In this document: positions 1 through 58,623 of the stretch, one piece after another
Layout: every line of letters starts with the position of its first letter
How positions within the stretch are numbered: position 1 is the first letter of the stretch
Origin: Nanobdellota archaeon
GTDB taxonomy: Archaea; Nanobdellota; Nanobdellia; Parvarchaeales; Parvarchaeaceae
DNA: 58,623 nt
Reading direction: 5' to 3'
Assembly: GCA_021810345.1 (NCBI GenBank)
Contig: JAJZIX010000005.1
Coordinates: 1-58,623 of the forward strand
The notes under the pieces: generated by a model
What the model was told of the DNA's origin: nothing
The model's database searches: none
The model's input: the letters and a program-made list of their open reading frames with translations, nothing else
Made by a program: the position numbers and the translations under genes

Positions 1-1
1 A

Positions 2-487
2 TCAAATGTGATCCATCCCTCTTATATAAGTCTTGTATACGCATTAGCATACTACAAAAGCATAACGCAGATTCCTATAGAGATAGATGTGATGACTCTA
101 AGGCAGCACCGGCGTCTTAATATAGAGGGTTTTAACGTACGATTCATAAAGTTAAAGCGCAGTAGGTTCTTTGGCTATAGAAACGACGAAGGAGTTTTCA
201 TTGCCGATCCGGAGAAGGCAATCCTTGACTGCCTGATGTTCAACGTGGATTTTTTCTATGTATTAGAAAGCTTCAAAAACCTTAAGAACGAATTGGATAT
301 CGCGAAGCTTAAAAGGTATGCAAAGACAATGGGTAGTGGAGCACTGATAAACCGTTTGGGATTCATGCTGGAAAGAGACGACATAAGCGCAGATGACTTG
401 CTCCCATACCGCTCCAAGACATATGTGCGTTTATCTGCAAACGCTCGCATAAAAGATGCAAAATGGAAGGTTCTGTATGCTGACTAA
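2..487 (+). CDS. AbiEi-like type IV TA antitoxin / transcriptional regulator (5' partial)
   Basis: Frame is open to the window edge; PSYISL..AL.YY and FFGY...IADPEKAILDCL motifs; overlaps the AbiEii gene. Confidence 0.75.
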   Translation, partial: SNVIHPSYISLVYALAYYKSITQIPIEIDVMTLRQHRRLNIEGFNVRFIKLKRSRFFGYRNDEGVFIADPEKAILDCLMFNVDFFYVLESFKNLKNELDIAKLKRYAKTMGSGALINRLGFMLERDDISADDLLPYRSKTYVRLSANARIKDAKWKVLYAD

Positions 488-1244
488 AAGTGAACTTTTG
501 GGATATAAGACCTGGCCCAATCGCTACCAGCTGGAGAAGGATTACTTGCAGTATGCGGTACTGCTTGAAATATTCAAGCGGTCCAAGGGAGGGCTAGTCT
601 TTAAAGGTGGAACTGCACTGCAAAAATGCTATGGGCTTGACCGCTTCTCCGAAGACCTCGATTTCACCACCGATTCTGCGGATGAAATAAGAAGAGTAGA
701 AGACGGATTGCAAGGCATTAAGCAACTATACAATGCTACTTTCAAAAGAACTGAAAATGAGCAGTCAGCATTATTTAACCTCAAGATCGAAGGACCACTA
801 TTTGAAAAACAGCAGTCGATACAGACCATAATTATAGAAATAAGCAAAAGGGAGAAGACCCTGAGGAAACCAATGCTTATTCGACTAATACCCAAATACC
901 GTGACTTGGAGGCACAATTAGTGGTAGTGATGGATAAGGATGAGATATTAGCAGAGAAAACAAGGGCGCTTCTCACAAGAAGGCGGCCACGGGATCTCTA
1001 TGATACATACTTCCTATTGAATAAAGGCGCAAAAATAGATTTTGAATTGATCAACAAGAAACTCGAATACTACTCTACAAAATTTGACTTTGCCGTTTTG
1101 ACTGCTAGGATAACCGATTTGAAAGCGGAATGGGACAAAGAACTTGGGATACTTATGGAGCATCCGCCAGACTTTGAAGTGACGGCAGAATTCGTCTTGG
1201 AGTCCTTTAAGTCGGATTTTGGTAAAATAAACCTTTATAAATAG
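477..1244 (+). CDS. AbiEii/AbiGii nucleotidyltransferase toxin
   Basis: LEKDY, VFKGGTAL, RFSEDLDF, EILAEK and RPRDLYD motifs; ATG 477 overlaps the antitoxin 3' end. Confidence 0.88.
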   Translation: MLTKSELLGYKTWPNRYQLEKDYLQYAVLLEIFKRSKGGLVFKGGTALQKCYGLDRFSEDLDFTTDSADEIRRVEDGLQGIKQLYNATFKRTENEQSALFNLKIEGPLFEKQQSIQTIIIEISKREKTLRKPMLIRLIPKYRDLEAQLVVVMDKDEILAEKTRALLTRRRPRDLYDTYFLLNKGAKIDFELINKKLEYYSTKFDFAVLTARITDLKAEWDKELGILMEHPPDFEVTAEFVLESFKSDFGKINLYK

Positions 1245-1356
1245 AAGCTTTCATAGTAATGTATAAAGTATGAAAGATAGCTTTCTTTTGGAGATTTAAT
1301 ACGAAATTAAACCCTCTACTTGAAATGCTGCTATTCGTACTATAGGAGGAAAAAAG

Positions 1357-1494
1357 ATGGCAAGATTCGAAAGACGAATGTACAAAGCCACCTGTTCCGA
1401 TTGCGGTAAAGAGACGGAAGTCCCTTTTCAGCCACAGGAAGGCAGGCCAGTATATTGCAGAGATTGCTACGCTAAAAGAAAGGGCATGCAGTAA
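1357..1494 (+). CDS. Small CxxC-x17-CxxC zinc-finger protein (45 aa), absent from the ORF track
   Basis: MARFERRMYKATCSDCGKETEVPFQPQEGRPVYCRDCYAKRKGMQ; AGGAGG SD upstream. Confidence 0.85.
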   Translation: MARFERRMYKATCSDCGKETEVPFQPQEGRPVYCRDCYAKRKGMQ

Positions 1495-1532
1495 ACTTTG
1501 AGATAGCGTTCTCACAGTTATAAAGTATTATA

Positions 1533-1561
1533 ATTTTTTATTTTTTTATCCGTTTTTTTGT
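1533..1561 (+). terminator. Oligo-T tracts, likely archaeal intrinsic terminator
   Basis: Three T7-type runs downstream of the CxxC gene, convergent with lysS. Confidence 0.45.
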
Positions 1562-1576
1562 GCGTATTTGGTGTTT

Positions 1577-3013
1577 TTAATCCTCAATGGTCCTTAGTTG
1601 AGGGAAGGGTATGACTTCTTTTATCGATTTGGAGTTGGTTCCCAGCATCTGGAGCCTGTCTATACCTATCCCAAGCCCTCCTGCCGGTGGCATACCATAC
1701 CCTAAGGCCTCCACGAAATCCCTGTCGAATTCCTGTGTTTCGTCTATCCCTCTTTGTTTCCTCTCGGCCTCGACGTTGAACCTGCTTACCTGGTCGATTG
1801 GATCGTTGAGCTCGCTGAATGCGTTTACTATCTCTATCCCCGCGACGTATAGCTCAAACCTGTAGACAAATCGTTTGTCCTCTGGGATTTTTTTGGCCAA
1901 AGGTGATACCTCAATCGGGAACCTGGTTATAAATGTCGGCTGTACTATGTTGTCTGAGACCTTGTTTTCGAAAAGCTCATTTACCGCTTCTCCATACGAT
2001 GAAACCTTCGGATTAATGCCTTTTGCAGCCTCAATTATCTCACTTTCGCTTTTCAAGCCGGTGGCTTCCTTTACAGAGTCTTCCATTGTTTTTATTTGGA
2101 ACTTGGAGAAATCCAGCTCCCTATCCCCGAATTGTACTTTGTACGTATTGTTTGCAGAAAAGATGGCCTCCTTTATAAGCTCTTCACTTATCTCAAGCAT
2201 AGTCCCTAGATCACCATAGGCCTGATAAAGCTCCAACATCATAAATTCTGGATTGTGGCGGGTGTCCATCCCCTCGTTTCGGAAATCTTTGCTAATATCA
2301 AATATCTTCTCGAACCCGCCAACAAGCATCCTTTTTAGATAAAGTTCAGATGCTATTTTAAGGTAAAGGTCCCTATCCAAAGCGTTATAATGCGTCACAA
2401 ATGGTTTTGCATTGCCCCCTCCCGGTATCGACTGAAGCGTCGGTACAACAACCTCAATAAAGCCCTTTTTCTCCAATGTCTGCCTTATCTTAGAGACCAT
2501 GAGGCTCCCCTTTCTTATCTTTTCGCGTGATTCTGTGTTTATTATGAAGTCAAGGTACCTCTTCCTGTAGCGCTTTTCAGTGTCTTCAAGCCCGTACCAT
2601 TTTGAAGGCAGAGGCAGCAGCGACTTCGACAGCATCGTTATCTTCGAGGCTTGTACTGATATCTCGCCAGTCTTTGTCTTTACTACGCTGCCGTTGACCC
2701 CGATTATGTCGCCAGTGTCCAGGTTCTCAAGTATGAATTTTGAGCTGTCATCCAGCTCCTTATCAAGTATGTAGATTTGTATGTTCCCGCTCTCATCTGC
2801 GAGATCGAGGAAAACTAGCTTTCCATGGCTCCTTTTACCAATGACCCTGCCTGCGATTGATGCTTCTTTTCCTTCAAGTTTGTCAAAATTTTTCCTTATG
2901 TCTATGGAATTGTGTGATGTCTCGAATTTTGGCCCGTACGGTTCGTATCCGTTCGCCCGCAGGTTCTCGAGCTTTTTCAGCTTGTCAGAGTCGAATGAGA
3001 ATTCAAAGGCCAT
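1577..3013 (-). CDS. lysS: Lysyl-tRNA synthetase, class II
   Basis: OB-fold N-terminus, FRNEGMDTRHNPEF motif 2, YGMPPAGGLGIGIDRL motif 3. Confidence 0.96.
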   Translation of the reverse strand: MAFEFSFDSDKLKKLENLRANGYEPYGPKFETSHNSIDIRKNFDKLEGKEASIAGRVIGKRSHGKLVFLDLADESGNIQIYILDKELDDSSKFILENLDTGDIIGVNGSVVKTKTGEISVQASKITMLSKSLLPLPSKWYGLEDTEKRYRKRYLDFIINTESREKIRKGSLMVSKIRQTLEKKGFIEVVVPTLQSIPGGGNAKPFVTHYNALDRDLYLKIASELYLKRMLVGGFEKIFDISKDFRNEGMDTRHNPEFMMLELYQAYGDLGTMLEISEELIKEAIFSANNTYKVQFGDRELDFSKFQIKTMEDSVKEATGLKSESEIIEAAKGINPKVSSYGEAVNELFENKVSDNIVQPTFITRFPIEVSPLAKKIPEDKRFVYRFELYVAGIEIVNAFSELNDPIDQVSRFNVEAERKQRGIDETQEFDRDFVEALGYGMPPAGGLGIGIDRLQMLGTNSKSIKEVIPFPQLRTIED

Positions 3014-4262
3014 ATAAAGGTATGAATGAGCTTGCGAATATCGCTGCTCCTATTATTATTGAATAAGCGAATACTGTCCTTCTCACGTGGCGGTCCTTTG
3101 ATATCAATCCTAGAAATGCCTTCTCAAGGACGCCTGCCGATATCGCCAGGCCTATCAGATATGCGACGTAACCGGCGCTCAGCTTATTCGCAAGGAAAAG
3201 CGTTCCGAGAGAAAAGGCCGCGCCAGCAACATTCACTATACCAGATATAAATATTGTAACTGGCAGTAGCGACGGAGCAAGGATCTGCGTCATCCTGGCG
3301 AATGTGAATATAAGGAAGAATATGGCCGCAAATTCGAGTGTCTGCTTTATTGGGAACGGGTTTCCGATGGACTTTAGCTTGTACCTGAATTTGTCCCTGC
3401 CTATAAACCATATGATTCCAAGCCCCACAAGTGACACGAGTATTATAGGAGCAAGGCTTGCCATCAATTTATACGACAGCGTCGAGAAGTATATCACTGC
3501 AAGGGCCTGCACTAGGACCATCGGCACATTGGATGAAAACAGTACGTTGTATACAATAGAATCAGCTATTTTCCTGCTTTTGGCTTTTATCTGCAGTAGC
3601 TTTAAGCTGACAACAGTTCCAGTTATCAGGCTGCCGATTACAGATGATAAAAAGATGCCAGCTTTGGATGATTTCAATATCAAGTACTGGAGGAAGAATA
3701 CTGCGCCGACTGTCGCGACTATGATCCAAAATTCAAACGGATTGAAGAAATTATATGGGCCGATGAATGAATTTGGGAACAGCGGCAGTATCACAAAAGT
3801 TATTATTAGGAGATTTATTGCAGCAAGGAGTTCGCTTTCTTTTATCTCAGATATTGCATGTATGAATTCGCGCTTATACATGCTTATCGCCGCAATTATT
3901 ACTGTAAGGGCTATTGCGTACATGTAAAACCCAAGCCCGACTAAAAGGCCTACAAAGAAGAGTATGAATGTGCTTACATAAGTTGTTGCACCCGGCGAGC
4001 CGGTTACCCTTATCTTCTCTATGTATATTGATGTTGTAATGACGATTATTGTGGCGACGGCCATTGCAATGGTAGCCGAACTTTGGGTTATATAATAGAA
4101 TAAGCTGAAAATGTATCCTAGCGTAGTTATGAATATTGCAGTCCTGAGGCCTACAAAGATCTTCACGCCCTTGATTTTCCTGTATTCGTTCTCCAGTCCT
4201 ACTATAGCGCCAAGTGCTATCGCCAGCAGCAGATAATACACCGGTGGAAGCTGTATTTGCAT
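3003..4262 (-). CDS. MgtC/SapB family membrane protein with DUF4010-like C-terminus
   Basis: LLAIALGAIVGLENE...GLRT, GATT, FNPFEFW; many TM helices. Confidence 0.8.
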   Translation of the reverse strand: MQIQLPPVYYLLLAIALGAIVGLENEYRKIKGVKIFVGLRTAIFITTLGYIFSLFYYITQSSATIAMAVATIIVITTSIYIEKIRVTGSPGATTYVSTFILFFVGLLVGLGFYMYAIALTVIIAAISMYKREFIHAISEIKESELLAAINLLIITFVILPLFPNSFIGPYNFFNPFEFWIIVATVGAVFFLQYLILKSSKAGIFLSSVIGSLITGTVVSLKLLQIKAKSRKIADSIVYNVLFSSNVPMVLVQALAVIYFSTLSYKLMASLAPIILVSLVGLGIIWFIGRDKFRYKLKSIGNPFPIKQTLEFAAIFFLIFTFARMTQILAPSLLPVTIFISGIVNVAGAAFSLGTLFLANKLSAGYVAYLIGLAISAGVLEKAFLGLISKDRHVRRTVFAYSIIIGAAIFASSFIPLYGL

Positions 4263-4296
4263 CAGATTTATAGTAAATTGACATTAAAATAGTTAT

Positions 4297-5433
4297 TTAT
4301 TGGCCCGTCAGCGTGCTATAAGCTTCCATGAATCGGTCTGCCCTGTTCTCCCACGTGGAACCAGACAGCTCCCTGTAGGCCTCAGAAGACATTATCTCCT
4401 TTGCATGCGGGTACTTGAGCAGCCCGAGAATCGTGTCAGCCATGTAATTTGAGTCCCAGAAATTGACTTTTATCGTGTTCTTTATTATTTCGCTTGCTCC
4501 AGACTGCGCGGATATTATCGTTGGGGTTTTTGACGCGATGGCTTCCAGGGCAGTTATGCCGAATGGCTCGGATACAGAGGGCATCACAAATATCGAGGCT
4601 GCTGAATATAAGTATTCCATCTCCTCATCTGGCACTCTGCCCAAAAACAGCACCTTGTCTGCTAATCCGAGGTTTATTGATAGGTCTATAAGTGATTTTA
4701 GCTCCGGACCATCCCCGACTATGTACAGTAGCGCATCCTTGTCGTTTTCACTTACGATCTTGAACGCCCGTATCAGGTGATCCACGCCTTTTTGGATCGA
4801 AAGTCTGCCGACGTATAGTATCAGCTTTGACTCACGTTTGACGTTCACTTTTCCGAATTTTGTGAAGTCTATCGCATTGTAGATTACTCTTATTTTTGCT
4901 GGATCCGCGGAGTACATGCTTATCAGCTCCTGCTTCAGTCGTTCGCTTACCGCTATTATAAGATCTGCGCCATCAATAGCTGCTTTCTCCATCTTGCGTA
5001 TCACATCCCAAGGATTCCCTGCAGTTCTGTCATATTCCGTGCTATGCATCGTCAAGACGAGCGGCTTTTTGCTGGCTCTCTTGATCTCAAGCCCGGCCAT
5101 TGCGGTAAGCCAGTCATTAGCATGGATTATATCGAATTTTTTAGTAGCCGATATCCTGAGTGCGCCTTCGGTATAGCCTTTTATTTCGGAGAAAAGGTTA
5201 CCGTAGACAAGGCTTCCGATGCCGCCGGAAAATGTTGAGTAACTCCCTGTAAAGAAATCTACAGGCACGAAATCGAACTCAACACCATCGATGTTATAAT
5301 GTTCCTTGAAAGGTAGCAGAAGGTCTACTGAAACTCCTTTCTTTGCCAAAGCCTTCACAATTTCATAGGTGTGAGTTCCAAGCCCTCCTACAGAATTGGG
5401 GGGGAATTCCCACCCCAACATCAAAATCCTCAT
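4297..5433 (-). CDS. GT4 glycosyltransferase
   Basis: LGWEFPP..GGLG, HANDW, EPFGITALEA. Confidence 0.9.
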   Translation of the reverse strand: MRILMLGWEFPPNSVGGLGTHTYEIVKALAKKGVSVDLLLPFKEHYNIDGVEFDFVPVDFFTGSYSTFSGGIGSLVYGNLFSEIKGYTEGALRISATKKFDIIHANDWLTAMAGLEIKRASKKPLVLTMHSTEYDRTAGNPWDVIRKMEKAAIDGADLIIAVSERLKQELISMYSADPAKIRVIYNAIDFTKFGKVNVKRESKLILYVGRLSIQKGVDHLIRAFKIVSENDKDALLYIVGDGPELKSLIDLSINLGLADKVLFLGRVPDEEMEYLYSAASIFVMPSVSEPFGITALEAIASKTPTIISAQSGASEIIKNTIKVNFWDSNYMADTILGLLKYPHAKEIMSSEAYRELSGSTWENRADRFMEAYSTLTGQ

Positions 5434-5496
5434 ATTACCAATAACCCGGTGCTATCTATAAGTTTTATAGCAGTAGTGTGTATATAAAACTATTTT

Positions 5497-7626
5497 ATGG
5501 AGAGGCTGGAGAATTTTAAGTTGCGGGTCCCAAATAGGGTCTATTCTGCTCTTGCTTCCAAAATAGCCGGTTTGCTGCTGCCACAGATTCTTGCAATAGA
5601 AGCCGGACTTTTCAAGGGAAAGAGCATACTTGTCTCAGCTCCCACAGCTTCAGGTAAAACACTGGTTGGGGAGATGGCAGCATTGAATGCGATATACAGC
5701 GGAAAAAAGGTGATATACGTCGCACCGCTCAAGGCGCTTCTATCCGAGAAATATGAGGAGTTCTCAAAGGATTACCCTGGTATAAAAACCACAATCTCAA
5801 TGGGCGACCTGACAGAAAATGACGTTAACCTCGACAAGAGCGATATGATATTTGTATCCACCGAGAAGCTTGATAGCCTGCTTCGTAACTCCAGCAAAGG
5901 AATAGTGAACGTCGGTTGCGTGATATACGACGAAATTCACTTGCTTGGGGACCCAGAGCGCGGACCCGCGCTTGAGTTTGTGATCTCCCTTAACAAGCGG
6001 CTTTACCCGAAAGCACAGATAATAGGCCTAAGCGCCACAATAGGCAACAGCGACGAGATTGCTGCATGGTTAGGCAGCGAGCTTGTGAAAACAGACTTCA
6101 GGCCGGTGAAGCTGGAGAAAAAGATTTACTTCGATAAGGAATTGGTAAATGGCAAAAAAGAGCGCGTGGACAACGTCGATGATCCCCTCTTAAATATAGT
6201 TATACACCTATTGAAGAACAGAAAGCAGGCACTGGTATTCTCGCAGACCAAGAAAACGGCCGTGTCAAACGCCAAATCCATATCGCAGTCGGTTGAAAAG
6301 TCACTCTCTGAGGAGGAAAAGAAGGAACTGAAAAAGCTATCTGCGGACATCCTGTACGCTCTGGACAGTCCGACGACTCAGTGCAGAGAGCTGTCGGATC
6401 TTGTTTTAAAGGGCGTGGCTTTCCACCACGCGGGCCTGGTATACAAGCAAAGGAAGCTTGTGGAGCAGTCTTTTAGGCAGGGCTTGATAAAGTTCATTGT
6501 TTCTACGCCAACACTGGCCTTAGGCGTTAATCTTCCTGCAAACACCGTGGTTATATCCTCAATTTACAGATACGGTACCTCAAGAATGGAGCTTTTGCCT
6601 GCTATGGAAGTGGCGCAGATGTCGGGCAGAGCCGGCAGGCCAAAGTATGACAAGGAGGGGACTTCAATAATAATCGCAAGGACGGAGAAAGAGCTTGAAA
6701 TCATTCGTGACAGATACATAGATGGCGGCATAGAGCCGGTGGAGTCTGGCTTCAACAACGAAGCTTCTCTGAGGAAGTATATACTCGCACTCGTCTGCTT
6801 TGAACCCAGAATCTCGGTTAAGGATTTGACAGACTTTTTTGACTCCACGTTTTATGGAAGCAGGGATTTCGCCTTTTCCTATAAGGTCAAGGAAGTGCTT
6901 GATTTCCTGGTCGATAAGAATTTCATCGAAAAAACAGGTTCTTCATTGGAGCCCACGGATATTGGAAGATTAATAAACAGACTCTACTTGGACCCATACA
7001 CAGGCCTTCTTTTCCTGGGCTTTTTGGAAAAAATGAAAAAAGGAATGGAGTACGATGATTTTAAGGCTCTTCATATAATATTCTGCAGTCAGGAATTTAA
7101 GTTTATAAGGATCTCTCAGCCGGAAGCCGCAAAGTATGAAGAAGACAGCTTTTCGATGAGTCTTCATATAGACGAATCGCTGGTTCCATATGATAGGTAC
7201 ATAGCAGCCATAAAGATGGCGAGAGTAATGGAGGAATGGATATCTGAAAAAAAGGAGGCGTTCATAGAGGAGGAGTATGGAGTGCTGCCAGGGGAGTTCT
7301 ATGGCCTTATTGAGAACGCGCGCTGGCTGCTTTATGCTCTTAGGGAGCTGGCCAGATTCTCGGGTGTAAAAGCAAGCGAATTCTCGAAGCTGTCAGTCAG
7401 GGTTACACATGGTATAAAGGAGGAGCTTCTCCCACTAATTTCGCTACCAAACATAGGGAGAGTAAGGGCAAGGCGGCTTTATGCAAATGGTATGAAGTCA
7501 GAGTCAGATATCAAGTCTAGCAGCCAGGAAAGGCTTGTCAAGCTGCTTGGTCAGGCTGTAGGAACAGATTTATACAAATACCTTCATAAAGATGATGTGC
7601 AACCGACACTAAAGGATGTAGTATGA
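5497..7626 (+). CDS. hel308: Ski2-like helicase Hel308/Hjm
   Basis: APTASGKT, DEIH, GLSAT, FHHAGL, QMSGRAGR, C-terminal HhH. Confidence 0.92.
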   Translation: MERLENFKLRVPNRVYSALASKIAGLLLPQILAIEAGLFKGKSILVSAPTASGKTLVGEMAALNAIYSGKKVIYVAPLKALLSEKYEEFSKDYPGIKTTISMGDLTENDVNLDKSDMIFVSTEKLDSLLRNSSKGIVNVGCVIYDEIHLLGDPERGPALEFVISLNKRLYPKAQIIGLSATIGNSDEIAAWLGSELVKTDFRPVKLEKKIYFDKELVNGKKERVDNVDDPLLNIVIHLLKNRKQALVFSQTKKTAVSNAKSISQSVEKSLSEEEKKELKKLSADILYALDSPTTQCRELSDLVLKGVAFHHAGLVYKQRKLVEQSFRQGLIKFIVSTPTLALGVNLPANTVVISSIYRYGTSRMELLPAMEVAQMSGRAGRPKYDKEGTSIIIARTEKELEIIRDRYIDGGIEPVESGFNNEASLRKYILALVCFEPRISVKDLTDFFDSTFYGSRDFAFSYKVKEVLDFLVDKNFIEKTGSSLEPTDIGRLINRLYLDPYTGLLFLGFLEKMKKGMEYDDFKALHIIFCSQEFKFIRISQPEAAKYEEDSFSMSLHIDESLVPYDRYIAAIKMARVMEEWISEKKEAFIEEEYGVLPGEFYGLIENARWLLYALRELARFSGVKASEFSKLSVRVTHGIKEELLPLISLPNIGRVRARRLYANGMKSESDIKSSSQERLVKLLGQAVGTDLYKYLHKDDVQPTLKDVV

Positions 7627-8234
7627 AATTACTAGCAGCTTCTGATTTGCATGGGGACGTTGGCGCAGCTGAAAAGCTGGCTAAAAAAGCCAAAGATGAA
7701 AAGGTAGACCTTGTAATACTTGCTGGGGATCTCTCTATATTTGGAGAGGGCCTTGAGGGGCTGCTGAAGCCGTTCAAGAATGCGAACAAGAAGGTAGCGT
7801 TGATACCCGGAAACCATGACAGCGAAGCCGACATATTCCTACTAAAGCAAAGATATTCAGACATGGTTTATGACATGCATAATTACGCATTCAAAATAGG
7901 AGACGTGGGATTTTTCGGCTGCGGACTTGCAAACATAGGTCCTAATGAGCTTTCAGAGCCAGAAATAAGAAGAAAGATAGAGAATTCCTTCAAGTACATT
8001 GAGGGGGCAAAAAAGAAGGTCATGGTGGTACACGTTCCTCCGTATCAAACCAAGCTAGACAAGCTCGGCGCTAACATAAATGTAGGCAGTACAGCAGTGC
8101 GCGAAATGATAGAAAAGCTGAGACCGAACAAATGCATATGCGGGCACATACATGAGACTTTTGGGCTTGAGGATAAGCTTGGAAACACTGATATAGTGAA
8201 TGCCGGCCCCAAAGGGAAAATCATAGTAATCTAA
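7623..8234 (+). CDS. Calcineurin-like metallophosphoesterase
   Basis: SDLHG, AGD, GNHD, CGHIHE. Confidence 0.9.
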   Translation: MKLLAASDLHGDVGAAEKLAKKAKDEKVDLVILAGDLSIFGEGLEGLLKPFKNANKKVALIPGNHDSEADIFLLKQRYSDMVYDMHNYAFKIGDVGFFGCGLANIGPNELSEPEIRRKIENSFKYIEGAKKKVMVVHVPPYQTKLDKLGANINVGSTAVREMIEKLRPNKCICGHIHETFGLEDKLGNTDIVNAGPKGKIIVI

Positions 8235-8269
8235 GCATAAATATCAAGAGCGCCATATAACTTTTACAA

Positions 8270-8374
8270 GGGCCCATAGTCTAGCGGACAGGATCGATGG
8301 CTTCGAATGCCACGGATGGAAGTAACCATCTGACCTGGGTTAATAATACAGGAATTCAAATCCCAGTGGGCCCT
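8270..8374 (+). tRNA. tRNA-Arg(TCG) with two introns: 8307-8324 (37/38) and 8340-8354 (53/54)
   Basis: Acceptor GGGCCCA/TGGGCCC; anticodon stem GATGG/CCATC; T arm CTGGG-TTCAAAT-CCCAG is restored only after removing 15 nt; both inserts fold as BHB; no encoded CCA. Confidence 0.9.
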
Positions 8375-8430
8375 TGTTTTTGTTGGACTAAAGTTTAAAT
8401 ACCACTTACAATCTATATCCATTCTGTACG

Positions 8431-8955
8431 ATGGAAACATTGACAGAATCTGATATTAAAGCTGATGCAAAAGAGGCTCTCCTTTGGGTATACAATGATG
8501 AGAGGAAGGCACTAGATCATTTAGGTCTGTACATTCCAAATATAAAAATAGACCGAAAAACAACCGCAAAAGTTACAAGCAGTTCCCTCCTAGATACGTT
8601 AGATTCTATCGTAAGTTCACTTGAAGATTACGCCAGGAGGTGCGATGTAATCTCGCTTGCAGGTGGCAGAAGAAAGTACATTGTAAAGCCATACCTTTCC
8701 GAAGGGCTGTACGAAGCTATGGAAGGAGTATTCGACGACGCTTTGTCAAAATACTCCGAATCAGCAAACAAGCCGTATATACTAAATAAGTATGCGAATA
8801 GCGTATCTGTGCCGGACAGGATACTTAACTCAAAATTTAGTGGCAGCAAGAAGCTTGATAGGGCAGTTTCGGCGTACAATCGCTTTCTAGGCGTGTTTAG
8901 CGAATATGAGTTTGTGGGTTCACTTGAGCAGGTACTGCTTGTTTACAACGGGTAA
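8431..8955 (+). CDS. Hypothetical protein
   Basis: 174-aa ORF with upstream TTTAAATA box; no recognised motif. Confidence 0.6.
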   Translation: METLTESDIKADAKEALLWVYNDERKALDHLGLYIPNIKIDRKTTAKVTSSSLLDTLDSIVSSLEDYARRCDVISLAGGRRKYIVKPYLSEGLYEAMEGVFDDALSKYSESANKPYILNKYANSVSVPDRILNSKFSGSKKLDRAVSAYNRFLGVFSEYEFVGSLEQVLLVYNG

Positions 8956-9011
8956 AATGGCTTCTGGCGCCGGTAGAAAAATATAAATACACGCATTTAA
9001 TGAATATTCAT

Positions 9012-9281
9012 ATGTCCCTTTCCGAATCGTCAAAATCATTGAGAAAGCTGTTTCTGCACGATAAGCCATTTATTCTGCTTCAGGTCATAAATGAGAACGA
9101 CGGAAGGATATACCCAGCAATGATATCAAAAAAGATAGACTGCAGCTACGCCTACGTTGTAAAGCTAGTCACTCTTATGGACAAAATGGGGCTTTTATCA
9201 TCGGATGGAAATCCACACAAGAAGCTTCTGTCTTTGACCCAGAAAGGAAAGAAAATATTCAAGCTGCTTTCTGACTTGTAA
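9012..9281 (+). CDS. Small winged-helix (MarR-like) DNA-binding protein
   Basis: YPAMISKKIDCSYAYVVKLV..MDKMGLL...LTQKG pattern. Confidence 0.75.
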   Translation: MSLSESSKSLRKLFLHDKPFILLQVINENDGRIYPAMISKKIDCSYAYVVKLVTLMDKMGLLSSDGNPHKKLLSLTQKGKKIFKLLSDL

Positions 9282-9762
9282 GGCTTTTGTCTATTGCGTC
9301 TGCGTATTCGTTTATCCTGCTTACCACCCGGTTTATCAGGTAGGGTTGAACAAAATTTGACACCACTTCCTTAAGGGGCAGGTTTTCTCTTATCCTGTAG
9401 TTGTTTCCTCTTTTCTCCACTAGACCAACTGCCAAGAGCTTTCTCAGGTCCCTTAGTACATTTGCGTAGACTATTCTAATGTTTTTTGAGTATAACCCCT
9501 TTATTATCTCATAGCTGTCCAATCCATCTTTCTTTTTGGTTCTTTGCTTTAGCAGTATATCAAGTATATGGACGATCCCGATACGGCTCTCCCCCGGGCT
9601 AACCAAGCCGAATGAGATGCAGAATCTCCTGAGATTTACAAAATAGTCGCTGCCCGGCTTTTCAAATTCATTCAGGGATATACTGATAAGCGGCTTGTCT
9701 TTGTATAATCTTGCTTTGACCTTCTTCTTTACTGCGCTTTCATGCGGCATCATAGAAGTCAC
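9259..9762 (-). CDS. Putative winged-helix protein
   Basis: FCISFGLV.PGESR and ANVLRDLRKLLAVGLVEK wHTH-like segment. Confidence 0.6.
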   Translation of the reverse strand: MTSMMPHESAVKKKVKARLYKDKPLISISLNEFEKPGSDYFVNLRRFCISFGLVSPGESRIGIVHILDILLKQRTKKKDGLDSYEIIKGLYSKNIRIVYANVLRDLRKLLAVGLVEKRGNNYRIRENLPLKEVVSNFVQPYLINRVVSRINEYADAIDKSLTSQKAA

Positions 9763-11051
9763 TTACTTCCCAGCGAGTTGAGTTTGTTCTGAATCTCAAC
9801 TATCTCGTCCTTTGTTGCGAACGATGGGAGGGCAGCCTTCAGCTTGTTGATTTCATTCTCAAAATCATTTTCTCTTTTTGAGAGATCGGAAATGTTCTTG
9901 TTCAGTGCCGAGAATTTGTTTAGTGAAGAGGTTATCTCGTTGAACATTATCTCCACTTTGGAAGCCTGCACATTCATCTTATTCTGCGTCTCTTCCATGG
10001 CCTTGTATAAGTCCTGCACACTGTCAAAAAGTTTTGCTGCGTTCTTTACGGTTCCAAGCTCGGATATCTTTGAGGATACCGCGCTCATCTGCTTGCTTAG
10101 TGAACTCTGGCTCTCGGTTGTTCTGTCAAGCTCCTTGCTCAGGGCGTCAATTCTATCTTGGGATGCCTTGACTGCAGATTTTATCTCCTCTGGATTGTAA
10201 TTTGACAGCGTGTTGATTGATGTTCTTGCAAGGTTTATGAACTCAAGAATATGGCTCTGGGTGTCGGATACAGCTTTCTGTATGTTCTGGAATTCCTTTG
10301 CCATAGACTCCAGCTTAAGGCTCAGCCCATTTGTCTCTACAACTAGTGAATTTGTAGTGTTCGCGGTTCTCTCAAACTTCTTGTCCAAATCCGCCCGGGC
10401 TTTCTTCAGGTCGATTATCTCATCGTTGATTGAATTGACAGCCGGGAGTCCAGAATAAACCGTTTCCGCGAGCTTGTTCAGTTTTTCAGCAAGTTCATTG
10501 TTTGCGCTGCTAAGGCTGGACACGCTGTCCTTTATGCCGTCTGAAAGAACTTTGTAGTTGTCGGACAGAAGCCTGTTACTTTCCTCGATTCTCTTTATTG
10601 TCTCCGAATCGTTGTGTGACTTTAGGTTTATGCTGTCTGCTATATTGTTGAAATTAGTTATCGAGTTGTTTAGGTTGTCAGAAAGCTTGTTCATCCCCTC
10701 GGTGAGCCCACTTAACGTGCTGCTTAACTCGTTGATCCTTTTGCTCGTTTCTGAGTGTTCTTCGTTTATCTTGTCTATGGCAGAGTTAAAGCTTGATATT
10801 GTAGTATTAAGGTTATCAGTAACTTTATTTAGGCCGTCGTTCAGAAACAGGATTCTCTGCTGGGTCTGGTTTAAGCTCTGGATTAGGTCGTTATCCTTTG
10901 TTTTTTGCACCTGTATCACAGTGTCATTTAGAACGCCGATCCTGTCGTATAAATCAGAGATTATCTTCCCCATCGAGCTATTGAATCTTTCTACCTCTTC
11001 CTTATAAGACTCATATACTTGAGAGAACCCACCACTGATAACATCGCTCAT
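9759..11051 (-). CDS. Long coiled-coil protein
   Basis: Heptad-rich S/N/E/K/L composition across 430 aa; no TM segment or ATPase motif. Confidence 0.65.
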   Translation of the reverse strand: MSDVISGGFSQVYESYKEEVERFNSSMGKIISDLYDRIGVLNDTVIQVQKTKDNDLIQSLNQTQQRILFLNDGLNKVTDNLNTTISSFNSAIDKINEEHSETSKRINELSSTLSGLTEGMNKLSDNLNNSITNFNNIADSINLKSHNDSETIKRIEESNRLLSDNYKVLSDGIKDSVSSLSSANNELAEKLNKLAETVYSGLPAVNSINDEIIDLKKARADLDKKFERTANTTNSLVVETNGLSLKLESMAKEFQNIQKAVSDTQSHILEFINLARTSINTLSNYNPEEIKSAVKASQDRIDALSKELDRTTESQSSLSKQMSAVSSKISELGTVKNAAKLFDSVQDLYKAMEETQNKMNVQASKVEIMFNEITSSLNKFSALNKNISDLSKRENDFENEINKLKAALPSFATKDEIVEIQNKLNSLGSK

Positions 11052-11120
11052 ATAACATTAACTGCGGTTTGTAATATTTAAATCTTTAATAGCAAAAACT
11101 TTGAGCCGAGGCATTGGGCC

Positions 11121-12023
11121 TTAAACTGCCAGCAGCTCTTCCTTCAGCCGGCACGCGTCGCATACCTCATTTGAGCTCGGAGCGCCGCATATCCTGCATT
11201 TTATCAATGGTTTGCTCCCATTTACGCCTGCCTTTTCTCTGATTTCCATTGCCTTTAACACCAGTGACTTCTTTGAGCCTGGCGAGAGCGATTCTAGTTC
11301 CTTTATTTTCTTGGATATAACGCCGCGGAACCCAAAGCCAGCATATGGGCATGGCGTGTGTATCGCGTTTATGCCATTGAGCAATGAGAACAGCATGGTC
11401 TCCTTCTCGCTCAGAAATACAAATGGCTTTATCCTCGGCACGAAACCGTCCTGGTCCATAACCCCCGATCTTGGGCCGGATCTTGCTATTTTATCAAGGT
11501 CATTCTGCAAAAGGTTCATCATCATGCTCTCCGCTTCGTCATCAAGATTATGTGCCGTTGCCACTTTGTCTGCTTTCATCTCGATTGCAGCCGCGTTTAT
11601 GAGGTATCTCCTAAATACGCCGCAGACAGCGCAGGGTATCCCATCTCTGACTTTGACTATATCATCCATCCCTTTTCCGACAAAATCCTTATATGTGAAT
11701 ATTTTATACTCTACCCCAAACTTCTCGGTGTACTCCTTCATAATCTCGATTGTTTTGTCCCTGTACCCATTTATGCCCTCATCTATCGTTATTGACATTA
11801 TATTGTTTGATTTTGAGTAATACTTTGACAACATATATAGTAGGGAAAGAGAGTCCTTTCCACCAGAGTTCGCGACAGCTATCGTTTCTTTCGGTTCTAT
11901 GAGCTTATACTTCTTTATTGTGTCCAAAGCAATCGATTCAAACGATTTTTTGAAGTGCTCGGCGCAAAATGTGCCATTATAAGATGATATCACAGCTTTG
12001 TCCCTACACACTTGGCATTTCAT
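11121..12023 (-). CDS. ttuA: tRNA 2-thiolation protein (TtuA/NcsA/Ncs6 family)
   Basis: SGGKDS PP-loop, CAVC, ATAHNLDD, CPY, terminal Zn fingers. Confidence 0.9.
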   Translation of the reverse strand: MKCQVCRDKAVISSYNGTFCAEHFKKSFESIALDTIKKYKLIEPKETIAVANSGGKDSLSLLYMLSKYYSKSNNIMSITIDEGINGYRDKTIEIMKEYTEKFGVEYKIFTYKDFVGKGMDDIVKVRDGIPCAVCGVFRRYLINAAAIEMKADKVATAHNLDDEAESMMMNLLQNDLDKIARSGPRSGVMDQDGFVPRIKPFVFLSEKETMLFSLLNGINAIHTPCPYAGFGFRGVISKKIKELESLSPGSKKSLVLKAMEIREKAGVNGSKPLIKCRICGAPSSNEVCDACRLKEELLAV

Positions 12024-12025
12024 AC

Positions 12026-12232
12026 TTACCCCCCGGAGAACACTTCGATCACTTTGATGTTTGCTTTATTCCCAATTTTTGAGTCCTTAGTATAGATAGT
12101 CCCATCCCTGTCTATCAGCAGCACAGAGTCGTCATTTGTGCCGAGCTTTGATATCAGCTCCGACGTTGTGCCGGTCTGCAGTGAAATCTCCTTGGTTTCT
12201 GAGCCATCCTTTTCAACAAATACCTTTATCAT
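12026..12232 (-). CDS. Ubiquitin-like sulfur carrier (SAMP/ThiS/MoaD)
   Basis: 68 aa ending VFSGG, directly upstream of ttuA. Confidence 0.85.
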   Translation of the reverse strand: MIKVFVEKDGSETKEISLQTGTTSELISKLGTNDDSVLLIDRDGTIYTKDSKIGNKANIKVIEVFSGG

Positions 12233-12239
12233 ATTAGAA

Positions 12240-12983
12240 TTACTTGCCGTATTTTCTTATGAATAGCAGGAAGCCAGTGTGCAAGATCCCACTGCTCTCC
12301 GGCCTAAGTACATCCCTTCCGACATCCATTTTCCAGTTTATCTCGCGGTTCTCTATTAACCTTTCTGGCTTTAGCCCATCAGGAAGCTTTCTGATGGTTT
12401 TCTCTACCTGGATTATTGATGGCAAGTAGGTGCAGATTCTGCCACCTATCTTTATGTTCTTGCTGATAACAGGCAGGACTTCCCATGGATCCGGCAGATC
12501 AAGAAGCGCGCTGTTAAAATCCTTGCTTTTTACTCCCTTTTTTATATCGGAGTTGATGATCTTTATGTTTTTGAGTCCGAAAAGGGCCACGTTTTTGTTT
12601 GCTATCTTCGCGAAGTCTTTTCTTATCTCATAGGAAGTGACGGATCCATTGACTGTGATCTGTCCGATGACGCATGTTGACAATCCGGAGCCGGTGCCGG
12701 CTTCGAGTACTTTGCTGTCTGGCTTGATGCCGAGGTACATTATTATACTGCCTAGGTCCTTGAGCGTTATTATCTGTGGGAGCCTTATTATCCGCCTGGC
12801 CAAATCAGGTGTTGACATGTCCACAAGAAAGAACCTCCTGCCAGTGTGGGTCTTGACCAGTCCGCCGGGCTTTGTCTTTAGGAGCTTGGAGGATTTTATT
12901 ATCCCGAACTCTGTGTTTACGTCCTTGGAGGGGTCTATGTACAAGGAGGCCCCCTCACCTATCAAAAGCACTTTTTTTTGCAT
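12240..12983 (-). CDS. trmI: tRNA (adenine-57/58-N1)-methyltransferase
   Basis: PQIITLKD, VLEAGTGSG, LDLPDPW, HTGFL. Confidence 0.92.
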   Translation of the reverse strand: MQKKVLLIGEGASLYIDPSKDVNTEFGIIKSSKLLKTKPGGLVKTHTGRRFFLVDMSTPDLARRIIRLPQIITLKDLGSIIMYLGIKPDSKVLEAGTGSGLSTCVIGQITVNGSVTSYEIRKDFAKIANKNVALFGLKNIKIINSDIKKGVKSKDFNSALLDLPDPWEVLPVISKNIKIGGRICTYLPSIIQVEKTIRKLPDGLKPERLIENREINWKMDVGRDVLRPESSGILHTGFLLFIRKYGK

Positions 12984-12984
12984 A

Positions 12985-13773
12985 TCACCCTATCTTGATT
13001 ATGTTTATTGAGTTGCCGTATGGCTTTTTCCCGCTTACTTTATCTGTTTTTGTGAGTATAAATGCAACTGTTTTATATGCAGAGGAGTATCCTGCTACTT
13101 TTGCAATGTCCTTCTTTTTGAGCGGGGATTTTTCTATTATACTTGCTATCACCTTTAGAGCATGCGGCCCGTAGCTGCACAAATAGACTCCCTTGTCGAC
13201 CTTCTCGGGATCTGTGAATCCGTTCTGCTCCAGCAAGGCGATTTCCCCGCCTGCACTGGCTTTTGGTAGGGGTTCTACGGTTTTCTGGCGGAGTTTGGCA
13301 ACGGTTTTCTGTTCCTTCGCCGGCGGATTTATTATGTTTCTTATGTCATCTAATGACAGCTTGTAGTAGTAGATATAGTCTACTTTACGTCCAGTATCTC
13401 TGTCGGCTGCTGTTATCTTTTTTATGAAGTCGCCAAGTCCCTGGATCAAGTATCTCTCCATTGGTGAAAGCTCATCCAACTTCGCTACGCCTGCGCTTTT
13501 TATCTTTGAGATTATCGACCTCTCATTCGGGTTTAAGCTGTCAAGGAGCCTGCTCAATGCTGCATCTCTATCCTTTTCTAGGAAGTAGACCGGTGAGGTG
13601 CCGAATTTCCTCTCGGTTTTAGAGATCTCTCCCCTAGCTACAAAATAATCAAGTATCGCAGCCGTCTGCATCGTGTCCTTCTCTATATTTTCCGAGATGT
13701 CCACAATGAAGTTGGGGCCGCGGCTTAAGAAGCCTGTGATCCTGCTCTTCAGTTCATTTATGTCAGCGTCCAT
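12985..13773 (-). CDS. Hypothetical protein, possibly with winged-helix N-terminus
   Basis: Co-oriented with trmI; KFGTSPVYF motif; start uncertain (ORF extends to 13833). Confidence 0.6.
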   Translation of the reverse strand: MDADINELKSRITGFLSRGPNFIVDISENIEKDTMQTAAILDYFVARGEISKTERKFGTSPVYFLEKDRDAALSRLLDSLNPNERSIISKIKSAGVAKLDELSPMERYLIQGLGDFIKKITAADRDTGRKVDYIYYYKLSLDDIRNIINPPAKEQKTVAKLRQKTVEPLPKASAGGEIALLEQNGFTDPEKVDKGVYLCSYGPHALKVIASIIEKSPLKKKDIAKVAGYSSAYKTVAFILTKTDKVSGKKPYGNSINIIKIG

Positions 13774-13893
13774 TAAATCTAATCCCTTTCTTGTTATTAA
13801 TTGTTTTGTATCATAGATAAACATTAAATACAATGAAATATGTTATAAGCTTATACCGGCTGCGCGTGGTAATAATGCGTCTTTAGGCAATAT

Positions 13894-14427
13894 ATGAAGC
13901 TAAACAGAAGAGGACAGATATTCACGATAGATCTTCTCATAGCCTTATTTATATTCACCCTCATATTCACCTCTGTTGTAATTTTCCTCTACTCTGTAGG
14001 GGACACCTCAAACCCCTTGTCTTCATACTACTCTGAGGTTAGCTCGACATACCTCAGCAATATAGCTACCCAGGCAGCCAATACACTTACTGGGTCTCCT
14101 GGTTATCCGTCAAGCTGGCCTTCTTTATCATGTCCACAGATAAGCACACTCGGGGTGATGTACAACAGCAACGAGGTATCGGGCCAGAAACTTTACAATC
14201 TGACTACACTGCCAGTAGGGTGCGTATCACAGCTTTTAAGAGCCGGCAATTCGTTCAATATAACTGCCTACTACCTTAACGGCAGCATCTTGAGAATAAA
14301 CGGGCGTCTGATAACCGCCGGGTTTGCAACGCCACATAACGCAAATTATATCGATGTGGTCCAGAGATATGAGGTTTTGTATCCTGGTACAGTGATAATC
14401 AGGATAAGCCTGAAGGAGTGGATATGA
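13894..14427 (+). CDS. Class III signal peptide (pilin-like) protein
   Basis: RRG/QIFTIDLLIALFIF followed by a hydrophobic helix; S/T/N-rich. Confidence 0.75.
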   Translation: MKLNRRGQIFTIDLLIALFIFTLIFTSVVIFLYSVGDTSNPLSSYYSEVSSTYLSNIATQAANTLTGSPGYPSSWPSLSCPQISTLGVMYNSNEVSGQKLYNLTTLPVGCVSQLLRAGNSFNITAYYLNGSILRINGRLITAGFATPHNANYIDVVQRYEVLYPGTVIIRISLKEWI

Positions 14428-15134
14428 GAAGAGGGCAGGTGTTTACGCTGGATCTGCTTTTGGGGACCATAATAATCATATCGGTCCTCACAAGTGCTTA
14501 TCTTATAACCTCCTCATATCTTAGTACCAATGAGAGTTTTAACTTCAATACCAACGTCATAGGCTCTTCAGCCTCGGCAGCCTCGGCCTTTGCGTTTGTT
14601 AACTCAACGTCCAGTGCCCTGCTGTCGCTTGAAAACGGGGGGCCAACGTTCAGCTTCGAGAATTATTCCGTCAGTGTCATAAAATCTGAGATAACACTGC
14701 CATTCTTCATAAAAGTACTGGAAAAAACCAATTACCCTTCGACATCGCCACCAAATAGTTTGCTTGTATCTTACTATTCCGCGTCCTTTTCTAACAGCTC
14801 TTCAGCCACGGTTTTCTACGAGCCTTTAATAGTATCTAATATGAGCAGCTTGTGTGGTTCTTCATGCAATTATTCTCTGTACATTGGAAGCGTGTTTATG
14901 GGGCAGAACACGACTCTGAATGCTCCAGAATGCACGGTCTCAACAAACACCGGCGCCTCAACAGGGTGGAAAATATTCAATAACACCGCAGCCGGCTGCG
15001 TGGTATCTGTGTCACCTTCTGCGAATCCCAATAATTACCTTGTAAAGGCTTATTCCAGTAGTGGAAGCAGCGAGGGTGAAACTACACTACATGTCTTTTC
15101 ATTGAATCTGATAGAAATAGGCGTACAAGGTTAA
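14424..15134 (+). CDS. Class III signal peptide (pilin-like) protein
   Basis: RRG/QVFTLDLLLGTII; S/T/N-rich with Cys pairs. Confidence 0.75.
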   Translation: MRRGQVFTLDLLLGTIIIISVLTSAYLITSSYLSTNESFNFNTNVIGSSASAASAFAFVNSTSSALLSLENGGPTFSFENYSVSVIKSEITLPFFIKVLEKTNYPSTSPPNSLLVSYYSASFSNSSSATVFYEPLIVSNMSSLCGSSCNYSLYIGSVFMGQNTTLNAPECTVSTNTGASTGWKIFNNTAAGCVVSVSPSANPNNYLVKAYSSSGSSEGETTLHVFSLNLIEIGVQG

Positions 15135-15184
15135 ATAGCCCATAAACAAGGTATCCTACCCCTACTACCCAGTTTACGCGTCTT

Positions 15185-15424
15185 TTAATCAAACAGCGCT
15201 ATGCTGCTTTTTTCCTCGTTTCTCAGTTTTTCCTCGAGGTTATATAGGCTTTCGACTACATCCCCCTTAGATATGCCGTTCTTTATGGCCAGGTCGTTTA
15301 TTTTCACAATCAACTCCCCTACAAGTTTTGCCTTGTCGAAGTCGATGTTGTTTTGGTACTGGTTGTAGAGAGTCATGTTCTCCAAGACCCTCTCATAGAG
15401 TTTTTCAAACTCCTCGTTCTCCAT
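15185..15424 (-). CDS. Hypothetical acidic helical protein
   Basis: 79-aa ORF downstream of ABCE1, SD-like GGAGG upstream. Confidence 0.6.
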   Translation of the reverse strand: MENEEFEKLYERVLENMTLYNQYQNNIDFDKAKLVGELIVKINDLAIKNGISKGDVVESLYNLEEKLRNEEKSSIALFD

Positions 15425-15515
15425 TCATTCCTCCACATCTTTATTTGGTCGTTCTAGATAAAAAGCATCTCTTTTGTATTACTCGGATATTATGACCTAC
15501 ATTTCCAGTGGAGAA

Positions 15516-17237
15516 TCAGTCCGCGAAAAACATGCCCTTCTCCTTCTGTTCTAGGTCAAGCCGGCTCCCCGGCTGGTTTATCCTGGGCCTTTTGCTGTCG
15601 CGGTCCCTGCGCATAGTTACATCGACAGATTTCAGAAAATTGTTTATTGCCCTGTTGGTGGGTATAATCTCGTCTGTCATTCCTAACTTGCCGCTTTGGC
15701 CGGAGAAAAGTATGCTTTTCTGGCATATTGAATCTATAAACATAAGATCGTGCTCTACTATTATTGCGCATTTTCTCCTAGTGCTCATTGAATTTGAGAT
15801 TATAGAAATTACCCCGAGCCTGTCCTCTATATCAAGGTTTGCAGATGGCTCATCAAACAGGTATACATCAGCTTCTCGCGCCAAGGCGGTCGCTATTGCG
15901 AGCTTCTGTAACTCTCCCCCGGAGAGAGTCTTCACATTCTTGTTCAGCAGCTTGTTCAGCCCCAATTTGCTCACTATCTCGAGTATTTCCTGCTTTTTGA
16001 CGTAATTTGGGTCAACCGCCAGCAGAGCATCTCCTACGAGGATGTCCTTAGTTTCTATCATCTGTGGTTTGTAGGCTATTTTTATACCAAGATCCAGCTT
16101 GCTCCCATCTGTCGTTTCCAGCTCGCCTGCCAATGCACGCATAAATGTGGTTTTTCCTATCCCATTCTCACCCAAAACACCTATCACGTCACCACCGTAC
16201 AGTTTCCCACCGCGGCTTTTCAGCGTGAATTCACCAATCTTAACGGAAAACTCGGGCCAGACAACAACAGTTTTTTCGTTTGACGAGGAGACCGTCTTCT
16301 TTATCTTTATCTCGTAGTCCCTGAATCTCACATTTTCCGTGGGTAGGTATCCAGATATGTACGTGTTTATACCGTTTCTGGATGGCATAAGATGCGACAC
16401 TATTCCATAATTCGCGTCTGATCCGTAAAGTATCTGTATAAAGTCGGCGAGGTAATCCATCATTATAAGATCATGCTCCACCACAACAACTGTTTTGTCT
16501 CCAAGTGCTTCCTTTATTTTACGCGCAACCAAAAGCCTGTTCTTTATATCGAGGTAATTCATGGGCTCGTCAAAGATGTAAATCTCTGCGTCTTCATCGA
16601 GGACTCTAGCTATCTCCACCATCTGCGACTCTCCCCCCGACAATGTTTCCGCAGACCGCTCCATAATTGTCTGGCTTATTAGCCCATATCTATTTAATTT
16701 TATTATATCCCCAACTTTGCCGGATAGCTTAAAATCCTGCTTTTTTACAGAGATTCTTGTTTTCCCAGTGTAAAGATTTGTCAGATAAGGCTGTATTTCG
16801 CTTCCTCTGAATCTTTTTATTACTTCCTGCTCTGAGGGTGGTTGATCGAAGTTGCCAAAATTTGGCTTTATAACGCCGGATATCAACCTTATGTTAGTCG
16901 TTTTTCCTATCCCGTTTCTTCCGATGAGCCCAAGGACCTTTTTCTCCACTGGTGTTGCAATATTGAAAGTCCTGAAACTATTCAGTGCATATTGGAATGT
17001 AAGCTCTTTTGCCATTTCATCTGGCAGATTTATTATCCTTATTGCATCGAACGGGCATCTTTTAACACATATACCACAAGAAATGCACAGGCTTTCTGTT
17101 ATCGCAGCTTTGCCGTTTGGCTTTGCATAAACGGTTTCTTTAAACCCCTCTCTTACTCGGGGGCAGACCTCAGCACAGATGTAATTGCAGTTATCCGGTG
17201 CTTCGCACTCAGCTTCCTTTATTACAGCAATTCTCAT
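15516..17237 (-). CDS. Ribosome recycling ATPase ABCE1/RLI
   Basis: N-terminal Fe-S Cys motifs, two ABC domains (GRNGIGKT, LSGGE, VEHDL). Confidence 0.95.
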   Translation of the reverse strand: MRIAVIKEAECEAPDNCNYICAEVCPRVREGFKETVYAKPNGKAAITESLCISCGICVKRCPFDAIRIINLPDEMAKELTFQYALNSFRTFNIATPVEKKVLGLIGRNGIGKTTNIRLISGVIKPNFGNFDQPPSEQEVIKRFRGSEIQPYLTNLYTGKTRISVKKQDFKLSGKVGDIIKLNRYGLISQTIMERSAETLSGGESQMVEIARVLDEDAEIYIFDEPMNYLDIKNRLLVARKIKEALGDKTVVVVEHDLIMMDYLADFIQILYGSDANYGIVSHLMPSRNGINTYISGYLPTENVRFRDYEIKIKKTVSSSNEKTVVVWPEFSVKIGEFTLKSRGGKLYGGDVIGVLGENGIGKTTFMRALAGELETTDGSKLDLGIKIAYKPQMIETKDILVGDALLAVDPNYVKKQEILEIVSKLGLNKLLNKNVKTLSGGELQKLAIATALAREADVYLFDEPSANLDIEDRLGVISIISNSMSTRRKCAIIVEHDLMFIDSICQKSILFSGQSGKLGMTDEIIPTNRAINNFLKSVDVTMRRDRDSKRPRINQPGSRLDLEQKEKGMFFAD

Positions 17238-17878
17238 TTTCTTGATATCATATCTTTATCAATAAATAGGTTGTTCTTTCTTTTTAAACTATCTATACCT
17301 TCTCTTTCCATTAATGCCCTTTCAAACATTTCTTTATATGATAAGTTTATCTTATCAAATGCATCTTTTATCATCTTTTCTGTTGGCCCGTACATGTAAA
17401 AAAGGAACAGTTTACGTTCCCATTTATCTGCATAATCACGTTTTAGGAGGTACTCAACTTCATCTTTTGGTTCTTTCAGTGTTTGCTTAACTCTATAAAT
17501 CTCATCAGATAAAGTGTTTGATAAGACCGCTATCTCAATTATATAATCTTCAATGCTCCCCCCGTTTATTTCATAAAGACTTGCTACTGCTTCCTTGGCC
17601 TCACGTGCATGACGATCGTAAAATCCATCAAAACGGCTATGCCCAATTTCATGATGAACAGTCATCTTGAGTGCCGATAGGTACTTTTTATCATATTTTA
17701 TAAGATTTTCAACCTCAGAAAAAAAGTTTTTATCTATTCCTATTAAATTTTCATCATCTTCTTTTCTGTAATACGGGGTGGAGGAATCCAGTACAAATTT
17801 ATACCCTTCCGTCTTTCCACAGAAACTTTCTATGATCTCTTCTAATCTATGTGTGCTTTCTGTTTCCTTTTTTTTCAT
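17234..17878 (-). CDS. Hypothetical protein with HExxH (zincin-like) motif
   Basis: TVHHEIGH; AT-rich coding sequence. Confidence 0.55.
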   Translation of the reverse strand: MKKKETESTHRLEEIIESFCGKTEGYKFVLDSSTPYYRKEDDENLIGIDKNFFSEVENLIKYDKKYLSALKMTVHHEIGHSRFDGFYDRHAREAKEAVASLYEINGGSIEDYIIEIAVLSNTLSDEIYRVKQTLKEPKDEVEYLLKRDYADKWERKLFLFYMYGPTEKMIKDAFDKINLSYKEMFERALMEREGIDSLKRKNNLFIDKDMISRK

Positions 17879-17948
17879 TTTCTACCTTATTTTCCACTTC
17901 TTATTATAAATGAAAGTATTATAAATATCTTTGATGCCTTTAAATTAG

Positions 17949-18422
17949 ATGGAAAGTGATGATCCTGAATGTTCTATCGAAGAACATGAGAAGATACTAA
18001 AAATGCCGAAGGACAAGCACACAGACTTGGAAATAAAGGACATTCTTTTGAAATACAAAAGGGTAGCCGTAGTAGGCATGTCAAGGGAGGAAGGAAAAGA
18101 CAGTCATGAGATACCAAAATACTTGATAAGTAAGGGGTACGATGTAATTCCTGTAAACCCAAATGCAGATTCTATACTGAATAAAAAATCTTATCCCTCA
18201 ATTTCCGACGTCCCAGGGACTGTGGAGATAGTTGATATTTTTAGGCCATCTGAAGAGGTTTTACCAGTAGTCCAGGCAGCAATAACCAAAAATCCAAAGG
18301 TTATATGGATGCAAGAAGGGATTTCAAACGATGAAGCTAAAAAGCTCGCAGAAGCCAGCGGAATAACAGTGATTTTCAACAGATGTACGATGAAGGAGCA
18401 TGTGCGCCTTTTTGGAAGCTGA
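17949..18422 (+). CDS. CoA-binding protein (YccU family)
   Basis: VAVVGMS, IPVNP, VDIFRPSE, IWMQEG, NRC. Confidence 0.9.
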   Translation: MESDDPECSIEEHEKILKMPKDKHTDLEIKDILLKYKRVAVVGMSREEGKDSHEIPKYLISKGYDVIPVNPNADSILNKKSYPSISDVPGTVEIVDIFRPSEEVLPVVQAAITKNPKVIWMQEGISNDEAKKLAEASGITVIFNRCTMKEHVRLFGS

Positions 18423-18458
18423 GAAAAGGATTTATTGGAGCGTTTTCATTCAATTAAT

Positions 18459-20135
18459 ATGGCAGAGTACATGCTTAACAGCAGGTTTAATGACCCCTTC
18501 AACAAGGTAAAGCTCGGCGTTTCGATCAGCGAAAGAAACCAGCTGGAGGAGTTTTCAAAGGTCCTCCGAAGCGGTGCAAACATGGTCGAAGTTGATATCG
18601 CTAGCATCTACGGCCTGAGAGGAGAGCAGGGCGGGTCCGCAGAAAACATTGGCAAGGAAGAGAGGCAAATAATCGGAAATCTGGCCAAAGTAAATGATGT
18701 CGACCTAAGCGTTCATGCTCCTTGGGCGATAAATCTATCCGGGATAGATCCAGAGTCACGTACAAAAAACCCCGAGTACTCTAGATTAGTTGACAATGAG
18801 ATAAAGGGGGCGGTAAAGTTTGCAGATGACATAAGCCAATCAACTGGTAGAAAGAACATGCCTATCATCTTCCATACCTCCGCGGATAATTTTGGGGACC
18901 CGGATAAGTCTATTAGAGTTACAGCATATGACAATGATGAGGACAAAGTGCTTGTGATCCCTGGCACGGAACTTCACCACATGGATGAGGAAACCTTCAA
19001 AAAAATATACGGTGAAGATACTTTCAGTAAACTTAAGGCAATGGGTCTGAAGCAGAAGAACAAGGACGGCGACAATACTCTAGTCCTTCCTCCACAGGCA
19101 AATTTTGAGTTTCAGAAGACCCTGATACGAACCACTTATAATCAGGAGAGAAGCAGCATAGATTTTAGCCGCGAGAACACGAAAATGATGCTGGATAGGA
19201 TACCTTCATTGGAGACGGCAGCCCTCGCGAAAGGCGATATTGATGAGCTGGCCAACCTGAAAAGAAGGAAAAAAGAGTATGAAGAGATGCTTAAGGACTT
19301 GGATGCAAGGGAAGCGAAGCTTGAGATAGACGTGGCAAACGTGGATAAGAAATATTCCTTATTCGATGATAAGGCCCCTTCCTTTGCAGCAGAAGGCATA
19401 AAGAAAGCTGCGTGGGAATCGTTCAATACCCAGACAAAGCCGATGATTTTAGTAGAAAATCCCATGTCACCTGACATGTCCCTGAGCAGGCCAAAGGATA
19501 CTGCAGAAGCCGTGAAGATTGCACGTGAGAAATTTGCAGACGAGCTTGTAGAGAAGCGAAAGCTATCCAGAAGCGAGGCGAAAAGAGTGAGCGAGCAGCT
19601 CATAGGCGTGAACCTTGATGTTGGACATGTAAATGTTTTCAAGTCTTACACTAATCCTGCGACTGGTAAGAATTACTCGGACGAGGATATAGTCAAACTG
19701 GCCATGGAGGCAAAGAACTATATAAAGAGGTATCATCTTAATGATAACATGGGCAATGTAGATGCGCACTTGCCGCTCGGACAGGGAAACGCACCGGTTA
19801 AAAAAATGTATGATGAGCTCTTGAAAGCAGGAGTTGACGTTCCGGCGATAATGGAAGTGTTCGGCGGCCTTGGTGGCCTTGAAACAGGAGCTTTGCAGTC
19901 GCTTCAGTATATGGGTGCACCTGCGTATGGGGATGTCCCTTACACTTCTATGCCATCATATCTGGGCCAGCCATATTCTTCCTTAATTGGCGACTATTCT
20001 TCATACTCCAATCTTGGATTAAAGCAGGATTTCTTCCCATACTCGGGGTTCTCCGGCATACTCCCGGTATTGGGCGGAGGTTATATGACAAATAATAATG
20101 CAAGCAACACCTTCTCGGGTGCTTCCACATATTGA
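18459..20135 (+). CDS. Xylose isomerase / AP endonuclease 2-like TIM barrel protein with large insertion
   Basis: SVHAP, IFH, VEN, NLDVGH, YHLNDN...DAHLPLGQG, IME metal-binding motifs. Confidence 0.75.
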   Translation: MAEYMLNSRFNDPFNKVKLGVSISERNQLEEFSKVLRSGANMVEVDIASIYGLRGEQGGSAENIGKEERQIIGNLAKVNDVDLSVHAPWAINLSGIDPESRTKNPEYSRLVDNEIKGAVKFADDISQSTGRKNMPIIFHTSADNFGDPDKSIRVTAYDNDEDKVLVIPGTELHHMDEETFKKIYGEDTFSKLKAMGLKQKNKDGDNTLVLPPQANFEFQKTLIRTTYNQERSSIDFSRENTKMMLDRIPSLETAALAKGDIDELANLKRRKKEYEEMLKDLDAREAKLEIDVANVDKKYSLFDDKAPSFAAEGIKKAAWESFNTQTKPMILVENPMSPDMSLSRPKDTAEAVKIAREKFADELVEKRKLSRSEAKRVSEQLIGVNLDVGHVNVFKSYTNPATGKNYSDEDIVKLAMEAKNYIKRYHLNDNMGNVDAHLPLGQGNAPVKKMYDELLKAGVDVPAIMEVFGGLGGLETGALQSLQYMGAPAYGDVPYTSMPSYLGQPYSSLIGDYSSYSNLGLKQDFFPYSGFSGILPVLGGGYMTNNNASNTFSGASTY

Positions 20136-20136
20136 T

Positions 20137-20922
20137 ATGGAAAACAATGAAGACAGAGGCAAACTAGAAATCAGGGGTTATGATGCTGCGTTCAAGTTTG
20201 CAAAGGCGATTTTTGAGAAATACCCGAAAATAATAAAAACGCTTGTTCTTTTTGGATCCTATAGCAAGGGAAAGGAAAACGAGCAAAGTGATGTTGATAT
20301 AATGGTGATTCTGGATGATGTGCTAAATGTCCTGGATGAAAAACTTCTTGCCGCATTTTACGCCGATGTTGACATAGAAGTCAAGAGCATACCTGTAAAG
20401 CTGCATATGAACTTTGTGACCCTGACTGCATTTTGGAGGGGTGTTATGGCGGCTGATCCGGTCACGGTAAATGTATTGAAGTACGGCGTGCCTTTAATAG
20501 ATACAGGCTACTTTGAGCCGCTTCAGGCCCTTTTGAACAAAGGAGAAATAAAGCCGACAGAGGAATCAATATACGCGGCGCTTTCGAGAAGTGAGCTTTA
20601 CTCGGGTTCGGCAAGGCTCAAGATCGCTAGCGCAGTAACCGATGCTTACTGGTCTTTAATAAACTCATCGCAGGCATTTTTGATGAAGCAGGGTGAAATT
20701 CCGCCTTCTCCTGAGTTTATAGAAGAGATGCTCGGTAAGCAGCTATCAAAGAAGCTGATAAACCAGCATGACATGGAAATCTTCAAAGAAGTCTATGATC
20801 TTGGCAAAAAGCTAATGCATGGGGAAAAGGTAGATTTGACAGGAGAAAAAGTAGATAAGATACTGACAGAGACCAAGTCATTCAATTCAAAGATGGCTGG
20901 TTTGGTCAACCCCCCTAAATAG
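20137..20922 (+). CDS. Pol-beta-type nucleotidyltransferase with C-terminal HEPN-like helical domain
   Basis: LFGSYSKG....SDVDI; helical C-terminus with AYWSLINSSQAFL. Confidence 0.75.
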   Translation: MENNEDRGKLEIRGYDAAFKFAKAIFEKYPKIIKTLVLFGSYSKGKENEQSDVDIMVILDDVLNVLDEKLLAAFYADVDIEVKSIPVKLHMNFVTLTAFWRGVMAADPVTVNVLKYGVPLIDTGYFEPLQALLNKGEIKPTEESIYAALSRSELYSGSARLKIASAVTDAYWSLINSSQAFLMKQGEIPPSPEFIEEMLGKQLSKKLINQHDMEIFKEVYDLGKKLMHGEKVDLTGEKVDKILTETKSFNSKMAGLVNPPK

Positions 20923-20960
20923 GGGATAAGGTTTAAATACTAAAAGATTATCTTGATATA

Positions 20961-21338
20961 ATGGGAATCAGCAAAAAAGGGCAGGGTTTGCCTATAAACA
21001 CAATAATACTTATAGCTATAGGTCTGCTGGTGCTCGTTTTATTCATAACTTTTATATTAGGTGGATTCAAGGGCCTTGCGCCGGTAACCGGCTCGTCAAG
21101 TAGCAGCCTTTCTACATTTGAGACACAGTGCAGTACTTACTGTGCAGAAGCTGCGTCTAGTAATACCCCAAATATATGGTGTGGCTATGCTGCTACAGTT
21201 GGATCAAAATCAAATTATCACTGTTACAATTCAACGCTTGGTAACACAGGCACTAGCTGTACTTTAGACAATGGTTCGGTGCTTGTTAATCCTAATTATC
21301 CGGGTGCAGGTACACATCCTTACTTAGCTTGTAGTTGA
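20961..21338 (+). CDS. Class III signal peptide pilin-like protein
   Basis: KKG/QGLPINTIILIAIGLLVL; six Cys; TTTAAATA box upstream. Confidence 0.78.
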   Translation: MGISKKGQGLPINTIILIAIGLLVLVLFITFILGGFKGLAPVTGSSSSSLSTFETQCSTYCAEAASSNTPNIWCGYAATVGSKSNYHCYNSTLGNTGTSCTLDNGSVLVNPNYPGAGTHPYLACS

Positions 21339-21387
21339 TTTTTAAGGGCTTCTAAAAACTTTTATACTCTAATTATCTCTAATAAAC

Positions 21388-22017
21388 ATGTCAATAAGCG
21401 GTATAATATTTAGGGTTTTTGGTGCCTTAGTTTTTGTACTTGTAGTGATAGGAGTCTTCTATGTTTTCCAACACCATATAGCTGTGATAAATACCTGTCC
21501 GTCTTATTCTAGCATGGTGCTTAATGGCAGCAGGCCATACTGCGTAGCCGATAATGTCAGTGCAATAATAATAAACAAGCAGATATCTTCCTTTTATCTT
21601 AATTCCAGTATAGGCATATCTGATGGCAGGATATTCCCTCTGAGCTTTAGGTTCATAGGAAATGACCCGCTTCTATCTATATGGAATCAGAACACTTCCC
21701 AGTTCGCAGGAGGCTACGCCTTTATAACAATACCAGATACATTTAAGGTGCATATGGAGTACACCACAAACGTTCCTACCCAATTCATCGTGATGACCGA
21801 CTCCCAGTTTGCCCAGTTTTACCAGACACAACAGCTAAATGGGTATGTTATGGAGGCTCAAGGTACCCATGTCTCGACGTGGTTTAATCTTAGCACAGGA
21901 TGTGCCGGATATGTGGCAATAATCCGTTCGGTTTCGGGGGGAGGGTTTCAGATAGCGCCGAATGAGACGGCTCTATACGCTCCGGCGAGCGCTCCAACAG
22001 GCGCATGCGCAAGCTAA
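21388..22017 (+). CDS. Membrane-anchored secreted hypothetical protein
   Basis: N-terminal TM helix, multiple N-x-S/T sequons. Confidence 0.6.
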   Translation: MSISGIIFRVFGALVFVLVVIGVFYVFQHHIAVINTCPSYSSMVLNGSRPYCVADNVSAIIINKQISSFYLNSSIGISDGRIFPLSFRFIGNDPLLSIWNQNTSQFAGGYAFITIPDTFKVHMEYTTNVPTQFIVMTDSQFAQFYQTQQLNGYVMEAQGTHVSTWFNLSTGCAGYVAIIRSVSGGGFQIAPNETALYAPASAPTGACAS

Positions 22018-22061
22018 AGGAAAGAGTATAAACTTAAATTGTATAAATTACACTATTAATC

Positions 22062-22673
22062 ATGGATGTTGACGTATTTGAAGCGATAAATGAACTGAAG
22101 GAATTCTATGAGGACAATGGTTCGCTTGTCAACATAAGACCGCTTATAGCTTCCAAGAAGCTTGATGTCGAGCTTGATTATGACAAGGGAGCGATAAATC
22201 TTAAGGTGCAGCACCCGCTAAGACTCAGGCTATACAAGATATACAATATATTGGTAAGGCTTTATTTGGTGACTTCTGTCGGCTTGACTTTCGATTTTAT
22301 CGTTGACGGCGTCCAAAAGTCCGTATCAAAGCAATTTGGGCCATCGGAGGACATAAAGGAGATAATAGAGGACTTAATCAGTTTGCCGCATGACAGAATA
22401 AGGGATATAATCGTGGAGACGGAATACTTCAAGCTAGTCGAGACAGAGGACATGTATGATACTGTGTCAATAATACTGAAGAAGAACGGCAAGAAGGAGC
22501 TTTTTGTAAGTCTGTCGAACTATCTTTTCCCATTCATCAACATAGCGGCTGAAAAGTCGATAAAAGAAGAAATAACATTCTCGCAGGAGGACAAAGAAGT
22601 CACGGTTGATGTTTCTATATACTTGGACGGCGCCGTCCTTGGCGTCAAATCCAAAAAAGTAAGGATAGTTTGA
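22062..22673 (+). CDS. Hypothetical protein, first gene of the KaiC/GTPase/Roadblock cluster
   Basis: 203-aa ORF ending 3 nt before the KaiC-like gene. Confidence 0.6.
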   Translation: MDVDVFEAINELKEFYEDNGSLVNIRPLIASKKLDVELDYDKGAINLKVQHPLRLRLYKIYNILVRLYLVTSVGLTFDFIVDGVQKSVSKQFGPSEDIKEIIEDLISLPHDRIRDIIVETEYFKLVETEDMYDTVSIILKKNGKKELFVSLSNYLFPFINIAAEKSIKEEITFSQEDKEVTVDVSIYLDGAVLGVKSKKVRIV

Positions 22674-22676
22674 GGT

Positions 22677-23345
22677 ATGGTAGGGATTAAAGTCGGATTT
22701 AAATCATTCGACGAGGCATCCGGCGGCCTTGATTTGCATAAGATATACACTGTGATAGGAAACAAGGAAAGTGGGAAAGAAGATTTCCTTTACAGGATGG
22801 CTGCGTCGTCATTAACCGATAAAAACGCAGTCGTTTACGTTACAACTGCGAAATCAGCAAGTGATTTGATAAACGAGTTCAATTCAAGGAACTTGAGGGT
22901 CTCCCAGTATCTGGGGAAGGACCTGTCCATTCTGGATGATTTTAGCAAGATAAGCACGCCAAACGCGCAGGATACCCCTTACTCCAAGGTTTTGAATGGA
23001 CCTCTAGACCTCACAGGCCTTTCCGTTGCACTGTCGAGCGTAAATGGCGATTTTCTGAAAGAAGGCAGGTCGGTTATAGATGTGATTGATTCAGTGTCTA
23101 ACCTGCTCGTGTACAACAATCCGCTCACAATATTCCGCTTTCTGCAGTTCATATGCGGTAGATCTAAAATCTCAGGTGTGACCTCTGTATTTGCACTAGA
23201 CAGCGAAATGCACACCGCTGACGTGACCGAAACCATAAAGACAATGTCAGACGGGGTCATATCTTTAAAATTTGAGAATGGCAAAAGGTATTTCACGCTG
23301 TTTGGGACGGCGAAAGAGGTATTGAACTGGACTGAGCTGTCATGA
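22677..23345 (+). CDS. KaiC/RAD55-like RecA-fold ATPase (degenerate Walker A)
   Basis: GFKSFDEASGGL, GNKESGKE, DLTGLSVAL, VIDSVSNLLVYN, MSDGVI. Confidence 0.82.
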   Translation: MVGIKVGFKSFDEASGGLDLHKIYTVIGNKESGKEDFLYRMAASSLTDKNAVVYVTTAKSASDLINEFNSRNLRVSQYLGKDLSILDDFSKISTPNAQDTPYSKVLNGPLDLTGLSVALSSVNGDFLKEGRSVIDVIDSVSNLLVYNNPLTIFRFLQFICGRSKISGVTSVFALDSEMHTADVTETIKTMSDGVISLKFENGKRYFTLFGTAKEVLNWTELS

Positions 23346-23379
23346 AAAACTTAAAAGGGTTAAGGGGCTTAGAATTAGT

Positions 23380-24579
23380 ATGAATGACCCATTGTTTGGT
23401 ATAGATAAACTGGACAAAGATTTGAATGGAATACCGGAAAAAAAGATCGTTCTGTTTTCGGCTTCCCCTTCTGTAGGGAATGAGGTCTTCGGGTACCAGG
23501 TAATATATAACAACATAAAAGCAGGAAAAAAGGTGCTCCTAATGCTGAACAGGACGTCTCCTGAATCCTATCTGTCCGAGATGAAGGATTATGATTTCCT
23601 GCCACAAAGTGGACTGGATATAATAGATTCTTATAGTAGCATAACCGGTATAAACTCCAGCAGCGGCAAGTCAGTGACAACCATAGACAACCCCTACAAC
23701 AAAGAGGAGGTCTCACGCAAGCTGCTAGCAGAGCTTGACAAGGGATATGACCTTCTAGTGCTGGATTCTTTCTCGCTTCTGATAGATTTCTTTGATTTTG
23801 ACTACGGACTGTCTCTCCTGTCTGAGATAAAAAAGAAGCAGGAGGCGAACGGCACTTCATCGGTTATACTTTTCACCGACTGGAACTATGAGCAAAAAGA
23901 CATAAACTCCCTGATGTCCGCAGTCAACTCTACCGTTGAGATAAGGGGGGTGGAGAAAAGGGTTATCTTTGGCCAGTATTTTGCTGTAATAAAGTGCGAC
24001 TGGGTGCAGAACAAAACATTCTCATCGGTGCTTTTCAAGGCAGTAAAACCTGGCGGTATAAAAATCTATTTCCCGAAAATATTAGTAACCGGGCCGACAG
24101 ACGCAGGAAAGAGCTCATTCATACATTCAGCGTCAAAGGATGCCGTCAGCGTTGACAAGCTTGGCGGGACAATAGCATTGGACCATGGGAATTTGGACTT
24201 TAAGGGATACAAAGCGGATTTATTCGGCACGCCGGGCCAGGAGAGGTTTGACCCTCTGCTTAAGCTGTTGGGAGGAGAAGCGATTGGGGTATTTCTGGTG
24301 GTCGATTCCACAAAGCCAGAGCAGTTCCCAAGGGCAATAGAAATGCTTAGGAAAACAGAAGCGTATGGGCTGCCCATAGTCGTGATAGCGAACAAAGCAG
24401 ATCTGAAGGGGGCATTGAAGCTGGATGAGATAAGAGAAAAACTGCATTTAGACAATGAAATAGGGCTGGTACAAACATTTGCGGAGGATCTGTCGAAAGT
24501 CGATCCAAACCAGCCGACAAAACTGAAAAAGGAGGGTATAGACGAAGCTCTGTCGTTGTTGTTTAAGCAGCTGACATAA
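23380..24579 (+). CDS. Fusion of KaiC-like domain and MglA-type small GTPase
   Basis: N-terminal FGIDKLDKDLNG, VLDSFS; C-terminal GPTDAGKS, TIALDHG, FGTPGQERF, ANKAD. Confidence 0.85.
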   Translation: MNDPLFGIDKLDKDLNGIPEKKIVLFSASPSVGNEVFGYQVIYNNIKAGKKVLLMLNRTSPESYLSEMKDYDFLPQSGLDIIDSYSSITGINSSSGKSVTTIDNPYNKEEVSRKLLAELDKGYDLLVLDSFSLLIDFFDFDYGLSLLSEIKKKQEANGTSSVILFTDWNYEQKDINSLMSAVNSTVEIRGVEKRVIFGQYFAVIKCDWVQNKTFSSVLFKAVKPGGIKIYFPKILVTGPTDAGKSSFIHSASKDAVSVDKLGGTIALDHGNLDFKGYKADLFGTPGQERFDPLLKLLGGEAIGVFLVVDSTKPEQFPRAIEMLRKTEAYGLPIVVIANKADLKGALKLDEIREKLHLDNEIGLVQTFAEDLSKVDPNQPTKLKKEGIDEALSLLFKQLT

Positions 24580-24610
24580 TATTTAAATAAAAGGGGGTAT
24601 TAGTTAACTT

Positions 24611-24991
24611 ATGGCCACAAAAGCTGAAGAATTGAGGACAGTTCTAGATAGTCTTAGCAGGGTTGGTGGAATAAAAGCTTCAGCCGTGATATCTGCTGAT
24701 GGACTTCCGATAGTCCCATCAATGCCTGAAAACGTAGATCCAAATACCTTTGCTGCCATGATAGCTTCTATGATGGGCGCAGCCGAAACTGCACTCAAGT
24801 CTCTTGGTTCATCGAATGTATTGAAGGGAGTTAACGCAGAATCAGATGATGCTACCGTTGTTGCAGTACAGGCAGGCGCGGACGCAATACTAGCAATGAT
24901 GGTCGATCCAAAAGCAGCAAGCAATTACGGGCTCATACGAATAGAAGCAAATCGCGCCTCAAAAGAGATAGCAAGGATAATGGCTGAATAG
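24611..24991 (+). CDS. Roadblock/LC7 (MglB-like) protein
   Basis: GIKASAVISADGL, FAAMIASMMGAAE, NYGLIR. Confidence 0.9.
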   Translation: MATKAEELRTVLDSLSRVGGIKASAVISADGLPIVPSMPENVDPNTFAAMIASMMGAAETALKSLGSSNVLKGVNAESDDATVVAVQAGADAILAMMVDPKAASNYGLIRIEANRASKEIARIMAE

Positions 24992-25028
24992 AATTACAAC
25001 TCCATTCTAAATATCAAGGACAGGAATT

Positions 25029-25112
25029 CGCTCAGGGTGGGATTTGAACCCACAAGGGATTGCTCCCATAAGATTTCCAGTCTTACGCGCTACCAGGTTA
25101 CGCAACCTGAGC
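25029..25112 (-). tRNA. tRNA-Ser(GGA)
   Basis: TAAGA-CTGGAAA-TCTTA anticodon arm, long variable arm, GGTTCAAATCC T loop. Confidence 0.95.
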
Positions 25113-25162
25113 AAACATTTAAAAGTCAGGTTCCTATTGAATATATCCTTTTCTTTTGAGGA

Positions 25163-25840
25163 TCATTCGTAAAAGACACCGTCTTTATCGTTTTCATCAG
25201 ACGCGCCTTTGTCTATCTCCAAATCCAAGTATTCGATGTTTTTATTTTGGTAAGTCTCACTATCTGCGAGGAATTTGATATTTGGAGATAAGTGTTCGAA
25301 TACGTAGAGATTGACGACGCCATTTGGGTCCAATTCACCCGCGTACACATGCCAGCAGAAGGTTTTTCCTTTGTTATTGATTCTTATATTTGGTGCGATG
25401 TACTCGGTATTAGGTTTGATTTCATCGTAGCCTAAAGCTTTAAAGTCGTAAGCCCTACTAAGCTTGAAGACTTTATTTTTATGGCTGGGAGCTTCATCAA
25501 CAGCTTTAACAACGTATTTTTTGAGCAATTCTATAACTTCTTCTTCGTTTTGCTTTTCGGCTCTTTTATACTCTGCAGAATCAGGGTAACTATTCTTGAA
25601 TACATACATCTCTTGACGGTTGCCCCTATCGACTTCGTAGGCATGTATCCTGTGATAGGTTGCTACTGGCGCGTTGTTCGACACTATATACTCTTTGCTG
25701 TAGGGAGTATCTGAGTCAAGAAGCAACACGCTAAAACCGTAGTCTATCTTCTTTGATTCAAGGAGAAATGTAAGACGCTCTTTTGATACTGCCACAGAGG
25801 AATTGAGCATATTTTCAAGTTCCTTCAATTCGTGGCTCAT
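25163..25840 (-). CDS. Hypothetical protein
   Basis: 225-aa ORF upstream of tRNA-Ser; no recognised motif. Confidence 0.6.
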   Translation of the reverse strand: MSHELKELENMLNSSVAVSKERLTFLLESKKIDYGFSVLLLDSDTPYSKEYIVSNNAPVATYHRIHAYEVDRGNRQEMYVFKNSYPDSAEYKRAEKQNEEEVIELLKKYVVKAVDEAPSHKNKVFKLSRAYDFKALGYDEIKPNTEYIAPNIRINNKGKTFCWHVYAGELDPNGVVNLYVFEHLSPNIKFLADSETYQNKNIEYLDLEIDKGASDENDKDGVFYE

Positions 25841-25943
25841 ATTTATTTAAGAGAATATACAAATAAAAAGGTTTCTATTTGTAAATATAACAATATTTTC
25901 TCCGGAACAAAAAACTTAAAAGCACACAATTCCTACTATAATC

Positions 25944-26216
25944 ATGGAAAATTGGTACAGGTTTTATAAGGCTCAAGCGAATGAGCAGTTTAAGTTCGGA
26001 GACTACGAAATCAAGTACGTGAAGAAAGAAGTCAAAGAAGACTTCAATCCGAAGGGTGATAAGGTCCCCTCCAACGTAAACAAAGAACAGCTAAAGGTCT
26101 TCAAGGCTGGACAGAAAGTAAAAGTGCGCAAGGCCGACAAACTTGCTTTGATAGAAGCTATCAAGGCTGGAAATGTTGACAGGATGAACGAGATCCTGCT
26201 GGCTCTTAAGTCTTAG
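25944..26216 (+). CDS. Small Lys-rich hypothetical protein
   Basis: 90 aa; TATA-like CTTAAA about 25 nt upstream. Confidence 0.65.
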   Translation: MENWYRFYKAQANEQFKFGDYEIKYVKKEVKEDFNPKGDKVPSNVNKEQLKVFKAGQKVKVRKADKLALIEAIKAGNVDRMNEILLALKS

Positions 26217-26225
26217 GCTTATTCG

Positions 26226-28127
26226 CTAGTTTATTGTTCTTTCTTTTATTTTTTTGGTTGCTTCTTCTATAAATTCGTCTAATTTAACATTATATTTTGT
26301 TTTTCCGTCTCTTGTTCTGATGGCAATGACATTACCACTCTCTTCCTTATCTCCCAAGATAATAGTGTAGTAAGCCTTTATGAGCTGGGACTCCCTCACC
26401 TTATACTCAAGCGTTCTGCTGCTGTCATCAAGTTCAACCCTTAGGCCGGCTTCTTCTAAGCTTTTTGATACCTTTGCAGCATATTCCCTGTTGCGCTCGG
26501 TTATATTAATTACTCTGGCCTGCACAGGTGATACCCAAAGAGGAAGGCTTCCCTTAGAATTCTCCAGTATTATGCCCATAAACCTGCCTATTGTGCCCAT
26601 TATTGACCGGTGTATCACAAGCGGTGTATGCTCCTTATTGTCAGCTCCAACGTACACTGCGCCGAATCTTGCAGCAAGGTTAAAGTCAAGCTGTATGGTA
26701 GATACTGCATATGCGGCGTCCGGCTTGCCTGTAAAGTCCAGCACATAGATGTCTATCTTTGGACCGTAGAAAGCGCCATCGCCCTCCTTTACAGTGTATT
26801 TATACCCGCTTTTATCAAGGATTTTCTTTAGAGTGGCTTCTGCTTTATCCCATAATTCATCGGCGCCTATCCGCTTTTCAGGCCTTGTAGCTAGCACCAT
26901 TATCGGCGAGAGGTTAAATTTGCCGTATATTTCATCGAGCATTTTAAATAGTAAAAGAACCTCCTGCTCTACCTGATCCTCAGTCACGTACACGTGAGCG
27001 TCATTCTGCTCCATTAGTCGGGTCCTGAGCAGGCCATCCATAGTACCCTCAAGTTCATATCTGTGCAAGAATCCATAGTCAGCGAGTCTTAATGGCAATT
27101 CCTTATAGCTGCGTGTTCTGGATTTGAATATGAGAGCAGAGAAAGGGCAGTTCATAGGTTTCAGTCCGTACTCTTCATCAGAATCGAAGGGCGACGCGCG
27201 GAACATGTTCTCTCTATATTTGTCGAAGTGCCCGCTAGTTTTCCAAAGATCCACCTTGGCTATTATTGGGGTTATCACCTCTTTGTAGCCGTACTTAAAA
27301 TCTATCTCCCTGGCGAACTTCAGGAGTTCATTATAAACCGCTGCGCCTTTTGGCATGAAGAAGGGCGAACCGGGTGAGATATCCGAAAAAAAGAAAAGCT
27401 CAAGGTCTTTACCTATTTTCTTGTGATCATGCTCCTTCTTCTCTTCTGATAGTTTTATATATTCATTCATCTGCTCCTTCGAAGGGAAGCTTATCCCGTA
27501 TATCCTAGTCATTACCTCATTTTTGCTGTTGCCTCTCCAATACGCCCCTGCAACCTTTGTGAATTTTATGGCCTTTATCAATCTTGTTGATGGAATGTGT
27601 GGCCCGCGGCACAAGTCCACAAAGTCACCATTTTGGTAAAAAGTAACATCATTTGCCAATGAATTTAGAATCTCAAGCTTGAATTTGTTGTCCTTAACTA
27701 TCTCCCTCGCTTCATCAACGTTTGACTCTTTTCTTATGAATTTTTCATCTTTCTCTATTATCTTCTCCGCTTCCTTTGTTAACTTTTCCAGGTCGTTGTC
27801 ACCTACATTTAGGTTGTAGAAATCATAGTAAAAGCCTTCGTCTATCGGGGGGCCTATCCCGAGAACCGCATCCGGATAAAGCTTCTTTACTGCAGCTGCC
27901 AAAACATGAGCGGAAGAATGCCAGAATACCTTTTTACCCTCATTGGACTCAAAGGTAAGGAACTCCACCTCTGCGTCTTTGTCCAGCTTTCTCGACAGAT
28001 CATAAAGCTGCCCGTTGACTTTGGCCACAAGCACTTCTTTTAAGTCAACATCGAGTTCCTTGGCTATATCAAAGAGGGTCTTTTCGCCCTTTATCTCGTG
28101 CGTTTCACCTTTGTATTTAATCTGCAT
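26226..28127 (-). CDS. thrS: Threonyl-tRNA synthetase (bacterial/eukaryotic-type TGS and editing domain)
   Basis: WHSSAH, DLCRGPH, LKPMNCP, GAFYGPKID, VIHRS; start reassigned because the longer ORF overlaps tRNA-Pro. Confidence 0.95.
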   Translation of the reverse strand: MQIKYKGETHEIKGEKTLFDIAKELDVDLKEVLVAKVNGQLYDLSRKLDKDAEVEFLTFESNEGKKVFWHSSAHVLAAAVKKLYPDAVLGIGPPIDEGFYYDFYNLNVGDNDLEKLTKEAEKIIEKDEKFIRKESNVDEAREIVKDNKFKLEILNSLANDVTFYQNGDFVDLCRGPHIPSTRLIKAIKFTKVAGAYWRGNSKNEVMTRIYGISFPSKEQMNEYIKLSEEKKEHDHKKIGKDLELFFFSDISPGSPFFMPKGAAVYNELLKFAREIDFKYGYKEVITPIIAKVDLWKTSGHFDKYRENMFRASPFDSDEEYGLKPMNCPFSALIFKSRTRSYKELPLRLADYGFLHRYELEGTMDGLLRTRLMEQNDAHVYVTEDQVEQEVLLLFKMLDEIYGKFNLSPIMVLATRPEKRIGADELWDKAEATLKKILDKSGYKYTVKEGDGAFYGPKIDIYVLDFTGKPDAAYAVSTIQLDFNLAARFGAVYVGADNKEHTPLVIHRSIMGTIGRFMGIILENSKGSLPLWVSPVQARVINITERNREYAAKVSKSLEEAGLRVELDDSSRTLEYKVRESQLIKAYYTIILGDKEESGNVIAIRTRDGKTKYNVKLDEFIEEATKKIKERTIN

Positions 28128-28195
28128 ATTTCTCATTCTAAATTTAGTAGAATAAAAGCCTTTCCTTTTAATTTTACAGAAGACAAAAACAACAC

Positions 28196-28269
28196 TGGGG
28201 TGGCTGGGATTTGAACCCAGGATTTCTAGCACCCGAAACTAGAGTCTTACCAAGCTAGACCACCGCCCC
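28196..28269 (-). tRNA. tRNA-Pro(CGG)
   Basis: CTAGT-TTCGGGT-GCTAG anticodon arm; CTGGG-TTCAAAT-CCCAG T arm. Confidence 0.93.
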
Positions 28270-28304
28270 ATTCTATATTGGTCTTAAGTTTATTGTATTT
28301 ATGT

Positions 28305-29312
28305 TTAATTTGCTCTGTGGTAGCTAGGATAAACCCCCGGTTTCATCACAACGCTGTCATTTTTGATTGCAATTCCCCCTTTGGCATGCATTATTTCAGT
28401 TGGCGTCATTACAGCGTTGCCAAGTGCTATCAGCTCTCCTTTTAATGTTGAGATAAACACTCTATCATTTTTCTCAAAGCTGTTCATCTTGACTATCCCA
28501 GGCACTGCAACTGGCGAGCCGTGGCATACAGTATCGACCGCCTCGTCGGATACGAAAACCTTTGGCATAAAAGAAAGAGCCTCCTCTATGCTCCTCAAGG
28601 TTTTCTTAAGCAGCCTGCTGTCGTTGTTTTTATAAAAGTAGACTGCATCATCAATGTCCTGTAGAGTTACCAGTCCTTCTGTCTCAGAGAGCGTCGAGAC
28701 CTTCGTTCTCCTAAGCTCCATCATGTGTGCTCCTATCCCCAGTTTTTCTCCCATATCGCTTATCAGCTTTCTTATATACGTGCCGGACTCTACGCCGACT
28801 TTGAACAGCACGTCATTGCCTTCAATCTCTAGGATATCCATATAATAAACTTCTCTTTCTCTGTACTGCCTTTTTACGTTTGATCTTACAGGGGGAAGTT
28901 GTGTTATCTTGCCAGTAAATTCGGAGAGCGTCTTAGCAAGCTCATTCCGGTCGAAAGTTTTATGCAGATGCATCAGTGCTACATACTCTTTTCCGCCGAC
29001 TAGCAGCTCAGCTAATGCCTTCGTGGCGTTGTTAACCGCCAATGGCAAAAGACCAGTTACGTTGGGATTTCTTCAGTCTTCTAAAGTCCCTGAGTATCCG
29101 ATCTTATTTGCACCTAAAGGCGCCAATATCTTTTTGGCTGTTGCTGCCGCCGTTTTTGACCTTATACCGCTTGGCTTATCGAGCAGGATGAAACCGAAAT
29201 CCATCCTTTGCTCTATGCTTCTGTCAGCAGGGTAAGCCCCGTATGAAGCATCCGTGCTTTCGTCTCTTATGGTATAAAGCTCAAATTTTCTGCCATCCAA
29301 CGGTAGTCCCAT
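28305..29312 (-). CDS. cbf5: H/ACA pseudouridine synthase Cbf5; exons 29312-29081 and 29068-28305 (331 aa after splicing)
   Basis: LDKPSG, GYSGTL[D]PNVTG, KEYV, QLPPVRSNVKR, GTYIRKL, ELRRT, C-terminal PUA; split by a 12-nt insertion. Confidence 0.92.
29069..29080 (-). other. Candidate 12-nt BHB-type mRNA intron in cbf5 (AAGACTGAAGAA)
   Basis: Sense strand GGGA CTTT AG|A AGACT GAAG AA|A TCCC; removal restores GAT (Asp); contains an in-frame TGA. Confidence 0.82.
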
Positions 29313-29339
29313 AATCCTTTTTATAGTTGGGGCTGGCTT

Positions 29340-29891
29340 TTATCCCTTTTGTTTCGAAAGAAACAGTTCCGAAATCTTAAACAAGCTGGCAGTATCTAGA
29401 TTGGTATCATCTATGACTAAATCAAAAATCTGCAGGTCATTTCTACTGTCGAATCCGTATAACTTTTTGTATATCATCGTGGTAAGCTTATCTTTGTTTT
29501 TGGTGTAATGCAGCGCTTCTTCAATGCTTGTGCTGTCACGCTTTGCGACCCTTTCGGCTCTGCATTTTAAATCTGCTTTCAAGTATATTTTGATTATTCC
29601 GTCTTTTGGTGTTCTCCATGGCGCAACCCAGCTGTCAAGCATGGCATTCCTAGTCTTATCAAATTCATTTGCTATCATCTTGTCAACTTTTCTGTCGTAT
29701 TCGGGGTGCTCAAGCCTGAATTTTATCGCTTTTAAACCCTCATCTGTCTCCCAGTGCTTAAAATCGTGGTCTGGCAGAGATTCCTTTAGTAGCATTCCTC
29801 CGGGTATGTACTTTAAGTCAAATCTATCCGCAAGCATTTTAGCAAGTGAGGATTTTCCCGAGCCGGTAAGCCCCGATACTATCACTTTCAT
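29340..29891 (-). CDS. cmk: Cytidylate kinase (archaeal type)
   Basis: VSGLTGSGKSS, RAERVAKRD, YKKLYG, FDLVID; adjacent to cbf5. Confidence 0.85.
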   Translation of the reverse strand: MKVIVSGLTGSGKSSLAKMLADRFDLKYIPGGMLLKESLPDHDFKHWETDEGLKAIKFRLEHPEYDRKVDKMIANEFDKTRNAMLDSWVAPWRTPKDGIIKIYLKADLKCRAERVAKRDSTSIEEALHYTKNKDKLTTMIYKKLYGFDSRNDLQIFDLVIDDTNLDTASLFKISELFLSKQKG

Positions 29892-29898
29892 ACCTTTA

Positions 29899-32800
29899 TT
29901 AGATTGGCGTACTATTTATTAATGACTCTGCGCTTTTGTAAATGGCTGGAAGATAACTTAGGTTGTCACAGTAGTTCTGTGCTGATGGATTGATAGAACA
30001 TTCTCCAGTCAAGAAGTATGGGCTCAGCTGTGTGTAGTTTATTTGGTACACATTTATGTTTGTGAGCACTTGGTTGTTTATGCTCAGGTACGAGTTTACC
30101 GGTAAATTGTCGGTATAAAGCAGCTTAAAGCCAGGGACAGTTTCATTAAGCAAATACAGCTTATCAAACAATGTGTTGAGTGTCTCATTTGGCATGAATA
30201 GGACGGAGATTGGATCTCCTCCAAATTGCGGCAATGACATATTTATCTGTAAAGAAGTATATCCTCCGGATAAGTTTTTGTACCCACCTATATGTAACGT
30301 TGCTATCTGGCTGGCATTGAGCATCATTACTCCTCCAGGTATACCTGATGTTGACACTTGCGTACAACCCTTACCATAAACGCACATGTTATCAATTGGC
30401 AGCGGATTCGATTCCTGGTTAGTCAGGGTGTTGTATATCACGCCGTAAGGGTTGCCCTGTTTAAGGGTATTGTTTGTATCGTTGAATGGTATTAGCACCT
30501 CTAATATTAGGTAATTTGTGCCATTACCCGGCTGTCCAGCTATCGGAGCGCTTGGTCCTACTGATCCTACCTGGCCATTTCCAAATGCAACTACATATTT
30601 GTAGCTTTCGTTGCCTAGGTTACCAGTATTCTGCGTGACACTGCTCTCCGGGAATGGGTCAAATTCAGTTGGTTTTAACGCTATTGTGGATATCGCCGAG
30701 AATTTGAGCACTTCACTACCACTTATTATGGCGTAGGTTGGCCGGTGCACGAAATTTAGATAAGTAGAGTAGACATAAGGTGACTCAGATTCGAAGAAAT
30801 ACTTTGCTATCATTGACTGATAGCCATATGCATTGCTTCCATCAGCCACTGCCGTCCTGTTTGCTATCGCTTCCTCCCAGTAGCCGTAATCCCACCAAGA
30901 GATTATTGAGGTGTTCACAGGCGTATTCTGGTTTACCCATTCCAATGTAGGGCCCCATAGTAATAGCCCGCTGCCGCTCTGCTGCGCCACCTTATAAGAA
31001 AGGTTCAAGCTTGTATTTATGTCGTAGGCGGCTATTACTATCCCTATGATTACTACTATTGCCGCTACCAAAATGAACATAGTCTTTTTGTCTTTGAATA
31101 CTCTGCCAGATAATTTGAAGAACTGAGTAAATATGAATACAAGAGCGAATGGCACAAGTATCGCAGCTATCCATTCTGTTGGCTCCAATAGCCTGCTCTC
31201 GACGTTTGATAGAATCAGCGCCAGGACGAAGAAAATGAGTGGCATTATCGCCATCTCTGAGATTTTATTGGTTTCTTCGTGCTTATCGAAGGTGAAGGCC
31301 AGAAGTAGCACCAGCGCAAAGCCTATTGCGCCGTATTTGTAGTGGTTTACTGTTTGGTTGGCGGAAAGAAAAATTATTGTGAGTATTATGGAGACAAAAG
31401 TAAGCGTTAGTATTATCCCCGCTTCTTTCTTTACCACAGGATCTTTCAAATTCATCAGCAGATAAGCAACAGGTATAAATTCCAGTGCAATGAACGTCAA
31501 AAGGAAGGAATAAGCTGCGCTGCCGTAGCTGAATGCGCCCCCGGTCATCAACAATATAAATGGCGTAGCAAGCAGGAATGCTATATACCAGTGTTTAAAT
31601 CTTTTAAGCACAAAGTAAAGCATGAAAACTGCACCGGCTGAAAACAGAAGGAAGTTTATCCCTATAGTATTGTTTCCGCTCCCGAATACGAAGTTATAAT
31701 CCGTGATTCTCTGCAGCAAGTTAAGCTTGGCAAACTCAGCTATTGTAAGCGACACAGGATTTATTGTACCGACTCCAAGAGGGTTTGATACTTCCCCTAT
31801 AAGGTAAGATATTATGTGCTCAAGCCTGTTGAGGCCACTCAACGCAAGGAGTGCGATCGTGACCAGAATTCCGTATATTGTTATCGAGATGCCCTCATTT
31901 ATTAGGGGTATCTTGAGCTTATTGCGGTACTTTTGGTATACAAATAGGTCGAATAGCACTATTACGTAAGCCAAAAACATTGGGTAGTCCTGCCCTGCGT
32001 GGAGAATAGCAGACAGGCCAAAGACCATAAAGCTCATCTTCATCGGCACCCAAAGGCCGAAACCCAGGAAAGCATATAGATCCCCTTTCTTTGCGTGTCC
32101 TAGTATTATCATTAATATGTACACCACAGGTATTACCATTATTATATAGTCGGCGTATCCGGATGCATCCGCTGTCAATCCAGTGGCTATGCCCATAAGT
32201 ATTCCGTACAGAACTTTGGTGCGTAGATCTTTTGATTTGATTGATTTTGTTAGGAAATATAGAGCCAGAAGGGTGAACATAAATCCTATGGCGGTTTTCT
32301 GCGAGAAACCTGCTGTGGATCTGCTTAGAAACGTCAGGAACGCGGGAAGTATAAATGCGCTTATTGTTGCGACCCAGTAATCATCAAACAGCGCAAGACA
32401 TATCAAAAACAGTAGCAGGGCTGATAATGCGGTAACTATTGCAGGTATTAGGATAAACCACGTCATCGGACTAGACCCAGGTACTATCGGATCCAGAGTC
32501 CTGGCCATATACGCGCCAAAGAAAGAAACGACCATCTCGTCGGTCCTGGTCGGATATCCTATAGGCAGGTACTCAAGGTGTTCAATAGTGGGTACATTCC
32601 CGGTGTGGAGGATATTCTGCATCTCGATGTAAAATATATATGGGTCCAGCCCAGTCAGCGAACCTCCCATATTTAGGTAATTGCTTCCGATTAGAGAAGG
32701 ATTGGGAGTAAGCGGATTCAGCAGCGCAGGCACACTGGCAGTGTGGATCATCAACCCTACAATCACCGCTACCAGCAAAAGAACATAAAATAGTATCTTT

Positions 32801-33081
32801 TTCTGGATTAGCCAAATATAAAGAAGGCTGCTGAACTTTTTCACGAAATCAAAATTTATCTCTATTTCTATCTCTCCAGGTGGTTTCTTCCCTAGATCAT
32901 GCTTTGCTTTTTCTATCTCCCGCTTCTCCGCTTCCTCTTTTTCTAGTAATATTTTTTTGCGCTCAAGATCGGATTCCTCAGCTGATAGTACTTTTTTCTC
33001 TGCTGCTATCTCCTCTTTCACATCCTTTTCAGTGGATTTTACCTCATTTTCTACTTTCTTGAACTCGTTGTTCTCAGCCAT
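29899..33081 (-). CDS. aglB: Oligosaccharyltransferase AglB/STT3
   Basis: GLDPY, TIAE, SWWDYGYW; many TM helices. Confidence 0.92.
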   Translation of the reverse strand: MAENNEFKKVENEVKSTEKDVKEEIAAEKKVLSAEESDLERKKILLEKEEAEKREIEKAKHDLGKKPPGEIEIEINFDFVKKFSSLLYIWLIQKKILFYVLLLVAVIVGLMIHTASVPALLNPLTPNPSLIGSNYLNMGGSLTGLDPYIFYIEMQNILHTGNVPTIEHLEYLPIGYPTRTDEMVVSFFGAYMARTLDPIVPGSSPMTWFILIPAIVTALSALLLFLICLALFDDYWVATISAFILPAFLTFLSRSTAGFSQKTAIGFMFTLLALYFLTKSIKSKDLRTKVLYGILMGIATGLTADASGYADYIIMVIPVVYILMIILGHAKKGDLYAFLGFGLWVPMKMSFMVFGLSAILHAGQDYPMFLAYVIVLFDLFVYQKYRNKLKIPLINEGISITIYGILVTIALLALSGLNRLEHIISYLIGEVSNPLGVGTINPVSLTIAEFAKLNLLQRITDYNFVFGSGNNTIGINFLLFSAGAVFMLYFVLKRFKHWYIAFLLATPFILLMTGGAFSYGSAAYSFLLTFIALEFIPVAYLLMNLKDPVVKKEAGIILTLTFVSIILTIIFLSANQTVNHYKYGAIGFALVLLLAFTFDKHEETNKISEMAIMPLIFFVLALILSNVESRLLEPTEWIAAILVPFALVFIFTQFFKLSGRVFKDKKTMFILVAAIVVIIGIVIAAYDINTSLNLSYKVAQQSGSGLLLWGPTLEWVNQNTPVNTSIISWWDYGYWEEAIANRTAVADGSNAYGYQSMIAKYFFESESPYVYSTYLNFVHRPTYAIISGSEVLKFSAISTIALKPTEFDPFPESSVTQNTGNLGNESYKYVVAFGNGQVGSVGPSAPIAGQPGNGTNYLILEVLIPFNDTNNTLKQGNPYGVIYNTLTNQESNPLPIDNMCVYGKGCTQVSTSGIPGGVMMLNASQIATLHIGGYKNLSGGYTSLQINMSLPQFGGDPISVLFMPNETLNTLFDKLYLLNETVPGFKLLYTDNLPVNSYLSINNQVLTNINVYQINYTQLSPYFLTGECSINPSAQNYCDNLSYLPAIYKSAESLINSTPI

Positions 33082-33128
33082 AACATTACATATAACGAAT
33101 TTTTTATGGTTATTAAACCTTTTGTTTC

Positions 33129-33908
33129 CTAAAAATGCTGGGAATCTATATCCCACCGGTCATGTTCCCAAAGCAGGAACTCCGGCTTATTCAAGAACAC
33201 AAAGTGCTTTGGCTGTGAGATGTACTCATCATATAGGCCTTTTGAGGCATCCAAAAACGCCGCCTTCTGTGCTTCCTGATGCGAAACCGAAACGTCTTTA
33301 TAATTCTTGTTTACCACCATATTGTCTTTTCTGAGCAAGTATACGGCACCGCCATGCATATCTTTTATTGATTGGTAATTCGATTCAAATGTGGAGTTTA
33401 CTAAGTTCGCCTCTATAAGAATTCCATTGCCTACGTTTATGGAAATGTGGCCATAATTTGGTGGGAATATGACCTTGTCGCCTTTTTTTGCCTCTACTAA
33501 TATTACTTCATATCCACCGTCCTCATGCTTTTTCTGGAGCAGGTACACAGCTTTCCCGTAAATAACCTCATATATCTCGGGGTAAGCAAGTCCGTTTTCT
33601 GCGATAGGGTGGTAGTGGCCTAGTGTCTTGGTGTATTCCCCCCCAAGATCATAGTCCTCCAGCACTGTGACATCATACCTTATATTGTGCGCATCGAATA
33701 CTGTCTTGTTCTTCTCCACTCCCGCTCCCCGAAACATTCTGTATATGACCGCGTCTCTATTCTTTGCGGTTACAAACTCCGGGTTGAAAAGAACATCCTT
33801 CATGTCACCAACTAGCCTCGTTGAAAAAGGCACCTCGGTACCATCAGAATACAGCTTTTTCTCCTTTTCATCGTACTCTAAATCTACATTCGCGACGTTC
33901 AACTTCAT
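33129..33908 (-). CDS. Cupin-type glucose-6-phosphate isomerase
   Basis: EYTKTLGHYH, YPEIYEV, PPNYGHISIN. Confidence 0.88.
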   Translation of the reverse strand: MKLNVANVDLEYDEKEKKLYSDGTEVPFSTRLVGDMKDVLFNPEFVTAKNRDAVIYRMFRGAGVEKNKTVFDAHNIRYDVTVLEDYDLGGEYTKTLGHYHPIAENGLAYPEIYEVIYGKAVYLLQKKHEDGGYEVILVEAKKGDKVIFPPNYGHISINVGNGILIEANLVNSTFESNYQSIKDMHGGAVYLLRKDNMVVNKNYKDVSVSHQEAQKAAFLDASKGLYDEYISQPKHFVFLNKPEFLLWEHDRWDIDSQHF

Positions 33909-33932
33909 ATGTTTAGGTGTGGTTCATCTTAT

Positions 33933-35504
33933 TTATTCTTTCTTGCGGCTGAATAATTTGAACAGCTTGTCAGCTTTTGCCAGCTTGACTATGAACCCTA
34001 TCTCATGGTTGTTTATTGTTTTTGTTATATACAGCATCCCCGTGTATACTAGTAATCCCAATATCAAGACTGCGGGCAGAAAGTGCAGTTGAACCCTCGG
34101 TAGTACGAAGTAAAGGAAAGCGGACATGACCCCCGCAGCTAGCAGTCCCTTAAGAAAATCAATATATGGGAGCTTTATCTTTATGAATTTTGACAGGAAA
34201 AACAGGTTTGATCCAAGCATCGACAAGCTCACTACCGCGTAGACAACCGCTGCGCCTACTGAGAGCATATATGGTATAACCAGGACGGAAAGAGAGAGTC
34301 CTAGTACGGCCCCTATTATTGTTGAGTACATGTAATACTTTTGCCTTCCAGTCGCGCTCAGGATTGAAGGCACTGGGCCAAAAAGCCCCGCTATAAGCAC
34401 TGGAATGAGCATTATTATGAATGGGATCTCTGCACCAGCGAACGCAGTTTTGTAAAGGTATGCGACCAGGTCCTTTGCCGAAAAGATTGATCCGAAGACC
34501 AGCGGGAAAGTTATGAGCGCGGAGTACTTAAGCAGCTTTTTCTGCAGGGTGTAGAAGACATCGAACTCCTTGTGCTCAAGGTGTTTTGTGATGGACGAGA
34601 AAAAGGCCGAGCCGATCGCAGCAGCGGGTACACCTATAAGCCCCGCCATGATAAGCCCTACTCTGTAAAAGCTAACAAAGGTCAGGTTTGGCGCAACTGC
34701 TCCAAGTATAAACACTATCAAGGGGCCGTAAAACAGCGAGACCAGCGAGCTGGCATAAGAGAAGTTTCTGTATTTTCTTATATGCTTTATCTCCTCCACG
34801 TTTGGTTTTTCTCTGCTTGGTTCTTTTTTGACTAGCCTGTACACGAAGAAGCCGCCCACGCTCGCAACAACAAGGTAGATCACATCATAAAAGGTTATGG
34901 CCCCAAGGAGCCCGAAACCAAGATAAACGACCGCAAGCTGCGCCAGTCTAAGCATATCAAAAAGAACGCCGGTTACGAAGCTGTACTTCATCTTTTGGTA
35001 TCCTATGTATACTTGGTTCTCAAAGCTTTCGCTCAAATTGAATACCACTATTCCTATAGCAAGTATCCGCAGCAGAGGCGCTATCTCAGGAGTATGGTAT
35101 ATAACGCTCAGGGGAGCCGCTGCGGCATACAATCCAACAGAAGCTACCAATGAGCTTATGATCAGCAATATTAGGTTGTGCTCAACTATCCATCTGAGCG
35201 ATTTTCTCTCGTTCTTAGCCCTATACCGAGCTATACCATAAAGCAACGAGCTGTTGAGGCCAAATGCCGACAACCCTGCAGCCAGGCTCCAATACATCGT
35301 TAGTATAGAGTAGACACCATAGTTCTGTGCGCCGAGCAACCTAACAAAAAGGATGCTAAGCAAGAATGCAACGATGAATTTTGAGCCAGAGCGCATAAAC
35401 CCAAAAAGGCTGTTGGATGCGATTGTAGTCTGCTCCTCCTCTATCTGATTGGCCCCTTGGTTGGTGCCTTCCTCTATATTTGTTTGGTCTACGCCGGCTT
35501 CCAT
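33933..35504 (-). CDS. Oligosaccharide flippase (Wzx/MOP superfamily)
   Basis: RLLGAQNYGVYS, many TM helices, near aglB. Confidence 0.85.
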   Translation of the reverse strand: MEAGVDQTNIEEGTNQGANQIEEEQTTIASNSLFGFMRSGSKFIVAFLLSILFVRLLGAQNYGVYSILTMYWSLAAGLSAFGLNSSLLYGIARYRAKNERKSLRWIVEHNLILLIISSLVASVGLYAAAAPLSVIYHTPEIAPLLRILAIGIVVFNLSESFENQVYIGYQKMKYSFVTGVLFDMLRLAQLAVVYLGFGLLGAITFYDVIYLVVASVGGFFVYRLVKKEPSREKPNVEEIKHIRKYRNFSYASSLVSLFYGPLIVFILGAVAPNLTFVSFYRVGLIMAGLIGVPAAAIGSAFFSSITKHLEHKEFDVFYTLQKKLLKYSALITFPLVFGSIFSAKDLVAYLYKTAFAGAEIPFIIMLIPVLIAGLFGPVPSILSATGRQKYYMYSTIIGAVLGLSLSVLVIPYMLSVGAAVVYAVVSLSMLGSNLFFLSKFIKIKLPYIDFLKGLLAAGVMSAFLYFVLPRVQLHFLPAVLILGLLVYTGMLYITKTINNHEIGFIVKLAKADKLFKLFSRKKE

Positions 35505-35735
35505 TATACTCTATACCTTTGATTTTGTTATTTAAAATCATTAAAAATCAGAGTTCATCCAAAATTTGGTTAATATCAAATGCAAGAATCAGCACATTAC
35601 ACCGTCAAATTAACCGCATTTTGCCGTGACATGCAAATTAACGCATAAATAAGGAGAGGAATAAAACAATAATATGCTTATGTCTTGTGCCTGCGAATCG
35701 CATATTAATGGAGGATTTACATCATATACAATTAT

Positions 35736-36089
35736 ATGGTAAACTTATTGTCTGCTACGTTTTTGCTTTTGTTGGGGTCTTTCTCCTTTCCATTTGGTTA
35801 CCTTCTAGGGGTTTACACCGAGGAGGAAATTACGTCGATTTCCCGAGCCGTTAAGTCAGATAAGATATTCGGCTGGTACTTCATAGCCGTTGAAATCCTG
35901 CTTCTTTCTGTCCTTTATGCGGGCTTGCAGGCCTATTTTGTGGTTGCGCTAGCGGCAATCATGCTGATTAATCTGGCTTTATCAGCTTTTTACACCGTCA
36001 TAAAATATGATTTTGTGAGGCTTATCTTGTATCAAATACTTTTCCTTGCCGCGACGATAATTCTGCTTATTGCGATAGAGGTGCTATGA
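35736..36089 (+). CDS. Small membrane protein
   Basis: Four hydrophobic segments; overlaps the ychF-like start. Confidence 0.6.
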   Translation: MVNLLSATFLLLLGSFSFPFGYLLGVYTEEEITSISRAVKSDKIFGWYFIAVEILLLSVLYAGLQAYFVVALAAIMLINLALSAFYTVIKYDFVRLILYQILFLAATIILLIAIEVL

Positions 36090-37225
36090 AAATAGGTGTG
36101 ATAGGTAGAACGAACGTTGGGAAAAGCACTCTTTTTAAGGCGCTGACTTTAGAGGATGTACAGATAGAGGACAGACCGTTCACCACTATTGACCCCAACA
36201 AAGGGATAGGCTATCTGAGGGTCAAGTGCCCGGAATCAGACTTTGGTGTAAAATGCAATCCGCATAATGCCCCATGTTCGGATGGAATCAGGTCGGTGCC
36301 ATTTGATTTGATAGATGTTGCCGGTCTTATAGAGGGAGCAAGCAGTGGAAAGGGCCTTGGAAACAAGTTTCTGAGCGATGCAATGGAAGCAGAAGCATTG
36401 ATAGAGGTTATTGATGTCTCCGGCAAAACCAACTCCTCAGGCCTGCAAACAAGCGGGTACTATCCGGGCGAAGACGTTCGCATGGTGGAAAGCGAGCTTT
36501 TGGCGTGGCTGGATTCTATAATACTCAAGTCAAAGTTTAGGCTTGGCGAGGATATCGCTCTAATCGTATCAAAGAATCTATCCGGGCTGGGGCTGACCTA
36601 TGAGAAGGTAAAAGAGATCATAACAAGGCTCAAGATAACACAGATTAATCCAGAGACTGCGCACAGGATCTCGACAGAGATAATTAGAAAGGCAAAGCCG
36701 ATAGTGGTGGCCTGCAATAAGATGGATTCGGTAGAAAATCTAAAGGAGACAATGGACAGACTTAAAGGAGAATTTAGCTACGAGTTTATACCTTGCTCCG
36801 CTGCCGCAGAGCTCACGCTGAAGGAAGCTGCCAAACACGGCTTTATATCATACAATGGCAAGGAGTTCAAGACTCTAGTTGAGCCGAACGAGCAGCAGAA
36901 AAACGCATTAAGCATAATAAAAAAGATAATAGACAAGCACGGCGGGACCGGCGTGGACGAGCTGCTGAATAAGCTTGTATTTGACGCGATGGGGTATAAG
37001 GTCGTGTTTCCGGTCGAGGACGAAAAGAAACTGACCGATGGCCATGGCCGCATTCTTCCAGATGCGTATCTTGTGCCTGGTGACTATACTCCAAAGGACG
37101 TTGCCGGGCTAATACATTCGGAAATAGCCGACAAGTACAAGGGTGCTATAGACTGCAGGACCAATATGAAGATGAGGAATGATGCGCCGGTATCAAATGG
37201 GCAGGTCATAAAGATAATAGTATGA
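36086..37225 (+). CDS. Obg/YchF-family GTPase with TGS domain
   Basis: GRTNVGKST, PFTTIDPN, DVAGL, GLGNKFL, NKMD. Confidence 0.9.
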   Translation: MKIGVIGRTNVGKSTLFKALTLEDVQIEDRPFTTIDPNKGIGYLRVKCPESDFGVKCNPHNAPCSDGIRSVPFDLIDVAGLIEGASSGKGLGNKFLSDAMEAEALIEVIDVSGKTNSSGLQTSGYYPGEDVRMVESELLAWLDSIILKSKFRLGEDIALIVSKNLSGLGLTYEKVKEIITRLKITQINPETAHRISTEIIRKAKPIVVACNKMDSVENLKETMDRLKGEFSYEFIPCSAAAELTLKEAAKHGFISYNGKEFKTLVEPNEQQKNALSIIKKIIDKHGGTGVDELLNKLVFDAMGYKVVFPVEDEKKLTDGHGRILPDAYLVPGDYTPKDVAGLIHSEIADKYKGAIDCRTNMKMRNDAPVSNGQVIKIIV

Positions 37226-38025
37226 GAAACACAAAAGTCTTCCTTAACAGCGAAAAGGTCTTTAATAAGATAATAGAGGCATCGGACCTTAAAAAAAGCG
37301 ATGTGGTCTTGGAGATAGGAAGCGGGGATGGTAGGTTAACCAGGAGAATTGCACCGCTAGTTTCGAAGGTATACGCCATTGAGCTTGATCTGAATCTTTT
37401 GGATGCATCAAAGGTTTTTCTTGGTGAGTTTAAGAACATAGAGTACATAAACCAGGATATCCTTTCTTTTGAGTTTCCAGATGACGTAAACAAGATAATA
37501 TCAAACCTGCCATACGCAATATCATCTCCGGTTACAGAGAGGATAATAAATTTCTTGGACAATAAGAAAGGCTCCGAAGCAATCTTAATGTATCAGAAGG
37601 AGTTCGGAGAGAGGATGACAGCTATACCCGGCATAAGGGACTATTCAATGCTTTCTGTTTTCGTACAGTACACCTCGGAGCCGGAGCTAGTAATGCACGT
37701 CAGCAAAAGTGACTTTAGACCGAGGCCAGCAGTCGACTCTGTTGTCATAAAACTCAAGCCAAAAAACAGAGGTATAGACCAGAGCTTTTTGTCGTTTGCG
37801 CGGCTGCTTTTTCAGCACAAGAAAAAGAACCTGTATTCGGCGCTTATGGACTCTAGGATGCACTTGAATGTAAAAAATAAAGACGAGTTGAGGGAAAAGA
37901 TGAAAAGCTTGGATGAGAAGCTGCTTAAAACAAAAGTTTTCTTCTTCAACGTCGATGAATTGATGCTTATATACGATGAGGTAAAAAGAGCATCATTATG
38001 GCCAAAGGGAAAGTCAAAATTGTAA
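37222..38025 (+). CDS. ksgA: 16S rRNA adenine dimethyltransferase
   Basis: VLEIGSGDG, SNLPYAIS, YQKEF, FRPRPAVDS. Confidence 0.92.
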   Translation: MRNTKVFLNSEKVFNKIIEASDLKKSDVVLEIGSGDGRLTRRIAPLVSKVYAIELDLNLLDASKVFLGEFKNIEYINQDILSFEFPDDVNKIISNLPYAISSPVTERIINFLDNKKGSEAILMYQKEFGERMTAIPGIRDYSMLSVFVQYTSEPELVMHVSKSDFRPRPAVDSVVIKLKPKNRGIDQSFLSFARLLFQHKKKNLYSALMDSRMHLNVKNKDELREKMKSLDEKLLKTKVFFFNVDELMLIYDEVKRASLWPKGKSKL

Positions 38026-38828
38026 GAAAGAGGCCGCTGTCGAGAGTTTTCAGCTATAAAAAACAGCCGTGGGAGAGGGTAATAGGCCTGAATTACCAGG
38101 GCAGGAGCTCTAGACCCTCACTGAATTTCAGGAGGTTCAGGGATAGGTTTACGCGCAGAGAGCTCTGGAATATAGCAATAGCTTGGGCGGTCCTCGCAGT
38201 TGCATTTGGATACGTTCTTTTCTTAGATATCCGCTCAATACCCTTGGTTTACATGATAGCCGCGTCCGCCATAGTTTTGGGCCCAGCATTCATAATGCAC
38301 GAGCTGATGCACAAATTTGAGGCACAGAAATTCGGCTATCAGGCACAGTTCATGATATGGCCTGCCGGCCTAATTCTTGCTCTGGTCACTGCTTTCTTGG
38401 TAGGATTGCTGTTCGCTGCTCCAGGTGCTACATATTTCCAGCCAGACCCGGAGGAGCCATTCATGGATCCTGAGGGATTTACGCAGCGCTATGGAGTTAT
38501 ATCATTTGCCGGACCTGCAATAAATTTGATCTTCGGTTTTGTGTTCCTCTTGCTTTTCTATCTTTTCATGTTCTTCCTGCCCTACATCGGAGTATCGACG
38601 GTTACTATCTTCGTGGCGCTTGTTTTTGGGTTGGGTACATTCATAAACTTTTACCTAGCTGCATTCAATCTTCTGCCGTTGGGAAACCCAAATTCCATTG
38701 CACTTGATGGTGCAAAAGTATTTAGATGGAACAAGAAGTACTGGGCAGCTTCTTTTGGCGTCTCCGTAACCATCTCCGCATTGATTCTTTTGGGTGTGAT
38801 TCCCGTATTGAAGGTCTTCGGCCTGTGA
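37998..38828 (+). CDS. Site-2 protease (M50)
   Basis: HELMH, AGPAIN, AFNLLP...LDG. Confidence 0.88.
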   Translation: MAKGKVKIVRKRPLSRVFSYKKQPWERVIGLNYQGRSSRPSLNFRRFRDRFTRRELWNIAIAWAVLAVAFGYVLFLDIRSIPLVYMIAASAIVLGPAFIMHELMHKFEAQKFGYQAQFMIWPAGLILALVTAFLVGLLFAAPGATYFQPDPEEPFMDPEGFTQRYGVISFAGPAINLIFGFVFLLLFYLFMFFLPYIGVSTVTIFVALVFGLGTFINFYLAAFNLLPLGNPNSIALDGAKVFRWNKKYWAASFGVSVTISALILLGVIPVLKVFGL

Positions 38829-38862
38829 CCGCGTAACATTTATAATACAGCAGAGAGTATGC

Positions 38863-39570
38863 TTGATTATGGATTCGTACGTATTGAATGAGCAGCCCAA
38901 AAACGCAAGATTTATAATAACCGCATTTCAGACCGCAGGGTACATCTCCCTTCTGGCAGTCAAGTACTTAGAGGAACAGAAAGCAATAAAGGATATAGGT
39001 TATATAAATATCGATTCTATGCAGGAATTTGGCACCGTGATAGACGGCGTTATACAGTCCCCAATAAGGATATTATTGGGAGATTCAGCTCTTTTTGTGA
39101 CATCCCAGTTTCCGCTCCCACAGGCGTCAATAGACAGCATAGTGCAGCAGATCATAGCCCTATCAAAGAAGTTTAAACCGGAATACGTAATAGCGCTAGA
39201 TGGTATAGGCATAGACAGCGCGAAAGACACAAGCCACGTATACTACGCATCCAATGATTCGGAGGCAAAGCTGGAAAAAGTCCAGAAGCTTAAAGAAGGT
39301 GCCATAATAGGGATAAACTCCGAACTATCATTCAAAACAAAGGAGATAAATGTGCCGATGCTCACGCTCATGGCAGAAACCCATTCAAGCATACCAGACG
39401 GTATAGCCGCATCTGCGCTGATATCTGTCCTGGGCCAGATAACCGGTATGAACGTCGATACTTCAAAGCTGGTCTCCGAGTACAAGAAGACTATAAGCAA
39501 AATAAACGAGATATTTAAGAGGGCCCAAAAGCCGGTTTCCCCGAGTGACAAAGAGAACATGTACGGATAA
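38863..39570 (+). CDS. Proteasome assembly chaperone (PAC2 family)
   Basis: ITAFQTAGYISLLA, PIRI, LMAET...PDGIAA. Confidence 0.8.
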   Translation: MIMDSYVLNEQPKNARFIITAFQTAGYISLLAVKYLEEQKAIKDIGYINIDSMQEFGTVIDGVIQSPIRILLGDSALFVTSQFPLPQASIDSIVQQIIALSKKFKPEYVIALDGIGIDSAKDTSHVYYASNDSEAKLEKVQKLKEGAIIGINSELSFKTKEINVPMLTLMAETHSSIPDGIAASALISVLGQITGMNVDTSKLVSEYKKTISKINEIFKRAQKPVSPSDKENMYG

Positions 39571-39575
39571 GGCCT

Positions 39576-40001
39576 TCAGTTAAGTGGTTTTATCAGTGGC
39601 TGCTTCTCGGTCCTTTCGCTTCGTTCATTCAGGTATTTTGATACATTCCCGTCCATGAAAGAAGTAGAATAAGCCGTTATATCGGTTATTTTTACCCATT
39701 TGTATGTCTGGAAAGCTGAAGTGACGTCTGGGTCGCCGGATTCATACTCTATTATATATAAGAAATAGTTGAGCTTCGGGTTTTCGCTAGGAGAGTACTT
39801 AAATACCTTCTCACCCATCGAGTAGTCTATCTTGAATTTGGATAGAAGGTCGCTTATCGCCATCCTCGGGCTGGTATCCTGGTCTATGTCTACGAATGGA
39901 AAAACCCATGTTGCCCTTGGCATCAATTTGTCCTGTTCCTTGAGCTTTACCAAGAGAACGTAGTCGTCCTTTATTACCAAAGCAGATACCCTTCTAGCCA
40001 T
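39576..40001 (-). CDS. Nudix-fold protein with degenerate Nudix box
   Basis: VSALVIKDDYVLLVK...WVFP and YKWV fold pattern; lacks REUxEE. Confidence 0.6.
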   Translation of the reverse strand: MARRVSALVIKDDYVLLVKLKEQDKLMPRATWVFPFVDIDQDTSPRMAISDLLSKFKIDYSMGEKVFKYSPSENPKLNYFLYIIEYESGDPDVTSAFQTYKWVKITDITAYSTSFMDGNVSKYLNERSERTEKQPLIKPLN

Positions 40002-40078
40002 ATTACTTTATGTCTTTCTGTTTATTAAAACTTGATTTTTCTATAATGCTTAAATATTGTGGGGCACAGATATCTAAT

Positions 40079-40375
40079 ATGGATAAGAGTTATACGATAA
40101 GCCTGCTGATACTTTTGGCTTTGGTAGTTGTTGCCATACTATTCTATACAAACCCATATGAAAACCACAGGGAAAGCGCAATAGGGTTGTGCGAGTTGGC
40201 GTGCAAGCACATTGCGCAGAACTCTACGATTTTGTCCTCCTCTCAGATATGCTTATACAAAAATATAAGCTTCAGCTACTCATGCGCCGTGTCTCCGGTA
40301 CAGAACCAGTCGATATGCGGCAATCCGACAACAATCTACCTAAGTAATTCGTGCAGCTTAGAATCTATCGGCTAA
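40079..40375 (+). CDS. Small Cys-rich membrane-anchored protein
   Basis: N-terminal TM helix, six Cys. Confidence 0.6.
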   Translation: MDKSYTISLLILLALVVVAILFYTNPYENHRESAIGLCELACKHIAQNSTILSSSQICLYKNISFSYSCAVSPVQNQSICGNPTTIYLSNSCSLESIG

Positions 40376-40377
40376 AG

Positions 40378-41004
40378 CTACTTTTCTTTTACAAGCTTTT
40401 CCAGGTTCTCTATCTTCTTCTGTAGGAATTTTATTCTCTTCTGTTTGTCCTCTATGAATTCTGAGTTTTCGAGGTGCTGTAGTACCCCGCCGCAGTTCGC
40501 GCATTTAAAGTCATTTTCAAGCGCCTCATTAAGGCTATATCTTCTATTGCAGGTTTCACACACGTAAAAATCAGCTGTTTTATTGAGTTCAATCGACTTT
40601 TCTGCCTGTTTAATCTCATCGCTGTATATTCCTTTCAGAAGGAAAACCAGCCTTTCCGGGTTTGCTTTCCAGTAGTATGTGTACCAGGCCTTTGCCCCGC
40701 GTCTGACTTTTATGTAAGAGACCAAATTCTTATTATACAGTTTGTACAAGTACTTCCTTATTGCATTTGCCCTGTTGAATTTCATCTTCTTTGCAAGAGC
40801 ATTCTCCTCGGTCTGGCCGTGCGTAATCAAGTATTTGAAGACTTCTATACCTTTGTCCCCGCTGAGATCCAGAAGGTATTTGATAGCTTCTTCTATACCA
40901 AGGAGCTTTTTCATGTTCACAACGAACACTTTTTCCTTTGGTTTTCTTGTAATTGATCTTTTTTTGTTCGCTGATTTTTTAATGTTCTTCTTTCTTTTTG
41001 CCAT
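40378..41004 (-). CDS. tfe: Transcription factor E alpha
   Basis: wHTH (IRKYLYKLY, WYTYYW) plus CxxC...CxxC Zn ribbon. Confidence 0.9.
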   Translation of the reverse strand: MAKRKKNIKKSANKKRSITRKPKEKVFVVNMKKLLGIEEAIKYLLDLSGDKGIEVFKYLITHGQTEENALAKKMKFNRANAIRKYLYKLYNKNLVSYIKVRRGAKAWYTYYWKANPERLVFLLKGIYSDEIKQAEKSIELNKTADFYVCETCNRRYSLNEALENDFKCANCGGVLQHLENSEFIEDKQKRIKFLQKKIENLEKLVKEK

Positions 41005-41039
41005 GTTTAATGAATGCAGCCAAGTTATTTATCTCTTTC

Positions 41040-42344
41040 TCACAGTAGTTTGAAGAGGAAGGTTCCAAGTGGTGTTAACAGCAGGAACAGGACTGAGAAC
41101 GCTATTATCACGGCATTTGTTGCATTAAGAAGCCGGGTTTTATCTTTTATTTTGTATCCCAAAAGCTCATAAACCATCTTGCATCCGTCTGTAATGTAGA
41201 ATATCGGCAAGAAATTCGCCAGTCCCAAACCGAATGCTATCAACAGTATCCAGAAGAACAGGCCATCAAACCAAAACAGGATCTGGTCTGATAACGTTGG
41301 CCCGGCGGCGATGTACGTTGGGAAGGGCGTTATAAGGAAGCCGCTTGTGGGCCCTGTAACCTCCCCGAAAAACCCAAGATAAGGGTGTTCCAGGTTTTCT
41401 GCCAGGTAAAGCGTTTTATTGATATATGATGCCGCACCAGATACTCCATACCCACTGTAAGCAGGCAAAGCAAGCGAAGTATTGTAAATCTTCTTCATTG
41501 TGTAGTTCTGGCCGGTTGTTGCGGTCAAAGTTACATTCTTGGTAGGATTCATCGACAGCTCTGTAAACAGCTGTTGCACAGAAGTAAACTCCATGCCATT
41601 TACTTTATTTATTGTTTGTCCAGAGAGCAATCCTGATATGTTCGCCGGGCCTCCAGCCACTACACCAGTTACATGCAAGTAAAGAGGGAGATAAGCAACA
41701 GAATTGGTGGAGATCAGGTAATTTGACAATAATAGGAACAAAATTAGGAAAATAACTCCAGTTACAACGTTCGTGAACGACCCTGCCGCAAGGACCTTCA
41801 GCCTGTCGAATCTGTGCGCCTTTTCAAACTGCTTTTGATCCGGCTCCACAAAAGCCAGTGGCAGTATCCCGAGGAAAAAGCCGAAGCCGGACGACTTTAG
41901 CTTTATCTTCTTTGACAGCGCAACTATCCCGTGTGATGCCTCATGCGTTGTCACCACTAGTATAAGGGCTATTATCCAGTAGATTATTGGCACGCCAACT
42001 ATGCCGGGTACACCGGACACTGGCAGCACAAGCGTAGCTCCGGCTGCGGTAGTCGAGGGGTGTGTTATAACAGACTGAAAGTAGGGTATGACAATGTAAA
42101 TTGTAAGGATGATCGCGCCTATCCCGGTAAAAACACCTATTATGCTGTATATATTTACAATTCTCTTGAACCTCGAGAGGCTTTTCATTATCTTGAGGCC
42201 GAGCTTTGTCCTATAAACAAATATTATCTTCCCCTCGACAGAGAATTTTTTCCTGTTTATTATTACGAATAGACCTATAAGAAGAAACAGCACTAACGCC
42301 AATACATTGTTCTCATTTGCGTAAAAGAAACCTGCAAACGACAT
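41040..42344 (-). CDS. Site-2 protease (M50) with PDZ-like insert
   Basis: HEASHG, AFVEPD, AGSFTN, ANFLP...DG. Confidence 0.9.
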   Translation of the reverse strand: MSFAGFFYANENNVLALVLFLLIGLFVIINRKKFSVEGKIIFVYRTKLGLKIMKSLSRFKRIVNIYSIIGVFTGIGAIILTIYIVIPYFQSVITHPSTTAAGATLVLPVSGVPGIVGVPIIYWIIALILVVTTHEASHGIVALSKKIKLKSSGFGFFLGILPLAFVEPDQKQFEKAHRFDRLKVLAAGSFTNVVTGVIFLILFLLLSNYLISTNSVAYLPLYLHVTGVVAGGPANISGLLSGQTINKVNGMEFTSVQQLFTELSMNPTKNVTLTATTGQNYTMKKIYNTSLALPAYSGYGVSGAASYINKTLYLAENLEHPYLGFFGEVTGPTSGFLITPFPTYIAAGPTLSDQILFWFDGLFFWILLIAFGLGLANFLPIFYITDGCKMVYELLGYKIKDKTRLLNATNAVIIAFSVLFLLLTPLGTFLFKLL

Positions 42345-42358
42345 TTACATTTTCTCCT

Positions 42359-42547
42359 TTAGACCTTCAATTTCTTTATTTCCTTATGCTTAGGCCTAAG
42401 TGCAAGGGACCCGCATTTTCTGCATCTCACCACGTTCGGTCTCAGTAGCTTTGGGTTGGAAACTCTTATCTTTGCATTGCAATTCCTGCAAACATATACG
42501 TCCTTAAACAACCTCGCATCTGCGACTGGATTTGATCTTTCTGCCAT
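42359..42547 (-). CDS. rpl40e: 50S ribosomal protein L40e
   Basis: VCRNCNAK...RCRKCGSLALRPK. Confidence 0.9.
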   Translation of the reverse strand: MAERSNPVADARLFKDVYVCRNCNAKIRVSNPKLLRPNVVRCRKCGSLALRPKHKEIKKLKV

Positions 42548-42619
42548 ATAATTTTATATTACCTTGATATTATTCTACGTGTTGGTTTATATAAATATAA
42601 GCTTTTCCTAATCTAGGGT

Positions 42620-43120
42620 ATGTTGGGGGATATAACTAGAGTCAAGGACGGGGAAATTTTTGAATACATAAAGAAATTCGGTATCGGAGAGGTTTTTTAT
42701 TATGAAAATGGCAATCTCCACAGATATTTGGATGATAAGGAGTTTCCTGTGACGGTATACGACGGGGAGGATTACGATTTCGTAATAAGGAAAGGAAAGT
42801 ACGATGTGATAACAGGACTTGAAAAATCAAACTTCTTACTTGACAAGGGCCTGTGCCAGAAGCTGAAGGAAAACGGCATGTTTGTCATGTTCAAATTTAG
42901 CTCGTTAATCGAGGCAGATGAAGTGCATCGAGTTTACCGCAATTTCTACAAGAACGCCAGCCTCTGCAATGATTATTCCGTGCCATCGCTGTTTGTTTCA
43001 TTCGCAGGCGACAGGATGTCGATAAAGTCCTCAATGGAGCTCGCTTCATTTGCACAGGAGTTTGGTTACAACTACAAGAATCTGAGGGAAGCCTGGATAA
43101 AGTTTAGCAAGAAGTACTAA
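42620..43120 (+). CDS. Possible reduced RNase P subunit Rpp30 (PHP-like)
   Basis: LDKGLCQKLKEN..., LCNDYSVP.LFVSFA...IKS..EL.SF resemble the Rpp30 C-terminal half. Confidence 0.45.
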   Translation: MLGDITRVKDGEIFEYIKKFGIGEVFYYENGNLHRYLDDKEFPVTVYDGEDYDFVIRKGKYDVITGLEKSNFLLDKGLCQKLKENGMFVMFKFSSLIEADEVHRVYRNFYKNASLCNDYSVPSLFVSFAGDRMSIKSSMELASFAQEFGYNYKNLREAWIKFSKKY

Positions 43121-43156
43121 AAAAGATTTAAATTGCTCCATCATATTAACAAGCAT

Positions 43157-44035
43157 ATGAGTCTGGTCAAGGTAACGCTGCTATTTTCTCTGTTGGCGGT
43201 GTTGTTCGTCACGTTCGGAGCCATAATCGGCTACATGCTGGGCAATTTTATAGTTTGGATATCGCTTTTTCTGGTTATAGCGGTTGTAATCAATGTATTC
43301 TCCTACTACAAAAGTGATTCAATCGCCATAAAGACCACCAAAACAAAACTGATAGAAGAAAAGGACAACCCAAGGTTTTATAATATAGTCAAGAAAGTTA
43401 CAACCGAGGCAGGTATTCCAATGCCAAGGGTTGGGATAATGCCATCTGATACTCCTAATGCCTTCGCTACGGGCAGGGACAAGAATCATTCTGTCGTTGT
43501 GGCCACTTCTGGTATTTTATCTATGCTGGATGATGATGAGCTTGAGGCGGTAATAGGCCATGAAGTCAGCCATATAACACACGGAGACATACTAGTAACA
43601 ACAATTGCGGCAACTATTGCAATGATAATCTCATATATCGGTAACATGGTCATATTTTCGGAGATGTTTGGAGGCATTGAAAACAGAAATGCGAGTTCTA
43701 GTTACTTGCTTATTGTAGCGGCAATCTTGATCCCGCTCGGAGCGATGTTCGTTCAGCTTGGGATATCCAGAAGCAGGGAATCTGATGCTGATATAGGCAG
43801 CGTTAAGTTAGTAAAGAAGCCGGACGAACTGATATCGTCTTTGGAGAAGATAAGCAAGCCGATAAAAAAACCCGCTGTTTCCAGGGCCCCAGTTGCTCAC
43901 CCTTCCGCCTATTCCTCACTGTTCATAGTCAACAATTTTTCAGGGCACGCTCTCCTGAATTTATTTTCCACTCATCCCTCCCTTGAAAAGCGCATTGAAA
44001 CCATACAACGCGTTAAGAAAGAGATGGGTCTTTGA
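43157..44035 (+). CDS. htpX: Membrane protease HtpX (M48)
   Basis: PNAFATG, GHEVSH, SRSRE..AD, FSTHP. Confidence 0.92.
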   Translation: MSLVKVTLLFSLLAVLFVTFGAIIGYMLGNFIVWISLFLVIAVVINVFSYYKSDSIAIKTTKTKLIEEKDNPRFYNIVKKVTTEAGIPMPRVGIMPSDTPNAFATGRDKNHSVVVATSGILSMLDDDELEAVIGHEVSHITHGDILVTTIAATIAMIISYIGNMVIFSEMFGGIENRNASSSYLLIVAAILIPLGAMFVQLGISRSRESDADIGSVKLVKKPDELISSLEKISKPIKKPAVSRAPVAHPSAYSSLFIVNNFSGHALLNLFSTHPSLEKRIETIQRVKKEMGL

Positions 44036-44036
44036 A

Positions 44037-44110
44037 GCTCCCGTAGTCTAACTTGGATAGAACACAGGCCTGCGAAGCCTGATATCTGGATTCGAATTCC
44101 AGCGGGGGCA
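44037..44110 (+). tRNA. tRNA-Arg(GCG)
   Basis: CAGGC-CTGCGAA-GCCTG; CTGGA-TTCGAAT-TCCAG; separated from the htpX stop by one nucleotide. Confidence 0.92.
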
Positions 44111-44123
44111 GATTCTAATCTGC

Positions 44124-44642
44124 CTAAACTTCTTTTTCTACGTCTTTTATGAAAATACCCAATAAATAGGATATAGCGACTATCAGGAAACCCAAAAGTA
44201 TCACTAAAGCTATACCAGCCAAGCCCACTCTAAACAGCACAAAAGCAAGTGCCAGCCCGGCCGAAGGCGGGTGCTCCTTTCCCAATAAGACCATAAGGAT
44301 TCCGGTTAACCCGACAGCCACTGTAGCTGCAGCTGCCAGTCCTATATAAGCCGATGAATAGTACGAGAAATACCCCACTAGCCCAGCGATAACATAGCTT
44401 ACCACCACTGATAATTTGGAAGCAGCCCTGCTTTTTGGCATAACAAACAGAATAAACGCAGAGGAACCCACAGATGCGTATATTATTGCGCTTGAACCGA
44501 GTCCGTAAGTTGCATCAAAATGCAGCGACTCCATTATCAAGACTATCAATCCTATTGTTATGCCTGCTGCTATGGAGTTTACTATCTTTTTCGATCTGTT
44601 AATCTTTAATCGTCTGGTTCTGTTATTTGACGTCCTATTCAT
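44124..44642 (-). CDS. HPP family membrane protein
   Basis: ASVGSSAFILFVMP and EHPPSAG motifs. Confidence 0.85.
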   Translation of the reverse strand: MNRTSNNRTRRLKINRSKKIVNSIAAGITIGLIVLIMESLHFDATYGLGSSAIIYASVGSSAFILFVMPKSRAASKLSVVVSYVIAGLVGYFSYYSSAYIGLAAAATVAVGLTGILMVLLGKEHPPSAGLALAFVLFRVGLAGIALVILLGFLIVAISYLLGIFIKDVEKEV

Positions 44643-44704
44643 TTAATCCAATGCCTTTGACTAAATATATATTTGCTATCTACGAAGAACCCTAAAAGGT
44701 TTAT

Positions 44705-45027
44705 AAAGTGTGAGCGGGAAAGCCCACGATCTGAATCGTGGGATGAAAGCGAACGTAAAAAAATGGCAAACATAAATAGCAGAAAGGAGTAGATAACAAT
44801 ATGTTGACAGCGTACAAATTTAGGTTGTATCCCAATGAGAAACAGAAAGAAACATTCTCCAGATACTTCGGCTGCAGCAGGGTAGTATGGAACAGGCTTG
44901 TGAAGATGAGAATCAAAGCAAGGTCTACGAGCCATGATCCAGAGAAGCAGGAACTATACGCTCTGAGGAAGCTTAAGCTTCCGATAGGAGCTGGAAGTCC
45001 ATGAATTCATTCATGGGGGGATGTCAC
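44705..45027 (+). mobile_element. Internally deleted IS200/IS605-family element (tnpB remnant, both ends kept)
   Basis: Left hairpin CCCACGAT-CTGA-ATCGTGGG (44723-44742); ORF 44801-45004 starts like TnpB (MLTAYKFRLYPNEKQ...FGCSRVVWN); right hairpin 44999-45016 followed by GGATGTCAC; left boundary approximate. Confidence 0.8.
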
Positions 45028-45150
45028 GTAGTTGTTGACTCTGATGTGTCTTCTTCAGTCGACAAAGAGGCTCACGAACGCTCTCTTACCAACATGAGAA
45101 AACTATTTGATGTTCTCAAAACCGATGAGATAATCAAATCACTCGGCTGA
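45028..45150 (+). pseudogene. C-terminal fragment resembling isochorismatase/cysteine hydrolase
   Basis: VVVDSDVSSSVDKEAHERSLTNMRKLFDVLKTDEIIKSLG* begins exactly after the IS right end. Confidence 0.5.
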
Positions 45151-45837
45151 TTGTTTTAAGAAGTAGCTCTCCAAGTCTTCTGCGTTTATTATTGGCTTTT
45201 CAACTTTGTCCATCTCGTCTATTGCAATCCTCTGGCACGCCGTGCTCACAAACACATCTATATCTCTAAATTCGTTTAACCTGTTGAAATTTATCTCGTC
45301 AGCGACCAAAGAGTATACTTCTATTCCCTTTTGCTCCATTGCTTTCTTCAGCATTTTCGCGCCATAGGTTTGGCCAGCCTTGGTGGATTCTACAAACATG
45401 ATCTTTTTGGCGCTTAGAGCCAGTCCAATGCCTTGTAGTATTCTTTTTCTGTACTTATCAGCCATTTTCTTGTCTATTACCTCTATCTCCCCCGTTTCTG
45501 GGTCAACGTTTATCACAGGCTTGTCGTATTTTATCGGTATCCCCAGCACATGGAAATAACCCTGTGTTAAAGAGAGGATTGCGTCACATTCCGGGCAGTC
45601 TGCCGCATAAACATCGCACCCCAAGATTTGGCCTTTGTGCATTGCCCTGTACTTTGATTGTTTTATCACGAATTCCTTATCCTTTATTTTTTGGGTTAAC
45701 TCATCCATCTGGTTTAGGTACTGTACCGATGCGACAAGATTTATTTTTTTGTAGTCTTTTATGGCCTCTTCTATCTTACCAATGAGTCCATCGCTCAGCC
45801 TCCCTTTATACCTTGATTCTACGAACATAACTTCCAT
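45139..45837 (-). CDS. dph2: Diphthamide biosynthesis Dph2-like protein (short form)
   Basis: VASVQY, GQILGC, STKAGQ, FVSTACQRIAIDE. Confidence 0.82.
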   Translation of the reverse strand: MEVMFVESRYKGRLSDGLIGKIEEAIKDYKKINLVASVQYLNQMDELTQKIKDKEFVIKQSKYRAMHKGQILGCDVYAADCPECDAILSLTQGYFHVLGIPIKYDKPVINVDPETGEIEVIDKKMADKYRKRILQGIGLALSAKKIMFVESTKAGQTYGAKMLKKAMEQKGIEVYSLVADEINFNRLNEFRDIDVFVSTACQRIAIDEMDKVEKPIINAEDLESYFLKQSAE

Positions 45838-45900
45838 ATTTGCAAGAGATATAATGAAGGGAGTATTTATAAATACTAAGTAATTAACTAAATCTTAGGT

Positions 45901-46284
45901 ATGGAAATAAAAGTAGTTATAAACGATGTTAAAACTGGAAAATCCTACCAGAAGCAGCTAGATTCGGATCAGTCGGATCAGCTTGCAGGTAAGAAGCTCG
46001 GCGAGGAGATAGATTTATCTTTCCTCGGTCTGGACGGATACACCGGGCAGATCTCGGGAGGAAGTTATATGACCGGGACTCCGATGAAGAATGGCATTGA
46101 CGGTATTGCGCTTAAGCAGATTCTTATCGAGAAAGGCGTAGGAAACAAACAGGGTATAAGGCGCAGGAAAAGCGTCGCGGGGAACACAATAAGCCAATTT
46201 ACTTCTCAAGCAAACATAAAAGTGCTCAAGTATGGAAGCAAGCCACTTGAAGAAATTTTCGCAGAGAAGAAACAGGATGGTTAA
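45901..46284 (+). CDS. rps6e: 30S ribosomal protein S6e
   Basis: KVVINDVKTGKSYQ, GLDGY...ISGGS..GTPM, RRRKSVAGN. Confidence 0.93.
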   Translation: MEIKVVINDVKTGKSYQKQLDSDQSDQLAGKKLGEEIDLSFLGLDGYTGQISGGSYMTGTPMKNGIDGIALKQILIEKGVGNKQGIRRRKSVAGNTISQFTSQANIKVLKYGSKPLEEIFAEKKQDG

Positions 46285-47470
46285 GGATATTATAATTGAC
46301 ATAGTCGGAAGCTTTGCGGATGGTAAAACAACGCTGGTTAAAGCTCTGACATCTGAATCAACCCTTAGACACAGCGAGGAAAAGAAAAGGGGTATAACTA
46401 TACGACTCGGATACGCTCATTTCATAGTATACAAGTGCAAATCCTGTGATTCTTTCAGCAGGACTGAAAAATGCGAAGTTTGCGGTAAAGAATCCGAGCC
46501 ATATTATAGGGTGTCGATAATAGACTCCCCCGGGCATAAAACCCTTATGACTATAATGTTGAGCGGTGCAGCGCTTGTGGACGGAGCTGTTTTGGTCATA
46601 GCCGCCAATCAAAAATGTCCACAGCCGCAGACTGAGGAGCATATCGAAGCCCTAAAGATAATAGGTATAAAGAATATAGTAGTCGCTCAGACAAAAATAG
46701 ATGTAGTAGGAGCAGATAGGGCAAAAGAGAATTACAAAGAGATACAAGCTTTTCTGTCCAGCAAAGGCTTTGAAAATGTGAGCATAATACCAGTTTTCGC
46801 CGCTCAAAATGTGAATATGACGGAGCTTGTGCAGGAAATAGGAAAGTTTCAGGTTAATCATGAGACAGAGGCAAAAGCTGCAAAAATGTTGGTTGTTAGG
46901 AGCTTTGATACAAACAGGCCTGGCATAGATATATCAGACATTTCAGGTGGAGTAGTCGGGGGCGGACTGCAATCCGGTGAATTGAGGGTAGGCGATAAGA
47001 TAACCGTATATCCTGGTGTAATCGTCAAGAAGGCGTGGAAACCCCTAGAGACGCAAGTGGTTGAGATACAGAGCGAATTCGGCAGTGAAACCAGTGCAAA
47101 GAAGGGCATTATGGTCGGTGTCAAAACAAAACTTGACCCGGCGCTTACTCGGCGTGATAACCTGGCCGGCTCATTAATAACCAGCTCGGATGTAAAACCT
47201 CTGTTCAAGAATAGAGTATCGATAGAATATTCCCCACTAGAACAAAAAGAGAAGGAAGTATTCAAGAAACCTTTGCAGAAAAATGAAACCGTTCTTCTTA
47301 ACATACTGGCATCAAAAGTTCTTGGAACTGTAGCTTCCGTGTCTGGTGGGAAAGTCTCGTTCAATTTGGCCGATGCGCCGGTGCCGTACTTTTTGAACGA
47401 CAAAGCTATAGTCTCCAGAAAATCTGAAAATACCTGGGTACTTGCCGGCTCCGGTGTAATTTATGATTAA
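46277..47470 (+). CDS. eif2g: Translation initiation factor aIF2 gamma
   Basis: HSEEKKRGITIRLGYA, Zn ribbon, DSPGH, PQPQTEEH, RSFD.N.PG; rps6e-aIF2g-PIN synteny. Confidence 0.92.
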   Translation: MVKDIIIDIVGSFADGKTTLVKALTSESTLRHSEEKKRGITIRLGYAHFIVYKCKSCDSFSRTEKCEVCGKESEPYYRVSIIDSPGHKTLMTIMLSGAALVDGAVLVIAANQKCPQPQTEEHIEALKIIGIKNIVVAQTKIDVVGADRAKENYKEIQAFLSSKGFENVSIIPVFAAQNVNMTELVQEIGKFQVNHETEAKAAKMLVVRSFDTNRPGIDISDISGGVVGGGLQSGELRVGDKITVYPGVIVKKAWKPLETQVVEIQSEFGSETSAKKGIMVGVKTKLDPALTRRDNLAGSLITSSDVKPLFKNRVSIEYSPLEQKEKEVFKKPLQKNETVLLNILASKVLGTVASVSGGKVSFNLADAPVPYFLNDKAIVSRKSENTWVLAGSGVIYD

Positions 47471-47816
47471 GCTGCTTCTTGACACAAACATCCTAGTCTA
47501 CGCTTTCAAAAATGGATACGACCTCGGCAGGATGTCTGATTCTGGGGTTTATGGCCCATATGAATTATATACTCTAGATCTCTGTATAAATGAGCTTAAG
47601 GCATTGAATAAGCCCGATGTCGTGAGATGGGTGCAGTTGTCTGGGATAAAGACAATAAAAACCGATGGAAGCGGCAAGGCCGACGACAGGCTCCTTGAAA
47701 TAGCTAAAGAGCAGGATATGCACCTGCTTACAGAGGATCGAGAATTATACAATCGCGCACTTGGCCTAAAAGTCCATTTGGCTAAAATTGAAAGCGGTAG
47801 AATATACATCAAATAG
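47463..47816 (+). CDS. PIN-domain protein
   Basis: LLDTN, INEL, ADD, LLTED. Confidence 0.85.
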   Translation: MIKLLLDTNILVYAFKNGYDLGRMSDSGVYGPYELYTLDLCINELKALNKPDVVRWVQLSGIKTIKTDGSGKADDRLLEIAKEQDMHLLTEDRELYNRALGLKVHLAKIESGRIYIK

Positions 47817-47823
47817 GCGTATT

Positions 47824-48330
47824 ATGAAAAACAAGCTGATTCTAATCATATGTATAGCTTTGGCGGTGGTGCTTACCGCTGTTATCATAACGAACTCAGG
47901 ATATACTCTTAATATACTGCCGGCCGGCCTGTACAGCAGCCTGCATGAATCAAGCTTGTCTGTATCAAGCGGGCCCTTATCAATCATCAATGTCTCTGCA
48001 ATCGGCCAAGGAAAGAGCATTAGGTTCCAGTTTTACGTCGAAAACACCGGCAATTCCACTATAAGATACATCGGTGGTTGTTTTAGCCCGATTTTTGCGT
48101 TGAACAATACCGTTAACTTAACCCATGTCTTAAACTGCGATGCAATAACCGAACAGCAGCTTCACCCTGGGCAGTTAGCTGCAGTTTATTGGCCCTATCC
48201 TGCTTACGTCAATCTATCGGGAGAAAAGAACCTGAGTGAGCAGATAAGGGTTTATTTGGGTTTTGAATGGCAGGGCGTCGCCTCAAATTCGACCAGCATC
48301 GAGAACATCTCCTTTGATTTCAGCGGCTGA
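47824..48330 (+). CDS. Secreted/membrane-anchored hypothetical protein
   Basis: N-terminal hydrophobic helix, beta-rich body. Confidence 0.6.
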   Translation: MKNKLILIICIALAVVLTAVIITNSGYTLNILPAGLYSSLHESSLSVSSGPLSIINVSAIGQGKSIRFQFYVENTGNSTIRYIGGCFSPIFALNNTVNLTHVLNCDAITEQQLHPGQLAAVYWPYPAYVNLSGEKNLSEQIRVYLGFEWQGVASNSTSIENISFDFSG

Positions 48331-48372
48331 AAAATAGAAATCCTTAAATAGGTTAATGTGGTCAATAACGAT

Positions 48373-48642
48373 ATGGAGAATGGAATTATCTTTGTGGGTA
48401 AAAAACCGCCGATGGCGTATGTTCTAGCGGTTCTAACTTACCTGAATTCTGGCAACGATTCGGTGGTGATAAAAGCCAGAGGAGTAACTATCTCTACGGC
48501 TGTAGATGTTTCACAGATTGTCACAAGGAGATTTTCGAAGGACATAAAAGTATCAAAAGTCGAAATAGGGACCGAAGAACTAGAGGATAAAGAGCACAAG
48601 AAAAGAAATGTGTCTTTTATATCCATAGAGATGCATAAATGA
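48373..48642 (+). CDS. albA: DNA/RNA-binding protein Alba
   Basis: FVGKKPPMAYVLA, IKARG..ISTAVDV. Confidence 0.95.
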   Translation: MENGIIFVGKKPPMAYVLAVLTYLNSGNDSVVIKARGVTISTAVDVSQIVTRRFSKDIKVSKVEIGTEELEDKEHKKRNVSFISIEMHK

Positions 48643-48646
48643 CACT

Positions 48647-49288
48647 ATGATAAATAAAAATGACTTTGTCATGATAGATTTCGTCGGCAGGATAGCCTCT
48701 TCTGGGGCGATATTTGACCTTACAGAAAAAGATGTTGCGGATAAGGAGGGTATACACGGCGATTTCAACTTTAACCCTATCTTAGTTATACCACAATCCG
48801 ACTATGTGATAAAGCCGATTTCGGAATCGCTGGTAAACAGGAACCCTGGCGAAAAATACACTATAAATGTAAAAGCAAAGGATGCATTTGGGGAATTCAA
48901 TAGCAAGCTCGTTAAAACATATGGCTTAAACTCATTCGTTGACAACAACATAAACCCGCATACTGGTGATTTGGTGATGCTTGATGACAAGCTGGCCACT
49001 ATCCTCTCTGTAAGTGGTGGGAGGGTTATGGTAAGTTTCAACCACCCATTGGCAGGCAAGGATCTTGTTTATGAGATCAAGGTTTTAAGCGTACTCGAAG
49101 ACAACAAGGACAAATGTTCTGCCATATTCCAGCACTATGTCGGCAATAAACCCGAAAGCATATCGCTAGAAAATAACTCTATTGACATAGTTTATAAGGG
49201 GGAGATAAAGCCGTACTTGGTAACAGCGATAGAAGAAGACATAAAGAAGTACATAAACAAAGACTTTTCCGTGAAAATACACAGCTGA
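48647..49288 (+). CDS. FKBP-type peptidyl-prolyl isomerase (SlyD-like)
   Basis: FVMIDFVG...FDLT, DAFG, FNHPLAGK. Confidence 0.9.
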   Translation: MINKNDFVMIDFVGRIASSGAIFDLTEKDVADKEGIHGDFNFNPILVIPQSDYVIKPISESLVNRNPGEKYTINVKAKDAFGEFNSKLVKTYGLNSFVDNNINPHTGDLVMLDDKLATILSVSGGRVMVSFNHPLAGKDLVYEIKVLSVLEDNKDKCSAIFQHYVGNKPESISLENNSIDIVYKGEIKPYLVTAIEEDIKKYINKDFSVKIHS

Positions 49289-49382
49289 CGGCTTAAATTC
49301 TTTGGTGTTATTATAGGCTACGCTCACCACAAATATTTATATACTTGAAAATTCAAAGATTAATAATATTATTTAACTCATT

Positions 49383-50507
49383 ATGGAAAATTTTCAGGCA
49401 GGTTCTGTTAGTCAGGGCACAAAGTCAGCGAATTTTGAGGCAAGTAGGACAAAGGAATTTGATAAGTCTCTTGAGGAATTGATTTCTTCGAGGAGAACCA
49501 GCATAAAGGTCGTCGGCGTCGGCGGTTCTGGTAACAATACTCTCAGTAGAATGTTTGAAGTCGGCATAAAGGGGGCCGAATTAATAGCAATCAACACAGA
49601 TGCTGCAGATTTGCTGTGCACCCCGGCGGATAAGAAGATCCTGATAGGTAAGGAATTGACAAATGGCCTTGGGGCTGGGGCTGATCCAAGCGTTGGTGAA
49701 GCCGCTGCAAAGGAGCAGGAGCAAGAGATAAAAGAAGCGCTTCAGGGTTCTGACATGGTTTTTATATGCTGCGGTATGGGCGGCGGAACAGGAACAGGAG
49801 CTGCTCCAGTGGTTGCTCAAGTGGCTAAGAAACTAAATGCTTTAACCATAGCAGTGGTCACGCTGCCTTTCAAAGCCGAGGGTAAGAGGAGAATGACTTC
49901 TGCATTAAATGGCGTCGAAAAGCTCAGAAACAGTGTGGACACGCTTATAACAGTTCCAAACGAGAAGCTTATGGCGATTGCGCCCGGCCTTCCTTTCCCG
50001 ATAGCCCTTAAGATAGCAGATGATGTGCTTACAAATGCCGTAAAAGGTATAACCGAACTTATAACCAAACCAGGACTGATAAACGTGGATTTTGCCGATG
50101 TGAAGCGTATAATGTCTAATGGCGGAGTTGCACTCATAGGTACCGGCGAGAGTGACGCAAAGGACAAGAAGCTTGAAGCAGTAGTGGAAAAGGTTTTGAA
50201 TAATCCTCTTATTGATGTGGACGTAGCAAGCGCCAAGGGAATGCTGATTGATGTCACCGGCGGGCCAACTATGACGCTGGAAGAAGCGAATAAGGTAGTT
50301 GATTTGATAGGACAGAAATTGCCTGAGGATATAAACATAATATGGGGCGCGCATATCTTCCCTGATTTAAAGAACACTATCAAAACGCTTGTTATAATAA
50401 CGGGTGTAAGTTCTCGCCAGATAACAGGAAAGTCAATATCTGAAGACAAGCAGCTTAAAGAAAGGCAGGAAGTAGAAGAAGAGCTTGGTATAACGTTCCT
50501 TACATAG
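49383..50507 (+). CDS. ftsZ: Cell division protein FtsZ
   Basis: VGVGGSGNN, GMGGGTGTG, INVDFAD. Confidence 0.97.
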   Translation: MENFQAGSVSQGTKSANFEASRTKEFDKSLEELISSRRTSIKVVGVGGSGNNTLSRMFEVGIKGAELIAINTDAADLLCTPADKKILIGKELTNGLGAGADPSVGEAAAKEQEQEIKEALQGSDMVFICCGMGGGTGTGAAPVVAQVAKKLNALTIAVVTLPFKAEGKRRMTSALNGVEKLRNSVDTLITVPNEKLMAIAPGLPFPIALKIADDVLTNAVKGITELITKPGLINVDFADVKRIMSNGGVALIGTGESDAKDKKLEAVVEKVLNNPLIDVDVASAKGMLIDVTGGPTMTLEEANKVVDLIGQKLPEDINIIWGAHIFPDLKNTIKTLVIITGVSSRQITGKSISEDKQLKERQEVEEELGITFLT

Positions 50508-50509
50508 TT

Positions 50510-50941
50510 ATGGTGGAGGATACAAAGAGCCTTGCCGAAGCAAATAAGCAAGAAACAAAAGATTCGATTCAAAGCTCCGATGCAGGGAAGGCCGTAGAAG
50601 AGAAAAAACAGGAGCAGAAGCCTGCTGAGCAGGCCCCGGTACAAGCGGAGCGCAAACAGAGCCAGCCGCAGCCGGCTGAGACCAGGCAGTTGCCGCCGCC
50701 TTTTCAGAGAAAACAGAGAAAGCTGAGGCTTTACAAAGTAAAGAACCTGTTCAAGAAACTGCATCCAGTGACTGTGAAATCCAAGCTTCATTATTACTGG
50801 TTTGAGTATAGTAGGGTGCTCCACCTTGCTAGAAAACCAACAAGGAGCGAATATAAAGAGCTAGCCATAATGGTGACGCTCGGCACAATAATTATCGGTG
50901 CAATAGGGTTTGTTGTACAGCTAATAATCCAGTATATCTAA
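50510..50941 (+). CDS. secE: SecE/Sec61-gamma with N-terminal Q/E/P-rich extension
   Basis: EYSRVLHLARKPTRSEY plus C-terminal TM helix; follows ftsZ. Confidence 0.85.
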   Translation: MVEDTKSLAEANKQETKDSIQSSDAGKAVEEKKQEQKPAEQAPVQAERKQSQPQPAETRQLPPPFQRKQRKLRLYKVKNLFKKLHPVTVKSKLHYYWFEYSRVLHLARKPTRSEYKELAIMVTLGTIIIGAIGFVVQLIIQYI

Positions 50942-50954
50942 TTTTAATTACATA

Positions 50955-51099
50955 AAGTCGGCATAAAGCCCATGATTTTAATCGTGGGATGAAGGCGATG
51001 GAACAAATAAATATAATGGAAAACAGGGTAAGATATGATACTGACATTTAAAGTCAAACACAACAGAGATTTTTCGAAAGAGTTATCGGAGGATATCAG
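50955..51099 (+). mobile_element. Second IS200/IS605 mini-remnant
   Basis: Hairpin CCCATGAT-TTTA-ATCGTGGG (50969-50988) nearly identical to that at 44723; TnpB-like start MILTFKVKHNRDFSKEL at 51035; right-end-like GGAGGATATCAG. Confidence 0.6.
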
Positions 51100-51126
51100 T
51101 TATACTGAGAATTCTATTGAGGTATT

Positions 51127-51609
51127 ATGCAAAACAGAATAATCATCAAGCTTGACAGCAGTTTGGCCGCGTTTATAGACTCGTTGAGAGGTCCGCTGTC
51201 TAGGGAAAGATTCATAGAGCAGTCTCTCAAAAAAGTCTCAGACATATTTGAGGCAGTGTGGTTCTTGTCCAGTGAGATTCATAGCCTAAAGGCCGGCAAA
51301 AAATCATCCGGAAAAGCCATTCCAAAGGGTTTAAAGCACTACGGTTTAGTCGAAGTACAGCTGAAAACACTTGATTTTTATAGCAGGGACTTCGAGCTTC
51401 TTTTTTCTATAGACTTTGACTCTATCAAAAACATGAGTATAAAGGCTGATCACAGTTTTGAAAAGCTGATCCGCTTGAAACACGTGAATCCGCCGCTCCA
51501 CTTCGACTTTGATCATGACAGGATCTACTTATTTACCAGAGGGTTCGACGAGATAAGATTTAAGGGCGATAATAAAAGGTTTATAAGCCTCTTAAAGAAT
51601 AATATCTGA
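51127..51609 (+). CDS. Hypothetical protein, possible N-terminal ribbon-helix-helix
   Basis: RIIIKLDSSLAAFIDSLRGPLSRERFI resembles CopG/RHH. Confidence 0.5.
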   Translation: MQNRIIIKLDSSLAAFIDSLRGPLSRERFIEQSLKKVSDIFEAVWFLSSEIHSLKAGKKSSGKAIPKGLKHYGLVEVQLKTLDFYSRDFELLFSIDFDSIKNMSIKADHSFEKLIRLKHVNPPLHFDFDHDRIYLFTRGFDEIRFKGDNKRFISLLKNNI

Positions 51610-51626
51610 TAAATTAGAGGCAACCG

Positions 51627-52505
51627 ATGAATGTATTAATTTATTTAGCTGCAGTTCTAACGACTACAATATCGTTTGCGCTGATATCTATACTTGGCAG
51701 ACTTGTTTTGAGGAAAGGTAAAAACTCAATCCCGTTTAGATCTTTTGTGCCGTTATTCCTGCTTGTAAGTGCAATCATAACGCTGTCTCTTTCATTTGCT
51801 GTTACTGGCAGAATATCTCTGCCTGGTGGCTTTTATCCCCTGGTTTTCGTGATGGGCGCGCTGTACACTGCCGCTTCGTATATTGTGTTTTACTCGCTTG
51901 AAAACGAAAAAGGCGGGTTAATAGGCACCGTGAGCTCCACACAGGTGCTTTTTATTGCATTCTTTAGTTCACTTCTTTTTGTGCATTCCGATGTAATAAA
52001 GTCCTCCATCGCTGTAGTACTTATGCTGATAGGTGTCTTTCTGGTATCGGCAAATAGCCTCAGGACTGCTAAATTCTCAAAGTTTGTCTTCTTAGCATTG
52101 TTTGGGACGCTTCTGTGGGTAGCCATGTGGCTGTTGTTTTATGGCACGCTGCCAAGTGGGGTACCTTCTATGCTGGCGTATGGTTGGCTTTCATTGTTTG
52201 CATTTGTAGCGTGCATACCCGCGGTTTTCTTGACTAAACAGAAATTGGTGGATTTCTCCAAAGTTATGCGCAAAAGTCAGTACAGCAAGTACATCCTGCT
52301 TGTGTCTGTAGTCAATTCAATCGGAACAATCCTATATTCATATACTTACGTTTTAAATGCCGTGCTCACACCCCTGATCGTTGAAACCGAGGTGTTTTTT
52401 GTCCTAGTCCTGGCCTACTTCCTACTTAAAGAGAGATTCAAGATAATACAAATTCTGGGCGCACTGATCGTTGTTTCTGCAGTATTCTTTTTCTTGCTTG
52501 TGTAA
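51627..52505 (+). CDS. DMT/EamA-family transporter
   Basis: About 10 TM helices in two repeats; LAYFLLKER...QILGA. Confidence 0.82.
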   Translation: MNVLIYLAAVLTTTISFALISILGRLVLRKGKNSIPFRSFVPLFLLVSAIITLSLSFAVTGRISLPGGFYPLVFVMGALYTAASYIVFYSLENEKGGLIGTVSSTQVLFIAFFSSLLFVHSDVIKSSIAVVLMLIGVFLVSANSLRTAKFSKFVFLALFGTLLWVAMWLLFYGTLPSGVPSMLAYGWLSLFAFVACIPAVFLTKQKLVDFSKVMRKSQYSKYILLVSVVNSIGTILYSYTYVLNAVLTPLIVETEVFFVLVLAYFLLKERFKIIQILGALIVVSAVFFFLLV

Positions 52506-52549
52506 GCATACAGCGTAAGGGTTAAAAACTTGCAATCCCTAATTCTTGA

Positions 52550-54970
52550 GTGGTAGAACGCAGTCAGGAAAAAACAGATATACAGAAATCTACGGTTGAT
52601 GAGCTGATGAAACGGCTGTCTTCATCCGAGGATGGGCTCTCTACAGCAGAAGCAAACAACAGGCTGAAGTTATACGGCCCAAACGAGATTAAAGAGAAAA
52701 AGAAAAGCAGTCTACGTATCCTTTTAATGAAATTTGTGGGTCCTATACCACTTATGCTTTTTGTTATAATAGGGATTTCATTGTTTCTTGGGAAGAATAT
52801 AGACGCATATATAATTCTAGGACTAGTGTTTTTTAACGCCTTTGCAGGTTTTGCCGAGGAGTATAAAGCCGATAATACGCTCGAATTGCTGAGAAAGAAG
52901 CTTTCTGTGATGGTTTTAGTGCTTAGAGACAAAACTTGGAGCAAAATACCTTCAAAATCTATTGTGCCTGGTGATATAATAAGGCTCAGGATTGGTGATA
53001 TCGTACCCGCAGATTGCAAAATAACAGAAGGAGACTATCTATCAGTCGACCAATCAATGCTAACAGGAGAGTCTCTCCCTGTGGATAAGACAGAAGGGGA
53101 CGTTGTCTATTCATCATCAACAGTAAAGCAGGGAGAAGCTACAGCACTTGTTGTTTCTACGGGCATAAACACTTCTTTTGGTAAAACAGCCGAGCTTGTT
53201 AAAATCGCGAGAAGTAGGATGCATCTGGAAAGCGATATCCTAAGACTGATAAAGTATCTGGTGGCTGTAGATGTTGTGCTAATCGCAGTCGTTCTTATAT
53301 TCTCATCATTGTCTGGCGTGAGCTTCTCGGAAGTAATCCCTTTCTCTCTTTTGGTGCTTCTCGCATCCGTTCCGGTCGCCCTTCCATCTGCCTTTACGGT
53401 AGCAATGGCTTATGGGACAGAGCGACTTAGCTCAAAGAATATCCTTGTGACAAGGCTGGAAGCTATAGAAGAAGCATCTACAATGAATGTGATATGCCTT
53501 GATAAGACGGGCACCATCACTAAAAATTCACTTTCCGTTTCAAAGGCTTATGGCTACGATAACTTTTCAGACAGTGATGTGCTAAAGTACGCTGCTCTGG
53601 CCTCTAGAGTGGAGGATTCGGATGAGATAGACATGGCTATACTGTCGGCTCAAAAGGCAGAGGGGTCAGACTTATCCAAGTACAAAAGAAGCAACTTTAC
53701 TCCGTTTGATCCTTCTACTAAGATGTCAAAATCAGAAGTATTATACAATGGTAGTAGCATGACAGTAGTTAAAGGCTTTCCAGATAAGATCCTGTCGCTG
53801 TGCAAACTAGCCAAGTCAGATGAAGAAAGCGAGAGAAAGAAGATAAACGACCTTGCCTCAAAAGGATTTAGGATAATCGCCGTTGCTGTGGATGATGGTG
53901 GCTGGAAATTCGTCGGGTTTGTGCCTCTAAGCGACATGCCACGCGAAGACAGCGCCAAGTTTATAAGCGAGCTAAAGAACTTGGGCCTCAAAATCAAGAT
54001 GCTGACAGGTGATAGCGAGCAAACAGCGGAAGCAGTCGCTTCTGAGGTCGGAATAGGTAATAAGATACTTGACGTAAGCCAATTGCAGGGGCAGACAGAA
54101 GGACAGATAGCAAAGCTAGTGAGCGAAAACGACGGATTCTCGGGAATTTTTCCAAAGGATAAATACCTAATAGTCAAAGCGCTGCAAGACTCTGGGTCGC
54201 ATGTCGGTATGACTGGGGACGGAGTAAACGATGCTCCGGCCTTGAAGCAGGCTGAGGTGGGCATTGCTGTCTCTAATGCCACAGACGTTGCAAAGAGCGC
54301 AGCCGCCTTAGTATTGACTTCTGAGGGTATAGAGCCAATAGTGAACGCGATAGAGGAGAGTCGTTCCATATTCGAAAGGATGATAACCTACACTATAAAC
54401 AAAGTCTCCAGGATATTCCAAATAGCATTTTTCTTGTCAGCGGCATTCTTGATACTCAAGTTTTTGCCGATAAGGGCAATACAACTTATCTTGATGATAT
54501 TCCTGAATGACATAGGCAGCATAGCGCTTTCAACTGACCATGAGAGGTACTCCGCCGACCCGGATACCTGGAGCATAAAAACAATTTTTTCAGCTTCTAT
54601 GATATTTGGGATCGCCACAATACTAGAAATATCTATCCTAACATTTTTGGGATTGGCTGTATTCGGGCTGTCCCACCAAGCGTTGCAGACCTTCCTATTC
54701 GTGTCATTTATAATGTCGATTGAATTTATGCTCCTTTCAATAAGGTCAAGGAGCCATTTCTTCAGCTCTTACCCAAGTCTTTTGGTTTCGCTTCAGATTG
54801 TACTTTCTATACTGATAGCCTCGGTATTTGCTGTCTTTGGTGTGTTGATGACACCGATAAGCGTGAACTACGTGCTTTTCATAGCGGGAGTCTCGGTGTT
54901 ATTTTTGGTGGTTGTGGATTATATAAAATACTTCATATATAAGAATATCTCGGAATTCAAGGAGCTCTAA
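52550..54970 (+). CDS. P-type ATPase, likely type IIIA H+-exporting
   Basis: LTGES, VPVALP, DKTGT, MLTGD, GDGVNDAPAL, IFLND. Confidence 0.9.
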   Translation: MVERSQEKTDIQKSTVDELMKRLSSSEDGLSTAEANNRLKLYGPNEIKEKKKSSLRILLMKFVGPIPLMLFVIIGISLFLGKNIDAYIILGLVFFNAFAGFAEEYKADNTLELLRKKLSVMVLVLRDKTWSKIPSKSIVPGDIIRLRIGDIVPADCKITEGDYLSVDQSMLTGESLPVDKTEGDVVYSSSTVKQGEATALVVSTGINTSFGKTAELVKIARSRMHLESDILRLIKYLVAVDVVLIAVVLIFSSLSGVSFSEVIPFSLLVLLASVPVALPSAFTVAMAYGTERLSSKNILVTRLEAIEEASTMNVICLDKTGTITKNSLSVSKAYGYDNFSDSDVLKYAALASRVEDSDEIDMAILSAQKAEGSDLSKYKRSNFTPFDPSTKMSKSEVLYNGSSMTVVKGFPDKILSLCKLAKSDEESERKKINDLASKGFRIIAVAVDDGGWKFVGFVPLSDMPREDSAKFISELKNLGLKIKMLTGDSEQTAEAVASEVGIGNKILDVSQLQGQTEGQIAKLVSENDGFSGIFPKDKYLIVKALQDSGSHVGMTGDGVNDAPALKQAEVGIAVSNATDVAKSAAALVLTSEGIEPIVNAIEESRSIFERMITYTINKVSRIFQIAFFLSAAFLILKFLPIRAIQLILMIFLNDIGSIALSTDHERYSADPDTWSIKTIFSASMIFGIATILEISILTFLGLAVFGLSHQALQTFLFVSFIMSIEFMLLSIRSRSHFFSSYPSLLVSLQIVLSILIASVFAVFGVLMTPISVNYVLFIAGVSVLFLVVVDYIKYFIYKNISEFKEL

Positions 54971-54973
54971 TCC

Positions 54974-55633
54974 TTATTCAATTGATGGTAGTATCTCGAC
55001 TTTGATTTTCCCTTCCAGTAGATCCTTGAACTTTTTTGCGTCTTCTAGCGTGCCTATGCCAGAGCCGTAATGCATGGGTATAACAATATCCGTCTTCATG
55101 TCTTCTGCTGCCTGCGCAGCCTCTTCTGCAGTCATAACGTATATGCCACTGACTGGAAGCAGGGCTATGTCAGTCTTTATGTTTTTCATCTCTGGTATCC
55201 TGTCCGTGTCCCCTGCTATGTATATTTTGACACCGTCAACAATGAAAACATAGCCAACATTGCCCTTGCCTTTTGGATGGAATACCTCGCTGCCCTCCTT
55301 GAACTTATTTATATTATATGATGGCAGGGTCCTTATTGATACGCCTTTAACTTCCTTAAACTCGCCGGGCGATACAAATACCTTTTCATTGTTGAATTCT
55401 GAGAGCTGCGCTTCGCAGTCTTTCGGTGCAATAAGCATAGTATCCTGTTTTACTAGTTTTTTGATGCTTGCCTGTTCAAGATGGTCGTAATGGTCGTGTG
55501 TAATCAGTACCAAATCAGCATCATTATATTCTTTTGAGACTTTGTAAGGATCAGTATAAACTACTAGGTGCCCTCCTTTTATTCTGAAGCAGTCGTGGTG
55601 CAGCCAGCTTATTTCTATATCTTTATATTCCAT
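54974..55633 (-). CDS. MBL-fold metallohydrolase
   Basis: ITHDHYDH, AGDT, IPMHYG. Confidence 0.9.
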   Translation of the reverse strand: MEYKDIEISWLHHDCFRIKGGHLVVYTDPYKVSKEYNDADLVLITHDHYDHLEQASIKKLVKQDTMLIAPKDCEAQLSEFNNEKVFVSPGEFKEVKGVSIRTLPSYNINKFKEGSEVFHPKGKGNVGYVFIVDGVKIYIAGDTDRIPEMKNIKTDIALLPVSGIYVMTAEEAAQAAEDMKTDIVIPMHYGSGIGTLEDAKKFKDLLEGKIKVEILPSIE

Positions 55634-55720
55634 ATGTATTGATTAGTCCTGCTCTTTTATATCTTTTTTGTTAATAGGTGGACAGAAAGCCTTTTATATG
55701 AAGGTGAATTCTTGATAAGA

Positions 55721-56239
55721 ATGATACTCAGCGACAATGATATAAAGGAGGCTATAACTTCGGGTGGGCTTAAAATATCCCCTATTTCTGATGATACGAT
55801 AAGGGAAAACGGAGTAGATTTAAAGGTTGGTACTGAGTTGCTCAGATTCAGGCCGGGGGGGGAGATTAATCTCTTGGATAAGTTGTCACCGGATAAGGTT
55901 TATATTAAGGAGGAGATAAAAGACTCCTTTGTCTTGAACCCACACGAGAAAGTGCTTCTTAAAGTATATGAAGAAATCAAAATGCCGAATAGTCTTGTTG
56001 GTTTTTGTAACTTAAGGTCAACATTCGCCAGGCTCGGTGTGAGCATACCGCCCACTATAGTGGACGCAGGATTCGAAGGCTTTCTTACTATCCTTATAAT
56101 AGGTGGAGAAGAGAAGGTGACTATCCCGGCGGGTATGAGGTTTCTGCACTTAGTTTTCAGTACAACTAAGACGCCAGTTGGCAAACCATACGCCGGCGGC
56201 TATCAGAAAAGTAAGGATGTAACTGGTGCTAAGATATAA
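55721..56239 (+). CDS. dcd: dCTP deaminase / trimeric dUTPase family protein
   Basis: MILSD, RENGVDL, RSTFARLG, IVDAGFEG. Confidence 0.82.
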   Translation: MILSDNDIKEAITSGGLKISPISDDTIRENGVDLKVGTELLRFRPGGEINLLDKLSPDKVYIKEEIKDSFVLNPHEKVLLKVYEEIKMPNSLVGFCNLRSTFARLGVSIPPTIVDAGFEGFLTILIIGGEEKVTIPAGMRFLHLVFSTTKTPVGKPYAGGYQKSKDVTGAKI

Positions 56240-56263
56240 ATCCAAATAACGAGGTAAACTAAT

Positions 56264-56380
56264 ATGAAAAGAAGCTCTAAAAACTGGAAAAAATACCACA
56301 AGGATCGCTGGAAGACCAGAAAGAAGAAGATGCAGGAAAGAAAAAGAAAAAGAAGGCTGATGCGCGAGAGGAGCGCTTAA
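56264..56380 (+). CDS. rpl41e: Probable ribosomal protein L41e (eS32)-like, 38 aa, absent from the ORF track
   Basis: MKRSSKNWKKYHKDRWKTRKKKMQERKRKRRLMRERSA; GAGGT SD upstream. Confidence 0.7.
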   Translation: MKRSSKNWKKYHKDRWKTRKKKMQERKRKRRLMRERSA

Positions 56381-56392
56381 ATCGCTGTTTGG

Positions 56393-56507
56393 GCAGGGGT
56401 AGCGAAGTTTGGTCCAACGTGCAGGACTTAAGGTCTTTTGTTTGATCGACAAAGATATGATATCCTGCGGCTTAGCGCCCTCGTGGGTTCAAATCCCACC
56501 CCCTGCA
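56393..56507 (+). tRNA. tRNA-Leu(TAA) with 29-nt intron 56433-56461 (37/38)
   Basis: GCAGGGG/CCCCTGC acceptor, CAGGA-CTTAAG|A-TCCTG, long variable arm. Confidence 0.9.
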
Positions 56508-56521
56508 GTTCCCTATGGAAA

Positions 56522-57028
56522 TCAGGCCGACAGCTTTTTAACTTCTTTCAGTTCCTTTACTCTCACCGAAGCCGCTCCCCTTATTGGGAAGTGCATGACA
56601 TAGATTTTCGGGTTCATCGTACTTTTTTGAAGCCCAAACCTGAAGTTTTTGGTTTTATTGAATTTCATGAATGTTACCTTGCCTATAAAACAGACAATCT
56701 TTGGCCTATACTTCTTTATTATCATGAGCAATCTATCCACCCCAGCTTTTTCCTCTCCCGTTTTTAGGTCTGAGACGTCTCTAGACGGCCTATCTATCAA
56801 GTTTATGAAGTTTATCTTGTATTTTCCTGCCAAATTTTTGTATACTTGACTAAGATTTTTATCATCTTTAAGGTAGCTCCTGCTTTCCTTTATTAATCTC
56901 GAATCACTCATTAGATACCAGAGCATCTTATTGTTTGAAAATGGTACGCCTCTTTTGTACGAGCCGAAGTGGGGGTTTATCCCCACAAATAATATATCCG
57001 CGTTTTTCGATAGGTGGTATCTTATCAT
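56522..57028 (-). CDS. Mismatch-specific uracil-DNA glycosylase (Mug/TDG family)
   Basis: ILFVGINP, PFSNN, KIVCFIGK. Confidence 0.8.
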   Translation of the reverse strand: MIRYHLSKNADILFVGINPHFGSYKRGVPFSNNKMLWYLMSDSRLIKESRSYLKDDKNLSQVYKNLAGKYKINFINLIDRPSRDVSDLKTGEEKAGVDRLLMIIKKYRPKIVCFIGKVTFMKFNKTKNFRFGLQKSTMNPKIYVMHFPIRGAASVRVKELKEVKKLSA

Positions 57029-57062
57029 ATAATTATTAATATGTATAGTCAATATAATACTA

Positions 57063-57413
57063 ATGATAGAGCTAGAGAGAGTCTATAATTCAAAGAGCAA
57101 AGGATTCAGGATATTAGTAGACAGGGTCTGGCCAAGAGGCCTGACAAAAGAAGCGGTTAATGCGAATGTGTGGATTAAGGATATCGCACCAAGTGATGAG
57201 TTGAGAAAATGGTTCGCACACGACGACAGCAAATGGGGGCAGTTCAGGAAAAAATACAAAAAAGAGCTTAAAACAAAGCAAAACATCGAGAAGCTTAAAG
57301 AAATTAAGGAACTGGAAATAAAAAACAAGAAGATAATACTCCTATTCGGAGCTAAGAACGAAAAGCACAACCAAGCGGTCGTTTTAAAGGAAGTTTTGGA
57401 TAATTTTAGATAA
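57063..57413 (+). CDS. DUF488/YeaO family protein
   Basis: RILVDRVWPRG, APSDELRKWFAH, HNQAVVL. Confidence 0.9.
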   Translation: MIELERVYNSKSKGFRILVDRVWPRGLTKEAVNANVWIKDIAPSDELRKWFAHDDSKWGQFRKKYKKELKTKQNIEKLKEIKELEIKNKKIILLFGAKNEKHNQAVVLKEVLDNFR

Positions 57414-57430
57414 ATGTTTATAAATGATGA

Positions 57431-57760
<330 letters not shown>

Positions 57761-57791
57761 AGTTTAAATCCTACAGCTGTTTAATCTTAGC

Positions 57792-58043
57792 ATGGACAAA
57801 GATGATATATTTGTCGGTCTGAACTCTGAATTTGGAGTTGAATTCGATGATTTGCAGCGTGCTGCGTCGAGAGTGGCCGATTCTCTAGAAAAGGTTAAAA
57901 TAAATTTTGATGATGACTCGGATAAGCTGCTTAGGCTTAAGGAAGGGCTGGACGAAACGGAGGATCTTGTTAAAAAGTTGTTCGATGATATGAGCAACAA
58001 CCAGGTCTCGGTCGAAACTGGCCAACAAAATGCAGGCAATTAA
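57792..58043 (+). CDS. Hypothetical acidic helical protein
   Basis: 83-aa ORF filling the gap before tRNA-Leu(CAA). Confidence 0.55.
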   Translation: MDKDDIFVGLNSEFGVEFDDLQRAASRVADSLEKVKINFDDDSDKLLRLKEGLDETEDLVKKLFDDMSNNQVSVETGQQNAGN

Positions 58044-58077
58044 AATATAAAAGGACAGGTTCTCTATTGTTAATAAT

Positions 58078-58180
58078 GCAGGGGTAGCGAAGCCTGGCCA
58101 AACGTGGCAGACTCAAGAAATCATTTTTTGGGTTATCTGCCCTCTTTGTGAGTTCAAGGGTTCAAATCCCTTCCCCTGCA
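58078..58180 (+). tRNA. tRNA-Leu(CAA) with 17-nt intron 58118-58134 (37/38)
   Basis: GCAGA-CTCAAG|A-TCTGC; BHB helix CTCA/TGGG. Confidence 0.92.
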
Positions 58181-58229
58181 TTTTTTGATTCGATAAAAAC
58201 TATTTATTTACTCTTTCCTTCTCTACCAT

Positions 58230-58623
58230 ATGAGTCTCCCACGAAGATCCCAATCGGCATTGGAGTACATGATGACGTATGGCTGGGCTATTTTGGTCAT
58301 CGTGATAGTTGCAGGTGTATTGTACAGTCTAGGTATATTTTCTCCAACATCCTCATTGTCCTCAACAGTAACCGGTTTCTCCAATTTAGGCAGTGTAACG
58401 GGAGAATGCACTGCTAATGGAATATTAAGGATAAGCTTAGGGGACTCGACAGGTTATCCTATAAATATCACCAGCGTCACAGCAAAATCATCCACGGGCC
58501 AGATATCCACATTTAAGCCAAATTCAACCGTGGACCCAAATCCAATAATCCAGCCTACTTCGAGTTATATATTCTCAGTTCCAAACATCTGTCCGGCAGC
58601 AGGCTCGCGCTATTCTCTGGCCG
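58230..58623 (+). CDS. Class III signal peptide pilin-like protein (3' partial)
   Basis: MSLPRRS/QSALEYMMTYGWAILVIVIVAGVLYSLGIF; runs off the window end. Confidence 0.8.
   Translation, partial: MSLPRRSQSALEYMMTYGWAILVIVIVAGVLYSLGIFSPTSSLSSTVTGFSNLGSVTGECTANGILRISLGDSTGYPINITSVTAKSSTGQISTFKPNSTVDPNPIIQPTSSYIFSVPNICPAAGSRYSLA

Follow-up and report, generated by a model that had tools for sequence, protein, structure and literature searches.

A putative 12-nucleotide endonuclease-type intron in the catalytic codon of cbf5 in a Parvarchaeum (DPANN) genome

Results

The gene and its interruption

The window (the whole stretch of 58,623 nucleotides that was analysed) carries on its minus strand a complete, interrupted cbf5 gene, whose parts are collected in Table 1. 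Translated from end to end, the gene reads ...GYSGTLED-stop-RNPNVTG... around its only internal stop, and the two open reading frames into which it falls lie in one common frame. A Pfam search places DKCLD (E 2.5e-7) in the upstream frame, and TruB_N (from profile position 23), TruB_C_2 and PUA in the downstream one, which starts at a TTG codon, past ...NPNVTGL. When the gene was translated through the stop (with X at that place) and compared with solved archaeal Cbf5 chains, residues 4-330 aligned with an E value of about 5e-82, and the sole disturbance in that alignment was a four-residue insertion between GTLD and PKVSG. Excising 29069-29080 joins the G at 29081 to the AT at 29068-29067, which gives GAT (Asp78) and the motif GTLDPNVTG, and leaves a protein of 331 aa (335 codons minus 4); the product is identical if both cuts move one base 3'. 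The initial annotation had already read the two frames as one gene, with a stop when the insert is retained and with GTLDPNVTG and 331 aa when twelve nucleotides are removed, and all of this is borne out by the translation. The junction string that it quoted is also right as to sequence, and wrong as to strand: it is the reverse complement of window positions 29064-29090, the feature being on the minus strand.

Table 1. Features of the cbf5 locus, and one tRNA gene, by position in the window
Feature	Position	Strand	Remarks
cbf5, complete interrupted gene	28305-29312	minus	translation with a single internal stop
cbf5 exon 1 (predicted)	29081-29312	minus	Met1 to G (base 1) of Asp78; DKCLD domain, ...GYSGTL
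cbf5 exon 2 (predicted)	28305-29068	minus	AT of Asp78, PNVTG... to stop; rest of TruB_N, TruB_C_2, PUA
Upstream cbf5 open reading frame	29073-29312	minus	79 aa
Downstream cbf5 open reading frame	28305-29048	minus	247 aa
Predicted 12-nt intron, RNA AAGACUGAAGAA	29069-29080	minus	extra relative to 10 intronless family members and solved Cbf5
In-frame TGA within the intron	29073-29075	minus	translation of unspliced mRNA would stop after 79 residues
Whole splice motif (predicted)	29064-29090	minus	read from sequence and fold
Outer helix GGGA/UCCC	29087-29090 with 29064-29067	minus	exon bases
Central helix CUUU/GAAG, 4 bp	29083-29086 with 29071-29074	minus	exon CUUU, intron GAAG
Predicted 5' splice site (AG^A, ^ marking the cut)	after 29081	minus	two bases past the central helix, at the edge of the short loop
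3' bulge AAA	29068-29070	minus	predicted 3' splice site after 29069
tRNA-Leu(CAA)	58077-58181		17-nt intron

Fold of the junction

The junction can be drawn as a BHB motif in which base 1 of the intron is the last base of the 5' bulge, bases 2-6 form the loop (A, three free bases, U), bases 7-10 are the 3' strand of the central helix and bases 11-12 are the first two of the 3' bulge. The 27-mer folds at -8.2 kcal/mol (z -2.7; 4 of 200 shuffles were equally good), and its ViennaRNA minimum-energy fold retains the outer helix, the AAA bulge and the central helix; in this fold the AG of the 5' bulge pairs with CU, which makes a 6-bp stem with a 4-nt loop. The strict 3-4-3 drawing comes to +0.5 kcal/mol, against -5.7 to -8.6 kcal/mol for the minimum-energy folds of most of the 12-nt variants described below, and in every 12-nt variant the minimum-energy stem has 5 or 6 bp, one or more of the leading bases of the 5' bulge being taken up in it. 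The strict inner helix of the 12-nt form has a single possible A-U pair over a 3-nt loop, compared with inner stems of 2-3 bp in the 15-nt and 16-nt relatives, and among the 122 distinct junctions considered below (the matches listed plus the family loci) the canonical drawing is the minimum-energy fold in 44. As modelled, the 3-nt 5' bulge appears to be a permissible drawing and not the predicted fold, and the 12-nt form would stand structurally nearer to the relaxed helix-bulge-helix-loop motif than to the strict BHB. The two helices and the bulges AGA and AAA of the initial annotation can thus be read in the sequence, its 5' bulge is absent from the minimum-energy fold, and its cut after the second bulge base gives exactly the in-frame product, with GAT encoding Asp.

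A search of 28200-29400 against Rfam (E up to 1) matched no family at the cbf5 junction and only a tRNA-Pro at 28200-28269. We also considered a mobile 12-nt repeat, and rejected it: the 12-nt core occurs in the genome only at cbf5, plus one unrelated, partial chance match.

The host and its relatives

The host is a member of Parvarchaeum (the ARMAN-4/5 lineage of DPANN), as the DPANN-like assignment of the initial annotation had anticipated; the genus includes Candidatus Parvarchaeum acidophilus ARMAN-5 and is placed by NCBI in the kingdom Nanobdellati, i.e. DPANN. The nearest Cbf5 proteins are named 'Candidatus Parva...' by their sources, and Leu(AAG) and Pro(AGG) are among the tRNAs, a trait given for ARMAN-4/5 in a passage of PMC3239211. 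The genome (670 kb in 22 contigs, 90% complete, 44% G+C) comes from an organism whose DNA is found in runs labelled as mine-drainage, tailings and sediment metagenomes.

Of the 33 genomes of the genus, 24 carry the insert. A pattern in which all twelve intron bases were fixed except the middle three matched 23 of them, including the genome of the window (G000), and the three free loop bases take at least nine forms (GAC, GCT, AAT, TAT, GAT, CAT, GCC, TAA and CAA). The twenty-fourth genome (G043) is a variant in which ACC and GAGG replace ACT and GAAG, so that a U-A pair of the central helix becomes C-G, a compensatory change. In the remaining nine, GTLDP is read without interruption. G055, from another genus of the family, has an insert of 15 nt, with CCUU/AAGG as central helix and a 2-bp inner stem; in a third genus (g18), four of five genomes have one of 16 nt, whose central helix is CUUU/AAAG and whose inner stem is 3 bp long. 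These base changes, too, are compensatory and leave the helices paired. Since the sequences of the genus are mutually related, the numbers of carriers are not numbers of independent events.

An error of assembly or sequencing, in which the twelve nucleotides would not exist in the organism, is the simplest alternative, and we give it practically no chance: the insert is found in 29 separately assembled genomes of the family, and DNA contigs of four runs from four studies contain the 12 nt and show no indel variant, one contig of run X5 covering 28992-29312 free of gaps. The contigs of the runs show a sharp depth peak at 29043-29110, which is due to the conservation of this stretch in many relatives that occur alongside.

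One may also suppose that the TGA is read through or recoded as an amino acid, the enzyme then carrying a four-residue insertion (E-x-X-R) instead of the Asp; the length of the insert in the window, its reading frame and its single TGA are what such a reading needs. It would cost the enzyme its catalytic Asp, and the residue after Glu varies between genomes (D, A, N, Y, H or Q), one genome (G042) has a tandem TAA TGA, and the 16-nt insert of the sister genus shifts the frame, so that translation through it is impossible. Furthermore, TGA ends 128 of the 260 long open frames of the genome, and tRNA-Sec is absent from the 33 tRNAs listed by ARAGORN. Recoding is in our opinion exceedingly improbable, the more so as selection on the protein would leave unexplained the freezing of synonymous sites around the insert.

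This freezing is strict. Across the 39 loci of the family, all 29 carriers have GGG, TTA and GAT (29/29 each), with ACT or ACC for Thr and only CCC or CCT for Pro, whereas the ten intronless relatives have GGT or GGC (GGG in 0/10), four Thr codons, six Leu codons, four Pro codons and both Asp codons. The codons chosen by the carriers are exactly those that allow GGGA to pair with UCCC or UCCU, and CUUU or CCUU to pair with the intron. A split gene, in which the RNA is never spliced and polypeptides of 79 and about 247 aa would together form the enzyme, does not account for this invariance of nucleotides, nor for the compensatory changes or the covariation of the helix across phyla (see below). 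Both frames are conserved and under purifying selection, and public annotation gives the name 'Cbf5' to a 248-aa C-terminal frame alone, all of which a split gene would fit; nevertheless, neither fragment holds the invariant Asp in its GTLDP context, and the C-terminal frame begins only at the TTG after ...NPNVTGL, so that we regard a split gene as very unlikely.

The last alternative is a decaying pseudogene, the insertion having inactivated a function that is dispensable or supplied by a host. The genome is small and reduced, at 670 kb, and no Gar1 was found with PF04410, a model that also missed the archaeal (Sulfolobus) control; Nop10 is encoded. However, the insert is the only defect of the gene in the 24 genomes of the genus, although their exon-2 proteins go down to 62% identity with that of the window, and no carrier has any other. 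The initial annotation had named an intact paralogue, with relaxed selection on this copy, as the observation that would speak against an intron. The genome has no TruB_N locus besides this cbf5, and exon 1 has a median dN/dS of 0.109 and a maximum of 0.395 in the 29 carriers (191 of 406 pairs with usable synonymous divergence), which points to purifying selection. With the insert itself conserved through changes that preserve its structure, gene decay seems to us extremely unlikely. The insert is most readily understood as a real, selected RNA element, being neither an artefact nor a trace of gene decay.

In a quick tree of exon-2 proteins (43 rows, with the deep forks of the family unresolved, and L037 left out as its contig ends within exon 2), carriers occupy several deep branches and four changes of state are needed; eight intronless members of the genus form one clade, and two more intronless rows lie elsewhere. 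This would fit, and does not prove, an intron that was ancestral in cbf5 and was lost a few times, a history that has been proposed for Desulfurococcales.

The same site across Archaea

We scanned one genome per species with a pattern that fixes the exon bases, including GGG, and leaves the insert free at 11-41 nt. At least 120 loci were obtained, all with an insert of 11-40 nt at the Asp-codon site of cbf5. Among the matches listed, and going by record titles, at least 72 are Bathyarchaeia or Bathyarchaeota, at least 18 Thermoproteota or crenarchaeal (the crenarchaeal titles being Aeropyrum, Sulfolobus, Sulfolobales, Acidianus, Ignisphaera, Thermodiscus, Desulfurococcales and Acidilobaceae), at least five Asgard (Heimdall-, Jord- and Borrarchaeum) and at least two Calditenuaceae, with at least one each for Nezhaarchaeales, Nitrososphaerota, Methanosarcinales, 'uncultured archaeon' and 'Terriglobia bacterium'. 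At least 18 of the matches listed have DPANN titles: nine Woesearchaeota, four Nanoarchaeota, two Aenigmatarchaeota, and one each of Parvarchaeota, ARMAN-5 and GW2011_AR18, which we take to be DPANN. Titles are loose labels, as the 'Woesearchaeota' locus L090 and the four 'Nanoarchaeota' loci belong to genomes of the same genus, Parvarchaeum.

The listed loci (at least 120) and the family loci were pooled into a set of 149 loci with 122 distinct junctions, and the figures that follow refer to these 122 (matches listed plus family). The central helix, taken as exon bases 5-8 against the four intron bases before the last two, was free in the search pattern, and it pairs in 98.2% of cells, compared with 48-65% when the partner is slid by one or two bases; counts for the outer helix are partly set by the pattern and carry no evidential weight. 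Position 2 of the helix is C-G in 71 junctions, U-A in 42, A-U in 5 and U-G in 3, and position 3 is C-G in 88 and U-A in 26. Of the 122, 89 have AG^A at the 5' site and 82 have AA^A at the 3' site. Intron lengths run from 11 to 40 nt and are multiples of three in 44 junctions, as expected of untranslated sequence, and all 44 of these triplet-length introns hold an in-frame stop, where about 14.7 would be expected from shuffled introns.

Within the class of the window, 42 of 401 sampled genomes matched (29 of 40 in its family, 13 of 361 outside it), the inserts measuring 13-34 nt, and a reversed pattern used as control matched 1 of 401; the count is a lower bound, the pattern demanding the GGG codon. 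The Asp-codon intron of cbf5 thus appears, from these matches, to be widespread in Bathyarchaeia, Asgard and other DPANN genomes, and the window to be one example of an unannotated pattern. The initial annotation had proposed an alignment of cbf5 over DPANN as a check; the pattern scan finds same-site inserts in other DPANN lineages. Its view that 12 nt is close to the geometric minimum holds only loosely, 12 nt not being the minimum: the shortest inserts among the matches listed are two of 11 nt in public genomes (L085 and L130).

Discussion

A spliced cbf5 in Parvarchaeum?

Taken together, these observations make it very probable that 29069-29080 (minus strand) is a 12-nt endonuclease-type (BHB-family) intron, which splits the codon of the catalytic Asp in the one cbf5 that this Parvarchaeum (DPANN) genome has. 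We infer its excision from homology and covariation. In such a scheme, GGGA and UCCC of the exons would form the outer helix of the pre-mRNA, and the exon CUUU would pair with the intron GAAG to form the central one; a single alpha-type EndA of 173 aa would then cut both sites between the second and third bases of the bulges, and RtcB would ligate the exons to give ...GGG ACU UUA GAU CCC..., that is, GTLDP. The spliced mRNA would encode the 331-aa Cbf5 with Asp78, with GYSGTLDPNVTG as the junction peptide, while translation of the unspliced mRNA would end at the intron TGA, and a full-length inactive enzyme would be impossible. The core of the initial annotation, a BHB-type intron in the catalytic Asp codon, would accordingly be upheld by the conservation, the compensatory changes, the frozen synonymous sites and the frame-shifting lengths described above.

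The genome encodes RtcB and has a single PF01974 match (173 aa, N and C domains), whose best solved matches are the alpha subunit of N. equitans and the alpha4 enzyme of M. jannaschii (E about 1e-30). PMC3239211, in the part that concerns these organisms, describes the ARMAN-4/5 endonuclease as typical alpha4. In portions of PMC5829648 and PMC2738675, the cutting of relaxed motifs is said to be confined to (alpha-beta)2 and epsilon2 enzymes. The proposed correlate, a hetero-tetrameric (alpha-beta)2 endonuclease, was not found here, there being one PF01974 match, and a second subunit is possible since the genome is 90% complete. Either EndA opens the weak pairs of the 5' bulge, or the alpha4 enzyme of Parvarchaeum is broader than has been assumed. 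The 17-nt intron of the tRNA-Leu(CAA) gene of the window has an anticodon-stem helix, a UU^A bulge, a helix CUCA/UGGG, an AG^A site and a weak inner stem, which is the layout seen at cbf5: an AG^A 5' site, a 4-bp helix and an NN^A 3' bulge. The proposed tie of mRNA splicing and relaxed motifs to hetero-tetrameric or epsilon2 enzymes becomes directly testable with a 12-nt intron that is conserved and apparently selected, in a lineage for which alpha4 is described.

Comparison with known introns

A crenarchaeal intron in the cbf5 pre-mRNA was reportedly described by Watanabe 2002 and Yoshinari 2006, as cited by others. According to a portion of PMC2738675 (Yokobori 2009), the cbf5 introns of Desulfurococcales and Sulfolobales lie in the catalytic codon, measure 16-44 bp, are spliced and are cut by the endonuclease, the rule being a cut between the second and third residues of the bulge. 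The Parvarchaeum intron would be positionally the same as this classic one: gene, codon, exon helices and cleavage rule coincide, Aeropyrum, Sulfolobus, Sulfolobales and Acidianus titles match the same site in our scan with inserts of 17-40 nt (among the matches listed), as the initial annotation had stated of crenarchaeal introns at this motif, and both groups show a patchy, lineage-specific absence of the intron within a clade. The differences lie in the host (a DPANN archaeon of mine-drainage-type metagenomes here, a hyperthermophilic crenarchaeon there), in the size (12 nt against the published 16-44 bp), in the endonuclease (a single alpha-type EndA here, whereas the papers, in the parts that treat the matter, tie mRNA splicing to a hetero-tetrameric enzyme) and in the kind of evidence, crenarchaeal splicing having been shown by cDNA and in vitro cleavage, and the Parvarchaeum intron being known from sequence.

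Archaeal pre-tRNA BHB introns presumably share EndA and RtcB with cbf5 and, as its junction can be drawn, the 3-4-3 geometry, and they go down to 11 nt in a work cited in a passage of PMC2738675. The substrate at cbf5 differs in being an mRNA that lacks the tRNA body, and its helices are built from codons, so that synonymous sites are constrained. The BHB intron in the 5' UTR of HVO_1309 of Haloferax volcanii is, in the relevant part of PMC7714728, likewise an mRNA substrate of the endonuclease outside Crenarchaeota; unlike that of cbf5, it lies in a UTR, interrupts no codon and has a haloarchaeal host. [quoted passage not shown]

How old, how new and how annotated?

A bolder proposal, which we consider tentative and rather doubtful, is that the Asp-codon intron of cbf5 is one ancient element of TACK, Asgard and DPANN archaea, pared in Parvarchaeum to a helix-bulge-helix-loop of 12 nt which a homotetrameric alpha4 endonuclease continues to cut. 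If this were true, the accepted link of mRNA splicing and relaxed motifs to hetero-oligomeric endonucleases would be wrong, and every version of the element would bar a full-length dead enzyme from unspliced mRNA, by a shift of frame or by a stop (the latter in 44/44 of the triplet-length introns among the matches listed plus family). One and the same site from Sulfolobales to Asgard and DPANN would mean either the oldest archaeal protein-gene intron or repeated seeding, and the self-complementary codons GGN-ACN...GAY-CCN could repeatedly seed BHB introns. The cbf5 of Parvarchaeum is a clean, testable case for two questions, how specific the endonuclease is and how old the protein-gene introns of Archaea are.

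The kind of intron and its site are already known; what is new is the DPANN host, a length of 12 nt below the published range and an endonuclease of the homotetramer type. For DPANN, Bathyarchaeia and Asgard archaea, our full-text literature search returned no description of a BHB intron in cbf5 or in any other protein gene, with supplements, Watanabe 2002, Yoshinari 2006 and Baker 2010 outside its reach. A statement of 2020, in a passage of PMC7714728, has the cbf5 intron as the only such mRNA intron and as crenarchaeal only, and the cbf5 of Nanoarchaeum is described as intronless in the corresponding portion of PMC2738675. The known range would thus be extended, as the initial annotation supposed, both in length (12 nt against 16-44 bp) and in host (DPANN against 'only Crenarchaeota'). 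The finding is nonetheless less exceptional than was then held, because kind and site are known and the pattern is widespread.

There is finally a practical side. Public pipelines call only the 248-aa C-terminal frame 'Cbf5' in these genomes, so that the enzyme is recorded without its catalytic residue, and the same loss of annotation would affect the many Bathyarchaeia, Asgard and DPANN genomes that have an insert at this site.

In-frame stops in cbf5 introns

Among the 122 distinct splice junctions drawn from the matches listed and from the window's own family, 44 have cbf5 introns of a length divisible by three, and all 44 of these introns contain a stop in frame. Shuffling the introns would lead one to expect about 14.7. 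The count is inflated by the relatedness of the sequences. A full-length protein would therefore never be made from unspliced mRNA. The stops may result from selection, or may simply be a by-product of hairpin loops rich in UAA and UAG. One member of the genus (locus L039, genome G042) has TAA as the loop of its 12-nt intron, giving the tandem in-frame stops TAA TGA.

In the public records of Parvarchaeum-type genomes the intron is unannotated, and the protein named "Cbf5" is the C-terminal ORF alone (235-248 aa; P0009, P0019, P0036, P0042 and others), that is, a protein on record without the catalytic Asp.

Length and similarity of the introns

The 12 nt of the window's intron is not the lower limit: at this position of cbf5, two loci from records titled Bathyarchaeia and Nitrososphaerota (L085 and L130) carry inserts of 11 nt, entirely devoid of an inner stem. 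Two others, from records titled Aenigmatarchaeota (L121 and L155), have a 12-nt intron nearly the same as the Parvarchaeum variant of genome G043, with the helix CCUU/GAGG; this likeness in sequence suggests common descent, transfer or a wrong label. Finally, a 2.6-kb contig of a MAG titled "Terriglobia bacterium" contains a cbf5 of archaeal type (L119), whose 20-nt intron differs little from the one in L075, a Bathyarchaeia record; the contig was probably mis-binned.

In the DNA runs, summed contig depth rises from about 18 to about 1400 across 60-70 nt (window 29043-29110). The cbf5 junction is common to many co-occurring relatives at 90% identity or more, the remainder of the gene being divergent.

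Other introns and neighbouring genes

The intron of tRNA-Leu(CAA) shares with the cbf5 junction of the window both the AG|A 5' site and the layout of a 4-bp helix. With the ARAGORN boundaries, the central helix of the tRNA-Leu(UAA) intron contains one mismatch, and because of this the predicted ends may be one base out.

Features near cbf5 and elsewhere in the genome (G000)
Feature	Location	Strand	Remark
tRNA-Pro(CGG)	window 28195-28270	-	directly after cbf5
Threonyl-tRNA-synthetase-like gene (presumed)	window 26226-28232	-	longest ORF; GTG start within tRNA-Pro(CGG)
tRNA-Leu(UAA)	window 56393-56507	+	29-nt anticodon-loop intron (ARAGORN)
tRNA-Leu(CAA)	window 58077-58181	+	17-nt anticodon-loop intron (ARAGORN)
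Nop10 gene	contig C6, 17492-17641	-	outside window
EndA gene	contig C6, ~18780-19301	+	outside window

The ORF that overlaps tRNA-Pro(CGG), which we take to be threonyl-tRNA-synthetase-like from its translation, judged by eye, probably starts in reality at a Met further downstream than the GTG. Nop10 is a partner of Cbf5, and its gene lies about 1.1 kb from that of EndA, with a thioredoxin-like ORF in between.
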